Made by a program: the position numbers and the translations under genes
The notes under the pieces: model-generated
The model's database searches: none
Told to the model about the DNA's origin: nothing
The model's input: the letters and a program-made list of their open reading frames with translations, nothing else
In this document: positions 1 to 64,000 of the stretch, one piece after another
Layout of the letters: the number at the start of each line of letters is the position of its first letter
Position numbering within the stretch: position 1 is the stretch's first letter
From: a virus
Reading direction: 5' to 3' (one strand)
Virus record (IMG/VR): IMGVR_UViG_3300043403_000102
Coordinates: 1-64,000 of that record
DNA length: 64,000 bases

Positions 1-1020
1 GTCTGGTGGGGTCAGGCTCCGCACAACACAAACGGGTTCCAGCGTCAGGGTGGCGCCCCCAGGAGACCCCGTGCGGCCTTGCTGAAGATGCCTCCCCCCG
101 CAGACATAGTAATAAAACGGGCGGTCTTGTGTGGCGGGGGCTGCGGAACCGAAGGGGTCAGCCGACGTGTCTTCAACACACAACGGGAAGGGCCCAGAGA
201 ATACGGGGCCACCGCCGTGAAACGCGATGATCTCGCCGTCGATGATCACTTTGTTGACCGGGCGACCACGAGGGGGGAGAGGTGTTTGAAAGCCGATCCC
301 GCCGGTGTACCCAATCCAACACCCTTGGAGGATGCCGTGAGACGTGCTGCCATAGTTCTCAACCCGACGGAACACCTGGCGAGACGTTGCGAACTCGGCA
401 GAGCTAAGGGCGGCGGCGGGGATAAGAACCTCGAACAGTGTGACCTGGCCAACACCAGGAGGGGGAGCAAGGGGGCCCGGGTAAACCGTCCCCGATGGGG
501 TACCTGTGATGACTTGAATCGTGCACTGGGGGTCTTTTCGCTTGGGGACGATCTGAGCCGCCACCGTTCGCGCGATTGGGTCCAGCAAGATGTTCCTGCT
601 CTGCAGGTCCGTGTCGACCGTGCCGTCCGTCATGACAACGATGTCAATGCGGGGGTTGGTCGGGTCGGGGGCCGCAAAGGTCACCGTGCCCCCGCCGTAG
701 CGGAAAACCTTGTAGGAGCTGACCTCGTTGTTCAGGCCCGAGCCCGTGACGCCGTCGTCGAGCAATATCTGAAACTGCCCGAGCGTCATCTGGAACGCCC
801 CCGACGCTACCAGGGTGGGGAGCAGCGTCGCCCCAGGTCCCGGGCGATTGCCCTTGGTCGAGCCGAAGTCGGTAGCGTAATCCGCAGCATCATCCGAGCG
901 GGCCTCATCACGGGCCTGGTCGAGGATCTGGGTCTGGGAGACCGTCTCCATCCGAACCAAATCGGAGGACAGGACCTCTTCGCGCGCGTTTTCGATGACG
1001 ATGGAAAAATTGTCGGCCAT
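1..1020 (-). CDS. Tail fibre / baseplate-associated structural protein (partial, runs off left end)
   Basis: Not in the ORF track (no stop in window). Manual translation from ATG at 1020: MADNFSIVIENAREEVLSSDLVRMET...AAPDPTNPRIDIVV; PxPxNPRIDxV is typical of tail-fibre N-termini; lies after the baseplate genes. Confidence 0.65.
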   Translation of the reverse strand, partial: MADNFSIVIENAREEVLSSDLVRMETVSQTQILDQARDEARSDDAADYATDFGSTKGNRPGPGATLLPTLVASGAFQMTLGQFQILLDDGVTGSGLNNEVSSYKVFRYGGGTVTFAAPDPTNPRIDIVVMTDGTVDTDLQSRNILLDPIARTVAAQIVPKRKDPQCTIQVITGTPSGTVYPGPLAPPPGVGQVTLFEVLIPAAALSSAEFATSRQVFRRVENYGSTSHGILQGCWIGYTGGIGFQTPLPPRGRPVNKVIIDGEIIAFHGGGPVFSGPFPLCVEDTSADPFGSAAPATQDRPFYYYVCGGRHLQQGRTGSPGGATLTLEPVCVVRSLTPPD

Positions 1021-1039
1021 GGCTGAATGATACCCCCGA

Positions 1040-2512
1040 TTACGTGGTTACCGTCAGGACACGCGCCTGGCAGTAGAAATTGACGGGCAGCACCCCGTCG
1101 CTGGAAACAAAGAGATCGATCTGAGTTATGCGCTTGCTGATAGGCATCCCGGCTTCCGCCAGGCGCCAGAGGCTCCAATAGTCCGTCTCCCGCGAGTCGG
1201 AGCTTGGCGTGAAGAACGTCGAGGTGTCCTCGAACGTGAAGCGAATCGTGTGAAAGAACGGAGCATTCCAGCCCGTGACGAGCGGGGCCAGGGTGCTCAC
1301 GTCGTAGACTTGACTCGCTTCGGCATCCACCAACATCCAGACCGTCCCAACTGTCGGGGCGAATGTCAGGAGAAGTGTCAGGCCCGCCGATGAGGTAGTC
1401 CCTACCTGAGCCAACGTCTGGGCCACCGGCAGCACGAGGTCGAACTGAACCGCGGCCGCCCGCTTTCGGTTCGCCTCCTCCCATATCGACATGAGTGCCG
1501 AGATGACTGCGGGGTGCTGCCCGAGGTCGGTATACCCGAAGACAAAGTCATCCAGGTACCCCGAGTCACAGAACAGCACCTGGTCGTCGGGCATTCGGAT
1601 CGCCGAAGGTGTGTCGAGCTCGAAATAGGCCGTGGCCATGCGCCGATCGACCAACATCCGGGTCCGGTCGTCGAGGAAGTCCTCTCCCGGGCTATCCGCG
1701 GCGGGGGTGATACCGGAGGCAAACACGGGGTCGAAATACCCTAGGTTGTAGGCCGCTTGGGTCGCGGCGTCTGCACCGTCTCGGAAGGGTTCCAGCACCA
1801 TGATGGGCGCGATACCGACTCGGATCCCTGCCCCGTTCACGCTCGTCGAGATTGCTTTGGGAGACACCGTGTCCGGGATGTTCCGAACCCGCAGCCGGTA
1901 ATCCTCTTCCAGTTCCCCCGCTTGGCGCTGAACCCCGCGCTCATTCCCCAGCACCGAGAGCCAGTCGTAAGTCGATTGGGTGATGTCCGTCGACGAGGCC
2001 ACGACCGTGTTGACCGTGGTTCCTGGGGGACCGAGAACGACGTTCGCCGCCCCGTCCGTAATGATTGGAGCCCCTGCCGTCGAGGCCGCCGAGCCGGTGA
2101 TGCCCGCGACGAAAGCGTCCTGCGCGAACGTGTTCACGGTCTCTGCAAACGCGAGCGTTTGAATGGGCAGCACAAAGGTCGCCGTCCCCGCCGGGACCGT
2201 GATGCTGGCCGTGACCCGAAGCTCCGTGCCCTTGGAGGACAGAAACGGGTAGCCTGCCGGGATGGTGACCGCCGTGGCAAACACCGACCGCGTGAGGGTG
2301 ATGTAAGCCACCCCAGGACGCCCGCCAGCAGCCAGGGAGATGATCGCGCTCTCGCACCCCGCAATCGTGTCGGCTGCCGCCTCGGCCCCCATATCGAAGA
2401 GGGCGTTGAGCACGGCCTGTCCCGTGGTGGTGTCGAGCAACCCATCGAGCCACTCCGCGGACGTGGTCCGTTGGAGAAGCTCAAGGAAGTCGGCTTGGAC
2501 GAGGGCGGGCAT
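1040..2512 (-). CDS. Baseplate wedge protein
   Basis: 490 aa directly after baseplate J; WLSVLGNERGVQRQAGELEEDYRLRV matches the LD..G..RG..R..GE.D..YR.R wedge motif. Confidence 0.7.
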   Translation of the reverse strand: MPALVQADFLELLQRTTSAEWLDGLLDTTTGQAVLNALFDMGAEAAADTIAGCESAIISLAAGGRPGVAYITLTRSVFATAVTIPAGYPFLSSKGTELRVTASITVPAGTATFVLPIQTLAFAETVNTFAQDAFVAGITGSAASTAGAPIITDGAANVVLGPPGTTVNTVVASSTDITQSTYDWLSVLGNERGVQRQAGELEEDYRLRVRNIPDTVSPKAISTSVNGAGIRVGIAPIMVLEPFRDGADAATQAAYNLGYFDPVFASGITPAADSPGEDFLDDRTRMLVDRRMATAYFELDTPSAIRMPDDQVLFCDSGYLDDFVFGYTDLGQHPAVISALMSIWEEANRKRAAAVQFDLVLPVAQTLAQVGTTSSAGLTLLLTFAPTVGTVWMLVDAEASQVYDVSTLAPLVTGWNAPFFHTIRFTFEDTSTFFTPSSDSRETDYWSLWRLAEAGMPISKRITQIDLFVSSDGVLPVNFYCQARVLTVTT

Positions 2513-2519
2513 CGGTCCT

Positions 2520-3632
2520 TTATCCGACCGTGAAGCTGACGTCTATGGGGCGAACTCGGATCACTTCTTCGATGGTCGCCGGATAAACGTCACCAGCCGG
2601 TGACGCCAGGGCCTGGTCGTTGATGATGGCGCCTGGCACGGTCTGAGCCGCCGTGATGAGACGAGAGCGGAAAAGTGGGTCCCCGGGGGCCAAGAACGTC
2701 GACACCGCCGAGGTCACGGCTCGGAGCTGCTCAATCACCAAGGCCTGGTCTACACCAGTCACGAACGCGATGTTCCGCCAGACCACGGGCTGAAAGACCG
2801 GCAGGCCCCCGGTAACTTGGACCGGGATTCCCGCCGCGCGATACGTGACGAGGATGTTCCGAACGTCGGTCAGCATCTGCAAAGATGCGTTCCCGTCACG
2901 GTCCCCGACCACAAGCTGGACCAAACCAGCCGGAAGCCCGGAGGGGTTCTCCGCTTCGATTGCCGTGGCCACCGCGACCCCGGGCACCTGCAGGGCCCCG
3001 AACTCGATGGCCCCCAAAGTCCCCCGGCGAATCGTTGGGAAGAAGTTCCTCACACGCCCGCGGAACTGGGTGTCGGTCTCGGCGACCGTCCCACCGGCGG
3101 CTCCCTCCGAGTTCGTCACCAGCAAGGACGTATCGAGGGGATTGTCCACGAACGCCGTCAACGTCGACACCGAGGTGTTGCTGCTCGGGCCCGCCACGAG
3201 CGCGGTGGCAAACACGGTCACGCTCAACGTGAGGGCCCCGAACACGGCGTCCGTGTTGGTTGCGAACTGAATACCCCCGGCCGTCTGGACCCGCCCGCCT
3301 GCCGGGTACGTGAAGGCGCCATAGGCTGCCGTCGGTCGGGACAGCACAAGGGTCACGGTCGCCGGGGTCGCGGGGAACCGGGAGAGGCTGAAGCGGTCGA
3401 ACACCACGCGGTCGAGCCCCGGGCCGACGGCGGTCTCGCTGAACGTGTCCCGAGCACAGGAGGCTTGAGCCACCATGATGGCTTCCGCGATCACGGCCAT
3501 CGCCCCGACGATGAGGTTCGCGTCTGAACCCGGGAGGTCTACAACCCCCGGGTTAATACGCTGCCCGGGCGTGTTGACGATGGACCGGCGACCGATCCTG
3601 AAGAAGTCATTTCTGAGGGGCAAATTTCCCAC
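2520..3632 (-). CDS. Baseplate J/gp47-like protein
   Basis: ETAVGPGLD, GGTVAETDTQFRGR, RRGTLGAIEFGALQVPGV are Baseplate_J motifs. Confidence 0.9.
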   Translation of the reverse strand: MGNLPLRNDFFRIGRRSIVNTPGQRINPGVVDLPGSDANLIVGAMAVIAEAIMVAQASCARDTFSETAVGPGLDRVVFDRFSLSRFPATPATVTLVLSRPTAAYGAFTYPAGGRVQTAGGIQFATNTDAVFGALTLSVTVFATALVAGPSSNTSVSTLTAFVDNPLDTSLLVTNSEGAAGGTVAETDTQFRGRVRNFFPTIRRGTLGAIEFGALQVPGVAVATAIEAENPSGLPAGLVQLVVGDRDGNASLQMLTDVRNILVTYRAAGIPVQVTGGLPVFQPVVWRNIAFVTGVDQALVIEQLRAVTSAVSTFLAPGDPLFRSRLITAAQTVPGAIINDQALASPAGDVYPATIEEVIRVRPIDVSFTVG

Positions 3633-3689
3633 GGCTAATCCTGATTCCTTGGGGGATTCTTTCGACCATGCCTAAAGGAGTCCACGGGG

Positions 3690-4529
3690 TCAGGCTACCA
3701 TGATGACGCCGGTCCCGGTGTCGCTTTGGAGGTTGACCTCGACGAAGGCCCCGCGCTTGGTCGTGATTTTAAGCTGCACCGAGAGGTATCCGTTAGCATT
3801 GAGCTCCAGCTTCGGAAGCACCGTCGCGGTCTCGGGCTCTTGGGATACCTGCCGCACGATGTCGAGACTCAGCTCCCCGAGCTTCCGCGTCGACATGGGA
3901 CGCTTGAGCGGGACCGAGACCCCGTAATCGGGCAGCCACGAGAAAGCGCCCTTGCTGGTGACGAGCCTTCGGATGATTCGCTTTTTGTATCCCGACTGGT
4001 CGGACTGGTTCGCGATGTCGCCCCCTTGGTCCACTGAGTACCCTCCGGTCACTGGGTCGCTGGCGATGTCGACGAGTCCCCGCTGCCCCGTAGGCAGGAA
4101 GGGTTCTTGGAGCTTGATGATGCCGCTGAACGGCTGGGAGTAGGGAGATCCGAGAGCCCCGCCCGCCTTGGCCACGAGCCGCTTGACCGTGACCTGATAC
4201 TGAAGGCCCACGATGAGCTGGCGGTCTGTCTGGATGTCGAAAGCGCGCTCGTCACCGGCGAACACCGCGAGGGTGGGTCCCGTGACCATGTTCTCTTTCA
4301 CCCCAATGACTTGGGGCTTGACGCCCTGCCCAGAGGTGATCGTGATGTCGTAGTTCCCAGGGTTGAGGGCGTCGTTGACCCCTGCCGAGGTCAGGTGAAA
4401 GGGCTCCTCATCGAAGACCACCCGAACGGTCTGCCCTTCGATGGCGCGGGCCCGCACGACGTAAAGGGGGCCTCCACTGCCTAAAGGATCGCCCCAACTT
4501 TCGCCCCCGAAACCATACATCGTGGCCAT
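3690..4529 (-). CDS. Baseplate gp25/gpW-like protein with N-terminal Ig-like domain
   Basis: C-terminal RRLVTSKGAFSWLPDYG (gp25-like TxxGxxxxxPDYG); N-terminal beta-rich VRVVFDE..NPGNYDI; start placed at ATG 4529. Confidence 0.7.
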   Translation of the reverse strand: MATMYGFGGESWGDPLGSGGPLYVVRARAIEGQTVRVVFDEEPFHLTSAGVNDALNPGNYDITITSGQGVKPQVIGVKENMVTGPTLAVFAGDERAFDIQTDRQLIVGLQYQVTVKRLVAKAGGALGSPYSQPFSGIIKLQEPFLPTGQRGLVDIASDPVTGGYSVDQGGDIANQSDQSGYKKRIIRRLVTSKGAFSWLPDYGVSVPLKRPMSTRKLGELSLDIVRQVSQEPETATVLPKLELNANGYLSVQLKITTKRGAFVEVNLQSDTGTGVIMVA

Positions 4530-5101
4530 TAAATTGCCCCCCAGCAAGAACCATTGAGGATTCGAGTTAGCTGCGTCCTACTAACCCCGAAAGCCTCAAT
4601 CAAGGCAACACGCTTTGCGCCGAAGGCCCGCAGCGAGCGCATATCAATTACTTCGCTCTCGGTGAACTTGGCGCCGTTATTTCGCGCCCCCGCACGAGAC
4701 CTCCCCTTTTTAACCATGTCCCGCGCGTTATCTTGCACAGTCCCCAAAAACAAATGGTCCGGGTTCACGCAAGCCGGAGTATCGCATTTGTGGCAAACGA
4801 ACATGCGCGCCTCGATGGGTCCATGCAGGTGTTCCCACACAACACGGGTTACCCGAAAATTAACATCGCGGATTGAGATATTGCCGTAACCGTTCTTGTC
4901 CACGGACCTGCCCCGCCAAAGCCAGCAAGTCGGGGTCTTCTCCACCTGTTCCCAGATTCTTTCCATAACTGGACGCCCATGTCCCACGATGGAGCGCATA
5001 GGGCCCTTCCCTCGGTATTTTTGATGCTGGTGCCCCCAACATAGGTGAAACCCACCACCGCGGGGTCTATCACATTCCTTAAATGTACAGAGGGTGGCCA
5101 T
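4529..5101 (-). CDS. HNH homing endonuclease
   Basis: CWLWRG..GYG..VCHKCDTPACVNPDHLFLGTVQDNARD, C-terminal HTH; AT-richer than neighbours. Confidence 0.92.
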   Translation of the reverse strand: MATLCTFKECDRPRGGGFHLCWGHQHQKYRGKGPMRSIVGHGRPVMERIWEQVEKTPTCWLWRGRSVDKNGYGNISIRDVNFRVTRVVWEHLHGPIEARMFVCHKCDTPACVNPDHLFLGTVQDNARDMVKKGRSRAGARNNGAKFTESEVIDMRSLRAFGAKRVALIEAFGVSRTQLTRILNGSCWGAI

Positions 5102-5110
5102 GTGTCCATC

Positions 5111-5578
5111 CTATCCAATAGGGGCGTTACAAGGCAAACCCGTGACGACGGTCGAAGTCCAGGCATGGATGATGCTTGCATGCGCGTTCACGGCCACGTT
5201 GACGTCATCCAAAAGCGGGGAGCCGGACCACTGTGCTTGGAGGGCTGTTGAGAGAGTTGGGGTACCCGGTAGGGCTACCGCCGTGCCGGTGAACGCGAAC
5301 CCGGTCCACCACGCGATGAAGGCGGCCTGCATCCCGTTGGCGGTCGCGGCGGTGGCGAATCCGGTCATGGCAGCCTCCATGATGGGGGTGAACCTTGCCT
5401 TGGCCGCGTCAATCTGGCCGGGCCCGGGGGGTGTGCCGCAGCCCAGCGCATCCTCGGCATAAATCCCGTAGGCATCGGCCCAGGCTTGCGCCGTGGCGGC
5501 CCTTGTGGCGTTGGGGGTAGTTGGGGCCCAGACCAGCGCCAAAAGCTCGTCCTGAAGCACGGTAAGCGATCTGGGCAT
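5111..5578 (-). CDS. Hypothetical baseplate-region protein (possible spike tip)
   Basis: 155 aa, in-operon directly after the spike gene. Confidence 0.5.
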   Translation of the reverse strand: MPRSLTVLQDELLALVWAPTTPNATRAATAQAWADAYGIYAEDALGCGTPPGPGQIDAAKARFTPIMEAAMTGFATAATANGMQAAFIAWWTGFAFTGTAVALPGTPTLSTALQAQWSGSPLLDDVNVAVNAHASIIHAWTSTVVTGLPCNAPIG

Positions 5579-5582
5579 GGGT

Positions 5583-6287
5583 TCAACGGCTCGGCGGGGT
5601 CTTCTTCCCGAAAATAAAATCGGAAAGTTGGGTCGGCTGGTTGGTCTTGAAAAGGTCGATGGCCGTGGTCAGGATGGCCGACGGGGAGATGGGCCCGACG
5701 GGAGAGGGGCGCACGTCGTTCTTCAGTGCGTCGAGCAAGGCGCCTATCTCGGAGGTGTAGGTGTTCCCCAAGACAAAGGGCTCGTTCGAGGTCTCGTCCC
5801 CTAGGCGCACCGCCGTGGCGTTGACTTCGACGGGTACCGACTGACCCCAGACGAAGATCCTGTCGTTCTTGAAGACGGGCTTGCGGTCCGCTCCCAGGGG
5901 AACGGGGACGGCGGCCGAGTGCAGGATGGCCACAATGGTGGGGGGTCCGGAGAAGTCCCCATCGGGGAGACAGACCAGCACGCGGTCCCCTGGGTGAATC
6001 GGGGCCAGGATTGTTGAGGAGACCCCGCCCGCGATCCCGGCATAGTGACAGGTGCAGGCGATGCCTGAGGGTTCGAGGATGACGTCGACCTCGACGCCCT
6101 CGGGGCCGATGTAGATTGCGTGGGTGTCGGTGTAGCTGACCTCGCCCTTGTCCCCGACGGTGCCCACGGTGCCGTAGCTGACCCAGTGGCGGGGGTCGAT
6201 GCCGGGGGTCCGAAGGGACTCGGCCAGCCGTCGGGTGTCCAGCCCCGAACGAGTGACCGTGCCTGAGCCATGCGCGCGGGGCTTCAT
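5583..6287 (-). CDS. Baseplate spike (gpV/gp45-like OB-fold)
   Basis: APIHPGDRVLVCLPDGD..PTIVA motif and C-terminal EPFVLGN; position after the hub. Confidence 0.75.
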   Translation of the reverse strand: MKPRAHGSGTVTRSGLDTRRLAESLRTPGIDPRHWVSYGTVGTVGDKGEVSYTDTHAIYIGPEGVEVDVILEPSGIACTCHYAGIAGGVSSTILAPIHPGDRVLVCLPDGDFSGPPTIVAILHSAAVPVPLGADRKPVFKNDRIFVWGQSVPVEVNATAVRLGDETSNEPFVLGNTYTSEIGALLDALKNDVRPSPVGPISPSAILTTAIDLFKTNQPTQLSDFIFGKKTPPSR

Positions 6288-8404
6288 CGTTTGTTCTCCG
6301 TGGCATTGACGGCCCGTTCGACCGCGCCCTCAATCTTGGCCTGGTTCTTTGCCGCCGGGGTCTTGACCCGAGGGTGGGGCTTGCGGGCTTCGTTGGCCGT
6401 GTGGTCCGCCTTGTTCAGGTTCTTCGGGTCGGCACGGGCCGTGAGGTAATTGACCAGCTCCAAGGTGGCCGACCAGCCATCAGTGACGGTGAACTTGTGG
6501 GCAATGGTCCGGCAGTAGAACACGTCATTGATCTTGGCCGACGAGATGGACTTCACGATCCTGTCCGCCATCTGCTCGGGCGAGCCGGTGACTGCAAACC
6601 CGGCCCGATCGGGCTGGGTCCGGTTCCGCTGGTCAATCAAGAGTTTCTTGAGCGCTTCGCCGCGCTTCTCGAAGACCTCAGACAGTGACGTGATGATGAG
6701 GCCCTCGGGAGCCACGGGGTTCGTCACTTGTCGAGCGACGGCCACACGGCACGGAGATCCGGGCCGGAGCTTCAGCATGTCGGGGTTGTCGTTGCCCGCA
6801 ACCCCAGTGGCGGGGTCGATGTAGCTGGACATGTCGTTCGTCTCAATCGAGACGGACATCTCTTGCCGGGACATCGAGTGGTAAAGGCCGACGGCGATTT
6901 GCTTGAGCATGTCAGGGTCTCGGATCCCCCGAACCACCCTGACCTGAAGCTCCTGGGTCTTGGCCTCCCCTTTGTGACCTATGCGGGAGGCGACCTTGGC
7001 CGTGGGGAACCGAACGACCAACGTGCGCTCGGAAGCCTTGGCATCAGGGTTGTAACTCCGCACCTCAACCCCCTGGACCTTCACGCGGCCGAGCTTGCGC
7101 GAGGTCTTGAAGGACTTGATGTTCTTGCCCCAGATCATGAACCGGATGTCCGAGTTCACCGTCTGAACGGTCTCGGAGTCCAGCGGCACGCTGAAGTTCC
7201 GGTTGAAACCGTCTTGAGCACCACCTTCAATTTTGTACCCCTCGTCGATGTTCTCGAACATCGTCTGGGGCGGACGCAGCAAGAGGAAGTCACCCGCGTT
7301 CCCCAACGGCGCGCCCTCGGGCCCCAGTGGCGCGGGCAGAGAAGGGTCGTAAGTCGGGAGGCACCCCGCAAGCTCGCAGGCCTGCGTGATGAGGTCCCAA
7401 ACTGACATCTCTTGCCCCGAGGCCCCGGGAGCGGCTGGAGGCATCCCGGGCGCTCCTGGCGTGGCCCCGACGGATGAGCCGGGTTCTCCCCCGCCTTCTG
7501 TCGGGGGGGCCGCGACGACCTGCTGACCGCCGTTGGCTTGAACGCGGGACTTGGCCGATTGGAGGGACCTCAGAAGCGACTTGCGGTCAAGCGATGGCTC
7601 GACGGTCGAGGGGCTCCCGTACCAAACCGCTTTGAGCTGGCTCGTCCCGGACTGGCGGCCCGAGGTCGCCGGAAGCTGACCCAGGATGCGATTGATGTAC
7701 GTGCTGATTTTCTCCGCCCCTCCCGCGCCCGTGATTCGGTAGGCGGGGGCCTTGGCATTGATCTTGGCGTCGATGAGGATCGCTTCCATGCTGCGGGCCT
7801 GAATCGACACGGTGGCATCGCCGTCCGTGTGGTTTGTTTCCCAGGAGTCCGCGTAGCCACGGAATACGATTACGGCCCGGTCTCGGCGCAGGCGCCAGTG
7901 GTCCGCGGTGGCGAAGTCCTCCGGCGGCACCGTCCCAATCCAAACCTCGATGAGGGCCGCGCGGATGATGTCGCTGATGAGCGGGGCGTCGATGAACGGG
8001 ATGATGGCGTTCATCGTGTCGGCCATCCGAAACGAGTTCATCTCGACGTTGAGATCGACGGGTACCGTGTACAGGTCGACGCTGTACTGGTCACCCGCCC
8101 CCTCCTCCTGGCCCCTCGCGGTGGGGGGCTGCGACTGGAGTTTTTTTCTCGCCGCGCGGCGCTGCTTGATCTTTTGCCTAAGGGCCGCCGCCTGGTCCGC
8201 GGTCCCTTGGTCGTTGGACGCCGAGATCTCAGCCAGGTCGCTGTTCAGGGTCTTGAGCTCTTTGTCGAGCTTTTCGATCTGGTCATTGTAGGGCGCACCC
8301 TCGCTGGGGAGGTTGGGGTCGTCCTCCTTGGTGAAGTCCTCCAAACGGATCTGAATCCGCAGGAACGCAGAGGGGCGGTAGACGTTGGGGGCCGAGCCAG
8401 CCAT
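6284..8404 (-). CDS. Baseplate hub (gp44/gpD-like)
   Basis: IVFRGYADSW..VSIQARSMEAILID; position between LysM tail protein and spike. Confidence 0.7.
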   Translation of the reverse strand: MAGSAPNVYRPSAFLRIQIRLEDFTKEDDPNLPSEGAPYNDQIEKLDKELKTLNSDLAEISASNDQGTADQAAALRQKIKQRRAARKKLQSQPPTARGQEEGAGDQYSVDLYTVPVDLNVEMNSFRMADTMNAIIPFIDAPLISDIIRAALIEVWIGTVPPEDFATADHWRLRRDRAVIVFRGYADSWETNHTDGDATVSIQARSMEAILIDAKINAKAPAYRITGAGGAEKISTYINRILGQLPATSGRQSGTSQLKAVWYGSPSTVEPSLDRKSLLRSLQSAKSRVQANGGQQVVAAPPTEGGGEPGSSVGATPGAPGMPPAAPGASGQEMSVWDLITQACELAGCLPTYDPSLPAPLGPEGAPLGNAGDFLLLRPPQTMFENIDEGYKIEGGAQDGFNRNFSVPLDSETVQTVNSDIRFMIWGKNIKSFKTSRKLGRVKVQGVEVRSYNPDAKASERTLVVRFPTAKVASRIGHKGEAKTQELQVRVVRGIRDPDMLKQIAVGLYHSMSRQEMSVSIETNDMSSYIDPATGVAGNDNPDMLKLRPGSPCRVAVARQVTNPVAPEGLIITSLSEVFEKRGEALKKLLIDQRNRTQPDRAGFAVTGSPEQMADRIVKSISSAKINDVFYCRTIAHKFTVTDGWSATLELVNYLTARADPKNLNKADHTANEARKPHPRVKTPAAKNQAKIEGAVERAVNATENKR

Positions 8405-8407
8405 CCG

Positions 8408-9580
8408 TCAGCACTCCGGCCGCGAGACGCCCATGACGCCCGCCGTCTGTTGGGGGATTCTGAGCGTGGCAGAAGACACCCCGCCGCTCACCGCATTCAC
8501 CGGCATGTCGCTCGGGCCCGTGGGGAGCGTGGGCATCTTAGACCCGTCGAGGCCGTTCTCGTTGGCGATGAGGTACCAGAGGTCGGGGTTGCCGTAGTAC
8601 TTCGTTGCGATGTCCCGCAAGTCGGTACCCGGCTGAACTTGGATCTCGTCCAAGATGGTGGGCTTCTGCTGCTTGGCCATCGCGGCATCCAAGTTGACGG
8701 CGGCCTCGGCGGCCGTGTCGTTGGTCTGAAGGATTCTATAAATCATGTTCAGGTAATCCAGCCAGCCGAGGGCAGAGTTGCCCCGAAGGATCTGCTGGAG
8801 GTCGAGCCCCGTAAAGACATCCGAAGAGTGCCGAATGGCCGCGGCCCCCTCGATAGCCACGCTCCGCGCACGGGAAATTATGTTCCCTGGGATCTCGCTG
8901 TTCTCCCCGATGGTATCCGTTGCGGTCTCCAGCCATATGATGCCATTGGCCATCGTGGTCTGTACGGCATCCAAAGCCGCCTCGACCTGCTGGGGCAGCC
9001 CCATCAACTGAGTGATGAAGCTCTCTTGCCAGGCATCGTTGACGTCCGCGACGTTCCCGAACTGAACTCGTGTGTGGTCGAACCCATCTCGCGCCGTAAT
9101 CACCGGGGCTTGGGTCAGAGCGGACACAGCCGAGTCGTCTCGCCCGTTCAACTCGAAGGTCATCTCCCACGTCACGTCCTGCGGACGGTCGTAGGTCTGC
9201 TTGAACGTCTTGAGGTACCCGGTTCGCACGAGGGGGCCGACCCCAAACTCCGACGCTCCCCAGGACAGACGGACCCGCAGGCCCGCGCGGTTCAGGGCAT
9301 CGAACCGGTCGCAGAGGCGGCGGGCGGTGCCGTTGCCGAGGAAGATGTCCTTCCACATCCCCGTGATGGTGAGGGCCTTGTCGACGGGCCCCATGAGCTG
9401 CTGAGTCCCGACGGGGTTCCCCGGGTAATAGGTCGTGGTCCCGCGTTGCTCCGTCTCCCAGGCCACGGCCCGGTAGGGGAGGGCGCGTCCAAGGAGGTCG
9501 AAGTCCCCGGCGTCCGTGTTGGCCGTGGGACCTTCGAGGACCGTAATGCGAAAGGGCTGTGCTTGAGTTTCAGCGGCCAT
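8408..9580 (-). CDS. Tail tube initiator / gpU-gpX-like protein with C-terminal LysM domain
   Basis: VQPGTDLRDIATKYYGNPDLWYLIANENGL (LysM/gpX); follows the tape measure. Confidence 0.8.
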   Translation of the reverse strand: MAAETQAQPFRITVLEGPTANTDAGDFDLLGRALPYRAVAWETEQRGTTTYYPGNPVGTQQLMGPVDKALTITGMWKDIFLGNGTARRLCDRFDALNRAGLRVRLSWGASEFGVGPLVRTGYLKTFKQTYDRPQDVTWEMTFELNGRDDSAVSALTQAPVITARDGFDHTRVQFGNVADVNDAWQESFITQLMGLPQQVEAALDAVQTTMANGIIWLETATDTIGENSEIPGNIISRARSVAIEGAAAIRHSSDVFTGLDLQQILRGNSALGWLDYLNMIYRILQTNDTAAEAAVNLDAAMAKQQKPTILDEIQVQPGTDLRDIATKYYGNPDLWYLIANENGLDGSKMPTLPTGPSDMPVNAVSGGVSSATLRIPQQTAGVMGVSRPEC

Positions 9581-9583
9581 GAT

Positions 9584-11398
9584 TTAAGTCCCGAACTTCT
9601 CGGAGAGGTTTGAGCCGAGGGCATTCTCCGCCTGCCGCTCCATGCCGTTCTTGAAGGAGATCCAAACCCGGTCAGGGTCCTGGTCTTTAAAGTCCTGGGT
9701 GATGTGGATGTCCCCGGTGAAGGCCACCTTATTGACGGCTCCCGTGTTCTTGTGGTCGGTGTCGGCCTTCTCTTTTTCGATCTCGGGCTTGTAGACCTTG
9801 TTGAACATGTCAATGAGGGCCGCGCTCAACATCCCCGCAGACGCCGAGTCGTTGAAGCCGGGCATGCCCTTCATAAAGGTCTTCTTGGAGTCCTCCGACA
9901 TAGCGGACATGGCCTCATTGAACTTCCCAAGGTCGAGCTGCCCACCGGCCCCCATGATACCGGCCTTCTGAAGCTCGGCCGCAGCCGCCGCCGCACGCTT
10001 ATGAATGTCGGCAGCCCCCGCCTCGGTGTCCACTTGGCCGGGGTGCTTCTTCATGATGTCGACGGTCTTAGCCATGCTCGACATGTGCATGAGGAACCCG
10101 CCAAGGTCGTCAGCCTTTTTGGACCGCTTCATCGATTCGTTCTGAAGCTCATCCAGCGCGGTCGCGGCTCCCGTCGCCGCCATCGCTAGCGCACCCAAAG
10201 CAGGGGCCGCCGCAGCCAGCGGACCCAAGATCCCGCCGAGGCCTGCGACACTTCCCCCGCCGCTAAGATTGTTCAGCATCCCCCCAAGCCCCCCGCCACT
10301 CCCCCCCATCAGTCCCATCAACGAGGTCAACGCCGCAGGGGCCTTGAGCGCCGCAAAGGCCAACGCAAACTCCTGCCAGTGATCGGACAGCACCGACACG
10401 GCGTGAACAACCTTGTCGAAAATATCGACGAGCTTCATGCCCCACTTTTCCGCTACCTCTTTGATTGAAGTACCCGCTCCCTTGAGCTTCTTCTCCCAGT
10501 CACCCACGAGCTGAATGATGTGCTTGAACAGCGGCATGGCCGTGTCCCGCAGGGTGTCCTCGAAGAAGTCCTTGATGCGGAAGATGTTGTCCCCCATCCC
10601 CTTGCTGAACTCGTCGGCCGCAGGGCCCAAGTCACCCAGGCCCTTTTGAATTGCCTTGTAGGTCTGAGCCGAGTTCAGGTGCAGCTTCTTGGTGCCGTCC
10701 AAGATCGTATGCAGCTTGTCGTTGAATGGGTCCAAGCCACGAGGAACCACACCAGTCTGAAGGGCTCGCGCGATGCTGTTCGCAGCCTGCTCGCCCGAGA
10801 CACCGAACACCTTGGACGCTTCAGCAGCCTTCGTGGTCAGCTCGATGACCTGCTCCTGGTTCAGGTGCAGCTTCTGGAAGGCCTTACCACCGACGGTTCG
10901 GTAGATGTCCCCCAGGGTCTGCATCGGGACGGCCAAGCGCTCCTCAATGCCCTCGAAGGCTTCGGTGACTTCCTTGGCTTCCTTCTTGGCGGCAATGACC
11001 CGCTCGGAGGATGTCATGGTCTTGTTCCAGTTCTCGAAGGCGTAGTTGACCTGCGCCACGCCCTTCTGGATTGACCCGAGCTCCTTGTTGGACTCGAACG
11101 CCTTCTCAGCCAGGGAGGCCAGCCCGAAGGACAACCCGGTGACGCTGACGGCGATGCCGAGGGCGTGCTCCTTCAGGTGGTGAAAGGCATTCCCCAGCAT
11201 CCCCGTATGGCCAGACGTCGCATGGGCCGCAGCCCCCGCGTGCTCGAAGCTGGCGGCGGCGTGACCGGTGGCGGCCTGAGCATGCCCAGACGCAGTGCTC
11301 ACATGGTCGAAGGCCTTGGCGACCTTCTCGGCAGCGGGGGACGCGTGGTCCACCGCCGTGAGCTGCATCTCGACTGTGAGGTTGTCCTGTTCAGCCAT
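9584..11398 (-). CDS. Tail tape measure protein
   Basis: 604 aa, Ala/Gly-rich helical, LTAVDHAS N-terminus, position after the tail chaperone. Confidence 0.85.
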   Translation of the reverse strand: MAEQDNLTVEMQLTAVDHASPAAEKVAKAFDHVSTASGHAQAATGHAAASFEHAGAAAHATSGHTGMLGNAFHHLKEHALGIAVSVTGLSFGLASLAEKAFESNKELGSIQKGVAQVNYAFENWNKTMTSSERVIAAKKEAKEVTEAFEGIEERLAVPMQTLGDIYRTVGGKAFQKLHLNQEQVIELTTKAAEASKVFGVSGEQAANSIARALQTGVVPRGLDPFNDKLHTILDGTKKLHLNSAQTYKAIQKGLGDLGPAADEFSKGMGDNIFRIKDFFEDTLRDTAMPLFKHIIQLVGDWEKKLKGAGTSIKEVAEKWGMKLVDIFDKVVHAVSVLSDHWQEFALAFAALKAPAALTSLMGLMGGSGGGLGGMLNNLSGGGSVAGLGGILGPLAAAAPALGALAMAATGAATALDELQNESMKRSKKADDLGGFLMHMSSMAKTVDIMKKHPGQVDTEAGAADIHKRAAAAAAELQKAGIMGAGGQLDLGKFNEAMSAMSEDSKKTFMKGMPGFNDSASAGMLSAALIDMFNKVYKPEIEKEKADTDHKNTGAVNKVAFTGDIHITQDFKDQDPDRVWISFKNGMERQAENALGSNLSEKFGT

Positions 11399-11411
11399 CG
11401 TGCTTCTCAGT

Positions 11412-11600
11412 CTACTTCCCCGGACCGTTCTCGCGGCGAACTAGATCGCTTAGGGCCTCGGTGAACTCTCGGACCTCGGTCAGGGTCAGTGCTCGGATCT
11501 CTGAGATGGACTGCCTCCCGTACCGAGCCAGGTAGGCAATCTGGTCCCAGCGGCGACGACGAAGGCGGGCTAGATCGCCGTCGTCATGCTGGCGAAAAAA
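11412..11600 (-). CDS. Tail assembly chaperone -1 frameshift extension (G-T/E-E' type)
   Basis: -1 frame after T TTT TTC reads FRQHDDGDLARLRRRRWDQIAYLARYGRQSISEIRALTLTEVREFTEALSDLVRRENGPGK*, stopping 13 nt before the tape measure start. Confidence 0.8.
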   Translation of the reverse strand, partial: FFRQHDDGDLARLRRRRWDQIAYLARYGRQSISEIRALTLTEVREFTEALSDLVRRENGPGK

Positions 11601-11965
11601 TCCTCACGCGCGTCCTCTTTGGTCTGGTGAAGGCGCACGTAAGCCTGAATCAAAAGGTCACGCACCGGCGGGCTGCACCCCTCCAAGAACGTCTCCTTCG
11701 CTGCGCCGTCCCAAGTCAGGGGTTGTCCGTTGACCTCGATGATGGTGTGCTTGAGGCACTCCAAGGTCATCTTGTACCCGAATCCCTGAGCGACCTGGTT
11801 GGCCATCTGCTCCTCGGCCAACGTGAGTTCTTTCATCACGATGGACTGGGGATCTGAAGCCCAACGGCGTACCGACTCCGGGAACGTGAACTTGAACTTA
11901 GGCCGCCCCGCCGCAATGGTCTGGGCAGCAGCCTGGGGAGACGCGGGATTCTGAATGGTGGACAT
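11570..11965 (-). CDS. Tail assembly chaperone
   Basis: Between tail tube and tape measure; slippery heptamer near the 3' end; start placed at MSTIQ. Confidence 0.8.
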   Translation of the reverse strand: MSTIQNPASPQAAAQTIAAGRPKFKFTFPESVRRWASDPQSIVMKELTLAEEQMANQVAQGFGYKMTLECLKHTIIEVNGQPLTWDGAAKETFLEGCSPPVRDLLIQAYVRLHQTKEDAREDFFASMTTAI

Positions 11966-12001
11966 GGGAGCTAGATTGCCCCCATGTCCCTTCTGGGTCA
12001 A

Positions 12002-12439
12002 CTAGGTCGACAGCAGATAGGTCGTTGCCTTGAACGAAAAACTCATCTCGACGTATGCGTCACGCCCCGATACCGAGAACGGAATAGGGTCGAACTTCAT
12101 GTCAGGGATGGTGATGCGTGCGACCTGAGTATTCGGGAACTGCACCCGGAACGTGCAGTTGACCGTCTCGTCGTTGGCCTGCCGTCGGGTGGACCGATCG
12201 ACGATCATGCGCTGGAGGTCCAGCATGTCGGCGTTCTCGGGGACGATGGAGAAGCTGCCCGCCACCTCCTCGAAGATCTCGTCCTGTCGCTGGGCAGTCT
12301 CACCGAGGTACCCCTCGGTGAGAATCTTTTGAGACGGCGTGAACGTGAAGTTCTTAATCGCCGTCATCGACTTTAGAAGCACCCCGCTGCGGGTGAACCG
12401 CACCGTGACGCTCTTACCAAGGATCCGAAGTTCGCTCAT
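12002..12439 (-). CDS. Tail tube protein
   Basis: 145 aa beta-rich, directly after the sheath. Confidence 0.8.
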   Translation of the reverse strand: MSELRILGKSVTVRFTRSGVLLKSMTAIKNFTFTPSQKILTEGYLGETAQRQDEIFEEVAGSFSIVPENADMLDLQRMIVDRSTRRQANDETVNCTFRVQFPNTQVARITIPDMKFDPIPFSVSGRDAYVEMSFSFKATTYLLST

Positions 12440-12469
12440 GATTGAATTTCCTCTTTAAACCTTGGGGTC

Positions 12470-14269
12470 TTAGGCGGCAGGAGAAGCATCGACCGTGGGG
12501 CCGATTTGGGTTTGGAACACGATCGCATCCATGTCGCCGAGCATGCGCACTTTGACGATGATGGTGCGGATACCTACCGCCGTCAGCGCGGGGGTGTTCC
12601 CTGACTTAGGGTCGACAAGATACTGCTCAATCCTCTGAAGGCTCGGGTTGTTCGGGGACAGGAGCGAATCACAGAACGACTGAATCTCGCCCGTGATGGC
12701 GTCGACCCGTTCCGTGGTTCCGGGTTCCTTCTGGTAAGGGGCCGCGATGGCAGCCAAGGTGTCCTGCACAAAGTCAGCGAACCGCCGACGGTTGTCTTTA
12801 ACCCGCGTGGGGTAGGTCGTGGGGTTCGTGGCCAGCACGGAGGACTGGAACAACCAGCCCACGGCCCGATCCCGCCGCAAGGCCGAAAGCCCCTTGGCCT
12901 TGAACGCCACGTAGTCAGCCCGGCTGAACGGGTTGGCCACGAAGGCGGGTTCCATCTGCTGAATAGTCGTGAGCTGCGTGTTGGCGACACCGGACTCGAC
13001 TTCCTCGGCCAGGATGGAGAACAGCGAAGCCTTCCACCCTGCGGGGCTGATGAAGATGTTCCGCCCCAGCTCCGTCGAGTAAATGGCGGTGTAGGGGAAG
13101 TTCACCGAGATGCGGTCAGCATTCACGCCGCTGAACAACGCCGGGAGGGCCTTGGCGTTGGTCTTGGCCGTGGTGGCGTTGGAGCTGGACGCGGACACCG
13201 AGGGGTTGGCCGACACGATGGCGATGCGCCCACGGCCCACCTGAGAGGCATCCTGAGCGTTGGTCCAAAGGGCCCCGCGGATGGCGCCCTGAATGGTGGG
13301 GCTCAAGTCGTTGCGTGCGGCGAAGATCGCACCGATGTCGTCCGTGACCTCCTGCCCAGGGGCCGTCCCAGCGATGGCCGCAGGGTAAAGGCTGGCGAGC
13401 TTGGCGTTCAAGCTCACGGCCGCGGTGCCAGGAGCGAAGACCGCCGTGGCCGCACCCACCGCCGAAACGGTGCTGATGTTGGACGAAGAGATCGTGGACA
13501 GGAAGCCCGGGATCGCCGGGTCCAAGACCGTGTCGATGAACGCGATGGCCGCCGTGGTGCCCTTGACGAAGAACGCCGTGGCTCCGAGGGGACCGCCCGT
13601 GGCAACGCCCGACGTGTTGATGAGCCGGGTGAGAACGCCCGACGTCGCGTCCTGGGTCATGTCGAGGGTCGAACCCACGACTGCCGAGACCGGGACCACC
13701 GCGCCCGTGAGCGACGTGCCCTTGGGGATAACGATGTCCTGGGACAGAGAGATGATGACGGTGGCCGACCCAATGGCCGCGTCAGCGAACCGGGTACCCG
13801 CAGGCACCACGATCTCGATGCCCGTGATGAGGGCGTTGTCCGGGTCCAACTCAGCGGCGTTGACCGTGACTTCGAACGCCACGAACACCTTCGCGGTCCC
13901 GCCGTCCGTGGCCACCATGTCGGTGGGGACTCGCTGAAGCGTCAGCCGCCGGAACTGCCGGTTCTTAAGGTGCGCGATGCCGTTGCCCTCGAAGGACTGC
14001 CCGGATCCGTCCTGAACCTGGTTCGCGGTGTCGAGGCGATCTTGGGAAAGCTGGTCCGAGAACCCGCCGTAGGTGGCGGCGATCTCCCCCGAGCTGAAGA
14101 CCTCGGTGGGGGCGAATGGTCCCTTGAGGAACTCGGCCACCATGCACGTCGAGCCAGCGGAGACCCCGAGCTGAACGCTCGGACCCGTCTGGTCAACGAT
14201 GATGACCTGCTCCAGTTCAAGGATCTGGGGAAGGGTCGGGGTCTGCGTTACTCGGGTGACAAACGGCAT
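12470..14269 (-). CDS. Tail sheath protein
   Basis: 599 aa; AEFLKGPFAPTEV..FGGF-like N-terminus, NRRRFADFV and SGNTP..I...V..LGDMDAI C-terminal sheath motifs. Confidence 0.88.
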   Translation of the reverse strand: MPFVTRVTQTPTLPQILELEQVIIVDQTGPSVQLGVSAGSTCMVAEFLKGPFAPTEVFSSGEIAATYGGFSDQLSQDRLDTANQVQDGSGQSFEGNGIAHLKNRQFRRLTLQRVPTDMVATDGGTAKVFVAFEVTVNAAELDPDNALITGIEIVVPAGTRFADAAIGSATVIISLSQDIVIPKGTSLTGAVVPVSAVVGSTLDMTQDATSGVLTRLINTSGVATGGPLGATAFFVKGTTAAIAFIDTVLDPAIPGFLSTISSSNISTVSAVGAATAVFAPGTAAVSLNAKLASLYPAAIAGTAPGQEVTDDIGAIFAARNDLSPTIQGAIRGALWTNAQDASQVGRGRIAIVSANPSVSASSSNATTAKTNAKALPALFSGVNADRISVNFPYTAIYSTELGRNIFISPAGWKASLFSILAEEVESGVANTQLTTIQQMEPAFVANPFSRADYVAFKAKGLSALRRDRAVGWLFQSSVLATNPTTYPTRVKDNRRRFADFVQDTLAAIAAPYQKEPGTTERVDAITGEIQSFCDSLLSPNNPSLQRIEQYLVDPKSGNTPALTAVGIRTIIVKVRMLGDMDAIVFQTQIGPTVDASPAA

Positions 14270-14284
14270 CGGGGAGTCCTCCTG

Positions 14285-14935
14285 TTAGGGGGCGACAACG
14301 TCGATGGACACATCGACGTCGGTCATGATCTGAATCTTTAGATTGAGAGGATACACCGGCCCGACCCTCACCACCGATGCTTGAGCCGACACTGTGAACA
14401 CGGCGTCCCGTTGTTCCCTGATGGCGTGGTCCTCATCATCTATCACGCGGGAGGCCGACAGAGCAAACCGCGCGCACAGCCCGTAGTAGTCGGGCAGGGG
14501 CAGCATGATGCCGTAGCGGGGGCCAAAGGCCTCGCTCATCAGAAGCTCGGGGAACACGAAGGACTGCTCTACCCCCAGCATCACCGCATCTCGCTCGGAC
14601 ACGTGGGCGCAACGGATGCTGACCTCCATGTCGACGTCCATCTCGGCCAGCTTGTACAGGCCGAAGCCCGCCTCGCCTTTGACCTCCCAAGTATCCTCGA
14701 GAAGGGTGGGCGTAAAAAGCGCGTCGGCATACTTGGCGCTGGTGGGCAGCACGCAAGCGGAGGGTGGGACATAGCGGTCAAGGTACGAGGGCCACTCATC
14801 GAACACCGCAGCGAACTGAAACCGCGAAGGGTTGAAGAACTCCAACCCTTCGAGGTGCCGCGCCAACGCCTGAGCCATCGCGGACTTCACGTCCCGCGTG
14901 GCCTTGCGGCTGTACTGGTCACGGCTTATTGGCAT
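14285..14935 (-). CDS. Tail terminator/completion protein
   Basis: Position immediately before the sheath; size. Confidence 0.6.
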   Translation of the reverse strand: MPISRDQYSRKATRDVKSAMAQALARHLEGLEFFNPSRFQFAAVFDEWPSYLDRYVPPSACVLPTSAKYADALFTPTLLEDTWEVKGEAGFGLYKLAEMDVDMEVSIRCAHVSERDAVMLGVEQSFVFPELLMSEAFGPRYGIMLPLPDYYGLCARFALSASRVIDDEDHAIREQRDAVFTVSAQASVVRVGPVYPLNLKIQIMTDVDVSIDVVAP

Positions 14936-15446
14936 TGGGTGCCCCTGAGTTTAAGACCGCATCCTTGATTGCGGCAAGCAATACAGGTTTCCACCGCGCA
15001 ACGGCATGCTCCAGAATGTGCATCCCGGGCTTCCCTTTCAGGACCATCTTGCGTGCGATGGCGAAGGCGATCCCCTTGGCGGCCTTCTCGCGGTTCTGCT
15101 TGCCTCGGATGCCCTTGGTAAGTCCCTTGCGCAGGACCCAGGCTTGGAGCGGGGCGATCGGGGGTTGCCTCGCTCCCTTGCGTCGACCGTGCTCTATGAC
15201 GGCGGCATAAGGAGTGGGGTTGAATATGGCGACGCCGTTGTCCAGATCTCGGGCCTGCCATCCCCTGCGGTACGTGCCTCGGTCGACGGGGGCGGGTTGC
15301 GTGTTGCTTATCTCGTTCTGAATGATGACCAGGGCGTCCGTCTTGGCCGACAGGCGCATGGCCTTGGTCATCGCGGCATGCACCTGCTTGGGGCGCGCCC
15401 TCAGGTACGCGGGCAAGTCTTTCAGGGCGATGGTGTAGTTGGCCAT
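14919..15446 (-). CDS. HK97 gp10-like neck protein
   Basis: PVDRGTYRRGW..NPTPYAAVIEHGRR motif. Confidence 0.8.
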   Translation of the reverse strand: MANYTIALKDLPAYLRARPKQVHAAMTKAMRLSAKTDALVIIQNEISNTQPAPVDRGTYRRGWQARDLDNGVAIFNPTPYAAVIEHGRRKGARQPPIAPLQAWVLRKGLTKGIRGKQNREKAAKGIAFAIARKMVLKGKPGMHILEHAVARWKPVLLAAIKDAVLNSGAPNANKP

Positions 15447-16054
15447 CACGGCCCTCGGCGGCTGCTTCCACCGCGGCGGTCGTTGTTGTAGTCCTGTTTT
15501 GTGAGATGGATCTTCCACTGGAAGATGTCTCGCGTCAGCATCGGCACGGCATCGGGCACGTATCGACGGCGCACGGGCGCGGGATCACTGGGGCGGTTCT
15601 CGACCACCTCCCAAAAGAACTCCCGGTTCACCCAGCCGGTGGCGGGAAAGGCAGGGTCTTGAAGGTCGGGCGTCTTGCCCAGCAAATCATCCTCGGTGTA
15701 CCGGCAAGAGATCTGTTCGACCGAGATGCCTCCCCCCTCGGTCAGCCCGAAGGCCGGAAGGTTCAGGCCCGTAGCCCCCATGTCCTGCACCTGCGGGGTC
15801 GGCAGTATCTCAACACGAGAGAGTTCGACCTGCTCGCCCTCGCCGCGGCGCTGGCCGGACCACGCGACGTGGACCAGGTAAACGCAGTAAGAGCGCATCC
15901 CGAACTGGCTGTAGAGCTGTCGGATTGTATCCACGACCGGCACCAGGGACGATGCCAGCGTGGGGCCCTCGGGGATATGCTGCACGACACGCGTCGCCTC
16001 TGGCATCTCTGCCAAAGGCGTCCCGGACTGCGTGCGGTTGTCCCCCGATGACAT
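15446..16054 (-). CDS. Head closure / head-tail joining protein
   Basis: Synteny between adaptor and gp10-like gene. Confidence 0.55.
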   Translation of the reverse strand: MSSGDNRTQSGTPLAEMPEATRVVQHIPEGPTLASSLVPVVDTIRQLYSQFGMRSYCVYLVHVAWSGQRRGEGEQVELSRVEILPTPQVQDMGATGLNLPAFGLTEGGGISVEQISCRYTEDDLLGKTPDLQDPAFPATGWVNREFFWEVVENRPSDPAPVRRRYVPDAVPMLTRDIFQWKIHLTKQDYNNDRRGGSSRRGP

Positions 16055-16062
16055 TCAGGCTT

Positions 16063-16287
16063 TCAGACGGCCGCGCCCGAACCGTCATGCCAAACGGCGC
16101 CCGTCCACCAGATCGGCTTCCCCAGCGTGGTGTCATAAACCATCGTCCCAACGGTCGTCACCGTAGGACGTCCCGCCGTCGTGCTGGACCGCACGAGCGC
16201 GGTCACAGGACCGTTGAACGCGGTCTCGCGTGTGAGGTTGCCAGTGGACCCGGGGACTTGTTCGAGAAGGACTACTTGGTCGGACAT
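16063..16287 (-). CDS. Small virion protein
   Basis: TTAGRPT..VGTMVYDTTLGKPIWWTG..W motif common in phage fibre/decoration proteins. Confidence 0.65.
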   Translation of the reverse strand: MSDQVVLLEQVPGSTGNLTRETAFNGPVTALVRSSTTAGRPTVTTVGTMVYDTTLGKPIWWTGAVWHDGSGAAV

Positions 16288-16313
16288 GATTGATTCTCCT
16301 TGGAGCTTTTTGG

Positions 16314-16730
16314 TTAGTGAACGCGAGGGATGAACATTGGGGCGGGGCCCTGCCCGGCATTGAACCGCTCGGCAAAGGCATTCAGCGGGATGCCCAGGTC
16401 ATTGGCCAGGCGCTTGGCCCAGCGGGCATACTCGGCCTCAATCCGCTCGGGTTCGTCTTGGCGCAGCGTAATCTCGCCTAGCTTGGTCGCAGAGAATCGC
16501 GTCTGCGCATCGATGAGGCGCTGCTCGATGGTGTCGAGGACAGCGATGTAATTCCTGATGATGCCGATGGCGGTCTCGGGGATCCTGTTCATCGCCAGCT
16601 CCAGGAGGAACATTGGCTGCGAAGATCCGGGCACCCCAAGCACGATGCTGGACACGGGGTCAATGAGCGGATACCCGGTGTGATGCCGTATACGGGCCTT
16701 CTCTTGCTCTGTCAGGACCGCGTTCGCCAT
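16314..16730 (-). CDS. Head-tail adaptor
   Basis: LTEQEKARIRHHTGYP helical protein shortly after the capsid gene. Confidence 0.65.
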   Translation of the reverse strand: MANAVLTEQEKARIRHHTGYPLIDPVSSIVLGVPGSSQPMFLLELAMNRIPETAIGIIRNYIAVLDTIEQRLIDAQTRFSATKLGEITLRQDEPERIEAEYARWAKRLANDLGIPLNAFAERFNAGQGPAPMFIPRVH

Positions 16731-16742
16731 CCCTACAGCCTA

Positions 16743-17126
16743 TCACGCCTGCGAGATTACGATGGCCTTCGGCAGCGAGTGCTTGTCGCCCACCAACTCC
16801 AAGTTCACCCCAAGGGCCTTCATCTCGTCGATGTCGTAGTGAAACGAACTCAGAACCTTGCCCCGGGGGAGCTGGTAATAAATCCCCCCGCGCTTCGGTA
16901 CCCGACAGGTCTCCTTGACCAGCCAGAACGTCTCGACCCTAATGGGCGTAGGCGCCAGCACAGGGGCTGGGGCCGGAACCGCCACAGGAACCGCTAGGGG
17001 AAGAGTTTCCTGCGCCTCTAGGGGTTTGGGCACGGGGACGGGAATCGGGGCCCTAGGCGCAACGGGGGAAGCCCCGGGGAACTTGGGGGGCTGAGGGCGA
17101 CCGGGGGCTATGGGTTTGGGAGGCAT
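16743..17126 (-). CDS. Hypothetical Pro-rich protein
   Basis: ORF in operon. Confidence 0.6.
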   Translation of the reverse strand: MPPKPIAPGRPQPPKFPGASPVAPRAPIPVPVPKPLEAQETLPLAVPVAVPAPAPVLAPTPIRVETFWLVKETCRVPKRGGIYYQLPRGKVLSSFHYDIDEMKALGVNLELVGDKHSLPKAIVISQA

Positions 17127-17134
17127 TTTTAAAA

Positions 17135-17373
17135 GGGTAGCCGACCATCATCTGCGGGGACAAAGCGTCAGACCGAAGTCATCAGCATCCAGGCTTTAAC
17201 CCAAGCCGGTAGGGAGTCCGAGTTCCGATGGTCGGTGTCACTCAATCGCAAGGTAGAGCCGAAGCCCGTTTGGTCAGTGAGTGACGGGTACCAGACACAA
17301 AGGTCTGGAGCCCAGCGGCGGGGGCTCGCACCCCTTGGGACCCCGAAGGTCCTACCGCTGGAAGCCCTAGGGC
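17135..17373 (-). ncRNA. Putative multi-domain structured RNA downstream of the major capsid gene
   Basis: Nested helices 17141-49/17227-35, 17237-44/17278-85, 17291-96/17303-08, 17312-18/17355-61; three cUUCGg loops and a GCGA loop on the minus strand. Confidence 0.7.
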
Positions 17374-18750
17374 TTACGTGCTGCCGTGAACGACAACCAC
17401 GGCGCGCTTGAACGCGGCGGGGCTGGAGAGCGCGGTGACGTCGGTTGGGATCGCCCAGTCGCCCGAGAACGACCAAGAGGCGCTCGTCTGCTGCTGCAGG
17501 CGGTCCAAAGGCGCGCGGAGGATCAAGCGGATCCGCTCGGTCATCACCTGGACCCCGCCGTTGACGACGGAGAACTCACCGATCTTACCCTGGATGCCCG
17601 CCTCGGAGATGTACCGGCTTTCGTCCAGGTACTTCTCTTCGACGGCCCCTTGGCCGGTGAAGATGGGGCGATGGATGGGGACCGCCGTGGCGTTCACCAA
17701 CTCGAAGCCCGTGGTGAAGCCGTTGGTCGGATCCTCGCTGACCGTGGCCAGCGTCGGAGACTCGGTGTTCTGGTAGAAGGTGCAGCCCAGCAACATCGCC
17801 ACCGCGAACCGGCGGTAGTGGATGTAATCCGGGATGGACTGGTTCAACCGCTGGAACTCGTTGTCGCCAAAGATCTGGCTCTCCGAGATCGGGTCGAAGT
17901 GACAGTGATAGGTCCCGTCCTCGTGGGTGGGGACGTTGTCGTAGCGGAGCTGCGCCACCGAGGCACGCACATCGGCCAACGTGAAGGCGTCGACCGCCGA
18001 GATGGCATCGACCGAGGTGCCGCCGCCCGCATAGACGAGGCGCGAACGGTTGTCCGCCAAGACCGACTCGCGACCCGCGAGAACGCCAACCGCAGGCGTC
18101 ACCGTCAGGGTGCCGCCGTGGATCTCGTCACCAGGGATGTCCGAGGTGAAGCCCGTGACCAGGCCGACGTAACCGCCAGTGATCGAGATCGCGATGGGGT
18201 TCGCAACCGACACCGGGGTGGGGCGACCGTTGAACAGCTTGCGAGTGAAGCCCGCGAGGTTCACGACAGGGACCGAAGTGCCCGCACCTACGCCGCCCGC
18301 CTTGACGACCGTGTTACCGGCCACGTAGCAGTTAAACAGCTTGTCGCGAACGACGCGGTTCAAGCTCTGCCCCGAGTGGAGGCCGAGCTGATGCATGTTG
18401 CGCAGGTACTGCGACGCAAGCGTCACGTAGCTGGTGGGCATGCTGGTGTCGATGGTGCTGGCCCACTGCTGAGCCGTGGCTTCCCACTGCTCGATGCCGT
18501 AGGAGACAGGCACCGGGTCGTTGCCCGGCTGCAGGGGGCGCGTGGTCGGGGTGATGAGCCCGGCACGCGTGAAGGTCTGGTTGGCGCCAAGGTTCACAGG
18601 CCACATCTCCGCCACGGCTTCCATGCGGAAAAGCAGCCGTGGGTACAGGGCATCTCGGAAGACGCGCTGAAGGGTGCGATCCTGGATGGACGCCACGACG
18701 CTTGCGTTGAAGCTCGTGACCGCGAGTGACGAATCGGGGAAGTTGGCCAT
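17374..18750 (-). CDS. Major capsid protein
   Basis: 458 aa after the scaffold, strong codon bias, SD (AGGAG) upstream; QLGLHSGQSLNRVVRD and VPTHEDGTYHCHFDP resemble HK97-fold N4-gp56-type capsids. Confidence 0.88.
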   Translation of the reverse strand: MANFPDSSLAVTSFNASVVASIQDRTLQRVFRDALYPRLLFRMEAVAEMWPVNLGANQTFTRAGLITPTTRPLQPGNDPVPVSYGIEQWEATAQQWASTIDTSMPTSYVTLASQYLRNMHQLGLHSGQSLNRVVRDKLFNCYVAGNTVVKAGGVGAGTSVPVVNLAGFTRKLFNGRPTPVSVANPIAISITGGYVGLVTGFTSDIPGDEIHGGTLTVTPAVGVLAGRESVLADNRSRLVYAGGGTSVDAISAVDAFTLADVRASVAQLRYDNVPTHEDGTYHCHFDPISESQIFGDNEFQRLNQSIPDYIHYRRFAVAMLLGCTFYQNTESPTLATVSEDPTNGFTTGFELVNATAVPIHRPIFTGQGAVEEKYLDESRYISEAGIQGKIGEFSVVNGGVQVMTERIRLILRAPLDRLQQQTSASWSFSGDWAIPTDVTALSSPAAFKRAVVVVHGST

Positions 18751-18855
18751 GTGAAATTCTTGCTCCTATTTTGTTCCAGCGGAAACGAGTTGTTTGTTTA
18801 TCGCACGAAGAGAGTGGGTAACGCAAACGATCCGCCCGCCGTCGCGCCCCCGAGA

Positions 18856-19647
18856 TTACATCCCAGGACGGTAACCGTATGTCCCCTGCATGTGTTTATT
18901 GAACGCCGTGGGGGACATCTTGTCCACATCAACCGTACCGCCACCCGGGGTGGTAGGTGTAGGAGTAGGCAAAGACTCCCCCGGTAATGTGGAGGCTTTG
19001 GGGGCGGTGCCCGCAGGGACCGCAACCACAACGGGAGCGGCAGGGGTCACGTTGCCAAACAGATAGGGATGCGTGTTCTTCAACGTCCCGTAGAACGTCT
19101 CAGGGGTCAGCGTGTTGTCCGCCATCACGGCACGCGCGAAAAGCTGCACCGCGAGGGTCGCGCGCTCGTCGTCGGCAACCCCGGCTCGAAAGGCCGCGCT
19201 CTTGATGGCTTGCTCCATCTGGGCGTCCTTCAACCGGCGGGTGTCCTTCTTGTATTTGTTCTCGATGTCCTGGGCCCGCTTGTTGGCCTCGGCCAGTTGG
19301 CGCTCGGCCTTGCGCAGGGCAGCCGCGTGGTCGGCCGCTGCGGCGGGGGTTCCTGCCGGTGCGGCGGGCGTGGCCGCTGCAGCACTAGAGAGCTTTGCTC
19401 GCGCCTCCTCCAAGGTCATCCCCAGCGCTTCACGAGCCAGGGCATTGGAGTCCCGGCGAACGCGTTCCTTGAACGCGCTGACGGGGATTCGAATTTCCTT
19501 GGGCTTGTTTTTCTGACTCCCAGCAGCAGACACGGGCTTTGCGGCGGCAGGCACAGGGGTGCTCACCGGGGCGGGTGGCTCGGTCGGGGTTACGGGCTGA
19601 GTGGGGTCTTGCGTTGGATCGGGCATGGGATTCTCCTGGGTACTCAC
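18856..19647 (-). CDS. Capsid scaffolding protein
   Basis: Coiled coil, LKNTHPYLF, DVDKMSPTAF C-terminus; precedes the capsid gene. Confidence 0.8.
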   Translation of the reverse strand: MSTQENPMPDPTQDPTQPVTPTEPPAPVSTPVPAAAKPVSAAGSQKNKPKEIRIPVSAFKERVRRDSNALAREALGMTLEEARAKLSSAAAATPAAPAGTPAAAADHAAALRKAERQLAEANKRAQDIENKYKKDTRRLKDAQMEQAIKSAAFRAGVADDERATLAVQLFARAVMADNTLTPETFYGTLKNTHPYLFGNVTPAAPVVVAVPAGTAPKASTLPGESLPTPTPTTPGGGTVDVDKMSPTAFNKHMQGTYGYRPGM

Positions 19648-19712
19648 CGATATTTACCGCTCGGCGGGGGCGTCTTGGAGGGTGGGCGCGAGGCTTAAGT
19701 GAGGGGTAGTTT

Positions 19713-20102
19713 TTAGAGGCTGGCTTCGAGGACCGAGGCCTTGTCAGTGGCGACCGAGTAGGTCACGCTGACAGCGGTGGCGGCGTCGATAGGCGAGAAC
19801 AAGATCTTGGTCGCGCCGTCCCAGATGCACTCGCCGGTCGCTGCGACCTGAGCTCCAGAGCCGGTGATGACGCCACGACGAAGCGTCTTCACGCCCGTCA
19901 CGGTTCCCGCAGTCACGTTGACCTGGAACAACCCAGAGGGAGTCGCGGCCATCGTGGCGATGTTGGACGCCGGAACCAAGCCCGCCTCGGTGGCGGTCAT
20001 CGACTTGATGAGCTTGGTCAGGAGCTCGCCGATGGGAAGCGCATGAAGCGCGTCTTCGAGCTGGTTCAGGTTGTTGGTATTGAGAACTTGACGAACGGAC
20101 AT
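19713..20102 (-). CDS. Hypothetical head-region protein (possible decoration protein)
   Basis: AGGAGG SD, beta-rich, in head module. Confidence 0.6.
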   Translation of the reverse strand: MSVRQVLNTNNLNQLEDALHALPIGELLTKLIKSMTATEAGLVPASNIATMAATPSGLFQVNVTAGTVTGVKTLRRGVITGSGAQVAATGECIWDGATKILFSPIDAATAVSVTYSVATDKASVLEASL

Positions 20103-20154
20103 GATGGCCTCCTAGAAATTTGAAACGTCTACAAGTCTACTGAATAGGTGGGCG

Positions 20155-20550
20155 TTAAGTAACGTCCCCCGCGATCACGTATTCGAGGTCTGCGGTACCG
20201 ACGCACTTGATGCTCGTGACCTCAGAGCCCGCAGAGGGTGTCGAGAGCATGAACAACTCAGATACGGGGAAGGCCTGGTCCGTGCCCGCCGCGCTGGTCA
20301 GCTTTACAACCAGTGACCCCCCGCGAACGCGCATGACAATCACGCGTACCTTCGTGATCGTTTCTAAGGCGATCACGAAGGGCGCTAGGTCCGTGGCCCC
20401 GTTGATTGTCGGCCGTGCGCCCTTGCTGGACCCGTAAGTGCCAGTGAACGACGTGTTCAGCAGCTCGGTCAGGCTCGGGGACGAGATCGAACTTTGCGCG
20501 GGAGATCCATTGATGGACCCCGTGTGTTGCATGACCGACGGGCTGGCCAC
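20155..20550 (-). CDS. Hypothetical head-region protein
   Basis: 131 aa beta-rich ORF. Confidence 0.6.
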   Translation of the reverse strand: MASPSVMQHTGSINGSPAQSSISSPSLTELLNTSFTGTYGSSKGARPTINGATDLAPFVIALETITKVRVIVMRVRGGSLVVKLTSAAGTDQAFPVSELFMLSTPSAGSEVTSIKCVGTADLEYVIAGDVT

Positions 20551-20561
20551 GGGGGGTTACC

Positions 20562-20735
20562 TCAGCCCCCGACCGATTTGAGGCCCTTGCCAGCGAGAGG
20601 CGTCTCGCGGACCGGGTTCAGGCTCGTGCCCCAGGCGTCCGCTTCGGACTGCTTGGGCGCCGCGGGGGTCTTGGCAGGATCGCCGTGAGCGCGATCGTAT
20701 TCGTCAGTCGTCAGCTTGGGTTCGGGTTCGCTCAT
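20562..20735 (-). CDS. Small disordered protein (57 aa, below ORF-track cutoff)
   Basis: Manual translation MSEPEPKLTTDEYDRAHG...RETPLAGKGLKSVGG*; fills the gap exactly. Confidence 0.6.
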   Translation of the reverse strand: MSEPEPKLTTDEYDRAHGDPAKTPAAPKQSEADAWGTSLNPVRETPLAGKGLKSVGG

Positions 20736-20765
20736 GGGAAGGCTCCAGTTGGGAAAGGGTTAGGG

Positions 20766-21131
20766 TCAGTCGTTACCGTCGCCGGACTCGTCAGCAGCAC
20801 TCGCCGCGAGTTCTTCCTCGCTGATGAGCTCATCAGACAGGGCGCTGGCCTCCTCGGCGTGGGCCCGGAAGTCCTCGACCGCTTTGCCCAGCTTGCCGAT
20901 GTCGACGTCCGTATCCGTGTCGGCCTTCAGCAGAGCATCGATTCGGTCGGCCATCGTGGCCATGTCCGCCGACAGAGTCAGCAGGGCCTCGCCCGTGACC
21001 GTGGGCGCGGGCTCGCCGCCACCCTCGTCACCGTCAGGCTCACCGCCGCCACCGGCACCAAAGTCTTCACCGACGGGGCCTTGAGCGGCGTTGCGGGCGG
21101 CCCAGTTTTTCAAGTCTTCGGGATTCATCAT
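20766..21131 (-). CDS. Acidic hypothetical protein
   Basis: 121 aa, Asp/Glu-rich helical. Confidence 0.6.
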   Translation of the reverse strand: MMNPEDLKNWAARNAAQGPVGEDFGAGGGGEPDGDEGGGEPAPTVTGEALLTLSADMATMADRIDALLKADTDTDVDIGKLGKAVEDFRAHAEEASALSDELISEEELAASAADESGDGND

Positions 21132-21164
21132 CGGAGAGTCTCGCTTGTGAGAGGGGGAAAAGGG

Positions 21165-21335
21165 TTAGCGCTTCAAACCAGAGGCAGGCGCGGGGCCTGC
21201 CGGGGGATTCGACACGTTGATGTCGTACGTGGGGGCCGCGGGGAGGGTGCTGCCCTTGGCGGCCTGCTCGACGACGGCGTCATCGAAGTTGGCCTTGTTG
21301 TTCTTCTGCAAAGCGATCTCGCGTGGGCTGGGCAT
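21165..21335 (-). CDS. Small disordered protein (56 aa, below cutoff)
   Basis: Manual translation MPSPREIALQKNNKANFDD...PAGPAPASGLKR*; start overlaps the upstream stop (TAATG). Confidence 0.6.
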   Translation of the reverse strand: MPSPREIALQKNNKANFDDAVVEQAAKGSTLPAAPTYDINVSNPPAGPAPASGLKR

Positions 21336-21541
21336 TACCGACCTCCGGTCAGGTTCTTAAAAGGCGTCGAGTCAACGACAGGGGCGCCGCTCTCGGTGGG
21401 GTCATCCGACAACCCGCCGGACTGGATGCGCTCCATGTCCGAGGCGAACGTGTTCTGCCTCATCGGGACATAGGGGCTCGTTGGATCGGAGGGGTGCCCG
21501 TCCAGGGTTTGCGATTGAGGAGGACCTTTAGATGCAGCCAT
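21335..21541 (-). CDS. Small disordered protein
   Basis: 68 aa ending DSTPFKNLTGGR. Confidence 0.6.
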   Translation of the reverse strand: MAASKGPPQSQTLDGHPSDPTSPYVPMRQNTFASDMERIQSGGLSDDPTESGAPVVDSTPFKNLTGGR

Positions 21542-21547
21542 GATGAT

Positions 21548-21853
21548 TCACTCCTCCGCGATGTTCGCGACCAGATAGAGCAACAACGCCAGCTTATCAG
21601 GGTTTTTGATTGTTCCCAAGCGGCTCACCATATCGCTGCATTGAGCCATGTCCGGCTTCAAAGCAGAGAGCCCCTCGACCAGGGCCTCCAGCTTCGGGTT
21701 CTCCCCCAGCAAACTGACAACGGTATCCATCGACACCAGCGGCTCGGTCTGAGGGATGGCTTTGGACATCGCAAGCAACTGCCCATCATGGACCTCGTCC
21801 TCAAGACGACGTGATGCCCAATCGGCTAACGGCTCGTCTGTTGAGTTCCACAC
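21548..21853 (-). CDS. Hypothetical protein
   Basis: 101 aa ORF in operon. Confidence 0.55.
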   Translation of the reverse strand: MWNSTDEPLADWASRRLEDEVHDGQLLAMSKAIPQTEPLVSMDTVVSLLGENPKLEALVEGLSALKPDMAQCSDMVSRLGTIKNPDKLALLLYLVANIAEE

Positions 21854-21876
21854 GGTGATTGAGGTTGCTCTGAGAT

Positions 21877-22803
21877 TCAGGGCAGTGTCAAGCCCTGCGG
21901 CACTTCGGCAGTCACGTCACCAGGCCCATCATCATCGGGCCTTGTGACCGAGCTGTTCTGCCATGAGGGGGACCAAGGGATCACGACAGCACGATCATTG
22001 GGCCTGCCCGGAGGCATCATAAAAGGCGGATACCCCTTCTTTCCAGGGGGTGGCGTGTACACGAAGGGATCTCCCATGTCCCTCACTTGCCCATGCAGTC
22101 TCTTCGAGTCGTCGCCCGTTCGGTCGTCGAAAGTCTCGATGAGCTTGCGCTGGAGCTTGGGGATCTCTTCTTGAACCTTCCTCATCGTGGCGTACTGCGT
22201 GACCCCGTAACTGTGGCTGAGCTCCGTTCGAACTATGCGTTCGGCACGCCACCGCTGGGCAGCGAACACTCCGTCGGTACCCACCACGCGGTCGATGGCC
22301 TCGTCGACACCCTCGCCCGAGATGATGGACTTAGCCATCTGCATCTTGACCTGCTCGACCACGGGCTTGGTGTAGTAGGCCTCGGACTTTTTATATCGAT
22401 TCAGCAGCGCGGGGTGAACGTCTTTATAGACGCCGCGAAGGACTGCAGCCTGCTCGACCTGTAACACGGGTGCGTGTCCGACGAACTGCTTTTCCAGGGC
22501 TTTTACCGAATAAACCGTGTGATGCGCACCCAGAGCACTGGCCTGTGCCCCGGTGGAATCGAGGTGCCCGACGAGCTTATTCCCGAACTGCTGGATGCCT
22601 GCTTTGAGCTGGAGCATGACAAGGCGGGCGTGATAGGCGCTGAAGGACTCGCCCATGCCCCGCTTGACGAGGGCACGCAGCTTGGCCTCCATCTCGGCGC
22701 GCACCTCCTCGTACATGGGGGCCATCTTTCGGATCCCCCTAAGCTCAATGATGCCCTTGATCTGGGCACGCTGCAGCTTCAGGACCTTGTCGAGTGCGGT
22801 CAC
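21877..22803 (-). CDS. Mu gpF/SPP1 gp7-like minor head protein
   Basis: RAERIVRTE, DDRT..LHGQ, PPGRPNDR motifs. Confidence 0.88.
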   Translation of the reverse strand: MTALDKVLKLQRAQIKGIIELRGIRKMAPMYEEVRAEMEAKLRALVKRGMGESFSAYHARLVMLQLKAGIQQFGNKLVGHLDSTGAQASALGAHHTVYSVKALEKQFVGHAPVLQVEQAAVLRGVYKDVHPALLNRYKKSEAYYTKPVVEQVKMQMAKSIISGEGVDEAIDRVVGTDGVFAAQRWRAERIVRTELSHSYGVTQYATMRKVQEEIPKLQRKLIETFDDRTGDDSKRLHGQVRDMGDPFVYTPPPGKKGYPPFMMPPGRPNDRAVVIPWSPSWQNSSVTRPDDDGPGDVTAEVPQGLTLP

Positions 22804-23654
22804 GGTTTCAGCTCTGGCGGCTTCTTTCCGTCTTCGATGGCGTTCTCACGCTTTATGCGCGCGATGTCGCTATCGCCAATCAACACCAGGGGGAGGGGAA
22901 GTACCCCGCGAGCGAAATGAATCTTCGTGATCTTCTTTTCATCGCCCGGTTTCACCCTTTCAAAACGATGAACTTCTACATACGCCTCGCCCAACGGGCT
23001 GCGCACCCAGAAATCAGGCGTGTACAATCTGCCGTCGCCGAGATCGAATTGCTGCGGCTCGTATTTCCAGGCGCACCCGAGCACATCCAGTCTTTCGGCA
23101 AACGCCACTTCCCACGTCGAGCGCATTTTCACGCCACCGTATTTTACCCAAACGATCGGCCGCACGGCCCCCCGCTTTTTCATCGCCTCCTTAAACACCG
23201 GACCGCGAACGAACTGACGCATGCGGTCTCGGCGCGCCTCATCCGACCAAATTCGGCGCGCCACCGCCGACCTAAGCTTTTGGTACTCGGGCGTGCGCAC
23301 GCTCGCCAGGTGCCTGTCGCGGTGCTCCGGGTTCTTCCACGAGCGCTGCGATCTTGTCCTTTGAGCATCTCGCGCCCCTGGTACTGCCCACTGGCTTTTG
23401 GCGCTTTCCGAATACGCCTTCGAGGCACCCGCTTTAGAGCACGCGGGGGAGCAGTATTTTGTGACTCCTAATCGACTGGGAAACACCCGAAACTCCGCAG
23501 CGCATTCAGAGCACGCCGCATAAACAACAGGCTTTAAAGCCCCCCCGCGCTTCCCCGCGTGGCAACAAGACGGAGAGCAATACCGATAGACGTGCGAGGG
23601 CCCTCTCTTCTGCGCGACCTTCCCGCCGCAAGATACGCAAGCCGTGTAGATCAT
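22800..23654 (-). CDS. Zn-finger PD-(D/E)XK putative homing endonuclease
   Basis: Two CxxC..YCSxxC repeats; MRSTWE..WKYEP..YTPDF..YVEVH. Confidence 0.75.
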   Translation of the reverse strand: MIYTACVSCGGKVAQKRGPSHVYRYCSPSCCHAGKRGGALKPVVYAACSECAAEFRVFPSRLGVTKYCSPACSKAGASKAYSESAKSQWAVPGARDAQRTRSQRSWKNPEHRDRHLASVRTPEYQKLRSAVARRIWSDEARRDRMRQFVRGPVFKEAMKKRGAVRPIVWVKYGGVKMRSTWEVAFAERLDVLGCAWKYEPQQFDLGDGRLYTPDFWVRSPLGEAYVEVHRFERVKPGDEKKITKIHFARGVLPLPLVLIGDSDIARIKRENAIEDGKKPPELKP

Positions 23655-24082
23655 TTGGTCATCGGCGGGGGAGATTTATCGGCATCCAGGGCGTCTTCTC
23701 GCGCATGGCAGAGGTCATGGTGGCGTGCACACAAGACGTGAAGGCTGTCGAGGTCATCGCCTTTGGGCTTCTTGGCCTGGGCCTTGAGCCACTTGTCGGC
23801 CTCGGGATCTTCGGCAATCTCTTTCTTGTGTCCGGCGATGTGGTCGAGGTCGAGGTTTTCCTTCGGGGCCTTGCAGCCGGGGATCTGACAGGTCCACTTG
23901 TCCCGCTGGAACACGGCGAGGGCCAGCTTAGGGTCGAGACCTCCCTTGCCGTTGTTCTTGAGGGTGGCCCCTGCGGCCTTGGCCTCGGCTTGAATCTGCC
24001 CGACGGTGTCGAGCTTCTCGGCCAGGCGAAAGGCCGTGTTCTTGAGGTGCCTGGCTGCCCAGGGAGGAAGTACGCGCGGCAT
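23651..24082 (-). CDS. HNH endonuclease
   Basis: VFQRDKWTCQIPGC..LDLDH..LHVLCARHH. Confidence 0.8.
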   Translation of the reverse strand: MPRVLPPWAARHLKNTAFRLAEKLDTVGQIQAEAKAAGATLKNNGKGGLDPKLALAVFQRDKWTCQIPGCKAPKENLDLDHIAGHKKEIAEDPEADKWLKAQAKKPKGDDLDSLHVLCARHHDLCHAREDALDADKSPPPMTK

Positions 24083-24085
24083 GGG

Positions 24086-24589
24086 TTAGCTCCCGGCTAA
24101 AGGGGCAATCTTAACCGCCGGACGATGCGCGGCCGACGTGAAGGCCCTTGGAGAAGGCTGGTTCATCGACTGTGAGAACAAAGCATCACCGCGAAGCGCC
24201 TCGAGCGTCTCGGGGCTGGGTTGCCCATTCATCGAGTCGTAGCCGCTGTCCGCCACCAGCTCGGGGACGTTCGCCAGCATGGCCGCATAGGTGTCGACGT
24301 TCCCAGGCTTCACCAGTTCGCAGGAAGTGAACTCCTTAGGAGCTGCGGCCACTCGACGCATGGGCTGAGGATACGCGGCGGGTGCGGCGACCTGAGCCTG
24401 TCCTTGCCCCAGGGGAACTAGGACAAACCCATACTGGGGGTTCGGGACGTACCCGTACCCGGGGGGCGGCGGCGGGAGCTCGCCCGGGGAATTAACTGGT
24501 GGGGCCTGAACCGCGGCGCGCGGCTGGGGAGCGGGGGCCTTCGAGGGGCCGCGCCCGGTGTGACGTGAAGCCCAGTCTTTAAAGTCCAT
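24086..24589 (-). CDS. Hypothetical Pro-rich protein
   Basis: Start at MDFKDWAS with GGAGGA SD. Confidence 0.6.
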   Translation of the reverse strand: MDFKDWASRHTGRGPSKAPAPQPRAAVQAPPVNSPGELPPPPPGYGYVPNPQYGFVLVPLGQGQAQVAAPAAYPQPMRRVAAAPKEFTSCELVKPGNVDTYAAMLANVPELVADSGYDSMNGQPSPETLEALRGDALFSQSMNQPSPRAFTSAAHRPAVKIAPLAGS

Positions 24590-24980
24590 TGAGGGTTCCT
24601 CCGGTGATGGTGGTGACGAGCGCTTGCCAGTCTGGGGGTTCGGCCAGGTTGTCCACGTAGACGTCGGCCACGGGCTTCCCGGGGGCCTGCCAAACGACAT
24701 CAAAGAGGCTCCACAACTGCGCGGCTTTCAGGGCCGTGCGCATCTCGTTGAACCAGGCCCACTGGGTTTCGACCCGCGCGGGGACGGCCCCGTAGGACCA
24801 GAACCGCTGTTCCTCGTCGAGGAGCTGGGGCGAGTCGTCGCAGGGGTTGCATCGACATGACCACAGGATCAGCCGACACCCGGCCGTGTGGAGGGCCTTG
24901 ATGGCGGCGACCGCGGCGGGCTTGGGCACGCCGTTCGAGGCGATGGTGCCGTCGAAGTCTATGGCGAGCGTGGACATCAC
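24579..24980 (-). CDS. HAD-superfamily hydrolase-like protein
   Basis: AIDFDGTI, ILWSCR, KPVADVYVDN. Confidence 0.85.
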   Translation of the reverse strand: MMSTLAIDFDGTIASNGVPKPAAVAAIKALHTAGCRLILWSCRCNPCDDSPQLLDEEQRFWSYGAVPARVETQWAWFNEMRTALKAAQLWSLFDVVWQAPGKPVADVYVDNLAEPPDWQALVTTITGGTLNGL

Positions 24981-26635
24981 AGCGGTGCGTCCATGCCCCC
25001 GAAGCCGCCCCCGGTCATGCTGTCCATCTCGGCCTTCTGCTGCTCGGCGATCCTGGCTTCCATCCCGGCGACGTCGCGCACGTCGAACACGGGGGCCGCG
25101 CTCTTAACGGCGGTCTCCTGGTCGATGAGGCCCCCGGCCTTGGCCGCGACGATGTTGCCGATTACCTTCTGGTCGTCGTCGACGGTGGGCTGGAAGTACG
25201 GCCCCCATTGAAGCGCCAGATACCCACCGGGCCCGAGGGTCTGCTGGCCCATGGTACCGTCGGGGAGCTTGCGAGGCGGGAGCTTGAAGGCGTTCTTCAG
25301 GACGCGGGGGGCCCCCGTCGCTGCGTCGGGTTCCAGGGGAAACTCTTGGCCTAGGAGATGACGGGCCATCTTCTCGACGATGAGCAGCAACGGAATCATG
25401 CCGAGGTCGCCGTATTGGGCTCGCAGGTCGTCGGACTTCTCGAGCATGGGTGCATAGATGTATTCGATGGCCTTGGCCGACTGGGCGGCCCCCGAGATGG
25501 TTTGGGGGTCGACCATCACGCACCGAACGACGTCGAGGGTGTTCTGCTTCAACCGGTCGAAAAACTCCTGCCCGGCCTTGACGCCAGAGCCCGTGATCTC
25601 GAGAAAGTTGGCGGTGCCACCGGGGCCTACGTTAAGGGCGCCCGCGCTACCGGTGCGCACGCTGCCGCCTTGGGAGGCCATGACCTTGGGATCCACGCCC
25701 AGCACCAGCGTGGGGTCCAGGTTCGCCAGGATGGCCTGGTTGATCTGACTGATGATGCGGTCCATCGTGTCGAAGTTCTGCCAGGACCCGTGGCAGTCCG
25801 GGTGACCGTCTTCGCTCTCGGTGACGGGGAGGTTCTGAATCCAAACCCCGGGAAAGAACCCGAGGTTGTGTTCGACTTGGTCTTCGACCTCCCACTCGAA
25901 CGAGGCATCGTCTGTGAGCTGCACGGGCTTGTAGACGATGTCGTGCTCGGAGGTGATGATGCGGCGGTAGAGGAAGTCCACGATCTCGGTGCCGTCGACG
26001 TTGCCCTGCTTATCGTAGTGGTCGACCTCGACGGGGTACCGATATGACTTCAGCACCGCGGCGGGCGTGAAGGTGCGGCGGTCCTTCCACATGATCTGAA
26101 GGTGCTTGGGGTTATGGACCTCAAGGCTGAATTTCCCTTCGCGAACGTGGGCCGTGACCAGGACGGAGCCGCAGGACCCGCCGATGGTGCGGGCCTCGCG
26201 CATCTTGGCGGTGAAGCGCATCTGCTCCATAGCGGCAAGCAAGAACTGCTCGGTGTCGGGGTCACCCTCGACCGTGAGCTTGGGCTTGCGCGTCTCCCCG
26301 AACAGGAGGCCCGTGAACCTATCGACGACGGCCTTGCACAGGTGGTACGGGGCGGTGGGACGTTTGCCACGCACGCTCATGGACATGGCGGGCTGGGTAA
26401 ACCCGTTGGGTACTAAGATCTCAGGGGACACCGTTTCGAGGTTGTCCGCATTCATCCCCCACCAGTCGAGCTTCAGGTGGTTGTACTGGGTCGTGTCATA
26501 GAACGCCTGGTAGCGTTCGATTTGCTTGAAGCGCCTCGTCTCCCCAAGGACGGCGTTCGACTGCAGCACCTCGACGAGTTGGAAGTTCCGCTTGATGGGC
26601 GTTGTGGGGGCTGCCCCGCCGACGAGAGTGCTCAT
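24977..26635 (-). CDS. Portal protein (SPP1 gp6-like)
   Basis: 552 aa; HNLGFFP, SAKAIEYIY.PMLEK, LQWGPYF, IDQETAV; position before gpF. Confidence 0.9.
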   Translation of the reverse strand: MSTLVGGAAPTTPIKRNFQLVEVLQSNAVLGETRRFKQIERYQAFYDTTQYNHLKLDWWGMNADNLETVSPEILVPNGFTQPAMSMSVRGKRPTAPYHLCKAVVDRFTGLLFGETRKPKLTVEGDPDTEQFLLAAMEQMRFTAKMREARTIGGSCGSVLVTAHVREGKFSLEVHNPKHLQIMWKDRRTFTPAAVLKSYRYPVEVDHYDKQGNVDGTEIVDFLYRRIITSEHDIVYKPVQLTDDASFEWEVEDQVEHNLGFFPGVWIQNLPVTESEDGHPDCHGSWQNFDTMDRIISQINQAILANLDPTLVLGVDPKVMASQGGSVRTGSAGALNVGPGGTANFLEITGSGVKAGQEFFDRLKQNTLDVVRCVMVDPQTISGAAQSAKAIEYIYAPMLEKSDDLRAQYGDLGMIPLLLIVEKMARHLLGQEFPLEPDAATGAPRVLKNAFKLPPRKLPDGTMGQQTLGPGGYLALQWGPYFQPTVDDDQKVIGNIVAAKAGGLIDQETAVKSAAPVFDVRDVAGMEARIAEQQKAEMDSMTGGGFGGMDAPL

Positions 26636-26802
26636 GGCCTAAACAGTACCATCCCCGGGCGTGCGGGTGAGAGCCCGCGACATGCGCAGCAGCAACCAAG
26701 CCAGACAACGGTCATACCAAGACAGCCGCACCGCAGGATAGATGGGCCTGTCTGAGGGACCCTTCAAAGCACCGTCGGGGGTCGTCGTTGGGTAGGCGAA
26801 GC

Positions 26803-27180
26803 TCACCGTGACCGGCGGGCGTGCTTGGCTTTCTGTTTTTGGATCCATTTCCAAAGGTCCTCCGGGGTCTCGAACCAGGCCAGCACGTCTTCGGTCGTGA
26901 AGGCCTTGCGCAGGTAGTTGTTCCGCCAAAGGCCACGGGTCTGCTTGCGGCCGTCTTGCAAGGTAGGCAACGCATTCGGGGGCCAGTACGTGAAGCCCCC
27001 GTTGCCGAGGGCCTGGCGGTAGTCGGCAATCTTACGCCCTCGCACGGCCTCGGCCACGGCGTCCTGGTGCTGCTTGGGGTCGAAGATCGGCTGCGGGGCC
27101 GTGAGGTCTTGGCCCTGCCTTACGCGCTCGATGGTGCGGGCGAACTCGGCGGCGTCGAAAACCTTCGAGGGCTCGGGCAT
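26803..27180 (-). CDS. Hypothetical protein
   Basis: 125 aa ORF in operon. Confidence 0.55.
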   Translation of the reverse strand: MPEPSKVFDAAEFARTIERVRQGQDLTAPQPIFDPKQHQDAVAEAVRGRKIADYRQALGNGGFTYWPPNALPTLQDGRKQTRGLWRNNYLRKAFTTEDVLAWFETPEDLWKWIQKQKAKHARRSR

Positions 27181-27183
27181 GAC

Positions 27184-27474
27184 TTAGGCCCAACCCCAGT
27201 CGTCGGCCAGCATGTCGGTCTGGCTGGCCAACCAAGGGACGAAGGATCCGTCTACCGTTCGCATGATGAGGTACGGGAGGAACTTGCAGACGGTGCCCTC
27301 GGGCATGCTTGTCGCCTTCGCGGTGTTCGCGTTGATGGGGATCCCCCCGGGATAGCCCGCCTGGTAGGCCAGCCACATATTTTTCCCGTTCCACCCCTTG
27401 CGGGAAACCTGACGACCGAGCTTGAGTTGGTTCAGAGCCCAACCGAAGTCGTACACGTATTCGTTGTCGCCCAT
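27184..27474 (-). CDS. DUF2829 / Tad2-like anti-defence sponge protein
   Basis: FGWAL..LK.G..V.RKGWNGKNMW...PYL..T.DG..VPWLASQTDMLADDW. Confidence 0.85.
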   Translation of the reverse strand: MGDNEYVYDFGWALNQLKLGRQVSRKGWNGKNMWLAYQAGYPGGIPINANTAKATSMPEGTVCKFLPYLIMRTVDGSFVPWLASQTDMLADDWGWA

Positions 27475-27758
27475 CAGATCTTGCTCCTGTCGACGGTGGG
27501 GCCTTCCATCTCGCGACGGCGGGCCATGATCTCGGGCTCGGTTGAAACGCCAGGGGGAACGGCGAACATCACGCGGTACCCCGTAAGGGCCCTCACGTCG
27601 GCGTGGTACTGGGCGGCCGATGGGTCGGAGGCCTCCACGGTCACGCGCTTGAAGTCCCCGGGCTTGGCGGCCAAGTCATTGACGTCGGCCTTGATGAGAA
27701 CGACGTCGAACATCTCACTGTGCTCGGGGAAGTTGGTCGGGGTTTCTTTGGTTGTCAT
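27474..27758 (-). CDS. Hypothetical protein
   Basis: Start MTTKET coupled to the methyltransferase stop. Confidence 0.55.
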   Translation of the reverse strand: MTTKETPTNFPEHSEMFDVVLIKADVNDLAAKPGDFKRVTVEASDPSAAQYHADVRALTGYRVMFAVPPGVSTEPEIMARRREMEGPTVDRSKI

Positions 27759-29032
27759 GGTGATTCCTTTACAGCGACCTGGCCGGTGAACGCTTCCCAA
27801 CGAGCAAGGGCCGCGTCAACATAGGTGGGATTTAACTCCATCGCAAAGCAACGACGATCCAGCTTTTCAGCAGCGATGATCTGCGACCCAGACCCAGAGA
27901 AGGGTTCGTAGCAAATATCACCCAGGCGGGTGTGGTTGACCATCGCCCGCGTGAACACCTCGACGGGCTTTTGCGTTGGGTGCACACGCTGCCCGTTCGA
28001 AACCTCGTGCGTGATATTCCAGACTGTTCCCTGGTTTCGCTCCCCGTAAAACGGCGGGCGCTCCCCCTTGATCCAACCATAAAGGCAGGGCTCGTGCTGC
28101 CAATGGTAGTCCGAGGCTCCAAAGATGATCGAGGGCTTCGCCCAGATAATCTGGTTGTGGATCAACATCCCGACATCCAGACACGCCTTAATGAACACGG
28201 GAGCCTGAGCAGATGAATGCCAAATGTAGATGGCCGCCTTTTGAGCCAGGGCATAGGCCAATGCCGTCGTCAGGAACCCCGCGAGCATCCGGTCAAGCTC
28301 AACCACGTCACGCCCGTCACCCGCGATCAAATCCCATTTACCTTCCGTCCCTTTAAGATCGGACCGCACGGTGTCTGTGTACGCCACACCATAGGGTGGA
28401 TCGGTGGCCATCAGCAACGCAGTCTTCCCACCCATAAGCCGCGTAACATCAGCATGGTTCGTCGAATCACCACACAGGATTCGATGCTTGCCCAGAACCC
28501 ACAGGTCGCCTACCTGAGACCTTGGCGTCACATTATCTGGTACTTCGTCAGCCCCCACAGGGGGTGCGGAAACATCACCAAGCCCCTTCAACATTGTGGT
28601 CAGGTCCTCTGGCATGTAACCCAGCCCTACAAACCCGTCGGCCACAGTCGACAGGTCCTTCAGCATTTCGGAGAGCATCTTGTCGTCCCAGCCGCCGATC
28701 TCGGAGATTCGGTTGTCGGCAATGAGGAACGCCTCGGCCTCTGCATCAGAGGCGAAAGACACGCCCCGAGTTACAGGTACAAGCCATTCGCCGTCGGGGG
28801 CGACAGTTATTCTGTCGGGAGCTGCCTTGCCGTCGGCCTTCATCTTCGCCAGCGTCTCCAGGCGCCCGTGCCCTGCCACAAGACGCCCGGTGGCCTCATT
28901 CAGGGTCAAGGGCTGCACGAAGCCGAATCGCCCAATGCTCTCGTCAAGCTTGTCGATCCTGTGTGTCTTCGGGTTCCTGGGAGCCTTCAAGATCGCCGTC
29001 AGCGGTGTGTACTCAATGCGAATGGATGACAT
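27755..29032 (-). CDS. ParB-N domain + N4C/N6A DNA methyltransferase
   Basis: N-terminal RNPKTH..SI.RFGF..AGHGRL..ADNR; TDPPYG, HPTQKP, EPFSGSGS. Confidence 0.92.
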   Translation of the reverse strand: MSSIRIEYTPLTAILKAPRNPKTHRIDKLDESIGRFGFVQPLTLNEATGRLVAGHGRLETLAKMKADGKAAPDRITVAPDGEWLVPVTRGVSFASDAEAEAFLIADNRISEIGGWDDKMLSEMLKDLSTVADGFVGLGYMPEDLTTMLKGLGDVSAPPVGADEVPDNVTPRSQVGDLWVLGKHRILCGDSTNHADVTRLMGGKTALLMATDPPYGVAYTDTVRSDLKGTEGKWDLIAGDGRDVVELDRMLAGFLTTALAYALAQKAAIYIWHSSAQAPVFIKACLDVGMLIHNQIIWAKPSIIFGASDYHWQHEPCLYGWIKGERPPFYGERNQGTVWNITHEVSNGQRVHPTQKPVEVFTRAMVNHTRLGDICYEPFSGSGSQIIAAEKLDRRCFAMELNPTYVDAALARWEAFTGQVAVKESP

Positions 29033-29242
29033 CTAAGACTCCGATCTCTTTTGAAGAGATGCTTGAACGCGCGCCTCAAGTATCGAGGCCAGCCCGCGAT
29101 CGATCTCTTGAAGCGTGTGGGCCGTGGGGGTGACTTGACCCGCCTCTATTCTCGTCAGCTCACGGGTGCTGATGCCCGAGCGCAGCGCAAGCTCATCCCG
29201 CGAGACGCGGAAGAACGCACGCATGACCCGAAGTAACCTCAC
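29033..29242 (-). CDS. XRE-family HTH regulator
   Basis: SRDELALRSGISTRELTRIEAG..TP. Confidence 0.8.
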   Translation of the reverse strand: MRLLRVMRAFFRVSRDELALRSGISTRELTRIEAGQVTPTAHTLQEIDRGLASILEARVQASLQKRSES

Positions 29243-29274
29243 GTCCCGAAAGTGACATGTCTACCGGGGGCCTG

Positions 29275-30048
29275 TCAACGTACATTGATGTTGGCGAAGG
29301 ACGGTCCCGTGTTGCTCGCCTGAGCAGCCCCGCCCCAACGGGACATCGCCTCGCGGCAGAACCACATTGCCATGACGGTGTCGGCCTGCCCGCTCATGGG
29401 GTAGTTGTTGACCTCGGTGGTCCAGACGCACCAGCCGCACTGACAGGTCGGGGGGTGGCCCTCGAACTCGTCGGCGGGGATGACCCAGGCCTTGTTGGCG
29501 AACTCGACTTCTAGGCTGGGCAGGCCGACGTCGACCTTGTGCTTGTTGGCCCCGGTGGTGAAGCTTTCGATCTTGTACCAGAACGAGGCATCGACGCCGC
29601 CGACGTTCCGAATCCAGTCGATGATGGACTGCTGGTATCCGTTGTTCTCGACCATGATGTGCCGCACGTTCGGGTAGCTGGCGTGCATCTGGGCCAGGTT
29701 CCGGGCGGTCTCGGGGCTGGTCCAGGCACCCCTTCGGATCTCCAGAGGGTAGCGGCGCTGGGTCGTGGGGTCGATAGACGCGGCAAAGATGACGTTACCG
29801 GCCCGCGTGGCCCCTGCCAAGTCGACACCCATGAACGTGGGCCAGCCGCTGCGCTGGATATTCCCCAGGGCCACGCCGTGGCTGTAGCAGTTCTTGAAGC
29901 TCGGGAACAGCCGCTCCTCGTCCGTGAAGGCGCGCATCTGGAACCCACGGGCAAAGCTGCGGGGGTTCTCCTGCTGCTCCCTGCGAAGGCGGTCGGCGGG
30001 CCAATGCTCCCAAGGAGCCAGGGCAGGCAGCCGGTGCGTGTGGTTCAT
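29275..30048 (-). CDS. terL: Terminase large subunit, C-terminal RNase H-like nuclease half
   Basis: PWEHWP..F...FQM linker, FMGVDLA, MVENNGYQ, YP....DTVMAMWF; own ATG coupled to the upstream stop. Confidence 0.85.
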   Translation of the reverse strand: MNHTHRLPALAPWEHWPADRLRREQQENPRSFARGFQMRAFTDEERLFPSFKNCYSHGVALGNIQRSGWPTFMGVDLAGATRAGNVIFAASIDPTTQRRYPLEIRRGAWTSPETARNLAQMHASYPNVRHIMVENNGYQQSIIDWIRNVGGVDASFWYKIESFTTGANKHKVDVGLPSLEVEFANKAWVIPADEFEGHPPTCQCGWCVWTTEVNNYPMSGQADTVMAMWFCREAMSRWGGAAQASNTGPSFANINVR

Positions 30049-30287
30049 TCCGTCAGTGTAACAACTGTCGTGACCGATGCCCGGAACTGCAGGAGCAACG
30101 CATCGATGAAGGGCTTCCCGTCTTTGGGAGCCACGACACCTCCTGCAGCCATGCTGTAAATCCCGTCATCCATGTCAGCGGAGAACTCAGGGTCATTGTA
30201 GGTCGCTTCGACCGTTCCGTCCTTCAGCAGCTCGAAGGAAGCCAGGCACTCGGGGGACTCGCCAACGGTCATCACGTTGTAGGTCAT
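30045..30287 (-). CDS. Small acidic hypothetical protein
   Basis: 80 aa, translationally coupled at both ends. Confidence 0.6.
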   Translation of the reverse strand: MTYNVMTVGESPECLASFELLKDGTVEATYNDPEFSADMDDGIYSMAAGGVVAPKDGKPFIDALLLQFRASVTTVVTLTE

Positions 30288-32794
30288 TTAGTTCTTACCG
30301 TCCCTTCTTCAGAATCTGACCCGCTCCAGGGAACAAGTTTTGAGTATGGAATGTCTTTAGGGCGCGGGCTCCAGCTTGGCGCCACTTCTGCCATCACGGC
30401 TTGCACCGTGCGCTGCGTGTCCTTGCCCAAGTCCAGCTCGGGGGACTCGTGAGAGAACTTGAAGCTGCCCTCTTCGCCGTGAAACTCGACCATGCGGGGG
30501 TTGGCCTTAAGGGCCTCCAGACGAACGATGACCCCGTGGATCGCTTCGGGCTCCAGGCCGTGAGCCTTGAGGGTACTGGCAATCTGGTGGGTGTCCGCAT
30601 GCTCGATCATCTTGGATACCTCCGGGTGTAGCGGGCCCTCGACGTGGCGGTCCACACGGGGCAACTTCGCCATATGGGAGGGGACGATGGAGGTGGGGAA
30701 CGCCAACCCGTGGTCTATGAGCAGGGGCGTGCGGGTCTTACCCTCGTAACTGGGCATCCAGTTCCGGCTGTGCCGATCGGTGTTGCCGATAATGAGATCG
30801 AAGGCGCGCATCTTTTGGAACCCGACGGGGTCGTCTTGGATTCCCTCCTGGGCTCTCGCGTGGGCGTTCGCGGTCAAGGTCTTCTCCACGTCCGCGGGCT
30901 TCACACCGAATTTAGCCGCGTTGGCGTTGTAGCGTTCCTGTAGGGCCGCCGTTAATTCCTTCGGTAATCCCTTCGGCTGGTGGGCCGCCTGGACCGAGCC
31001 AATGCCTTCGGGGAGGTCCTCGCGCACCACGGTCGGGGGCACCATGTGCCCGAGGCCGAGGACTTGGGAAAGGGCGTAGGCAGCGACCTCCCGCTTGTAG
31101 CTGGTACCCGGGGTCACGTCAGGACGCATACGCGGCTCCCCCGTGGCAGGCTTGTAGTAGGCCTGAGAGCCGTCAGGGAAGTGTAACCGTTGGGTAACGG
31201 ACACCCCCTTCTCCCCTTCCTTAAGGGGCTCGGCCTTTACGGGGGCCACGAACTCTAGCTTCGCGATTCCTTTGTCGATGACGTGGTCGGAGTCCTTCAC
31301 ATCCTCCTCACTCACCCAGTAGTGCCACTGATGGGACTTGTCCCCTATCTTGCGCTCGCGCTCGACCAGCACGAGGTTCTCACGCCCTGCCATGCGTGCG
31401 ACCCCCGGCATTGTCACGCTAGGCACGTCGCCAGGTGTGGTGGTCTCGACGACAGAGCGCACAGGCTCTGCATGCACGTGAACCGCGGCCCCTATACGCA
31501 CGAGGCGTGACTCGACGACAACCCAGTTCATTCCTCGGAACACCGCCGCAAGGTACAGGTCTTTGCGAGTGCCATAGTCCGCGGCGTAGGCGTGCTCCCA
31601 GCAGTCGATGGCCAGCAACACTGGGCACCCCGCCATGACGCCGTCGGCATGCTTCTCGACGAGGTTCACCCGAGGGCGCCGTTCGACAAGATCCCAAACC
31701 ACCAGCACCCACCCATCGGTCGAACCGCAGGCCGCCCTTAGGTCCCGCGTGAAGTTCTCCCAAGACCCCCAGGACCTCTCGACCGCTTGAAGAAATACAG
31801 GCAAGGGGTGGCCGGGCACCGACGTGAACTGCTCGAAGTAGAACTCGTGCAGGGTCACGGCATTGTAGGCGCTGGGCTCAGACCGCAGGAGCTCGCCGTG
31901 CTCGGCCCACCCCATGCCTGAAAAAGGTTGCACCGCGCGGGGCATCCCGAGCCGATCGGCCACGGTCCCCCGCAGCGTCGTGTACGGGTCGGGCCTGCCT
32001 TGATAAATGTTCGTGGCGGCCTTGCCCCCGAGGGACTGCATGATGATGTCGACCGCTTCGAGCTTGGCCAGGGCCTCGGGCCACGCCGCATACTCGGCAC
32101 GCCAGTCAGGGGCCCCGCTATCGAGCCACCTCCCGAAGGCCTCGGCCCAGGCCTCCTCGGGGTGCTTCTGGGCGTAGTGAGCGGGGGCATAGGTCAGGTA
32201 TTCGACGAAGCCCCGGCTGCTGGTGTTGGGCTCTAGGGTGTCGTCGCGCTGGGGGTATGGGATCGTCGGATCTCCGAACGCCGCCAACCACAGCGGGTTC
32301 GCGCCCAATTCGTACCCGAAGAACACCGCGTGACCCAGCTCATGACGAAGGCAGCGCAGCACCTGGTCAAAGGCATAGGCGAACTCCTGGGTCCGCGAGG
32401 CCAGGCGCCACAGTTCGGCCGTGGCCAGGAACCAGGGGACGTTGATTCTGACGCTCTTGTCCGAGGTCCAGAAGTCTTCCGTCCCCAGGTACCAGGTGGG
32501 CCAGAACGCAGGGGCAGGGGTCTTGTACGTGAACTCGAGCTGTACCAGGGCCAGGGCGTCTTTCAGCGGCCCCACCGCGGGGGCGATCGAAAGCTCCAGG
32601 TGCCTGACGGGGAACGCCAGCAGGGTGCTGGTTGCGGGCCCCCTGGCGGGTTCGGCCGTCAGGGGGTAGGAAGTCTGAATGGCGTTCAGACGGTCGACCG
32701 CACGTCCGTAAAGGGACAAGTGCTGGTCGAGCATGCGGTCACTGATTCCCGTCAGCGCCCCTCGTAGGTAGGAGAAGTCCCTTGCGATTCTCAC
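30284..32794 (-). CDS. Fusion: Fe/Mn superoxide dismutase + nested Zn metallopeptidase + PI3/4-kinase-like domain
   Basis: DQHLSLY / LHEFYF / IDCWEHAY; RHELGH..HPEEAWAE; YKP..GE, REVAAY, GNTDRH.RN, LIDHGLAF. Confidence 0.85.
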   Translation of the reverse strand: MRIARDFSYLRGALTGISDRMLDQHLSLYGRAVDRLNAIQTSYPLTAEPARGPATSTLLAFPVRHLELSIAPAVGPLKDALALVQLEFTYKTPAPAFWPTWYLGTEDFWTSDKSVRINVPWFLATAELWRLASRTQEFAYAFDQVLRCLRHELGHAVFFGYELGANPLWLAAFGDPTIPYPQRDDTLEPNTSSRGFVEYLTYAPAHYAQKHPEEAWAEAFGRWLDSGAPDWRAEYAAWPEALAKLEAVDIIMQSLGGKAATNIYQGRPDPYTTLRGTVADRLGMPRAVQPFSGMGWAEHGELLRSEPSAYNAVTLHEFYFEQFTSVPGHPLPVFLQAVERSWGSWENFTRDLRAACGSTDGWVLVVWDLVERRPRVNLVEKHADGVMAGCPVLLAIDCWEHAYAADYGTRKDLYLAAVFRGMNWVVVESRLVRIGAAVHVHAEPVRSVVETTTPGDVPSVTMPGVARMAGRENLVLVERERKIGDKSHQWHYWVSEEDVKDSDHVIDKGIAKLEFVAPVKAEPLKEGEKGVSVTQRLHFPDGSQAYYKPATGEPRMRPDVTPGTSYKREVAAYALSQVLGLGHMVPPTVVREDLPEGIGSVQAAHQPKGLPKELTAALQERYNANAAKFGVKPADVEKTLTANAHARAQEGIQDDPVGFQKMRAFDLIIGNTDRHSRNWMPSYEGKTRTPLLIDHGLAFPTSIVPSHMAKLPRVDRHVEGPLHPEVSKMIEHADTHQIASTLKAHGLEPEAIHGVIVRLEALKANPRMVEFHGEEGSFKFSHESPELDLGKDTQRTVQAVMAEVAPSWSPRPKDIPYSKLVPWSGSDSEEGTVRTK

Positions 32795-32807
32795 AGCGAG
32801 CAGGCTA

Positions 32808-33512
32808 TCAGACTTTGGAGGGCTTGGGCCACAGGATGCGTCGGGTACGACTACCGCTGGCCTGGCTCATGCGGGCCTCGCCACGGCTTAGGAACAGGAC
32901 CTCACCGTCGGGGGCCTCGGCAATCTGATAGCCGCCTTGGGCGATCTCGAAGGGCTCCAGCTCGTGCGTGTCCAGGTACGTCGTGCGGCCGTCGTGGGGC
33001 TTCAAGATGGGGAGGCCGAACCACTTAGGCAGCACGAAGTCACTCACGGGGATGATGCGGGTCTGCCCGAGCAGCTCGACCTCAATGCCGTATTCGTCTC
33101 GCTGAACCGGGTCACCAAGTTCGACGTAGTACGTGCGTCCCTTGGGCCCGTCGACCTTGCGGTCGAGCCTGGGGTTGCCGAACATCTCAAGGGCCTCATG
33201 CGACAGGGTCACGCTCGGGTGCTTCGACTGGCTCATGTCCACGAGACCGAAAACCCGCGACCCGAGCTGCGAATGATAGCCCGCGCTGTCGGCGTTGCCG
33301 TCGTCGTCGACGATGCCCAGGATGGCGGCCTGGTCCGCAGGGATACGCTCGGCGTGGCCATAGAAGGCCATGCCGGGGGTAACGCCCCAAAGCGGGGCCA
33401 CATGCTCGCGGAGCTGCTTGGCAACGGCCGCAACCCACCACGCCACCTCATCGTCTTTGGCGACGGTCGAGTGGTTATAAACGGCGATGTGCGTGATGGG
33501 TTGGTCGGTCAC
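32808..33512 (-). CDS. Putative zincin-like metalloprotein
   Basis: AGYH, TLSHEALE, VELGDPV, SDFVLPKWF. Confidence 0.6.
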   Translation of the reverse strand: MTDQPITHIAVYNHSTVAKDDEVAWWVAAVAKQLREHVAPLWGVTPGMAFYGHAERIPADQAAILGIVDDDGNADSAGYHSQLGSRVFGLVDMSQSKHPSVTLSHEALEMFGNPRLDRKVDGPKGRTYYVELGDPVQRDEYGIEVELLGQTRIIPVSDFVLPKWFGLPILKPHDGRTTYLDTHELEPFEIAQGGYQIAEAPDGEVLFLSRGEARMSQASGSRTRRILWPKPSKV

Positions 33513-33883
33513 TTGAACGTGTAGCCCTTCTCGGACAGGAACATCTTCGCGTGGGAGGCCGCCGCGCTGCTGACGGTGTCGGCCTTGTTGGCATCGGCAG
33601 CCTCGCCGAACTGCTTACCCGAGGACTTAACAACACACGCGATCACGTCCTCGGTGATGCCGACGGCGGGGTTGATGAGGCCGATGAGGCAGCCAGTCCA
33701 GCCGCCCACCCCCACGAGGCAATCATTGATCTTGGGAATGAGGGGGATCCCAAAGTCGCGTACGGCCTGGGTCGAGCAGTCGATGATGCCGGGGTGTCCG
33801 GGGCCAGGCATCGGCTGGGGACAGCCCGCCACCGCACTGAGTCCAAGAAGAACGGCAAGGATCCGACGGATGATGTTGTTCAT
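33509..33883 (-). CDS. Lipoprotein
   Basis: Signal peptide with lipobox VAGC. Confidence 0.7.
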   Translation of the reverse strand: MNNIIRRILAVLLGLSAVAGCPQPMPGPGHPGIIDCSTQAVRDFGIPLIPKINDCLVGVGGWTGCLIGLINPAVGITEDVIACVVKSSGKQFGEAADANKADTVSSAAASHAKMFLSEKGYTFK

Positions 33884-33903
33884 CCCGAAAGCCTACCACG
33901 AAC

Positions 33904-34140
33904 CTAAGACGGCTTGTCGTCCGTGGCGGGGATGCCGATGGTGGCAGCCATCAACACGCGCATCTCGAAGGGGACCTCGCGGGCGTCATAGACCACCGAG
34001 AAGCCGTGCTCGCTGCAGAACGTGATCGTCATGTGCTTCACGGGCGCCCCCTCGGTGGCCACGTTCAGGTAGTCGGGCAAGGCGCTGAGAAAGCTGCGGA
34101 GCTTCTCGCGGCGCGATCGTTCGGCGTCGTCCTTCATCAA
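33904..34140 (-). CDS. Hypothetical protein
   Basis: Coupled ORF. Confidence 0.5.
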   Translation of the reverse strand: MMKDDAERSRREKLRSFLSALPDYLNVATEGAPVKHMTITFCSEHGFSVVYDAREVPFEMRVLMAATIGIPATDDKPS

Positions 34141-34496
34141 AGTCCCTCTAGGGTAGCAAGTAAGATCTGTTCAATGGATTCGAGGTCGTCCTGCTCGGCC
34201 GCGATAACCACCGCGGTGGTCATGTCGTCGTCGGGGGACTTTAGCTGAAGCTGCTCGATGGCGTTGGTGGCCCGCTCGTCTAGCTCACTCGGGGGCAGCT
34301 TCCGGTTGCTCATCTCGCGACGCAGGTACCAGAGCGCCTTCTCGATGTCCTGACGGCTGGTGCCCTTGCTGCCGTGGCGCCAGACGTACTTGATGACGTT
34401 GGCGAGGTTGAACTGAAACCCCTCGACGACATCAATGCACTCGACGCCACTGATGTGGCCCGTGTAATGTCGGGGGTGATGAACGGGGTCGCTCAT
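34137..34496 (-). CDS. DUF3310 domain protein
   Basis: DPVHHPRHY..GVECID..NVIKYVWR..KG..DIEKALWYL. Confidence 0.88.
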   Translation of the reverse strand: MSDPVHHPRHYTGHISGVECIDVVEGFQFNLANVIKYVWRHGSKGTSRQDIEKALWYLRREMSNRKLPPSELDERATNAIEQLQLKSPDDDMTTAVVIAAEQDDLESIEQILLATLEGL

Positions 34497-35125
34497 CACT
34501 TCCATCCCGGCAGGGCGTAGTTTCTGATAACGTTGGGGGAACGGGTCACGGCCTCGGAAACTTCTATCCGGTAGAGCTGCTGCTCTTTGGGGTTGGGAAC
34601 CGTGTGCCTGCACATCTGCCAGGCAGAGGTCACGTTGCCCGAGGAGCAAGCCATGACTTGCGCCCCCCACAAGATTCGGATCAACGGCAACGTCACCGAG
34701 CTCTCCGCACGCCAGCGGATGATGACGTCGGTCGGTATGGCGCTCCCCGTTCGCGGAGCCCAAGCCACCTCGGTCTCAACGCCGCTCAGCATGTAATTCC
34801 CCCCGATCAAGAACATCACGGTGGCCACAGGCACCGCCTGGGTCCCGGAATCCGCCGGGGGCTTGGGAGGGGCCGGGGGAGGGGCCGGGCTCGCGTCTGG
34901 GGCCCGCTCGGGGACTTGGGGACCCGGTACCCCAGAATCCTGGGGAACGGGGCTCTGAGGCGTTCCTATTGCGAACGGGGCGGCCTGGACCCCCGCGTCT
35001 ATCAGGGGGGCGGTCTCGAACTCCGCGTTATCCCCAGCGCACCCCGTCAAGAGCCGTAGCCCCAACGTAGCGCCAAGCAGGCCTCGAACCCTACGCCAAC
35101 CCGACGGACCTTTTGAAGCGTTCAT
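34496..35125 (-). CDS. Pro-rich putative lipoprotein
   Basis: LTGC lipobox, AGGAGG SD. Confidence 0.6.
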   Translation of the reverse strand: MNASKGPSGWRRVRGLLGATLGLRLLTGCAGDNAEFETAPLIDAGVQAAPFAIGTPQSPVPQDSGVPGPQVPERAPDASPAPPPAPPKPPADSGTQAVPVATVMFLIGGNYMLSGVETEVAWAPRTGSAIPTDVIIRWRAESSVTLPLIRILWGAQVMACSSGNVTSAWQMCRHTVPNPKEQQLYRIEVSEAVTRSPNVIRNYALPGWK

Positions 35126-35146
35126 GCTGTGTGCCCTCCTGAAGTG

Positions 35147-35172
35147 TATTTAGGGGGCGTTCTCAAGTTTAC
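35147..35172 (-). promoter_or_regulatory. GTAAAC-N14-TAAATA promoter-like motif, copy 1
   Basis: Repeated 8 times upstream of gene starts. Confidence 0.75.
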
Positions 35173-35373
35173 TCCGCAGGTCAATCACCCGGATCCAACA
35201 AGCCGCAATCCAGTACCCCGGGATTGCGGGGTACCCCCTCCCCACGGGATGAAGCTCAATTTCCCCTACGGCCCCCGCATCACAGTACCGACGATAACGG
35301 TGGTTGTTCCCCACGTCGGCGAACCCGCACGGGGGCTTACACCCGGGGACGTGGAACTTGTCGCGTTCGTTGC

Positions 35374-35796
35374 TCAAGTGTTCGACCTTCGATGAGCGAG
35401 CACCCGCCGCGCATAGGGGCTCGGCCTGCATCGACCCCCGTTGTATTGGGTCAGGGCATGCAACTCGACCCCCTCGCACACGTCGAGTGCCCTCTTCAAG
35501 AGGCGCATCCCGCACCGCACATTGAGGCGCAGGTTGCGCAGACCCCCTCGCTCGGCCCGGCAATACTCGATGGCTCGCCCGCTGGGGGCCACCTGCATCA
35601 CGCCAAGCTCCCCGCGCTTGCCGACGACGTCCTGTCGATAGGCGCTTTCATGGGCCGCCACCATGATGGCCAGGTCGGCGGGTACCCCTATGCGCGTGGC
35701 CTCGGTGAGGATGATGGGCGCCAGCACGCGCACCCTTGCTATGGGTGCTCGCGGCGACGCCGTCAGCATCATGGCTATGATTCCTGCGATGGTCAT
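35374..35796 (-). CDS. Lytic transglycosylase (SLT domain)
   Basis: AHES, GELGVMQV, NVRCGMRLL, ALTQYNGG; hydrophobic N-terminus. Confidence 0.88.
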   Translation of the reverse strand: MTIAGIIAMMLTASPRAPIARVRVLAPIILTEATRIGVPADLAIMVAAHESAYRQDVVGKRGELGVMQVAPSGRAIEYCRAERGGLRNLRLNVRCGMRLLKRALDVCEGVELHALTQYNGGRCRPSPYARRVLAHRRSNT

Positions 35797-35822
35797 GGTC
35801 GCGTCAGTCTACAACGCATAAC

Positions 35823-36539
35823 TCATCGCCGCGAAAAGCTCATGTCCCAAACGTTGTGAACGATGTTCCGCTTCCAGTCCCAGATCGAAACCTGCTTAAG
35901 CCCCTTCGAGGTGAAGTGCGACAGCATGCAGTCTTTGGGGAATGGCTCGTCGCTGAAGCACAAACGTCCATTCAGGAAGTCGACCCCCGCTTTAGGGAAC
36001 ACGAGGTCGCGTGCCCAGTTGGACCCCGTCGATGAAGGAGTGAGCAAGAGGATCTCGGCCCCCTGCTCGGCCTCCTCCGCGCAACGCTTGGCCCAAGTAG
36101 GGGTGTCGTTGAACTCGCAGTTCAGCCACAGCAGACCCCCTATCTTGTGCCAGGGCCACGCGAAGGCATCGAAGCCCTCGGCCTTGGGGTCGGAGTTTTG
36201 GATCGTGTATTCGATCTTGACCTCGCGCCCTAGGCGGTGGTTCTTGGTGTTGTCCTCGATGGCACGCATGACGAAGGACGACGCATCGGCATTCGATGCC
36301 CCCTTAGTGACGAGGGCCTCGCCTATGGTCACAATCTCGGCGGTCGTGCATTCCCCGGATACCAGCGTCTCGGTGAACTCCTTGGGCGCGAAATACCGCG
36401 ACGACTGCGTGTTCCCTGCATGCGCAGCGAGGTCGAAGCTGATGGGGCCGTACCGCGCGGTGACGGCAGCCATGAGGTTGTCAGGGGTGCGATAGTCCTG
36501 CTTGGACTTCACACCACTTGTGATACGTGGGCCGCTCAT
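35823..36539 (-). CDS. Phage Dam-like N6-adenine methyltransferase, atypical
   Basis: DYRTP..FDLAA..N, W..GLLWLNCEF..W, LLTP.STG.NW, GRLCF. Confidence 0.7.
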   Translation of the reverse strand: MSGPRITSGVKSKQDYRTPDNLMAAVTARYGPISFDLAAHAGNTQSSRYFAPKEFTETLVSGECTTAEIVTIGEALVTKGASNADASSFVMRAIEDNTKNHRLGREVKIEYTIQNSDPKAEGFDAFAWPWHKIGGLLWLNCEFNDTPTWAKRCAEEAEQGAEILLLTPSSTGSNWARDLVFPKAGVDFLNGRLCFSDEPFPKDCMLSHFTSKGLKQVSIWDWKRNIVHNVWDMSFSRR

Positions 36540-36931
36540 GTTCTCACCTTCCTCACCTTCCTATGCGGTTCCGGTTTTTGCTTGAACGACCACCACTCGG
36601 CGCCGTCGTACTCACTCCGTTCGAGCCACCAATTACTGCCGACAATCACAAGCGCTGCAGGGACCTCTTGAGAACCATGCCCAGGGTAATACGAAGCAAA
36701 GTGGGTCTCGGCGTAGGCAACGAAGCCCGCCCAATCACACGTTTTAAGCTCCAGGGCGCCGCCAACGGCCTGGAAAAACTCGATGTCCTCTGGAGTTTTT
36801 CCGTACTCCTTAAGAGCCCTAATCGTTTCGAATAACAAGTTCTCCCTGCGCTCGCTCACTTTGGTTCCTCGGGTGGTAGTTCTTGACCCCCGTTCGGGAC
36901 GTAGAACATCAGGCGAAAGCACAAGGGACAC
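36536..36931 (-). CDS. Hypothetical protein
   Basis: Y..G.GSQE..WWLERSEYDGAEWW phage family motif; true start probably internal. Confidence 0.6.
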   Translation of the reverse strand: MSLVLSPDVLRPERGSRTTTRGTKVSERRENLLFETIRALKEYGKTPEDIEFFQAVGGALELKTCDWAGFVAYAETHFASYYPGHGSQEVPAALVIVGSNWWLERSEYDGAEWWSFKQKPEPHRKVRKVRT

Positions 36932-37222
36932 GCAGGGTAGACCACGGCCTTCGAACTGGGACGTGGGCCCTGCTTGGTCTGTTCGCGGTGGTCCTCGCAG
37001 TAGTACAGGAACGTCGCACTCATTGAATCGGACCTAGACCGAAGGCGACATGCAGCTTTTCAATAACCGGAAATAGCACGCCCTCCATGGTATTTCGGAT
37101 TGGTGCCTCTCGCAGCGCCTTGTACAGGATCGTTATGCACAGCGCCTCGTCCCTCGTCAGCTCGACTCTCGCCGCTCTTGGTATATTGTGCGCCGCCAAT
37201 ACAGCATCTCGCATGTTCATCG

Positions 37223-45120: not shown

Positions 45121-45407
45121 CTAGATTGTCCAGTTGGCGGGATCATCGTACTGTCGCACTTCAGCACTTCAGGTGCGGCGAGCTCCCGCCACATCTCGCA
45201 CGCGGGGCAGTAGTCGAACCCGGCATCGGCGTGCTCGAACCACGCATGTCGCTTGTAGGCACCTCCATAAAACTGGTGAAGCTCGGGGTCATAGTCCTTT
45301 GGCTTTGTACACGGCCCTCCTTCATGGTGCACGAGCAACCCGCCGCTAAGAACTGACCGGGGGTTGCGGAGTAAGCTCGTGCAGGCCAAGCGCTGAGGAA
45401 GGGTCAT
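45117..45407 (-). CDS. Zinc-finger-like microprotein, family B
   Basis: VHHEGGPC..CPACEMW. Confidence 0.75.
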   Translation of the reverse strand: MTLPQRLACTSLLRNPRSVLSGGLLVHHEGGPCTKPKDYDPELHQFYGGAYKRHAWFEHADAGFDYCPACEMWRELAAPEVLKCDSTMIPPTGQSR

Positions 45408-45607
45408 CGCTCGGCCGCCATGAAGCGTGCAAACATCTCGCATGCGGGGCAGCGTCGTATGTCGACGCCATCACCAGAAGGCTCGAACCAGGTTCGGTAA
45501 TGGATACGCCCTGCCCTCTCGTGCGTTTCGTGTTCATAGCCTGGCGGCTTCACGCAGGGTCCCTCCTCATAGTGCGCGATGTAGCCGTACTTAGTTCTTG
45601 GGGTCAT
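45404..45607 (-). CDS. Zinc-finger-like microprotein, family B
   Basis: AHYEEGPC..CPACEMF. Confidence 0.75.
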   Translation of the reverse strand: MTPRTKYGYIAHYEEGPCVKPPGYEHETHERAGRIHYRTWFEPSGDGVDIRRCPACEMFARFMAAER

Positions 45608-46436
45608 CGCTGCTCGTGGTGGTGACGGTACCGAAGAGGTCCTCGGCGCTAACACCGGGGGGCATGGCACCTCCGCTGGTGATGATGTAGTCGAGCTGCT
45701 CGGGCGTGAGCTTCTGAAAGGCGGCGAGCGCAGAGGCTGCGGTGCCCATGATCTCGGCCCGCGAGGTAGGGCCCCCACGCCAGAAGGACTCGATGCGACC
45801 GACGGCCTCGACGGAGTTGACGATGGTGCGCCAGGCATCGGCCATCTCAAGCGCGGAAGCAGGGACATCCTCATCGATGACATGAACGTCGCCGTGCTTG
45901 TCGAGCACCTTGCGTTTGCGGTTCTTGATGAACTCGGCGCGCTGGGTCGCGACGTTGGCCTTCATGATGAGGTTGCCGAGGCCAATCTTGGTGGCGTGGG
46001 AGAGCTTGAGCATGTGGGCCTTGTTGGCCTCCCACTCCTCGGACTCCTTCTTTTTCTTGTCCTCGATGGTGCTGGTCTTGGCCGTGGCTGCGGCTGCCTC
46101 CCATACGCGCAGTCGTTCGATGAATGATGGGAACCCACGCTCGGGATAGCCGTCCTCGACGAGGCGCGAGATGGTCTGAAAGGACAGGGAGAACATGGCG
46201 GAAAGCCTGGACTTATTGCGGGTGCCGTCTCGCCAGGATTCCCATATGGCTTCGTAGAGCTCGGCGTCGATGCGCTTGCCGTGGTGCTTGTGCTTGGGGT
46301 CGCCCTTGATGACCTTGCGCTTACCCTTGATGTAGCTCCCGCCGTTCTTGGCTGTGGTGTGCGGGGGTGGTATGACCGTCGTGGGGTCGGGGACGTTTGG
46401 CGGTGGTGGTGCTGGCGGGTCGTTCGGGTTGGACAT
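45591..46436 (-). CDS. Putative terminase small subunit
   Basis: HTH (NKSRLSAMFSLSFQTISRLV), coiled coil, GGPTSR.E and LTPEQL tail; upstream of the TerL ATPase; AGGAGG SD. Confidence 0.55.
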   Translation of the reverse strand: MSNPNDPPAPPPPNVPDPTTVIPPPHTTAKNGGSYIKGKRKVIKGDPKHKHHGKRIDAELYEAIWESWRDGTRNKSRLSAMFSLSFQTISRLVEDGYPERGFPSFIERLRVWEAAAATAKTSTIEDKKKKESEEWEANKAHMLKLSHATKIGLGNLIMKANVATQRAEFIKNRKRKVLDKHGDVHVIDEDVPASALEMADAWRTIVNSVEAVGRIESFWRGGPTSRAEIMGTAASALAAFQKLTPEQLDYIITSGGAMPPGVSAEDLFGTVTTTSSDDPKN

Positions 46437-46611
46437 GTCTGGTCTCCTCCTTGGGGTATCCCGCCTGCCGGTGCGCTGTCCGTGAGCGTACTGGGGAGTC
46501 GAAGAGCGGGGTGCTGATGGTTAAGATACGCCGCGTGATGGGCTTTGGGCAAGGAGGCTTGGATTAGGCGGGGTTCGGGTACGGGCTGGAAGATGGCTAT
46601 GCTGCAGAGTT

Positions 46612-46947
46612 TCAGGGCGTGGTCTCGTCATCCTGCTCGGCGTAACGAGCCAGCCGGTAAGCCATGTCGGCGGCGACGTGCTCGACGTAGAACTGCGCAG
46701 CGAGGTCTTTGAGGTCTTGGATTACCTGGTCTTCGGGGGCTCTGTTTGTTATCCGGCGTCGAACGCGATGCGGGGGATCTGGGTAGTTGCGCAGCTCGAC
46801 GGTGACGCGCCCTATGCGGCTGATGATACAAAAGGAGCCGCTCGTACCAATCCAATCAAGCCTGCCGTTGGAAGCGGGCTTGCCGCATATGGAGTTGCTG
46901 TAGAGCGAGCCATAGGGCTTCCACAGCAGGGTGGGGTGACTGCTCAT
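46612..46947 (-). CDS. Small protein, family C
   Basis: LLW N-terminus; LKDLA..HVAADMA..L C-terminal helix. Confidence 0.6.
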   Translation of the reverse strand: MSSHPTLLWKPYGSLYSNSICGKPASNGRLDWIGTSGSFCIISRIGRVTVELRNYPDPPHRVRRRITNRAPEDQVIQDLKDLAAQFYVEHVAADMAYRLARYAEQDDETTP

Positions 46948-47228
46948 AGATCCCATCTCGGCTTCACACCATGCTCCAGCAGCTTGGCGAAATGCTCGGC
47001 CACAAGTTCCTCCCAGCGGGCCTGCGCCATGGCCTTGGCCGTATCCATCGTGACGTCAAGGGCCTTCGTCAGAAGGAAGTTTTCGCACATGATGGGGCTC
47101 GGGATGCTGCGGACTTGAACGCGATACTGGTTGGGCTCAATCCAGACGGTGGCCACGTGCCTGTCATCTGCCGTGAACCCGTTACAAGCCAGGGCTTCGA
47201 AGCCGTTGTACGTCCAGCGAAGGCTCAT
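46944..47228 (-). CDS. Small protein, family C
   Basis: MSLRW..GFT.D..VTMDTAKAMA..VAEHFAKLL. Confidence 0.65.
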   Translation of the reverse strand: MSLRWTYNGFEALACNGFTADDRHVATVWIEPNQYRVQVRSIPSPIMCENFLLTKALDVTMDTAKAMAQARWEELVAEHFAKLLEHGVKPRWDL

Positions 47229-47500
47229 GGCTTGCTAAGACGCTTGGCCATGCTTCCGGCCACCGCGCGCTCAAAGGCCCCTTGGGCGTTGCGTTTGGCG
47301 TCGTTCAAGGTGACCCCCTGGGTGGAGAACATGAACTGCTCGGTGGTGATCCATGAGGCGAAGATCTGAATTCGATACCGTTGCATCTGGGGCTCCAGCC
47401 ATATGATGGACGCCAGGCAGTGAGTGTCAGGCGTGAACCCGTCGACGCGATTGTCAACGACGCCCCCCCATTGAATCAATCTGCCCTTGACGATGTCCAT
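47225..47500 (-). CDS. Small protein, family C
   Basis: IQW..GFTPD..VTLNDAKRNA..VAGSMAKRL. Confidence 0.65.
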   Translation of the reverse strand: MDIVKGRLIQWGGVVDNRVDGFTPDTHCLASIIWLEPQMQRYRIQIFASWITTEQFMFSTQGVTLNDAKRNAQGAFERAVAGSMAKRLSKP

Positions 47501-47538
47501 GTTGGTCCTTATGCTAAGTGTCCCCCGTGGGGGACACT

Positions 47539-47823
47539 TCAGGTAATGCCTACGCACGCAAGAAGCCCTGCCATGTACCGCGCGACGTGCCTCTCAGAGG
47601 ACCAGATCTTTTCGGCGTGCGCCTTTGCTATCTCTACAGTGCGGGGCCTGTACGTTTTGGAAAGCCAGGGTTTGTTGTGCACCGTCAAAACAAGCGGCCC
47701 TCGCGTGTAAATCTTTGAGGAGTTGTACACGAACACGCGAGCACCGACGTCGGTGCTATCGCCTAGGTAACCTGTGTGATACGTCACGCTCTGGTTATTC
47801 CAGCAAACCCATCGCAGCTTCAC
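47539..47823 (-). CDS. Small protein, family C
   Basis: MKLRW..TVEIAKAHA..VARYMAGLL. Confidence 0.65.
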   Translation of the reverse strand: MKLRWVCWNNQSVTYHTGYLGDSTDVGARVFVYNSSKIYTRGPLVLTVHNKPWLSKTYRPRTVEIAKAHAEKIWSSERHVARYMAGLLACVGIT

Positions 47824-48134
47824 GGCTTCACCAGTGCGTCTTCCATCTTCAGGGCCCGGAAGGCATTCATTCGCTCCGTGATGGATCGGGTGGTGTCGAG
47901 TGCGTTGGCCAGCTCCAAGGCGAGGTTGTTGAGGTACCCAACTTCGGGATAGGCCCAGCCAAGGAGTTGGCCGCCCGAGATGTAATCGCCGGGACCGTCA
48001 CCAAACCCGGGCTGTCCCAGCACATTGCCTAGGGAACGCATCTGGCGAGCCCAATCATCCCAAAGGATCCTGAGCTTGTGAGCCTCGGCCAAGAGCTCGG
48101 CCCTGGCGAGCACCGCGGGGCTGAACGACATCAC
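47820..48134 (-). CDS. Hypothetical protein
   Basis: Coupled ORF. Confidence 0.5.
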   Translation of the reverse strand: MMSFSPAVLARAELLAEAHKLRILWDDWARQMRSLGNVLGQPGFGDGPGDYISGGQLLGWAYPEVGYLNNLALELANALDTTRSITERMNAFRALKMEDALVKP

Positions 48135-49816
48135 ACGGCCTCCAGCCGGGAGCCGTCGACGTCATCCTTGACGGCGCGCATGACCGTGGACCTTGGGAAC
48201 AGCGTCTGGACCTCGGGGTTGTGGGTGATGACCAGGACCTGCCGCCCTTGCCCCAGGGCTTCGAGGTACGAGGCCACCCGTGCGATGCCATCCCGGTCGA
48301 GGGCATCGAACACCTCGTCGAAGGCCACGAACCCCTCGGCGTCGGGCCCCAGGAGTTGGGCCAAGGCCAGCAGCAGCGCAACGTCTACGCGGCTGCGCTC
48401 GCCCGAGCTGGCCCCCCCGTACTCGCCCCCGCCCGCCCCGATGACTTGGAACGAGATGGCATCGATGGCCTTGCCGCTCTTAAGCTGCGCCGTGGCGCTG
48501 ATGCCGACCTTAAGGTCGAGCCCTAGCTGGCCGAGCACCTGGTTGGTGGCGTGCTCGATTTGCTTAAGGGCACGTCCTAGGAGCATATGCCTAGCGCCCC
48601 TAAGGCCGTAGACCTCGGCCGTGGCCCCGAGGACAGCGACACGGGTTCGGATCTTGGCCAGCTCCGCGGCGACGACGGCCTGCTCGGCTTCGAGGTCGGT
48701 CGTGTCCTTGTCGCGGGCCGCGCGCATCTGGGCGACGAGCTCGGCCTCCCTCAGCTCCAGCGTGAGGCGTTCGACGTCCGTGCGGGCGGTAACGGCCTCC
48801 TGATTGAGGGCCTCCCCCCGTGCGTCAAGGACGGTCTTCTCGCCCTCGACCTCGGAGAGCTCCTCCTCGAAGCCCTTGATGGCGCCTAGGAGCTCGGCCA
48901 GGGCCTCGGACTGCTTTAGGCGATCTTCCCCTAGGACGGTGACGATGCGGGCCTTGGCGGCCTCCTCAATCGCTTGGAGGCAGGTCGGGCACTGGTCCCG
49001 GACTTGGAGCGCCAGCACCCGGGAGTCGAGCTTGGTCAGGGCGGCCTTCATGTCGTAGGTGCGCGCCTGGGCCCCGGTCAGGTTCTTCAGGGCCTTGTCC
49101 CGGGCCAGGCTCGTCGCGGCAAGCAGCTCCTTGAGTTTGATCTTCTTGTCCTGGGTTCGAAGGAGCGCCTCGGTAGCGGCCTGCTTCTCGGCCGTGATGG
49201 CGTCGAGGGGGCGCGTGGCCTTGAGAGCGGGCTGGGCCTCGATTGCGGCGATGCGCTTGGTCAGGGCGAAGGCTTGGCCGTCGAGCTGCATCTGGCGGTC
49301 GCTGGCCTCTCGCAGGCGCACCTTGAGCACGTCGGCGGCTTCGCCGAACCGCTCGAGCCCGAGGAAACTTTCAAGCAGCTCCTTGCGTTCCTTGTCGGTG
49401 CTGGCCCCAAACTTGGCGAGGAACTCCTTAGCGAACAGGCGCGTGGCCGTGAACCGGGCCCAGGGACCTAGGAGGTTTTCGATCTTGGTTTGGGTCTCGG
49501 TGGCGGTCTGCCCTGCGAGGTCCTCGCCGTCTCGGGTGAGCAGGATGGTGGCGGTCTGTTTGTTGCGCGTACGCCCCACCGCCCAGTCATGGCCCTTATG
49601 GGTGAAGTTGACTTGGGCGCTGGCGCTCTTGGCCCCCGGGGGCACGGGGCTCTTACCCCGAAGGGTCTCGCCATAGAGAGCCCAGCACATGGCCTCCATC
49701 ATCGTGCTCTTGCCTGCACCGTTGTCGCCCGTGAGCAGCGTGACCCCGTCGACGGGGGACCAGGCCCCCGCGTGATAGGTCATGAAGTTCTCGAGCTTGA
49801 TTGATTGGATCTTCAT
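48131..49816 (-). CDS. SbcC/Rad50 (T4 gp46-like) ATPase
   Basis: LENFMTY, GDNGAGKS, CPTC zinc hook, SSGERSR, FDEVFDALD, VITH. Confidence 0.95.
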   Translation of the reverse strand: MKIQSIKLENFMTYHAGAWSPVDGVTLLTGDNGAGKSTMMEAMCWALYGETLRGKSPVPPGAKSASAQVNFTHKGHDWAVGRTRNKQTATILLTRDGEDLAGQTATETQTKIENLLGPWARFTATRLFAKEFLAKFGASTDKERKELLESFLGLERFGEAADVLKVRLREASDRQMQLDGQAFALTKRIAAIEAQPALKATRPLDAITAEKQAATEALLRTQDKKIKLKELLAATSLARDKALKNLTGAQARTYDMKAALTKLDSRVLALQVRDQCPTCLQAIEEAAKARIVTVLGEDRLKQSEALAELLGAIKGFEEELSEVEGEKTVLDARGEALNQEAVTARTDVERLTLELREAELVAQMRAARDKDTTDLEAEQAVVAAELAKIRTRVAVLGATAEVYGLRGARHMLLGRALKQIEHATNQVLGQLGLDLKVGISATAQLKSGKAIDAISFQVIGAGGGEYGGASSGERSRVDVALLLALAQLLGPDAEGFVAFDEVFDALDRDGIARVASYLEALGQGRQVLVITHNPEVQTLFPRSTVMRAVKDDVDGSRLEAV

Positions 49817-50961
49817 TGGTCTCTCCCAGCGCTGAGCGCGTTCCAAACCCCCAAGGCCTCGGCGTGGACGTCATCCCTCGATACCCCGGGCGGTAACGTC
49901 ATCTGCTCGATGAACTCGGCAATGGCCGCCTTGGCATCGGACACCTGAGGCAGCGGCCCCAGGTCAATCGTGGCGTCGACGGGGGCCGCGTCTTCCACGA
50001 CAATCGCACCGGTTGCCAGGACGGCACGCACCTTCTCGCCTGCCTTCGGTCCGAGGCGCGCATAGACGGGGTGGGACTTGGCGACCAGCATAGGCATCGC
50101 CATCGCGGCGTCGTTCGCCTCGTCCACGCGAAAGAACCGAGGCCCGGGGACTTCGACCCCTGTGATTGAATCAGGGACATACAGGGACAGGCCGCCCACT
50201 GCTGGGTAGGTGCCGTCATCACCGAAGCCATGCGGAATTAGCGTGCCTACCTGAAGGATGCTCATCGCCCCGGTGACGCCCTCGCACTCCCAGAACTCAC
50301 GGTGGTGGAAGTTCCCGACGAAGCAGTCGAGGACCCCGAGCCTCGTCATCACATCGAACAGGGCATCGTAATGGATGGCATCGTTGGCTCGGGCCTTCCA
50401 TTCTCCCGCGCCCTTGTCGTCCCCGTAGACACCAACGTGTGTGATTAAGATCTTACGAGTATTGATCAACTCGCAAGGCGGGGGCTCGAAGGTCCGCAGG
50501 TACTCGGACATGGGCATCTGAGACTGGAACGGCACGCAGAGGGCCGTGATGCCCAACTCCTCCATGTCAATCCAAGTCGGCTCGGTGACGATGGTGGCCT
50601 CGTTGAACAGCGGGGCCAGCGCCGTGTTGCCGTCCTTGGCGGTGGCGTCGGGCATGTCGTGGTTCCCCGGGATGAGCACGACCCCCATGGTCTGGGCGTC
50701 CTCGCTGCTCAGCACGTGCTTCACGGCCGCGATGAGTGAGGGCTCGGGGCGGCACTTGTTAAAGAGGTCACCGGCCACGAACAGCACCTTCACCCCTGCG
50801 GCCTTGGCCTTGGAGATGGACGCGCTAAAGGCGTCGAGAGTTTCCTTTGCTCTACGGTTCAGGCCCGCGATGATGGGCCCTCCATACTTGGGGTGGTTGT
50901 CGATGTGAAGGTCGGCCACGATGCCGATGCAGTTGGATTCCTTTTTCTTGGCAGCCATCAC
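49813..50961 (-). CDS. SbcD/Mre11 (T4 gp47-like) nuclease
   Basis: ADLH, AGDLF, PGNHD, THV, GNFH. Confidence 0.92.
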   Translation of the reverse strand: MMAAKKKESNCIGIVADLHIDNHPKYGGPIIAGLNRRAKETLDAFSASISKAKAAGVKVLFVAGDLFNKCRPEPSLIAAVKHVLSSEDAQTMGVVLIPGNHDMPDATAKDGNTALAPLFNEATIVTEPTWIDMEELGITALCVPFQSQMPMSEYLRTFEPPPCELINTRKILITHVGVYGDDKGAGEWKARANDAIHYDALFDVMTRLGVLDCFVGNFHHREFWECEGVTGAMSILQVGTLIPHGFGDDGTYPAVGGLSLYVPDSITGVEVPGPRFFRVDEANDAAMAMPMLVAKSHPVYARLGPKAGEKVRAVLATGAIVVEDAAPVDATIDLGPLPQVSDAKAAIAEFIEQMTLPPGVSRDDVHAEALGVWNALSAGRDQ

Positions 50962-51953
50962 TTCTCCTCTTCGGGTATTGCGGCAAGGTCGGCCTCAAAC
51001 TGCTCGATGCTGACAACGTCAGTCCAGCCCAAGTTGGCGAGCGCAGTCTTGATGGACTGGCACTTATCGGGCACGCAGCCGACATCCTTGGCGTGATGAA
51101 GGATGGCGTGCTTGTCGCTGAACCCCGTGGCGTAGTCGAGCTTGAGCTCGGCCTTGCGAAAGGGCGGGCACAGCTTGTTCTTCATGGCTTGGATCCCCAT
51201 GTAGCGTGCGCCCGGGCCGTCGCCCTTGCCGTGCCTGACATTGAGGCGCACCGATGCGTAGAACTTGATGGCGTTGCCGCCGGGAGTGGTCTCGGGGTTC
51301 CCGTACAGGACCCCGATCTTCATGCGCACTTGGTTGATAAGCAGGAGCGTGGCCCCGTGGCGGTGCTTGCCCAGCAGCGCCGAGAGCTGCCTCAAGGAGC
51401 GCGACCAGATGCGCGCCTGCTCGCCTATGGCGGCGTCCCCGGTGAGGCCCTCGTCGAACTCCTTCTTGGTCTTGCAGGCGGCCACGCTATCGACCGCAAT
51501 CAACATCGGGCGCTTGGTCTTAGCGAGAAGCCGCTCAATCTGCGGGAACATCCCGGCCTCCCCGTCCATGTAGTCGGGCTGCAACAGCAGGAGCTCGTCG
51601 GTGTTCACACCCAGCATGCGGGCCCACTCGGGGTCGTAGGCGTGTTCGACTTCGACGAGGACGGCTTGACCGCCTATGCGCTGGCACCCGGCAAGCATCA
51701 TGTTCATGACGCTGGACTTGCCCGCGCCTTCGCCCCCGTACATCTCAATCACGCGGCCCCAAGGAAGACCGCCTACTCCTAGGATGTAACGATCGAGCGG
51801 TGTAATCCCGGTGGGGAACACGCCCCTCACGCCGACGTTGGCGCTGGCCAACGTCATGGCGATGTCGTCGCGCTTGAACACCGTACAAAGATCATCGGCC
51901 AATGCCTGGGCGGACTCGGTACCCGTCGGGGGTTTCTTCTTGATCGCGGCCAT
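50958..51953 (-). CDS. recA: RecA/UvsX recombinase
   Basis: GGLPWGRVIE.YG.EGAGKS, VDSVAA, INQVRMKIG..GNPETTPGGNAIKFYASVRL. Confidence 0.96.
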   Translation of the reverse strand: MAAIKKKPPTGTESAQALADDLCTVFKRDDIAMTLASANVGVRGVFPTGITPLDRYILGVGGLPWGRVIEMYGGEGAGKSSVMNMMLAGCQRIGGQAVLVEVEHAYDPEWARMLGVNTDELLLLQPDYMDGEAGMFPQIERLLAKTKRPMLIAVDSVAACKTKKEFDEGLTGDAAIGEQARIWSRSLRQLSALLGKHRHGATLLLINQVRMKIGVLYGNPETTPGGNAIKFYASVRLNVRHGKGDGPGARYMGIQAMKNKLCPPFRKAELKLDYATGFSDKHAILHHAKDVGCVPDKCQSIKTALANLGWTDVVSIEQFEADLAAIPEEEK

Positions 51954-51972
51954 CGGTTCACCTCACACAAAT

Positions 51973-52097
51973 AAAAAAAGCGGCGGTGCTTTTTATCCGA
52001 TAGTCAGCAGCAAAGAATCCATGACGGTGCTGCGCTCGAAAGGACCAACTCACGCACGCAGCACCCGGATCTCGCTGGTCGGAATTTGCACCGCCGC
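51973..52097 (-). ncRNA. Putative long-hairpin small RNA / attenuator between ssb and recA
   Basis: 10-bp closing stem 52088-97/51980-89, internal stems TCCGA/TCGGA, CAGCGAG/TTTGCTG, GGTGCTGCG/CGCAGCACC; U7 tract; TAGACT 7 nt upstream. Confidence 0.6.
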
Positions 52098-52122
52098 AAA
52101 AACAAGTCTACTTCACGACGGT

Positions 52123-52902
52123 CTAAAAGTCGTCGTCATCAATACCCCCGCCGCTCTTAACGGGCGTGGCATCGACGTCGATAACACCAGGCGGCGGGGC
52201 ATCAGGATCTTCCCCCGCGAGGATGGCCGCGATCTCATCGGGCGTGCGGCGGGGGTAGACCGTGCTCAGGTCGTTCAAAGCGCCGAGCCAAGAACGATCG
52301 GCAATCGGGCTGGGTGCCTTAGAGAACCGCACCTTGTATCGGGTGTCCGTCTTGCCTGTGCCTTCGCGGTCGATGACCATGTTGTACCCGCGATCGGGAT
52401 GACTGATGTCCCCCAGGGCCGTGTCATCGTCAGGGCCACTCCCGAGCATCAACGTGAGAATGTCCCCGTAAATGCCGGGGGCGTACTCCGCAACGAGCAC
52501 CCCCAATGCGGGGTTCTGAAGGTCAATGACATTGGCCAAGATGCGGTGGCCTGCCGTGAAGTCGCCCGCCGTCTTGCTGGCCTGGCCCTGGCTGCGATAA
52601 AGCTCGGAGGCTTTGTCACAGGAGGCACACAGCTTCGACGCTCGTGTCTTGCGCGGGCACACGGTGGCCGTCTTCTTGGCGGGGTCATTGGGGTTGGGAA
52701 GGTAGTGAACATATGTCTCGTAAAACGGGGACCTGATGTGGGGTCCCCACGGGGGCAGAATGCGCACGAGGTTGCGCCCCACGACCAGCTTCATCTTGGC
52801 CTTCTGACGGGCGGCCTTCTGGTCGAGGATGTTCTGGCGGGCTTCTTGAAGGAAGGAGAGGTCGGCTTTGCCGTGGACTGTCAGTGCTTTGTCGTCGCTC
52901 AT
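52123..52902 (-). CDS. T4 gp32-like single-stranded DNA-binding protein
   Basis: VRILPP..H..CP..C..C, ANVID, P..GY..I..EG.G..TRY, acidic DDDF tail. Confidence 0.85.
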   Translation of the reverse strand: MSDDKALTVHGKADLSFLQEARQNILDQKAARQKAKMKLVVGRNLVRILPPWGPHIRSPFYETYVHYLPNPNDPAKKTATVCPRKTRASKLCASCDKASELYRSQGQASKTAGDFTAGHRILANVIDLQNPALGVLVAEYAPGIYGDILTLMLGSGPDDDTALGDISHPDRGYNMVIDREGTGKTDTRYKVRFSKAPSPIADRSWLGALNDLSTVYPRRTPDEIAAILAGEDPDAPPPGVIDVDATPVKSGGGIDDDDF

Positions 52903-52950
52903 GTGTGCTGGTTTCCTTTGGTTGCTGTTCTATGGGTTGCGTGTTGTGAT

Positions 52951-53442
52951 TTAGAGGTCGGAGTCGAGTAAGCGTTGGCGGGCCTTCGAGGTCGCAGTCT
53001 CGCCGTTGATGGAGGGGCTCGGCCTCATCTCGGCACGGTAGTTGGCCCCTAGGCTGATGAGCATCTCGCGCTTGGTCTGAAGGGCATCGCACACGTTGCC
53101 GACCTTCTCCACGTGCAGGGTTACGGAGTCCATCGCCTGTGCGGCACGCGTGAAACGCGGGTCGAGTATCGTGCTGGCCTTGACGAACTCATCGGTGGCG
53201 GGCTTGCCGTTGGACATCGTGGCCCCCTTGTATTCGATGTAAAGCTGCGACTCGACCACCTCAAGCTCGCGCTTGACCTGGCGCTGACGAGCCTTCGCTT
53301 CGGCGTAGCAGCCGCCGTAATACGCGACGTGACCGGGGATTGAGGTCATGTCGTTGTTGATCTCGGTCTCGTTCCCGATGCTCACGACCTCGCGGACTTG
53401 GTCCGGGTCGAGCATCGACGTGTCTTGCTTGGGGTTTGTCAT
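52951..53442 (-). CDS. UvsY-like recombination mediator
   Basis: Helical; K.T..VKA..DPR..ALQTKREMLISLG; adjacent to ssb/recA. Confidence 0.65.
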   Translation of the reverse strand: MTNPKQDTSMLDPDQVREVVSIGNETEINNDMTSIPGHVAYYGGCYAEAKARQRQVKRELEVVESQLYIEYKGATMSNGKPATDEFVKASTILDPRFTRAAQAMDSVTLHVEKVGNVCDALQTKREMLISLGANYRAEMRPSPSINGETATSKARQRLLDSDL

Positions 53443-53448
53443 GTTAGA

Positions 53449-53474
53449 TATTTAGGGGCGCCAGTTTGGTTTAC
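53449..53474 (-). promoter_or_regulatory. GTAAAC-N14-TAAATA motif, copy 6
   Basis: ATG 6 nt downstream. Confidence 0.8.
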
Positions 53475-53479
53475 CCGAA

Positions 53480-56053
53480 TCAAACGGGCAGACTTTTTAG
53501 GTGACCCCAGTCATCCCCGACCTCCACGTCCACGGCCATCGGCACCCCGCCGCTAGGCCACCGCAGCATCAGGCGTTTGGCCTCGGCGGCCACCCGCAAC
53601 ACGTCGGCGTCGGGTACCTCCAGCACGATGGAGTCGTGCACCGTCATGACGACCTTGGTCTTGGGCTCCTCGTCCAGGGTCCATCGCACGATCTCGACGA
53701 GGCTGGCCAGGCAGAAGCAATTCGCGATTCCTTGGATGGGGGTGTTCTGTGAGACGTTGACCCAGTGCCTTCGGATCTTCTCGTCCTCCTTGGTGCTGCC
53801 CTCTTGGCCCAGGCCATAGGCCGAACGACGGAACGTCCAATCAAGGCCGCTGCCCGGAGGGTTCCAAGACCACCGCAGCACGCCAGATACAGTGCCTTGA
53901 GCTTCTTGGTCGCGGCGCCACTTCGCCAGGCCCGCGTACTTGCCTAAGATCTTGTCGATGATGTTCTGCGCGGCATCGGTCGACATCCCCAAGGACTTAC
54001 CCAGGGCATAGGAGCCCTGGCCAAAGATGAGGCCGAAGTTCACGGCCTTGGCGGCGGACCGCTGGGTCTTGGTAACCTGAGCAATCGGCGTGTTGAAAGC
54101 CAGAGCGGCCGTGGCCTTGTGGAAGTCCTCGCCGCTTTCAAAAGCCTTAGCCATCGCAACGTCCCCGCTCAGCATCGCGGCAACCCGCAACTCCTGCTGA
54201 CTGTAGTCGAGCGAGACCAACTTCTTACCGTGAGGCGCGATGAAGCACCCACGCGCCCAAGACCCCTCGTCCCCCTCGACGTCGGGGCGGGTGATGTTCT
54301 GCATGTTGGGCCCCGACGAACTCAAGCGCCCCGTGCGCACGATCTTAAACGTCGTATGCACTCGCCCGTCGAGCACCGACATGTGCTTAAGCATCCCGAG
54401 CCCGTAGGTGCTGCGCTGCTTCTTGATGCCTGCGAAGTCCAGCAACAGGGCCACCGCGGGGTGTGAGGTCTTGAGCGCTTCAAGGGTGGCCGCGTCCGTG
54501 CTCGGCTTGCCCGTCGCGGTCTTGCTCATGACGGGCAGATTTAACTTTTCATACAGCAATTGAGCGATCTCATTGGGCGTGATCTTGATCTCATGCGGGG
54601 CCTTCTTGGTCGAACCAGGCCGCGGAAGCAACCACTCACGGGGGACCTCGGGGATGGCCGCCAGGGATTGAATACACTGGTTGAGCTTGTTCTCTAAGAA
54701 CATGTCATAGGCGCGCACGTTATCAGGGCTCAAGGCCATGCCGTTGCGCTCGACGTGGCCGAGCATCTCGAAGGCGGGGCCTATGAGCTTGGACCACGTA
54801 AGCTTCAACGCCTCAGGCATGGCCTTGGTCATCCAAGCATCAAGACGCGTAGTCGCGGCGATGTCGCGCCCGTTGTACGCGTGCAGCTTATCGACGGGCA
54901 TCTTGGCGAACCGTGCGCCCCCCTTGGCGTCCTCGTCGTCCTCGCCGCTCTTAGCGGCTTCCTTGTACCCGCCGAACCCCACGAGCCAGGACAGCGGGCC
55001 TAGCCCCGATAGGGCCTCGGGTTCTCGCAGGCGCGCCCACAGCATCAGGTCACGTTCGACCCCCTTAATGTCCACGCCGAACTGCCGGTAGATGGCGTGG
55101 CGATCGTGCTTGACGTTGACGTTGACCTTAGGGACTCGGTGGTCTTCCATGAGCGCCTTGAAGGCACGCTGAACCACGGGGGTCCCCAGGGCCTCGCGGC
55201 TGAGCACCAGGGGGGCGCATCCACCATGGCCAATGCCTACGCATAGCAGCGCGAAGTCGCGCCCCCATAGGCTGCCTGCATGCTCAACGTCAACCACCAG
55301 ATTCCCGGGCGTCGTTGGCCCTTTGTATTTGTAGTCCCAGTGGATGTCGCACAACCTCTGGGCCGCCTCTATCGGGTCGGGTACCAAAGTCACCCCTGCG
55401 GGTTGCACGGGTAGCTCGGACGTCAGAGCCCAGGCCAGGTCTCTCTCGAACGTGATGCGTATAAAGCGATTGCGAATGCTGACGGTGTGGTCGCCCAAAA
55501 TGAATGCGGGGATCCCCCGCACCATCCCCCAGGCGTGCCGCAGGTAGGTCGCATCTACATACCGCCCGAACGCGGACTGTATCGCGTGGTTACCGATGAG
55601 AATGATCCGGCTCGGCTTCGACTGCTCGATGTCGTTCAGCAAGTAGGGGCGGCACTTCTCGATCGTGTCGGTCTCGGGGGACTTCCCGACGGAACACCCG
55701 ATGGCATAGGTCAGGTTGACGCCGTCGGGGCATATGCGCTCAGCCAACCTGCGCACGTAAACGGACGAATGACTTGAGAAGGACCTGCCGCTGTGTGCCT
55801 CGTCGCGCGTGGGCGAGGGCAGCACGACGAGCGGCAAGCCAGGCGTAATAACAGGTGCCCCCATGCAGACGGTGGGGCTCTTGGTGTAAGCCTCGCAAGC
55901 CGTACATCCCGGAGTTCGCGCACGGGCTGCGTTCGCTCCCAACGTATCGAGCCCAGGGTTCCAAGGCTCCCACAGAGGCAGCGAGCGCGTGGGCTGCTCG
56001 GCCGTGGGTTCCAGAGGGTAAACCCGGTTATTCCAGTCGTCCCAGGGCTTCAC
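53480..56053 (-). CDS. Family A DNA polymerase with N-terminal UDG-like domain (SPO1-type architecture)
   Basis: DVEH exonuclease, TGRLSSSGPNMQNI, DYSQQELR, RSAAKAVNFG, VHDS; N-terminal CxxC..C..C..CRPYL; start placed at GTG 56053. Confidence 0.95.
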   Translation of the reverse strand: MKPWDDWNNRVYPLEPTAEQPTRSLPLWEPWNPGLDTLGANAARARTPGCTACEAYTKSPTVCMGAPVITPGLPLVVLPSPTRDEAHSGRSFSSHSSVYVRRLAERICPDGVNLTYAIGCSVGKSPETDTIEKCRPYLLNDIEQSKPSRIILIGNHAIQSAFGRYVDATYLRHAWGMVRGIPAFILGDHTVSIRNRFIRITFERDLAWALTSELPVQPAGVTLVPDPIEAAQRLCDIHWDYKYKGPTTPGNLVVDVEHAGSLWGRDFALLCVGIGHGGCAPLVLSREALGTPVVQRAFKALMEDHRVPKVNVNVKHDRHAIYRQFGVDIKGVERDLMLWARLREPEALSGLGPLSWLVGFGGYKEAAKSGEDDEDAKGGARFAKMPVDKLHAYNGRDIAATTRLDAWMTKAMPEALKLTWSKLIGPAFEMLGHVERNGMALSPDNVRAYDMFLENKLNQCIQSLAAIPEVPREWLLPRPGSTKKAPHEIKITPNEIAQLLYEKLNLPVMSKTATGKPSTDAATLEALKTSHPAVALLLDFAGIKKQRSTYGLGMLKHMSVLDGRVHTTFKIVRTGRLSSSGPNMQNITRPDVEGDEGSWARGCFIAPHGKKLVSLDYSQQELRVAAMLSGDVAMAKAFESGEDFHKATAALAFNTPIAQVTKTQRSAAKAVNFGLIFGQGSYALGKSLGMSTDAAQNIIDKILGKYAGLAKWRRDQEAQGTVSGVLRWSWNPPGSGLDWTFRRSAYGLGQEGSTKEDEKIRRHWVNVSQNTPIQGIANCFCLASLVEIVRWTLDEEPKTKVVMTVHDSIVLEVPDADVLRVAAEAKRLMLRWPSGGVPMAVDVEVGDDWGHLKSLPV

Positions 56054-56055
56054 CG

Positions 56056-56676
56056 CTACAGCGCTCCTTCGATCCCCTTGTTGGTGCACTGACGGCGAAC
56101 GCGCTCTTCGAGCTTGCCGTCCTTGTGAATCTTGTCGATGGCGGGGCTGATGTTCGCATCACGCAGGTGCTCGACGAACTTCCACACGTCGGCGTAGGTC
56201 TTGGCGCCGCTGTCTCGGATGGCGTCGACGATCTCACCGAGCAGGGTCATGCGTGCGTAGGCAGACACGTCCGTCGAAATGACTGTGCCCTTGGCTTTAA
56301 CGGGTGCCTGCGCCGCCGGTGGCTCCTCGTCCATCTCGCGCTTGATATCCGCCGAGGTCATGGTCGACAGCGTCGGCGGTACCACGGGGGCTGCGCCACC
56401 GAGCGTAAGCTTGGGCTTAATCCCAATTGTAAGCGGGGGCGCGGCGGCCGAGCCCGGACCCCCGCGAAGCAGTGCGGGAGCTTCGGTGAATATCTCCTTG
56501 AGCTGAACTGTCGCTTCGGCCGTCGAAGGCGGGGCCGCTTCGGGCGCAATCCCGAGAAGCTGCTGCACCTCCTTCCATGAAGTTACCCCCTCAATGGTCA
56601 AGGCGTGGCCAGTCCAGTTGATGCCGTACGCATTGCCGTTAATTTTTATCGCGGCCGAGATCGCTCTTATTTCCAT
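56056..56676 (-). CDS. Hypothetical protein
   Basis: Start MEIRAIS with AAGGA SD, downstream of promoter motif. Confidence 0.6.
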   Translation of the reverse strand: MEIRAISAAIKINGNAYGINWTGHALTIEGVTSWKEVQQLLGIAPEAAPPSTAEATVQLKEIFTEAPALLRGGPGSAAAPPLTIGIKPKLTLGGAAPVVPPTLSTMTSADIKREMDEEPPAAQAPVKAKGTVISTDVSAYARMTLLGEIVDAIRDSGAKTYADVWKFVEHLRDANISPAIDKIHKDGKLEERVRRQCTNKGIEGAL

Positions 56677-56714
56677 GGTCGTTTGGTCCTTTTCTTCTTG
56701 CTTGTGCTGAATTG

Positions 56715-56741
56715 TATTTAGGGAAGGGGTCCGGGGTTTAC
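56715..56741 (-). promoter_or_regulatory. GTAAAC-N15-TAAATA motif, copy 7
   Basis: Spacer 15. Confidence 0.7.
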
Positions 56742-57589
56742 CCCACGATGTACCGATCGACCTCTCGCTTGAGCACGCCCGGGTCGGTGCCGGGGGGCAG
56801 GTGACACCAGCGCACGTCGTCGGCTCCTCGCAGGCGTAGACGCATCGCCAGGGCCGCGCACTCCTCCCAAGCGTCACCGTCGAGGCAAAAGATGATGCGT
56901 GATCCTGTTACCTCGACGGCTTCCAACCAGGCAAGCTGCTCCTCGGTGACGTTCTTGCCGAACGTGGCCACACCACACGGATACAGTGCAAGCGCATCGA
57001 GAACGCCCTCGACCACGTAGACGCTGGCCTTCCATCCGAGATCCTGCCCCCAAAGGGTCCCTCGACGGTTCATGCCTTTTGGGTATAGATACTTAGGCTC
57101 GACCTTCGGGTGAATTGTGCGCGCGCTGAAGCCCGCATACTGCCCGGAGACAATGTGCGGAACGATGATGCGCCCGGCATAGTACCCCCGCGCAGCCACA
57201 AGCACCCCGGCTTGAAGTGCCTCCTCAAGCAGGTTGCGCTTGCGCAGGTAGGCGATGAATGCACGATGGTCAGAAGATCTTGGGTCAAGGGGATCGGCGT
57301 CCTCGGGCATCGGTTCGAGGGTGACCTCGACCTTGACCTTCTCGGCCAGCACCTCAACGTCTAAGATCTCAGAAACGTCGGCCTTGCCACCCGAGCCGCA
57401 GCGATAGCAGTTGTACAGGCCGTTCTCGGCGTTGAGCTGCATCTTGTACTTGCGGTCGGCTTCGCCGGTCTTTAGCTCGCAGAACGGGCAGCACGTCGCA
57501 TACTCCCCTCGGGCGTTGGGGCCCTTGGTGCCGTGCTCGGCCACCGCACGCGCGATGACCTTCGAGACCTTGGTGAGGGGCTTCTTCAT
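56738..57589 (-). CDS. DNA primase (Zn finger + Toprim)
   Basis: CPFC..CYRC, RIIVP, PKYLYP, VVEGVLDA, LDGD, DPG. Confidence 0.92.
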   Translation of the reverse strand: MKKPLTKVSKVIARAVAEHGTKGPNARGEYATCCPFCELKTGEADRKYKMQLNAENGLYNCYRCGSGGKADVSEILDVEVLAEKVKVEVTLEPMPEDADPLDPRSSDHRAFIAYLRKRNLLEEALQAGVLVAARGYYAGRIIVPHIVSGQYAGFSARTIHPKVEPKYLYPKGMNRRGTLWGQDLGWKASVYVVEGVLDALALYPCGVATFGKNVTEEQLAWLEAVEVTGSRIIFCLDGDAWEECAALAMRLRLRGADDVRWCHLPPGTDPGVLKREVDRYIVG

Positions 57590-58923
57590 AGGGCACCTTC
57601 CTCGTCAGCCGTGAGCGCCTGACCCCCGCGAATGAACTGCCCATAGGCGAAGCCATTGTGGTACGGGCCGACGACCGCCCCGCTTTGAGCATACCGGCAC
57701 CACCCGACGTTCAACCTTACGAGGCCGTTCTGTCGCTCCTCCTCGGTGCCGCAGATGGCGATACCAACGTCCGAGATCGCAGCCTTCATGAAGCTGTCCG
57801 CGATGTCCGCCATCGACACGACCTCCTTCGATAAGCTGTCTCGCTTAGCCCACGACGCCGTCCAAAAGCGCGTGCGGTACTTCACGGCAAGGCCTCGAAG
57901 CTCGGAGTACACCCCGCCGAGCGCCCCGTACTTGTTGTCAAAGGACCCTAGGCTTTGCATAAGGTCGCCCGAGTCCACGATGACCACGGTGGGTTCAAGC
58001 CCACGTTCGGCACGCAACATCTGGAGATGCTCGTCGATGTCCTTGGCCGTGGTGCTGTAGCTAGGGAACTGCTTGATGACGAGACAGCCCCCCATCGTGT
58101 TGACGAAGTCCATGACCTTCGAGTTAACGAAGTCGGCGCGCTTGTTCAGCTCGTCGATGAGCACGTCGGCGATGGACGCGTCGATGCGATCGATAAGGTC
58201 CGACTCGCTCATCTCAAGGCTGTAGTACACGACGGTGCCCCCGCACTCCATCGTGTACTTTGCGATATGTCCCAGCAGTTGGCTCTTGCCGAACTTGGGG
58301 GCCCCGAGGATGGTGCCGAGTTCACCGGCAGCCAGGCCCCCACGGATCATGTCGTCAAGGTCCGAAATACCGGTACCCAGACGAGGGGGGCGCTTGTTGA
58401 GGCGCCGTGCCTCGGTACGGGTTTCGAGGTCGCCTAGGTAGTCCGCGCCCATGCTGATGTCGACGAGACCGATGCTGGCGGCCTTGTCGATCTTGGCGCG
58501 GATGGCCTCGTAATCCCCGCGCGGAAGGATGGCGAGGGATTCGTTCATGGCGTTCCACATCGCCACCTTGCGGGCCTCGCCTAGGAAGGCCTCTTGGACA
58601 AATAGGCCGTCCGCTCGTGGGATCTCCTCGGCGTACTCGAAAGCCTGGGACGCGCCGATGAGTTGGTCGTTGGTGACCTTGCCCGAGTTTACCCGTGCGC
58701 GGATGTCCTGAAGGACGACGATGCTAGTCGGGGGTTTGTTGTGGCGCTTGTACAGGGCAACGGCGGACTCGACGATGAGTTGAAGCTCAGGCTTCCCCAT
58801 ACGAGCTGGTGCCAAGAACGGAGCCACACGCTGGAACAAGAGGGGGTCTGCGAAGAACTGATAGATGGACGCATACTGGAAGTCGACTTCAAAGGGATAG
58901 GGCTCGGTTGAGGGTGCGGGCAC
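57586..58923 (-). CDS. DnaB-like replicative helicase
   Basis: TG..LD..GGL..GEL..GAPKFGKS, YSLEMS, IVDSGD, WTAS. Confidence 0.92.
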   Translation of the reverse strand: MPAPSTEPYPFEVDFQYASIYQFFADPLLFQRVAPFLAPARMGKPELQLIVESAVALYKRHNKPPTSIVVLQDIRARVNSGKVTNDQLIGASQAFEYAEEIPRADGLFVQEAFLGEARKVAMWNAMNESLAILPRGDYEAIRAKIDKAASIGLVDISMGADYLGDLETRTEARRLNKRPPRLGTGISDLDDMIRGGLAAGELGTILGAPKFGKSQLLGHIAKYTMECGGTVVYYSLEMSESDLIDRIDASIADVLIDELNKRADFVNSKVMDFVNTMGGCLVIKQFPSYSTTAKDIDEHLQMLRAERGLEPTVVIVDSGDLMQSLGSFDNKYGALGGVYSELRGLAVKYRTRFWTASWAKRDSLSKEVVSMADIADSFMKAAISDVGIAICGTEEERQNGLVRLNVGWCRYAQSGAVVGPYHNGFAYGQFIRGGQALTADEEGAL

Positions 58924-59419
58924 TTTCGATCCATTCTCGCCACTGGCGGCGTCGGTCGGCCTTAGACTGGTACGTTAACGGAGCAAGCACTTCACCGGAA
59001 CGTTGCCGATAATAAGGCAACCAACAAATCACCGCCTTCAAACTGATAACCTCGCTGCGATAAGGGGTGCGCCCCTTCAACTGACGCATGCGGCGCATGA
59101 CAAAGGTGACGTAAGCGTCGAAGCTGACACGAGCCCGTATAATGAGCACCGCTGCCGTCGAATAGGCAGCGCGTTGGTTTTCCGTGATGATCGAACGGGT
59201 GTTAGGCTTGGTAAGCAGGTTGCGCTCGTAGGCGACGAGCAACCTATCGACGGCCGAGTCAAGGTTGATGAACCCGTTCGGTAGGTTGTCAGGCCGCTTG
59301 ATCTCATCACGAGACACGGCATCCATGGGGGGTGGTGCAACCCATTCACCGGGGCACAGAGCACCCAGCGATCTACCTATGCGCTTGTCGTTCGTCCATA
59401 TGGGGGGTCGTCGCTGCAT
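58889..59419 (-). CDS. Hypothetical protein upstream of helicase (possible loader)
   Basis: GAGAGGA SD; position. Confidence 0.55.
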   Translation of the reverse strand: MQRRPPIWTNDKRIGRSLGALCPGEWVAPPPMDAVSRDEIKRPDNLPNGFINLDSAVDRLLVAYERNLLTKPNTRSIITENQRAAYSTAAVLIIRARVSFDAYVTFVMRRMRQLKGRTPYRSEVISLKAVICWLPYYRQRSGEVLAPLTYQSKADRRRQWREWIESARTLNRALSL

Positions 59420-59435
59420 TGGTCCTCTCGATGTC

Positions 59436-59461
59436 TATTTAGATTGAGGTGGTTGGTTTAC
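59436..59461 (-). promoter_or_regulatory. GTAAAC-N14-TAAATA motif, copy 8
   Basis: Exact spacing. Confidence 0.75.
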
Positions 59462-59804
59462 CTGTAAGAACCTCACGCACCGCAAGTGCTGCGGTTTGCC
59501 AAGCACCTACCTGCTGCGCAGCCGGAAGCCTGTCAAGGCTCAAGGCCAAACGGGCTGCCAGCGTACACAACAAACCAACCCCTGGGGCTAGAAGATGATC
59601 GGCGGTTAGACGATCGCGGAGGTGTGCAAGAACGCACACCTCTAAACTCGTTGGGGTATCAGCACGCCACACACCACGCTGCTTAAGTAGGTTGACGACT
59701 TCGATCACACCATCAACGGCATCATTCGATGTCGCAAGGTGCCTATGCATGTGTCGTTGCGCCTTCGTAGGCAGGCCTGTATTTACCCATCTCTTCTTCA
59801 TCAA
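59439..59804 (-). CDS. Hypothetical protein
   Basis: GAGGGG SD; ORF ends inside the promoter motif. Confidence 0.5.
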   Translation of the reverse strand: MMKKRWVNTGLPTKAQRHMHRHLATSNDAVDGVIEVVNLLKQRGVWRADTPTSLEVCVLAHLRDRLTADHLLAPGVGLLCTLAARLALSLDRLPAAQQVGAWQTAALAVREVLTGKPTTSI

Positions 59805-60720
59805 TTACCCCTCTCTTTCCTGCTTTGAATACACCCCGGCCTTTCCACCCCTTTGACATTCCCTTGTGCTGTAACCCAGCAGGGGAGACGTCACGTCTGG
59901 TGTAGATGCCTTGCGTCTGAAAGAGTGAATGATCTACTGCTGCTAACTCAGGTCGTACTAGCTGCGAGGCTTAGCAAGGAGATCTCCTATATCGACCCTG
60001 ATGGTTGAACACGTCGGGGGCACTTCCGTTCCCCGTGCTTGCCATATCTTCAATCCATCGAAGGTCTTCGATGAGGGTCCCCCCTCATCAGGCGATCTCA
60101 ACGCGGCCGACGCTATGCTGTACAGCGTGGGTGGTTGAGGCAATTTTTGTCAATTGGACGCTTAAGTCTCTGACAGTAGATCAAAGCGACTCGCTTTGTG
60201 CTGTTCGATCTCGCTATATGGCCAAGGACCGCGAGCTTGAGGTCGTGTCCCTCTGGAAGCCGCTTGCCCATCTACATCCTCCCGTCGCCCGGACTGCTCC
60301 GCCGTAACATCATTCTCTGTCGATCTTGAATCCGTACCTAGGTCGCAGTCGGTTGACGCTGCGACAAACTGCTTACGGTGATGCACTCGACATGAAGTTT
60401 GATGCCACCTCGTGGCGGTAGAAACGGTGCCCCTTTGAAAGCCAAGGCATGTAGTTGCACTTCACTAGCGTTGAGATCGGTTTTGTTTGTCAACCAGCAT
60501 CAGTTGTCGTATTCTGCGAAAGCTCGGTTAACAACCGAGGGCAGCATCTGAGATTGGTTTCTTTGTGGTGATTGTTTCCCTCTCTTGGCTGCTGTTGAGC
60601 CCCCACCGAGTTCGAGCTCGGCTGGGGGCTTTTCCTTTTTCAAGGAAGCTCCGGGGTTAATGATGCGCGGCAATTATTACCTCTGGTCCAGGCCCGAGGG
60701 GTAGGAAATTTTTCAGCCTG
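59805..60720. other. Palindrome-rich non-coding region (candidate origin or large structured RNA)
   Basis: Largest gene-free gap, lower GC, at least 9 inverted repeats. Confidence 0.55.
60598..60640 (+). terminator. Intrinsic terminator-like hairpin on the plus strand
   Basis: agcccccaccgag-ttcgag-ctcggctgggggct followed by tttccttttt. Confidence 0.55.
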
Positions 60721-60723
60721 TTT

Positions 60724-61047
60724 CTAATTGCCTGAATCCTTTGGGGTTTTTTCTTCCGACCGGACCACGTGCTTGGCGATGAACTCGTCGTACTTCAGGC
60801 CCGTGAGGCCCTTGCACATGGCGTCCATCAGGGTCCGTTGCCGGTCAAGGGCCCCGCTGAGAAGGCCGATCATCCGGTCGGCCCTTCGGTTGACCTCGCG
60901 CAGCCTGACGTGGTGGGCGGCCAATGAGATTGCCAAGATCCCCAGAATCGGCCCCGTGAACCACGTTGGGGAGTGACGCACCAGCAGGTACCCCAACCCC
61001 GCCGAGAACCCCACCACGAGGGCTGCCTGCACCTTGTTGGAGGTCAT
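60724..61047 (-). CDS. Two-TM membrane protein
   Basis: Two hydrophobic segments then a charged tail. Confidence 0.6.
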   Translation of the reverse strand: MTSNKVQAALVVGFSAGLGYLLVRHSPTWFTGPILGILAISLAAHHVRLREVNRRADRMIGLLSGALDRQRTLMDAMCKGLTGLKYDEFIAKHVVRSEEKTPKDSGN

Positions 61048-61256
61048 GATGTGATGTCACCTACGTCGTCGTCTTCGTACTCCCCGTCGAACCCGCACCG
61101 GCAGCAGGGCTTCTCATCCCACCAGCAAGCGCAGTGCTTCTTGTCTTCGCTGTCCTTGCAGTACCCGTGCTCGGGCCTATTGGTTCTCTCCATCTCGGCG
61201 ATGGCCGCGTTTACGTAGGCGATGGCGGCATCGAGTGCTTTGGTGTTGTTGCTCAT
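61044..61256 (-). CDS. Small Cys-rich protein
   Basis: C..HCACWW...CCRCG. Confidence 0.6.
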   Translation of the reverse strand: MSNNTKALDAAIAYVNAAIAEMERTNRPEHGYCKDSEDKKHCACWWDEKPCCRCGFDGEYEDDDVGDITS

Positions 61257-62650
61257 AGGCGCCCCCTCATCAACTGGGTCTCTTCGTTCGATACCAGGCG
61301 CACGTCATGTCCCGTCTGAGCGTACAGGGTCCTGCGGGTGCGCGCGTGGTCCTCAAGCCAGGGGTTGCCTATGTCGGCGAGATCCCACACCTCGCACGTC
61401 GTCTTCCCCTCGGCGATGCGCTTCACACGCCCTATGCGCTGGATGATCTTGATGGTGGACTTGCCAGCCCCCGCCACAACCACAGAGGCCAGCTCAGGGA
61501 TGTCCACCCCCTCGTCGAATACAGGGGTAGCAATCGCAACGTCGAGTTCGCCCCTGCGCATGCGATTGATGGTGTCGAGTCGGCTCAAGGCCCCATCAGC
61601 CCCGTGCACGAGTCGAACAGTGACCCCTAGGCGCTTCTCAAGCAACGGCTTTAGGGCCTTGCCATGTTCAAGGTGACTGACGAACACCAAGCACGGCTTC
61701 GCCGCGCCCTTGACGATCGCTGCGATGGTCAGGTTGCGGGTCTCGCTCGTCGCGACCAGCGCATGGTACGCGTCCTGCCACGTCTCCGCGGTCAGCCTTT
61801 GAATGCACGGCACGAGTCGCACGACGGGGGCCGACAGCTTCCCCAGGTCCACCAGGCCCTGCTCCCTGGCCGAATAGATCGGCTCCCCCAACGCCCCCAC
61901 CACCAGAACGTTCCGGCTGTCCCCGCGCTCAAGCGGCGTGGCCGAGAACCCGAACCGCCAATAGGCGTTGTGTGTCGCGTTAAGAACGGGCAGGAAACCC
62001 GTGGCTGAAGCGGTGTGGCATTCGTCTACGATAAGGCCCCTGGCTTCGCCCAGGAGGCGCTGGACGTGGGCCGTGCCCAAACCCCTAGCCAGGGTCTGGA
62101 ACGTCGCCACGGTCGCGCGCTGGGGGTCCCAGGTACCGTCCCCGACGGTGCCGCAGGTCTCCCCGGTCCTGGAGGTAATCCGGGCGGCCAACTGGCCCAG
62201 GAGGGACGTCGTATGGACCAGGACGACCCAGGGCCCCGGGATGGCTGCAACCAGGGCGGCTATGACCTCGCCCTTGCCTGCCCCGGTGGGGGCCTTGACC
62301 AGCCCTCGACCGGCCTTCAGGCAGGCCGCCAGCATCTGGGGCTGCTCTCGTTCGGTGTCGAGCCAGGACGTGTCGGCCTTCGAATCGGGTTCGATGCGGG
62401 TCCGCCGGTCCAAGATATCAACCCGGTGCCCTGCTCGCTCGGCCCCTCGGCGCACGGGCCCCAGGAACCCCGTGGGGAATGTATTCGCCACCGCGTTGAA
62501 CATCCGCTGACGTGTGTCCCCTCGGGGCACCCTTGCTCCTGGGATGCGGGCCTGTGGGGGTTGGAAGCTCAGGTACCCGTCGAGCCAGGCGTGCTCGGCA
62601 GCCGTGCCGTTGACGACGCGGGTGTCTACGTTCCCGATGTGTAGGTGCAT
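61253..62650 (-). CDS. SF2 DEAD/DEAH-box helicase (UvsW-like)
   Basis: PTGAGKG, VDECH, SATP, EGVDIP, QRIGRVKR. Confidence 0.95.
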   Translation of the reverse strand: MHLHIGNVDTRVVNGTAAEHAWLDGYLSFQPPQARIPGARVPRGDTRQRMFNAVANTFPTGFLGPVRRGAERAGHRVDILDRRTRIEPDSKADTSWLDTEREQPQMLAACLKAGRGLVKAPTGAGKGEVIAALVAAIPGPWVVLVHTTSLLGQLAARITSRTGETCGTVGDGTWDPQRATVATFQTLARGLGTAHVQRLLGEARGLIVDECHTASATGFLPVLNATHNAYWRFGFSATPLERGDSRNVLVVGALGEPIYSAREQGLVDLGKLSAPVVRLVPCIQRLTAETWQDAYHALVATSETRNLTIAAIVKGAAKPCLVFVSHLEHGKALKPLLEKRLGVTVRLVHGADGALSRLDTINRMRRGELDVAIATPVFDEGVDIPELASVVVAGAGKSTIKIIQRIGRVKRIAEGKTTCEVWDLADIGNPWLEDHARTRRTLYAQTGHDVRLVSNEETQLMRGRL

Positions 62651-62654
62651 CGGG

Positions 62655-62909
62655 TCACGCGCGCTTGCCGTAGGCGGGTCCGCACAAGGTCTTGAGGTCG
62701 CCCGCGTGGACGAACACCCGCTTCAAGCCCGCGCGCTGCGTGCGCAGAACCTGCTTGGCGATCCATCCGTACACCGTTGATAGGGGCGTTCCACTCACGC
62801 GTGCGGCCTCCGATGGAGTGATCCAGCCATCTTTAGCGAGCGCGGCCGCAAGTCGCGGTTGCTTAGGTCCTGGAGGACAGCCGCGCGGTTTCATTGGTGT
62901 TGGGGCCAT
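62655..62909 (-). CDS. Excisionase/MerR-type HTH DNA-binding protein
   Basis: WITPSEAARVSGTPLSTVYGWI. Confidence 0.75.
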   Translation of the reverse strand: MAPTPMKPRGCPPGPKQPRLAAALAKDGWITPSEAARVSGTPLSTVYGWIAKQVLRTQRAGLKRVFVHAGDLKTLCGPAYGKRA

Positions 62910-62919
62910 GAGGGTTTGC

Positions 62920-63576
62920 TCAACTTTCTTGTGGTTGGGGGAAACGACGGCACAACTCAAGCAGCCCGCTTTCGAGGGTGGTACCATACCGCAGGGCGGT
63001 GGCTTTGATCTCGTCGCGGTCTTCGGCCGCGTCCAGCACGAGCCGCAGGGCGTATCGTTTCTGGTTGGTCATCGAGGCCTCCTCGGTTTGGAGGCCCCCG
63101 CCCTCGCCGTAGGCCCCGGGCCCCAGGTCGTCGAAGGTGTTGGTCTGGGCCAGGTCCTTGAGCATCAGCTCGATGTCCCCGCCCGAGAACCCCGTCAGCG
63201 TGAGGTCGGGGAACTTGAGGTCGCTCAGATCTTTGAGCACCAGCGCGGCCTTGGCTAGGTCGGTGGTCCCACGCAGACGATTCAGCGACAGCATCGCCGC
63301 CGCGGCCTGGGGGTCTTCGAGGTGGTCCGCAATCAACACGGGGATCTCTTTGAGCCCTGCGGCCTGGGCAGCACGGAATCGATGGTGCCCGTCGACCAGC
63401 ACGAACCCATCATTGCCCGTGCGCACGGTCACCGGTTGGATAAATCCGAGCTTGGCGATGGCGTTCGTCAACATCTCGAACTCCGACGGGTCCATCGCGT
63501 TGGGGTTGATGCCTGGGTTCTCCTGTATCGCGGTGACCTTGAGATACTTCAGTTGGGGCTTCGGGGCTGCGGTCAT
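62920..63576 (-). CDS. ParB/Sulfiredoxin domain protein
   Basis: NPNAM..GFIQPVTV..LVDGHHRFRAA..LNRLRG. Confidence 0.88.
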   Translation of the reverse strand: MTAAPKPQLKYLKVTAIQENPGINPNAMDPSEFEMLTNAIAKLGFIQPVTVRTGNDGFVLVDGHHRFRAAQAAGLKEIPVLIADHLEDPQAAAAMLSLNRLRGTTDLAKAALVLKDLSDLKFPDLTLTGFSGGDIELMLKDLAQTNTFDDLGPGAYGEGGGLQTEEASMTNQKRYALRLVLDAAEDRDEIKATALRYGTTLESGLLELCRRFPQPQES

Positions 63577-64000
63577 GGTCTCAGATCCTCCAGGGTGCCT
63601 AGTTCGTTCAGTTCTTCGTACAGATTCCAAAGCTCCACGTCCGAGCGCAAGGCCTCCTTCACTTGGCTGCACATCCGGTAGAACTGCCTCGTGGTGACAC
63701 CGAGTTGCTCGGCCCGCTCTTGAGACGCCCCGTTGTAGACGTCGGCGAGCGTGTGCTCTCGAACGACCGCACGCGCCTGCTCGGGTACCTGCTCTAGGGC
63801 ATTGTCGAGTAGGCGGTGGAACTTGCGACGCGCGTCCCTAAGGGCCTGCGTGCGTTCGACGTTCAACGCGGCGACCTCGGGCGTGGACCCCTCGTCATCG
63901 AGCCAGCCCTCGGCCGCGTCTAGGTCGACCGCGTGCTTGATGCCCCTCGCGGCTTCCCAGTTGTCATGTATCGAATACGGACAGATCGTCCGCGCGACAA
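63573..64000 (-). CDS. Sigma-70-like factor, C-terminal part (partial)
   Basis: VDLD..STPE.. then ALEQVPEQARAVV..SQERAEQLGVTTRQFYRM..VKEALR resembles sigma region 4. Confidence 0.6.
   Translation of the reverse strand, partial: VARTICPYSIHDNWEAARGIKHAVDLDAAEGWLDDEGSTPEVAALNVERTQALRDARRKFHRLLDNALEQVPEQARAVVREHTLADVYNGASQERAEQLGVTTRQFYRMCSQVKEALRSDVELWNLYEELNELGTLEDLRP

Follow-up and report, generated by a model that had tools for sequence, protein, structure and literature searches.

A Conserved Structured RNA between the Major Capsid Gene and Its Downstream Neighbor in Uncultured Phages, Tentatively Read as a Transcription Attenuator

Introduction

Phages need hundreds of capsid subunits for every dozen connector and tail-completion subunits. 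The textbook device for producing capsid protein in such excess is a leaky terminator after the capsid gene. The locus described here raises the question as to what else may stand at this position. It belongs to a late operon on the minus strand of an 82-kb IMG/VR virus record with an estimated completeness of 96% and a G+C content of 60–65%. We analyzed the first 64,000 nucleotides of this record, here called the window, in which the following genes surround the locus.

21877–22803, minus strand: MuF-like head morphogenesis gene
18856–19647, minus strand: scaffold-like gene
17374–18750, minus strand: major capsid (head) protein gene, 458 aa, upstream neighbor of the RNA (PHROG 1357 major head protein, E 1.9e-14)
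16743–17126, minus strand: 127-aa ORF downstream of the RNA, named gpX here (no Pfam or PHROG family)
12470–14269, minus strand: tail sheath gene, past the small genes that follow gpX

The capsid gene and gpX are separated by 247 nt (17127–17373). This is the sole long gap in that stretch of the packed operon, and its sequence occurs once in the 82-kb record. A first-pass annotation, made from the letters alone, had put the gap at ~240 nt and had assigned it to a multi-domain structured RNA of no recognized family, lying directly behind the capsid gene and transcribed with it. A virion or packaging RNA, a protein sponge, and a processing or stability element had been named as candidate roles. 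Is there such an RNA, and if so, which gene does it serve?

The Phage and Its Genes

The capsid protein has no match to a Pfam family. Its best tblastn match, at 36% identity, comes from Streptomyces phage Kromp, where it is annotated as the major capsid protein; this is thus the nearest cultured relative of the protein. Scans of 185,579 species genomes with the protein and with an alignment of its homologues returned no prophage relatives, and the scan of genome contigs with the capsid alignment gave a single irrelevant 30-residue match. These searches therefore indicate neither a prophage nor a host. Near-identical DNA is present in freshwater and sediment metagenome runs; among the matches listed there are no RNA runs. 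From four DNA runs we obtained contigs over 16700–17800. Among the pieces listed none spans the RNA element, and their few differences fall into its first domain (see below) and into the end of the capsid gene, where they are uninformative for covariation.

The downstream ORF lacks a Shine–Dalgarno sequence in the window, unlike most neighboring genes. Alignment of 13 gpX homologues reveals a variable, low-complexity N-terminus, which is proline-rich in the window, and a conserved C-terminal domain of ~45 aa. No Pfam or PHROG family recurs at E ≤ 1 among nine homologues. ARAGORN found no tRNA or tmRNA gene in the whole window.

Predicted Fold in the Window

Minimum free energy (MFE) folds of the minus strand across 17127–17373 reproduce the helices of the three domains that had been read from the letters. 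The three cUUCGg loops and the one GNRA loop listed by the first-pass annotation are also present. The structure comprises the following elements.

17291–17373, minus strand: domain 1, a small palindromic hairpin, a three-way junction (17312–17361) and a 6-bp hairpin (17291–17308); MFE folds, z −1.65
17237–17285, minus strand: domain 2, an irregular long hairpin; MFE folds in 10 of 10 sequences, RNAalifold with n = 11
17141–17235, minus strand: domain 3, closing helix P1, helix P2, hairpins P3 and P4; hand alignment with n = 13, model R1
17227–17235 with 17141–17149, minus strand: P1, 9 bp, closing helix of domain 3
17216–17219 with 17158–17161, minus strand: P2, 4 bp, domain 3
17203–17209 with 17189–17196, minus strand: P3, hairpin with a bulged U, domain 3
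17165–17186, minus strand: P4, hairpin with a UUCG loop, domain 3
17212–17214 with 17200–17202 in the P3 loop, minus strand: probable pseudoknot, domain 3
17127–17140, minus strand: single-stranded tail CUACCC-UUUU-AAAA into the gpX start codon, U-run at 17131–17134

In the MFE folds, the three-way junction of domain 1 joins a 7-bp closing stem to a cUUCGg hairpin and a GCGA hairpin. Domain 2 consists of an 8-bp outer stem, a 3-bp middle stem, an internal loop (AC on one side, YACC on the other), and, at its apex, a 4-bp stem capped by a UUCG loop. A kink-turn or box C/D motif in P4 was considered and rejected. Symmetric 4 × 4 loops of the UGAU/UGAC or UGAC/UGAC type are possible in the window and in three relatives (L003, L004, L005; L numbers denote loci behind related capsid genes). 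This is a symmetric tandem G–A loop without a 3-nt bulge, and it is not conserved, being absent from 9 of the 13 aligned RNAs (L006–L008, L022, L026, L028, L031, L037, L039).

Folding energy by itself is borderline and makes an unconvincing case. For the whole gap, the z score is −1.77 on the minus strand (7 of 200 shuffled sequences fold as well) versus −2.21 on the plus strand. Domains 2 and 3 together give −2.77 versus −1.49, and domain 1 gives the above-listed value versus −2.06. Among relatives, the equivalent stretch reaches −3.13 in L022 and −3.59 in L006, and only −0.60 in L004. The comparison with shuffled sequences, by which the earlier annotation wanted its fold to be judged, was thus neither failed nor clearly passed, with domains 2 and 3 faring better than the gap as a whole. 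Since folding energy does not convince, the case for a structured RNA rests on the relatives.

Relatives Carrying the RNA

With the capsid protein and 38 aligned homologues as queries, we obtained 27 viral contigs and five further metagenome contigs, which together with the window make 33 records. A wider listing comprises 528 homologues of the capsid protein, ~70 of which reach at least 70% identity; the comparison below covers the 33 records. We inspected the DNA behind each capsid gene. A homologous domain 3 is present in 15 of the 33 (the window, L003, L004, L005, L006, L007, L008, L022, L025, L026, L027, L028, L031, L037, and L039), L027 being identical to L026 across the stretch examined. 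Eleven of these carriers additionally contain domain 2. A similar long closing stem with a different interior occurs in L036, L038, and perhaps L012; the remaining records have no such RNA, and one locus (L033) ends too early to judge. The capsid proteins of the carriers are 66–83% identical to that of the window, and the RNA measures 200–400 nt across the clade and ~250 nt in the window.

Two further searches were made with short signatures. An 18-nt IUPAC pattern of the P4 hairpin matches 37 stretches in viral contigs; two are the element itself, in the already known L003 and L004 contigs, and the other 35 are coding or unrelated and add no members. The motif CGCAAGTTC stands at the 5′ start of several RNAs. 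It is not enriched in the window, with 24 matches at no more than one mismatch against 16.8 expected.

Conservation and Covariation

Domain 3 follows the same order in all 13 hand-aligned sequences: P1 of 5–12 bp, an internal loop, P2, the junction strand, P3, and P4, then back through P2 and P1. All helices are complementary in every one of the 13, and their letters vary among lineages; exceptions are limited to one mismatch in helices of 4–5 bp (three cases) and to the outer pair of the P3 extension (three cases). P1 alone is represented by seven unrelated sequences. P2 is 3–5 bp long and is either fused with P1 or missing in two sequences. P3 combines 4–5 bp with a bulged U and an extension of 1–2 bp that starts with an almost invariant C–G pair. 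The loop of P4 is usually UUCG.

A covariance model built from seven seed sequences with the window left out (R1) recovers three nonseed members at the expected places, namely, L025 (E 2e-26), L003 (3.6e-4), and the window at 17155–17221 on the minus strand (6.8e-4). No further significant match to R1 was found in 135 kb, and each of the five records searched contains one significant copy per genome. A second model with 10 seeds (R2) places L005 correctly with an E value of only 0.097 and does not match L031, L037, and L039, the membership of which comes from the hand alignment.

The pairing was quantified on a 10-sequence alignment that represents only about five lineages and was fitted to the nested structure of the model, apart from the pseudoknot, which was added by hand. 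In this alignment, 93.8% of the 227 pair cells of the domain 3 core are paired versus 68.5% in shuffled controls, none of which (0 of 500) reached the native value. Sliding the partners by 1–3 columns leaves 33–38% paired. Both-sided changes occur in 17 of 23 pairs, and the covariation score is 0.72 versus 0.26. The closing helix was assessed separately. The longest uninterrupted helix that the 5′ flank of the core can form with its 3′ flank measures 5–12 bp in native combinations, with at least 7 bp in 11 of 13; flanks mixed across lineages form on average 5.7 bp, and at least 7 bp in 32 of 148 combinations.

For domain 2, the same irregular-hairpin architecture emerges from all 10 single-sequence MFE folds. 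RNAalifold (n = 11) gives 15 pairs, compensated in 11, and a conserved internal loop that flanks the apical UUCG hairpin; in this alignment MAFFT misplaces the 3′ end of the window row, which produces extra broken cells. Domain 1 is variable. Relatives contain from one to ~7 hairpins of unrelated sequence at this place, many with cUUCGg loops. The covariation on which the first-pass annotation had made its proposal depend is therefore strong for domains 2 and 3 and absent for domain 1.

The strand can be read from the loops. The 13 RNAs (~3.8 kb) contain 35 copies of CTTCGG in the sense orientation and 0 in the antisense orientation. The background in the 64-kb window is 29 and 37 occurrences on its two strands (~0.5 per kb), so that the enrichment in the RNAs is ~18-fold. 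G–U pairs are present in the aligned helices. Together, these observations fix the strand and establish selection at the RNA level, as had been concluded from the window sequence. Domain 3 also displays a feature of the aptamer type, in that a covarying conserved fold is combined with conserved unpaired positions. We conclude that sequence comparison gives good support to a real, conserved RNA family, shared within a clade of uncultured phages from fresh water and sediment.

A Probable Pseudoknot in Domain 3

Three to four nucleotides just 5′ of P3 are complementary to the 5′ part of the P3 loop. The sequences of junction strand and P3 loop are as follows.

CCC with GGG: window, L004, L031, L039
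CCCG with CGGG: L005
CCCC with GGGG: L037
CGCG with CGCG: L003
UCGC with GCGA: L006–L008
ACGC with GCGU: L022, L026
One mismatch: L028

The geometry, with 0–2 nt crossing to a P3 of 6–7 bp and a closing loop of ~3–6 nt, is that of a classical H-type pseudoknot. In the 10-sequence alignment 90% of the pseudoknot cells pair, and since the covariance model is ignorant of these pairs, the alignment is unbiased toward them. Two of the four pairs covary. One is G–C in eight sequences versus C–G in two; the other is A–U in three versus U–A in three, with four unpaired. Each of these covariations represents about one event. In a cross-lineage control, non-native partners of junction strand and loop pair equally long (mean 3.4 versus 3–4 for native partners). 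Since this control does not separate native from non-native partners, we regard an H-type pseudoknot in domain 3 as probable, short of shown.

Position Relative to Neighboring Genes

The first-pass annotation had placed the RNA directly behind the capsid gene. Across the relatives, the distance from the capsid stop codon to domain 3 ranges from ~107 to ~1160 nt, and a terminator, an ORF, or both intervene in four loci. L025 contains, in this order, the capsid gene, a canonical terminator, a 292-aa ORF with an HNH motif (2921–3799), the RNA (~3865–4135), and the downstream gene at 4163. In L003, capsid gene and RNA are separated by a 59-aa ORF remnant that resembles the N-terminus of HNH proteins at that place. 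L037 has a canonical terminator ahead of the RNA, and so does L005, where a promoter-like site (TTGACA-N17-TAGATT), one hairpin, and domains 2 and 3 follow. What stays constant is the distance from the end of P1 to the downstream start codon, which is 10–45 nt in 14 of 14 RNAs. Since the RNA stays next to this start codon despite inserted ORFs and terminators, it is kept in cis to the downstream gene, and neither adjacency to nor cotranscription with the capsid gene defines it.

The 3′ End and Plain Terminators

The claim that the element has no U-tract did not hold. In the window, UUUU (17131–17134) begins 6 nt past P1, and a run of 3–9 U follows the closing stem in all 14 domain 3 RNAs with tails examined. 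The variants in L036 and L038 also keep, by eye, the long closing stem and the U-run. This run abuts the stem (0–1 nt) in L003, L004, and L005, and it abuts an outer helix with an A-rich 5′ strand and a U-rich 3′ strand in L006 and L007. A spacer of 3–9 nt, often CUAC-like, separates stem and U-run in the window, L022, L025, L026, L028, L031, L037, and L039. In five of these (L022, L025, L026, L028, L039), the U-run can pair with the following GGAA(AA) to form a small hairpin before the ribosome-binding site.

We scored the 160 nt after the capsid stop codon of each locus for canonical terminators, defined by a stem of at least 5 bp, a loop of 3–8 nt, and at least 5 U within 8 nt starting 0–2 nt past the stem. 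Such terminators are present in 9 of 16 loci without the RNA (L009, L011, L012, L013, L015, L016, L017, L042, L044) and in 3 of 16 loci with it (L005, L025, L037), the loci being akin to one another and the counts not independent. By eye, L035 and L041, which have no RNA, also contain a terminator, and weak 5-bp matches lie inside the RNA of L006–L008. Plain terminators and the RNA thus show a complementary distribution, and the closing stem with its U-run sits where relatives carry a terminator.

The window element itself falls outside the canonical definition twice: P1 (9 bp) and P2 (4 bp) enclose 77 nt, and the UUUU lies 6 nt after P1. Terminator scans find nothing at this place, which bears out the earlier view that the element is no simple terminator. 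The U-tract does lie within the defined distance in L003, L004, and L005, and after the outer helix in L006 and L007. In the surrounding operon (12000–24000), nine terminator-like sites were found compared with 9.4 expected from shuffled sequences. We also searched for an upstream competitor of the junction strand, as an antiterminator would be. None is conserved, and in 13 of 13 RNAs the longest complement does not exceed that in shuffled sequences (p 0.08 to 0.92).

How the RNA May Work

The interpretation we favor, though tentatively, is that the RNA is a cis-acting structured leader that serves as an elaborated transcription attenuator of the gene downstream of the capsid gene. It is consistent with the selected structure, the fixed downstream position, the equivalence to a terminator, the U-run, and the single copy per genome. 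Inefficient terminators are a documented means by which phages balance gene expression (PMC9163698). Termination itself, and any conditionality, is a prediction from these features. The stack of closing helices (~13–18 bp) and the U-run would form a terminator or pause hairpin, the heir of a post-capsid terminator whose loop would have been enlarged into a folded junction. This junction would unite strands ~70 nt apart and would probably be locked by the pseudoknot. If part of the polymerases stop at the U-run, fewer transcripts would cover the head-completion and tail genes than the capsid gene in front of them. When the polymerase reads through, the helix near the start codon in the resulting mRNA may limit translation of the first downstream gene too. 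Domain 2 and the hairpin array may contribute stability or co-transcriptional order.

It is a speculative extension of this mechanism that attenuation is conditional, through binding of a protein or a small molecule to the conserved junction. In a specific and rather doubtful version, domain 3 would be a sensor in the loop of a long-stem terminator: its junction would bind a phage assembly protein or a small molecule, and folding would decide whether the closing helix forms early enough to halt the polymerase. P1 and the U-run could together be the expression platform. The gene context does not point to a metabolite, the downstream genes being structural.

Several observations argue against an attenuator. 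The window lies outside the terminator definition, and the eight RNAs with a 3–9 nt spacer form the majority. No antiterminator pairing is conserved, support for the pseudoknot is modest, and the sequences are few and related. Furthermore, L005, L025, and L037 hold both a canonical terminator and the RNA. The promoter-like site of L005 stands just before the RNA, a wasteful arrangement if domain 3 were an efficient and unconditional terminator.

The layout of L005 fits at least as well with the main rival, which we consider unlikely. The RNA would be a stable noncoding RNA with a 3′ end generated by termination at the domain 3 stem and U-run. In most phages it would come from the 3′ UTR of the capsid gene, and in some from a promoter of its own. 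It would act in trans or structurally, for instance, through protein binding or titration. The proposed virion or packaging RNA is a subcase of this idea; neither it nor the proposed protein sponge finds support in the data analyzed. A canonical terminator, the TTGACA-N17-TAGATT site, ~190 nt of RNA, a closing stem, and a U-run give L005 the anatomy of a free-standing sRNA gene, and conservation inside domains 2 and 3 goes further than a terminator would require. Arrays of UUCG hairpins would confer resistance to exonucleases, and the single copy per genome suits such an RNA as well. On the other hand, domain 1 is not conserved, and even with upstream insertions the element always remains 10–45 nt from the start of the next gene, as is also expected of a leader. 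No target or partner is identifiable, nothing links the RNA to packaging, and no Rfam model matches it, pRNA included if Rfam holds one.

Among the roles first proposed, an mRNA processing or stability element survives as a quite unlikely rival. Phage T7 RNase III sites and REP-type stabilizers act in this manner. The element would be cleaved by a nuclease, either in its U/A-rich tail or within the long irregular hairpins, and the array would protect the 3′ end of the capsid mRNA or the new 5′ end downstream, uncoupling their half-lives. Very stable tandem hairpins next to a conserved single-stranded U-rich tail, at an intercistronic site between high-copy and low-copy structural genes, are consistent with this role. 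Yet protecting the capsid 3′ end would serve no purpose in L005, L025, and L037, in which a terminator intervenes (in L025 together with a whole gene), and the core is nevertheless kept, as the E value of 2e-26 for L025 attests. A pseudoknotted junction with conserved unpaired bases also exceeds the needs of a stability hairpin.

We consider it very improbable that the element resembles put or EAR in causing processive antitermination, whereby the nascent RNA binds the polymerase so that it would read through terminators of the late operon. What invites the comparison is a complex, probably pseudoknotted cis RNA within an operon, ahead of >5 kb of genes for head completion and the tail, placed in L005 directly behind a promoter-like site. 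The put RNA acts alone on polymerase (PMC9378689). However, the element matches no Rfam model and itself ends in a stem and a U-run, and since terminator-like sites in the operon do not exceed expectation, there is nothing obvious to antiterminate.

Finally, a recoding signal at the end of the capsid gene (−1 frameshift or readthrough), for which the extended capsid protein of T7 (10A/10B) would be the precedent and the −1 frame that stays open for 206 nt past the capsid stop of the window a hint, is rejected as having a negligible chance: across 15 relatives the open length varies (14–317 nt in the −1 frame, 7–316 nt in the +1 frame), indels are not multiples of three, the number of hairpins is variable, and a terminator or an ORF parts the RNA from the capsid stop in four relatives.

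If the attenuator reading is right, the significance of the RNA depends on its junction. The clade appears to have swapped a post-capsid hairpin for a two-domain RNA with a probable pseudoknot and to have retained it through gene insertions. A junction that merely aids closure of a long-range stem would show how simple terminators can be elaborated, and one that binds something would place a regulatory sensor in a structural operon. Should the sensor version hold, the phage would tune the expression of capsid versus head-completion and tail genes to the state of assembly, and the RNA would add a new class, from phage structural operons, to the terminator-embedded aptamers. Either way, catalogues would gain a new RNA family.

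Comparison with Known Systems

The family is not recognized by Rfam 15, as had been suspected from the letters. At E ≤ 10, no model over the structure reaches half its gathering score in a search of window positions 16000–18500; the best match is sX2 with 16.5 bits compared with a gathering score of 40. The same library gave 0 matches at E ≤ 1 for 11 relatives, and a literature search found no published description of the element. As far as can be told, this RNA family is undescribed.

The closest precedents each share part of its features. The Mu-gpT-DE RNA motif is found downstream of Mu-like major head genes and is likewise a conserved RNA motif beside a phage major head gene. In contrast, the element described here is much larger, is tied to the downstream gene, follows a capsid gene whose product has no Pfam match, and is matched by no Rfam model in the window or in 11 relatives. 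HK022 put RNA and EAR, the latter of which has a pseudoknot, are cis-acting, self-sufficient nascent RNAs inside or at the head of long operons. They differ from the present RNA in that the latter has no model match, ends in a terminator-like stem with a U-run, and is followed by no excess of terminators. In the HMP-PP (thiS) riboswitch, a conserved folded domain lies within or overlaps a terminator stem. Here too, a conserved domain is nested in a terminator-like stem, and its folding could set the efficiency of termination; unlike that system, the element sits among structural genes, matches no Rfam riboswitch, and offers no alternative pairing that we could find.

A leaky terminator behind the major capsid gene is exemplified by T-phi of T7. 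The element resembles it in lying between the capsid gene and structural genes of lower copy number, in presenting a stem and then a U-run, and in that relatives without the RNA carry a plain terminator at the equivalent place. It differs in that the loop is a conserved, probably pseudoknotted junction of ~70 nt, that a second domain and a hairpin array precede it, and that the U-run is often 3–9 nt off the stem, the window falling outside the canonical definition.

A catalogue of candidate structured RNAs from IMG/VR comprises 8,495 csRNAs, of which 879 lie within 25 bp upstream of genes and 1,241 have predicted terminators (PMC10690425). Like those entries, the present element is a covarying intergenic RNA beside a phage gene on IMG/VR contigs, and the motif may already be among them as an undescribed entry; the main text of that study, as far as it goes, ties capsid genes only to motifs upstream of them (PMC10690425). 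Given the terminator and aptamer features that we looked for and did not find, the element is a member of neither class as defined. In its mode of action, it would come closest to a leaky terminator behind a capsid gene, with some possible resemblance to a terminator-embedded aptamer.

Mobile cassette behind the capsid gene

Immediately 3' of the capsid gene lies a mobile-cassette hot spot. Besides a canonical terminator and a promoter-like site, the cassette comprises a gene for an HNH endonuclease that carries a CxxC zinc finger at its N-terminus. Loci with a related capsid gene have this endonuclease gene complete, an ORF resembling it or a remnant of it.

HNH endonuclease genes behind related capsid genes
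L025:2866-3799 (RNA-carrying locus), cassette with the complete gene of 292 aa
L013 and L017 (RNA-less loci), ORFs resembling the L025 gene, behind the capsid gene
L003:2188-2367 (RNA-carrying locus), 59-aa N-terminal remnant, nothing more kept

The terminator and promoter-like site of L005, which also carries the RNA, may be another cassette remnant.

Reading frames next to the RNA

Two reading frames border or overlap the RNA in the window.

16743-17126, minus strand: gene for a small protein encoded behind the RNA
17168-17476, minus strand: 102-aa ORF in the -1 frame, overlapping the end of the capsid gene and continuing through domains 1 and 2

The small protein and its homologues (13 loci) combine a hypervariable, low-complexity N-terminus of 30-120 aa, rich in P, A and Q, with a C-terminal domain that is conserved, measures about 45 aa and has no family in Pfam or PHROG. 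In the window and in the RNA-carrying locus L004, this gene is not preceded by a Shine-Dalgarno sequence. The -1 frame ORF is probably a chance product of G+C-rich DNA, since its open length is not conserved among relatives.

Variant RNAs and recurrent words

More distant relatives contain other structured RNAs at the equivalent place (L036:2844-3100, L038:2841-3130 and perhaps L012:2950-3140). These variants retain the long closing stem and the U-run around a different interior, which in L038 consists of two plain hairpins and in L036 includes GGGGGUU-like letters outside a hairpin loop. L003, L004, L022, L025 and L028 share the motif C(A/G)CAAGUUC where the RNA begins, as do L012 and L036; the L036 copy overlaps the capsid stop codon. 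Similar letters sit in a covarying hairpin in the RNA-carrying loci L006 and L007. In the window the motif is not enriched (24 matches versus 16.8 expected).

None of the listed Logan contigs from four DNA runs with near-identical phage DNA extends across the RNA region; run X2 has a contig that stops at window position 16995, and its next one begins at 17258.

The window RNA has three copies of a C/U-rich word, (C)CUACC, on the minus strand: in the domain-2 internal loop (17250-17256), in the domain-3 junction strand (17212-17220) and in the tail behind P1, the closing helix of domain 3 (17135-17140 for the tail copy). Several relatives have similar words at the equivalent three places. Proteins may bind (C)CUACC as a repeated word, or the copies may be the trace of a module duplication.

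Follow-up and report, generated by a model that had tools for sequence, protein, structure and literature searches.

A superoxide dismutase with a nested zincin peptidase, fused to a PI3/4-kinase-like domain, in a phage genome

The protein analyzed in this study is a superoxide dismutase (SOD) with a zincin metallopeptidase nested inside it, fused to a PI3/4-kinase-like domain. It is encoded in a 64,000-nucleotide stretch of viral DNA (positions 1 to 64,000 of IMG/VR record IMGVR_UViG_3300043403_000102), which is referred to here as the window. Three enzymatic folds are present in a single ORF, and the uncultured tailed phage that carries it has sheath, portal, capsid and terminase genes. This architecture had been proposed in a sequence-only reading of the window and was confirmed in our analysis.

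Gene and domain architecture

The ORF list and its translation gave a single uninterrupted ORF of 836 aa with a GTG start (Table 1), in which all of the motifs listed in the sequence-only reading for the SOD, the zincin, the linker and the kinase are present. The database gene call for this protein (P0002) starts 20 residues further in, and the 836-aa start was preferred because residues 6-20 are conserved among the homologues. The third-position GC of the gene is 0.80, which matches the adjoining genes. A frameshift or assembly artefact, which the earlier reading had named as a possible explanation of the fusion, was ruled out because all three parts also occur together in two independent proteins, P0033 and P0034 (46% and 43% identical). 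The architecture had also been called undescribed. This held in the literature searched, in which no paper describing either the SOD::zincin unit or the kinase-partner module was found; however, the SOD::zincin unit itself proved to be a recurrent metagenomic family.

Table 1. Features of the locus, with their positions in the window and the evidence for each
Feature	Coordinates	Strand	Evidence
Whole gene: SOD::zincin module + linker + kinase	30284..32794	-	ORF list, translation
SOD N-terminal segment and helix 1 (residues 1-47; ligand H25, Y29)	32654..32794	-	Model, VIA against 1coj
Nested zincin metallopeptidase (residues 52-285; H151-E-x-x-H155, H211, E214, E218)	31940..32641	-	Pfam, fold, conservation
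SOD helix 2 and C-terminal alpha/beta domain (residues 298-433; H316, D397, H401, outer-sphere H382)	31496..31903	-	Pfam, 1coj alignment
Conserved linker/adaptor (residues 467-513; G-R-E-x-L-V-x-V-E-R-E ... Y-W-V)	31256..31396	-	Linker HMM
Atypical kinase, type II PI4K-like (residues ~530-805; K548, E569, D666, D673-R-H, N678, D694-H-G)	30380..31207	-	Model, profile, fold
80-aa partner gene	30045..30287	-	Sequence junctions, jackhmmer, complex model
Stand-alone terminase nuclease-domain gene, translationally coupled downstream	29275..30048	-	phrog_38 positions 489-628 of 760

The SOD fold and its metal site

The four SOD metal ligands are H25 (in DQH), H316 (in LHE), and D397 and H401 (in DCWEH), as had been read from the sequence. 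Pfam Sod_Fe_C (PF02777) matched residues 335-430 (E = 4e-16, 59.3 bits with a cut-off of 20.9), and the PDB Fe-SOD 1coj was matched by sequence with an E-value of 6.8e-18. Pfam Sod_Fe_N (PF00081) gave no match in residues 1-65 or in the whole protein. Helix 1 aligns with stand-alone SODs, and the AlphaFold model contains a helix at residues 19-41 and has a pLDDT above 90 over most of residues 298-433. The AlphaFold check that had been suggested with the sequence-only reading was run, and the model (pLDDT 87) was compared with the Aquifex Fe-SOD 1coj (Z 24.6, rmsd 2.5, 196 of 211 residues aligned). The VIA alignment begins at model residue 1 and continues to residue 439, spanning the insert, and therefore the modelled SOD fold closes round the zincin of about 230 aa.

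In an alignment with stand-alone SODs of about 200 aa, H25, H316, D397 and H401 were invariant (17 of 17 rows), and in the family alignment all four were retained in 42 of 46 relatives. Three relatives have lost SOD ligands and retained the zincin. The gateway tyrosine (Tyr34 in E. coli/human numbering), which to our knowledge is nearly universal in SodFM enzymes, aligns with Ala32 of the 836-aa protein; across the 46 relatives this position is Tyr in 18, Ala in 20 and another residue in 8. Stand-alone SODs have G-Y-V at this position, with P0146 noted as an exception. The outer-sphere H382, which is retained in only 25 of the 46 relatives, aligns with a His of 1coj, and in SodFM3/4 the water-coordinating outer-sphere His is C-terminal according to the available text of PMC10172142. 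An anti-oxidative defence role, one of the two functions suggested earlier, was not established by these counts: the ligands are mostly kept, yet the gateway position is Ala here and Tyr in fewer than half of the relatives. Judged from these residues, the module may be catalytically active as a SOD, or its role may be structural only. Stand-alone phage SODs exist. Structure matches also included SOD folds that are non-catalytic subunits of mitoribosomes and of the plastid RNA polymerase.

The nested zincin

The first two SOD His ligands are about 290 residues apart, and the folded insert between them occupies roughly residues 52-285; HELGH (residues 151-155) and HPEEAWAE (residues 211-218) both lie in this interval, where the sequence-only reading had put them. 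Pfam Peptidase_Mx (PF15887) matched the 836-aa protein with an E-value of 5e-4 and 20.0 bits, under the cut-off of 27, and scored 28-32 bits in relatives, over that cut-off. At the profile level, the zincin family is thus assigned to Peptidase_Mx through the scores of its relatives. The fold matches were anthrax lethal factor (1yqy, Z 8.9, 159 residues aligned), PPEP-3 (Z 8.0) and a putative Zn peptidase of Bacteroides (4l7a, Z 6.8), all over model residues ~52-262 and all middling by the guidance of the comparison tool. HExxH, E214 and E218 were retained in 46 of 46 relatives and are the only absolutely invariant residues. From the model and these comparisons, the insert is predicted to be a Peptidase_Mx-like zincin.

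The SOD::zincin unit is a phage-only family, with 57 distinct sequences in this analysis and relatives in 31 clusters of a word-based search. The zincin also has at least 570 stand-alone relatives encoded in cellular genomes, independently of any phage context. In a zincin tree made with FastTree only, SOD-less HAD-zincin forms nest among the SOD-bearing forms, and the SOD part would therefore be dispensable.

The kinase and its 80-residue partner

The catalytic residues that had been called intact (K548, E569, D673-R-H..N678 and D694-H-G) are all present. In 40 relatives, K548, D673, N678 and D694 are either invariant or conserved to at least 90%. The kinase model (pLDDT 83.6, pTM 0.83) has PI4KIIalpha (4pla) as its closest fold (VIA Z 19.5, 243 residues aligned) and a Foldseek match with an E-value of 1.6e-8. 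The family profile searched against the PDB identified PI4K2A (E = 6.7e-19), and the NCBIfam SCO1664 family was matched with an E-value of 4.5e-18. The PI4K2A profile match, like the Sod_Fe_C, sequence and fold matches of the SOD part, lies well outside what chance would give. Pfam PI3_PI4_kinase gave 23-24.7 bits on the 836-aa protein, under the cut-off of 27.1, and matched at E-values up to 0.001 in 39 of 40 and 60 of 62 relatives. The PI3_PI4_kinase assignment, like that of Peptidase_Mx, is carried by relatives, profile search and fold and not by the Pfam scores of the protein itself. The C-terminal domain is accordingly read as an atypical kinase that is intact and has type II PI 4-kinase as its nearest relative. 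Membership in HipA/HipT was considered and rejected (HipA_C E = 0.099, HipA_2 E = 0.21), with fold likenesses to HipT (7ab3, Z 10.6) and HipA (Z 10.4) that are well under that to PI4KII. PI4KII carries a palmitoylated cysteine cluster, and no cluster of this type was seen in residues 489-836. In a bacterial host, a protein would be a likelier substrate than phosphatidylinositol.

On viral contigs the kinase usually forms the C-terminal end of a large protein associated with the head. In a non-redundant set of 62 viral kinase ORFs, 23 contain Phage_Mu_F and 4 contain portal families, and further fusion domains in this set included ART-PolyVal, Zeta_toxin and others. In a wider protein set, Phage_Mu_F was present in 11 of 40 kinase proteins.

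The gene directly downstream of the kinase encodes an 80-aa protein, which was absent from the sequence-only account. This partner gene overlaps both the kinase stop and the start of the next gene by 4 nt each (ATGA). Jackhmmer identified 75 matches to the partner family, all in kinase loci, and none in 40 non-kinase loci. The partner lies directly downstream of the kinase in 64 of 79 viral kinase loci, and the other 15 have no adjacent partner under the criteria used. Its sequence had no match to any solved chain; its Atlas model weakly resembles the HipA N-terminal domain (TM 0.51, row 10 of the list of matches). In a model of the kinase-partner complex, the ipSAE was 0.85 and that of the best control was 0.00, three runs shared at least 82% of contacts, the partner pLDDT was at least 89, and the interface included K548 and residues 675-678, 693-694 and 696. 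Of 80 solved complexes, 58 came up to that mark, as did 2 of 110 mismatched pairs, a calibration that is only rough for the custom alignments used here, and the score is a model confidence to which an inhibitor, a substrate and an activator look alike. The 80-aa protein probably plugs the catalytic cleft of the kinase.

Linker, exchangeable tails and genome context

The short motif noted earlier between the SOD and the kinase (GRENLVLVER...HYWV) is located at residues 470-494. Of the 16 family proteins above 600 aa in length, 14 were matched by an HMM of this linker. The HMM also recognized the HAD-zincin-ART proteins of L032 and L037, and in L001, L025 and L026 it matched orphan ORFs at their N-termini. 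Both models have low pLDDT at their ends, and confidence in the modelled linker is correspondingly low. By sequence, a conserved linker of about 45 aa joins the SOD::zincin unit to swappable tails. These tails include a DRAT-like ADP-ribosyltransferase, a Topoisom_I-like (topoisomerase-IB-like) domain, a second HExxH-type zincin and the kinase, which is the tail in the 836-aa protein (P0001), P0033 and P0034. A combination of zincin, linker and ADPrib_exo_Tox that contains no SOD was found in L032 and L037. In addition, short SOD::zincin forms adjoin highly variable effector-type tails.

The zincin gene has a fixed place beside portal or terminase genes in 38 IMG/VR loci. In L001-L016 the SOD::zincin module is upstream of a stand-alone terminase-nuclease gene, which is its immediate neighbour in several loci and is set apart by other genes in others; L002 gave no terminase match. 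The zincin gene of L017-L038 comes immediately after the portal gene. Phage_Mu_F (PF04233) gave no match in the 836-aa protein and the same phage has a separate MuF-like gene at 21877-22803, and therefore the protein has no identified handle for capsid loading. Two PHROGs scans recognized no prohead protease among the head genes scanned, which is no evidence of absence.

Proposed role and alternative explanations

The evidence tips slightly toward a modular polyvalent effector that modifies the host, is probably carried in the virion and comes with its own kinase inhibitor. The host-takeover function suggested in the sequence-only reading fits the swappable tails, the fusion of the kinase to MuF in 23 of 62 ORFs and the position of the gene in a packaging cluster. 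The effector is built from a carrier module, a linker/adaptor and a cargo, each of which recombines independently of the others in related phages. The carrier is an Aquifex-type (SodFM3/4-like) Fe/Mn SOD fold that holds the zincin at the tip of its N-terminal helical hairpin, with both metal sites retained, and the linker/adaptor of about 45 residues marks the start of the exchangeable cargo. The cargo is the type II PI4K-homologous kinase, most likely phosphorylating a host protein, and the 80-aa partner would most likely silence it in the producing cell as an immunity protein or a pseudosubstrate-type inhibitor. Late synthesis, loading into the capsid and release with the DNA into the next host are suggested because the gene is coupled to the terminase nuclease and the kinase is elsewhere fused to the capsid-internal MuF protein or to portal. 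Cleavage by the zincin at the linker, or close to it, may follow and free the cargo.

A more specific form of this proposal is a metal- or redox-gated delivery module, in which the nesting couples the two metal centres and the zincin, silent in the capsid or the producing cell, cuts the linker only after entry into a new host, releasing the kinase from a co-packaged plug so that a host pathway is rewired. This form is unlikely as it stands; if true, it would represent a phage-borne, self-activating pro-effector system, parallel but unrelated to MuF toxins.

The locus might instead encode a toxin-immunity pair that acts in the producing cell and is never packaged, with the kinase as the toxin, the 80-aa protein as its antitoxin (compare HipS/HipT) and the SOD::zincin unit regulating or degrading the antitoxin. 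Tight two-gene coupling, the modelled active-site plug, the fold likeness of the kinase to HipT and HipA and the weak resemblance of the partner to the HipA N-terminal domain all agree with this. However, the viral kinase is mostly the tail of large proteins of the head, such as those with MuF or portal domains, an arrangement foreign to free-standing toxin-antitoxin systems. In L001-L038 the gene belongs to the terminase/portal cluster, and PI4KII is a far closer match than HipA by fold (Z 19.5 versus 10.4-10.6), with HipA_C giving only E = 0.099. This explanation is considered unlikely. A morphogenetic role, with the zincin as a head-assembly or processing protease or as a dead structural protein, the SOD as an oligomerization scaffold and the tails as passengers, is improbable. 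It would account for the fixed place of the zincin gene in the 38 loci, for the absolute invariance of zincin residues alone (46 of 46), for the lack of a recognized prohead protease in the scans and, given the non-catalytic SOD folds of mitoribosomes and plastid RNA polymerase, for the SOD. Against it, the short forms adjoin variable effector-type tails that are typical of conflict proteins, the at least 570 cellular stand-alone zincins require no phage context, the prohead proteases known to us are serine enzymes, and two PHROGs scans are no evidence that the phage lacks one.

The lowest probability, that of a highly doubtful explanation, was given to an antioxidant auxiliary gene, in which an active Fe/Mn SOD would lower superoxide during infection and the zincin and kinase would be secondary. 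A precedent is the Cu/Zn SOD of chlorovirus PBCV-1, a late-expressed enzyme that virions carry and that is linked to lower superoxide according to a review (PMC7019647). The four ligands kept here and in 42 of 46 relatives, the alignment of His382 with the 1coj His and the existence of stand-alone phage SODs are in its favor, but the gateway position is Ala here and variable in the family, three members that have lost ligands keep the zincin, and the SOD appears dispensable from the FastTree-only nesting of HAD-zincin forms. The insert also lies at the tip of the hairpin whose two N-terminal helices set tetrameric SodFM3/4 apart from dimeric SODs, as described in the accessible part of PMC10172142.

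What happens in the first minutes of infection is decided by the phage proteins that accompany the DNA, of which only a few have been studied. A protease spliced into a SOD fold with both metal sites kept is a rare natural domain nesting, and a portable linker marks exchangeable cargoes. The kinase family is otherwise known from eukaryotic membrane traffic, and here it has a dedicated small partner modelled in its active site. If kinase and partner behave as predicted, they would be a new toxin/inhibitor pair and a handle on the host target; an active or regulatory SOD site would link metal or redox chemistry to effector release.

Comparison with known systems

The SOD part resembles the Aquifex pyrophilus Fe-SOD 1coj and the tetrameric SodFM3 and SodFM4 enzymes (Sendra et al. 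2023, PMC10172142) in its fold, four ligands, C-terminal His and the motifs LHE.YF and D..EHAY. It differs from them in the insert of about 230 aa between the N-terminal helices, the gateway Ala and the further fused domains. The kinase is like type II PI4Ks (4pla, 4hnd) and the SCO1664 family (TIGR03843) in having a catalytic core with Lys, DRHxxN and DxG, but it is only 20% identical to type II PI4K.

Unrelated effector-type domains in one polypeptide, domain shuffling and a zincin were all found here, as in polyvalent proteins. In the portions of Iyer et al. 2017 (PMC5512222) available, zincins are the commonest hub of these proteins, which combine several unrelated enzymatic domains, have ADP-ribosyltransferase and kinase cargoes with cassette-like orphan ORFs nearby, and are proposed to be released with DNA and freed by autoproteolysis. 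The kinase in those portions is a truncated Ser/Thr/Tyr-type, whereas the one here is PI4KII-like, and no nesting of domains, in contrast to a beads-on-a-string order, is described in them; the word "superoxide" is absent from the main text of PMC5512222.

The available sections of Jamet et al. 2017 (PMC5576092) describe MuF polymorphic toxins of temperate phages, in which the N-terminal module is conserved, the C-terminal toxin domain varies and a small gene comes next downstream, and they describe SPP1 gp7 (MuF) as binding the portal and being present in the capsid. The exchangeable tails and the adjacent partner gene found here follow that layout. "Kinase" is absent from the main text of that paper. 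In the 836-aa protein SOD::zincin stands in place of the MuF domain, to which the kinase family is fused in 23 of 62 viral ORFs.

The pairing of an atypical kinase with a small separate protein also resembles HipT-HipS of HipBST, although the likeness is distant (Z 10.6, 7ab3). HipS neutralizes the HipT kinase by reaching into its active site. In contrast to HipT-HipS, the partner here is downstream and has no sequence match, and the kinase is carried at the C-terminus of a large phage protein.

Structure of the nested SOD and zincin module

The window protein is the product of a single ORF of 836 aa, in which the motifs that the sequence-only reading had assigned to a SOD, to a metallopeptidase nested inside it and to a kinase were all found in place. 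The Pfam SOD C-terminal domain was detected at residues 335-430 (E 4e-16), well over the cut-off, and the top match of phmmer against the PDB was the Aquifex Fe-SOD 1coj (E 6.8e-18). A model of residues 1-470, built after the alignment of 46 family members (alignment A2), had a mean pLDDT of 87 and a pTM of 0.75. A sequence-order-independent fold search matched this model to 1coj with a Z of 24.6 and an rmsd of 2.5 A, and the alignment takes in 196 of the 211 chain residues and runs from residue 1 to residue 439 of the model. Because the alignment spans this range, helix 1 (residues 19-41), which lies before the insert, belongs to a complete SOD fold. In the model, by the alignment to 1coj across the insert, the SOD fold thus closes around it.

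When the family was aligned with stand-alone SODs of about 200 aa found in the same search (17 rows), the insert opened a single, clean gap that separates helices 1 and 2, and residues H25, H316, D397, E400 and H401 were invariant in all rows. In the SodFM3-4 class, according to PMC10172142, the water-coordinating His is C-terminal. The SOD part of the window protein is of this Aquifex/SodFM3-4 kind, with H382 in that role by its alignment with a His of 1coj. The insert itself (residues ~52-262) matched zincin folds at middling Z values, namely anthrax lethal factor (Z 8.9), the Pro-Pro endopeptidase PPEP-3 (Z 8.0) and the Bacteroides "putative zinc-binding metallo-peptidase" 4l7a (Z 6.8). Agreeing with these fold matches, Pfam Peptidase_Mx scored relatives above its threshold (28-32 bits) and the window protein below it (20 bits).

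Conservation of the two metal sites

Conservation was counted in the 46 rows of alignment A2. The zincin residues H151, E152, H155, H211, E214 and E218 were kept in every row, and all four SOD ligands were present in 42 rows. The other four comprise one N-terminally truncated row, the relatives P0041 and P0048, which are without all four ligands, and P0049, which is without one. The second sphere of the SOD site was more variable. The window protein has Ala where stand-alone SODs have the Tyr of "G-Y-V," which we take to be the gateway Tyr34, a residue that is to our knowledge near-universal in SODs. Across the 46 rows this position holds Tyr in 18, Ala in 20 and another residue in 8; the outer-sphere His remains in 25 rows. 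The zincin, with residues kept throughout, thus forms the constant core of the family; the second sphere of the SOD site varies. The alignment indicates selection on the SOD metal site and relaxation of its catalytic surroundings.

Family members, exchangeable tails and linker

A word-based search identified 31 clusters of the family, and an exhaustive search added more, including P0033 (882 aa, aligned over 3-814, 46% identity to the window protein) and P0034 (1054 aa). Both relatives share the complete three-part architecture of the window protein, so the fusion is not an assembly error, and the assembly or frameshift artefact that the sequence-only reading had raised as an alternative was rejected. 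In isolated phages and plasmids, tblastn found no close relative, only plain SODs with a query coverage of 29% or less. A search of BFVD, a library of predicted viral structures, gave only two matches at E <=0.001, both uncultured-phage SODs in which the SOD part alone was aligned; one of them, at 501 aa, is a candidate nested form.

The family is modular. Approximately half of its members are ~460 aa long and end with the SOD domain, and the long forms carry different tails, of which the PI4KII-like kinase is one. Others are a DRAT-like ADP-ribosyltransferase in P0003, P0004, P0007, P0009 and L001 (by Pfam, and confirmed by a separate scan for P0003 and L001), a eukaryotic-type topoisomerase-I-like tail in P0016, and a tail region with HExxH in P0005, P0006 and P0010. 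Between module and tail lies a conserved linker of ~45 residues (G-R-E-G-L-V-x-V-E-R-E-V...Y-W-V), the HMM of which matched 14 of the 16 family proteins longer than 600 aa. In the loci L032 and L037 the zincin occurs without the SOD, and the linker is followed by ADPrib_exo_Tox (Pfam E 1e-25 and 6e-27). The linker also stands at or near the N-terminus of separate ORFs in phages that have the zincin gene as well (L001:5330-6133, L001:14414-15427, L025:9302-10732 and L026:5550-6980; 476 aa in L025 and L026). The C-terminal parts of these ORFs had no family match, and the ORFs are possibly spare cargo cassettes. Judged from sequence, the distribution of the linker is the pattern of an adaptor belonging to exchangeable cargo cassettes.

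Other settings of the zincin

The same zincin was found in a second form. In the IMG/VR loci L017-L038 the terminase is intact, and the gene directly behind portal encodes a protein of 378-418 aa (e.g. L017:7569-8705) in which a HAD-phosphatase-like domain (NCBIfam BT0820 family, E 1e-9; phrog_1238) is fused to this zincin. The L032 and L037 proteins, with their added linker and ADPrib_exo_Tox domain, also have this HAD-zincin form. Zincins of this family that stand alone are widespread in cellular genomes. A scan of contigs from such genomes identified at least 570 relatives; the best 80 of them cover only about residues 44-290, that is, a stand-alone zincin, and the SOD frame is absent from these 80. 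In a tree of 204 zincin domains (FastTree only, unrooted), one clade of 74 rows with a support of 96 contained all 57 SOD-bearing sequences, 13 viral HAD forms and 4 other forms, and the 79 cellular sequences fell outside it. Because HAD-zincin forms nest inside this clade, the SOD label needs four changes within it.

The PI4KII-like kinase

The model of residues 489-836 had a pLDDT of 83.6 and a pTM of 0.83. Its best fold match was PI4KIIalpha (Z 19.5, rmsd 3.3, 243 residues aligned, 20% identity), ahead of Fam20 (Z 14.6), CtkA (Z 12.3) and HipT (Z 10.6). Foldseek concurred on a PI4KIIalpha-like kinase fold (E 1.6e-8), and a profile from 40 kinase relatives matched PI4K2A at E 6.7e-19. The nearest NCBIfam family was the uncharacterised actinobacterial SCO1664 (E 4.5e-18). 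The catalytic residues are intact: K548, E569, D666, D673 and D694 were invariant among the 40 relatives and N678 was conserved in at least 90% of them.

At least 107 IMG/VR contigs carry this kinase. Domains were counted with Pfam in 62 non-redundant kinase ORFs from 79 IMG/VR loci. Phage_Mu_F was present in 23 of the 62 and portal families in 4, so the kinase is often carried as cargo by head-associated phage proteins. Single cases had ART-PolyVal, Zeta_toxin, ATLF or other domains.

The partner gene

An 80-aa gene lies directly downstream of the kinase, with an ATGA overlap with the kinase stop and another with the start of the terminase-nuclease gene. When jackhmmer was run from this partner over every ORF of 40 aa or more in 120 loci, it gave 75 matches, each of them in a kinase locus; the 40 kinase-free loci gave none. 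A homologue was found at the kinase stop in 64 of 79 kinase loci, which include some near-duplicates of each other, and 17 of the 64 have the 4-nt overlap. Adjacency was defined as a homologue start -300 to +350 nt from the stop of the HMM-called kinase, on the same strand. The partner family is strongly diverged (20% mean column identity); L64 is invariant in its 32 rows, and the Ser position of a Y/F-x-G-S motif holds Ser or Thr in 25 of them. The partner belongs to no Pfam, PHROG or NCBIfam family, its best match among PDB sequences (E <=10) reached only E 0.26, and an Atlas feature search found nothing. In the Atlas structure list, row 10 is a cluster of HipA N-terminal domains (TM 0.51), which serves as a lead only.

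The complex of kinase (alignment A3, fragment residues 18-330) and partner (alignment A5) was modelled with an ipSAE of 0.85; of three controls, the best reached 0.00. Three runs had 82% or more of their contacts in common, and the partner pLDDT was at least 89. In calibration, 58 of 80 solved complexes and 2 of 110 mismatched pairs reached the same mark, counts that are only roughly valid here because our own alignments were used. In the model, partner residues 30-41 and 65-78 contact K548, the catalytic loop (675-678) and the DHG region (693-694, 696). The model supports a position of the partner in the active-site cleft of the kinase, and it fits an inhibitor or a substrate alike.

In the kinase loci L056, L057, L064-L066, L049/50/53, L074, L077 and L078, a partner-like segment forms the N-terminus of a downstream ORF that is much longer (412-1884 aa). 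Such ORFs may be genuine fusions, or a simple ORF finder may have extended them too far.

Gene neighbourhood

The window has a G+C of ~62%, represents a tailed phage and carries nearly all of its genes on the minus strand.

Features of the window referred to in the text
Feature	Coordinates	Strand	Evidence or remark
Tail sheath	12470-14269		PHROGs
Baseplate and tail proteins	in window		PHROGs
Major head protein	17374-18750		PHROGs
MuF-type head-morphogenesis protein	21877-22803		PHROGs
HNH-endonuclease-like gene	23651-24082	-	PHROG E 4e-7; between portal and MuF
Portal	24977-26635		PHROGs
ParB-methyltransferase	27755-29032		PHROGs
Terminase, nuclease half	29275-30048	-	phrog_38 positions 489-628 of 760
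Partner gene	30045-30287	-	80 aa
Window protein	30284-32794	-	836 aa
Upstream gene, 234 aa	32808-33512	-	no family match
Second upstream gene	33509-33883	-	no family match
Terminase, ATPase half	43565-44425	-	phrog_38 positions 266-471 of 760, E 4e-37; NCBIfam termin_lrg_T7 positions 18-182

The window genes were compared with the ORFs of 40 IMG/VR loci. Of the 16 loci L001-L016, 15 have a stand-alone terminase-nuclease gene downstream of the SOD::zincin gene (the double colon marks nesting); L002 had no terminase match. The two genes directly adjoin in several loci (e.g. L001, L009-L012), and 0.5-4 kb or other genes lie between them in the others. After the terminase-nuclease gene follow a ParB-methylase, two small genes and a portal, an order that matches the window.

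The large terminase of the window consists of two genes with 13.5 kb between them. Nuclease-half terminase genes standing alone recur in L001-L016, and in L007 the two halves are neighbouring ORFs that overlap. Homologues of the HNH-like gene occupy the corresponding position in 12 related loci. The 234-aa upstream gene was rejected as a member of the module, as its sole homologue (70% identity) is in L001 and is not adjacent there. The second upstream gene has an N-terminus that by eye resembles a signal peptide or lipoprotein.

Proposed function and comparison with known systems

We infer late expression for the window protein, which would be a polyvalent effector made together with the packaging genes. 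The partner would hold the kinase silent, and the window protein probably travels in the capsid and is released into the next host. Self-cleavage by the zincin close to the linker may follow in that host, and the kinase would phosphorylate a host protein. A role of the SOD site may be antioxidant, a possibility given that the chlorovirus PBCV-1, according to a review (PMC7019647), packages in its virion a SOD that lowers superoxide. However, the PBCV-1 SOD uses Cu/Zn and has another fold, whereas the SOD part of the window protein has the Fe/Mn SOD fold.

Among searchable main texts, the SOD::zincin carrier, the portable linker and the PI4KII-like kinase with its plug were each found in no paper. 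The literature search returned no report of a metallopeptidase domain inserted in a superoxide dismutase. It returned nothing relevant joining at least four of the five terms phage, PI4K, HipA, kinase and MuF, and, in the portions of text available, nothing relevant linking polyvalent proteins with superoxide dismutase in bacteriophage. For SCO1664, TIGR03843, PF15887 and Peptidase_Mx, the portions available likewise held nothing relevant, Peptidase_MX being named only as a clan. The main text of Jamet et al. 2017 on MuF toxins (PMC5576092), as far as accessible, does not contain the word "kinase," and that of Iyer et al. 2017 on polyvalent proteins (PMC5512222), to the same extent, has no PI4KII-like kinase; the supplementary lists of both may bear on this. 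The kinase of Iyer et al. is, in the accessible text, a truncated one, different from the PI4KII-like kinase described here. Polyvalent and polymorphic phage effectors are a known theme, and the present finding falls within it.
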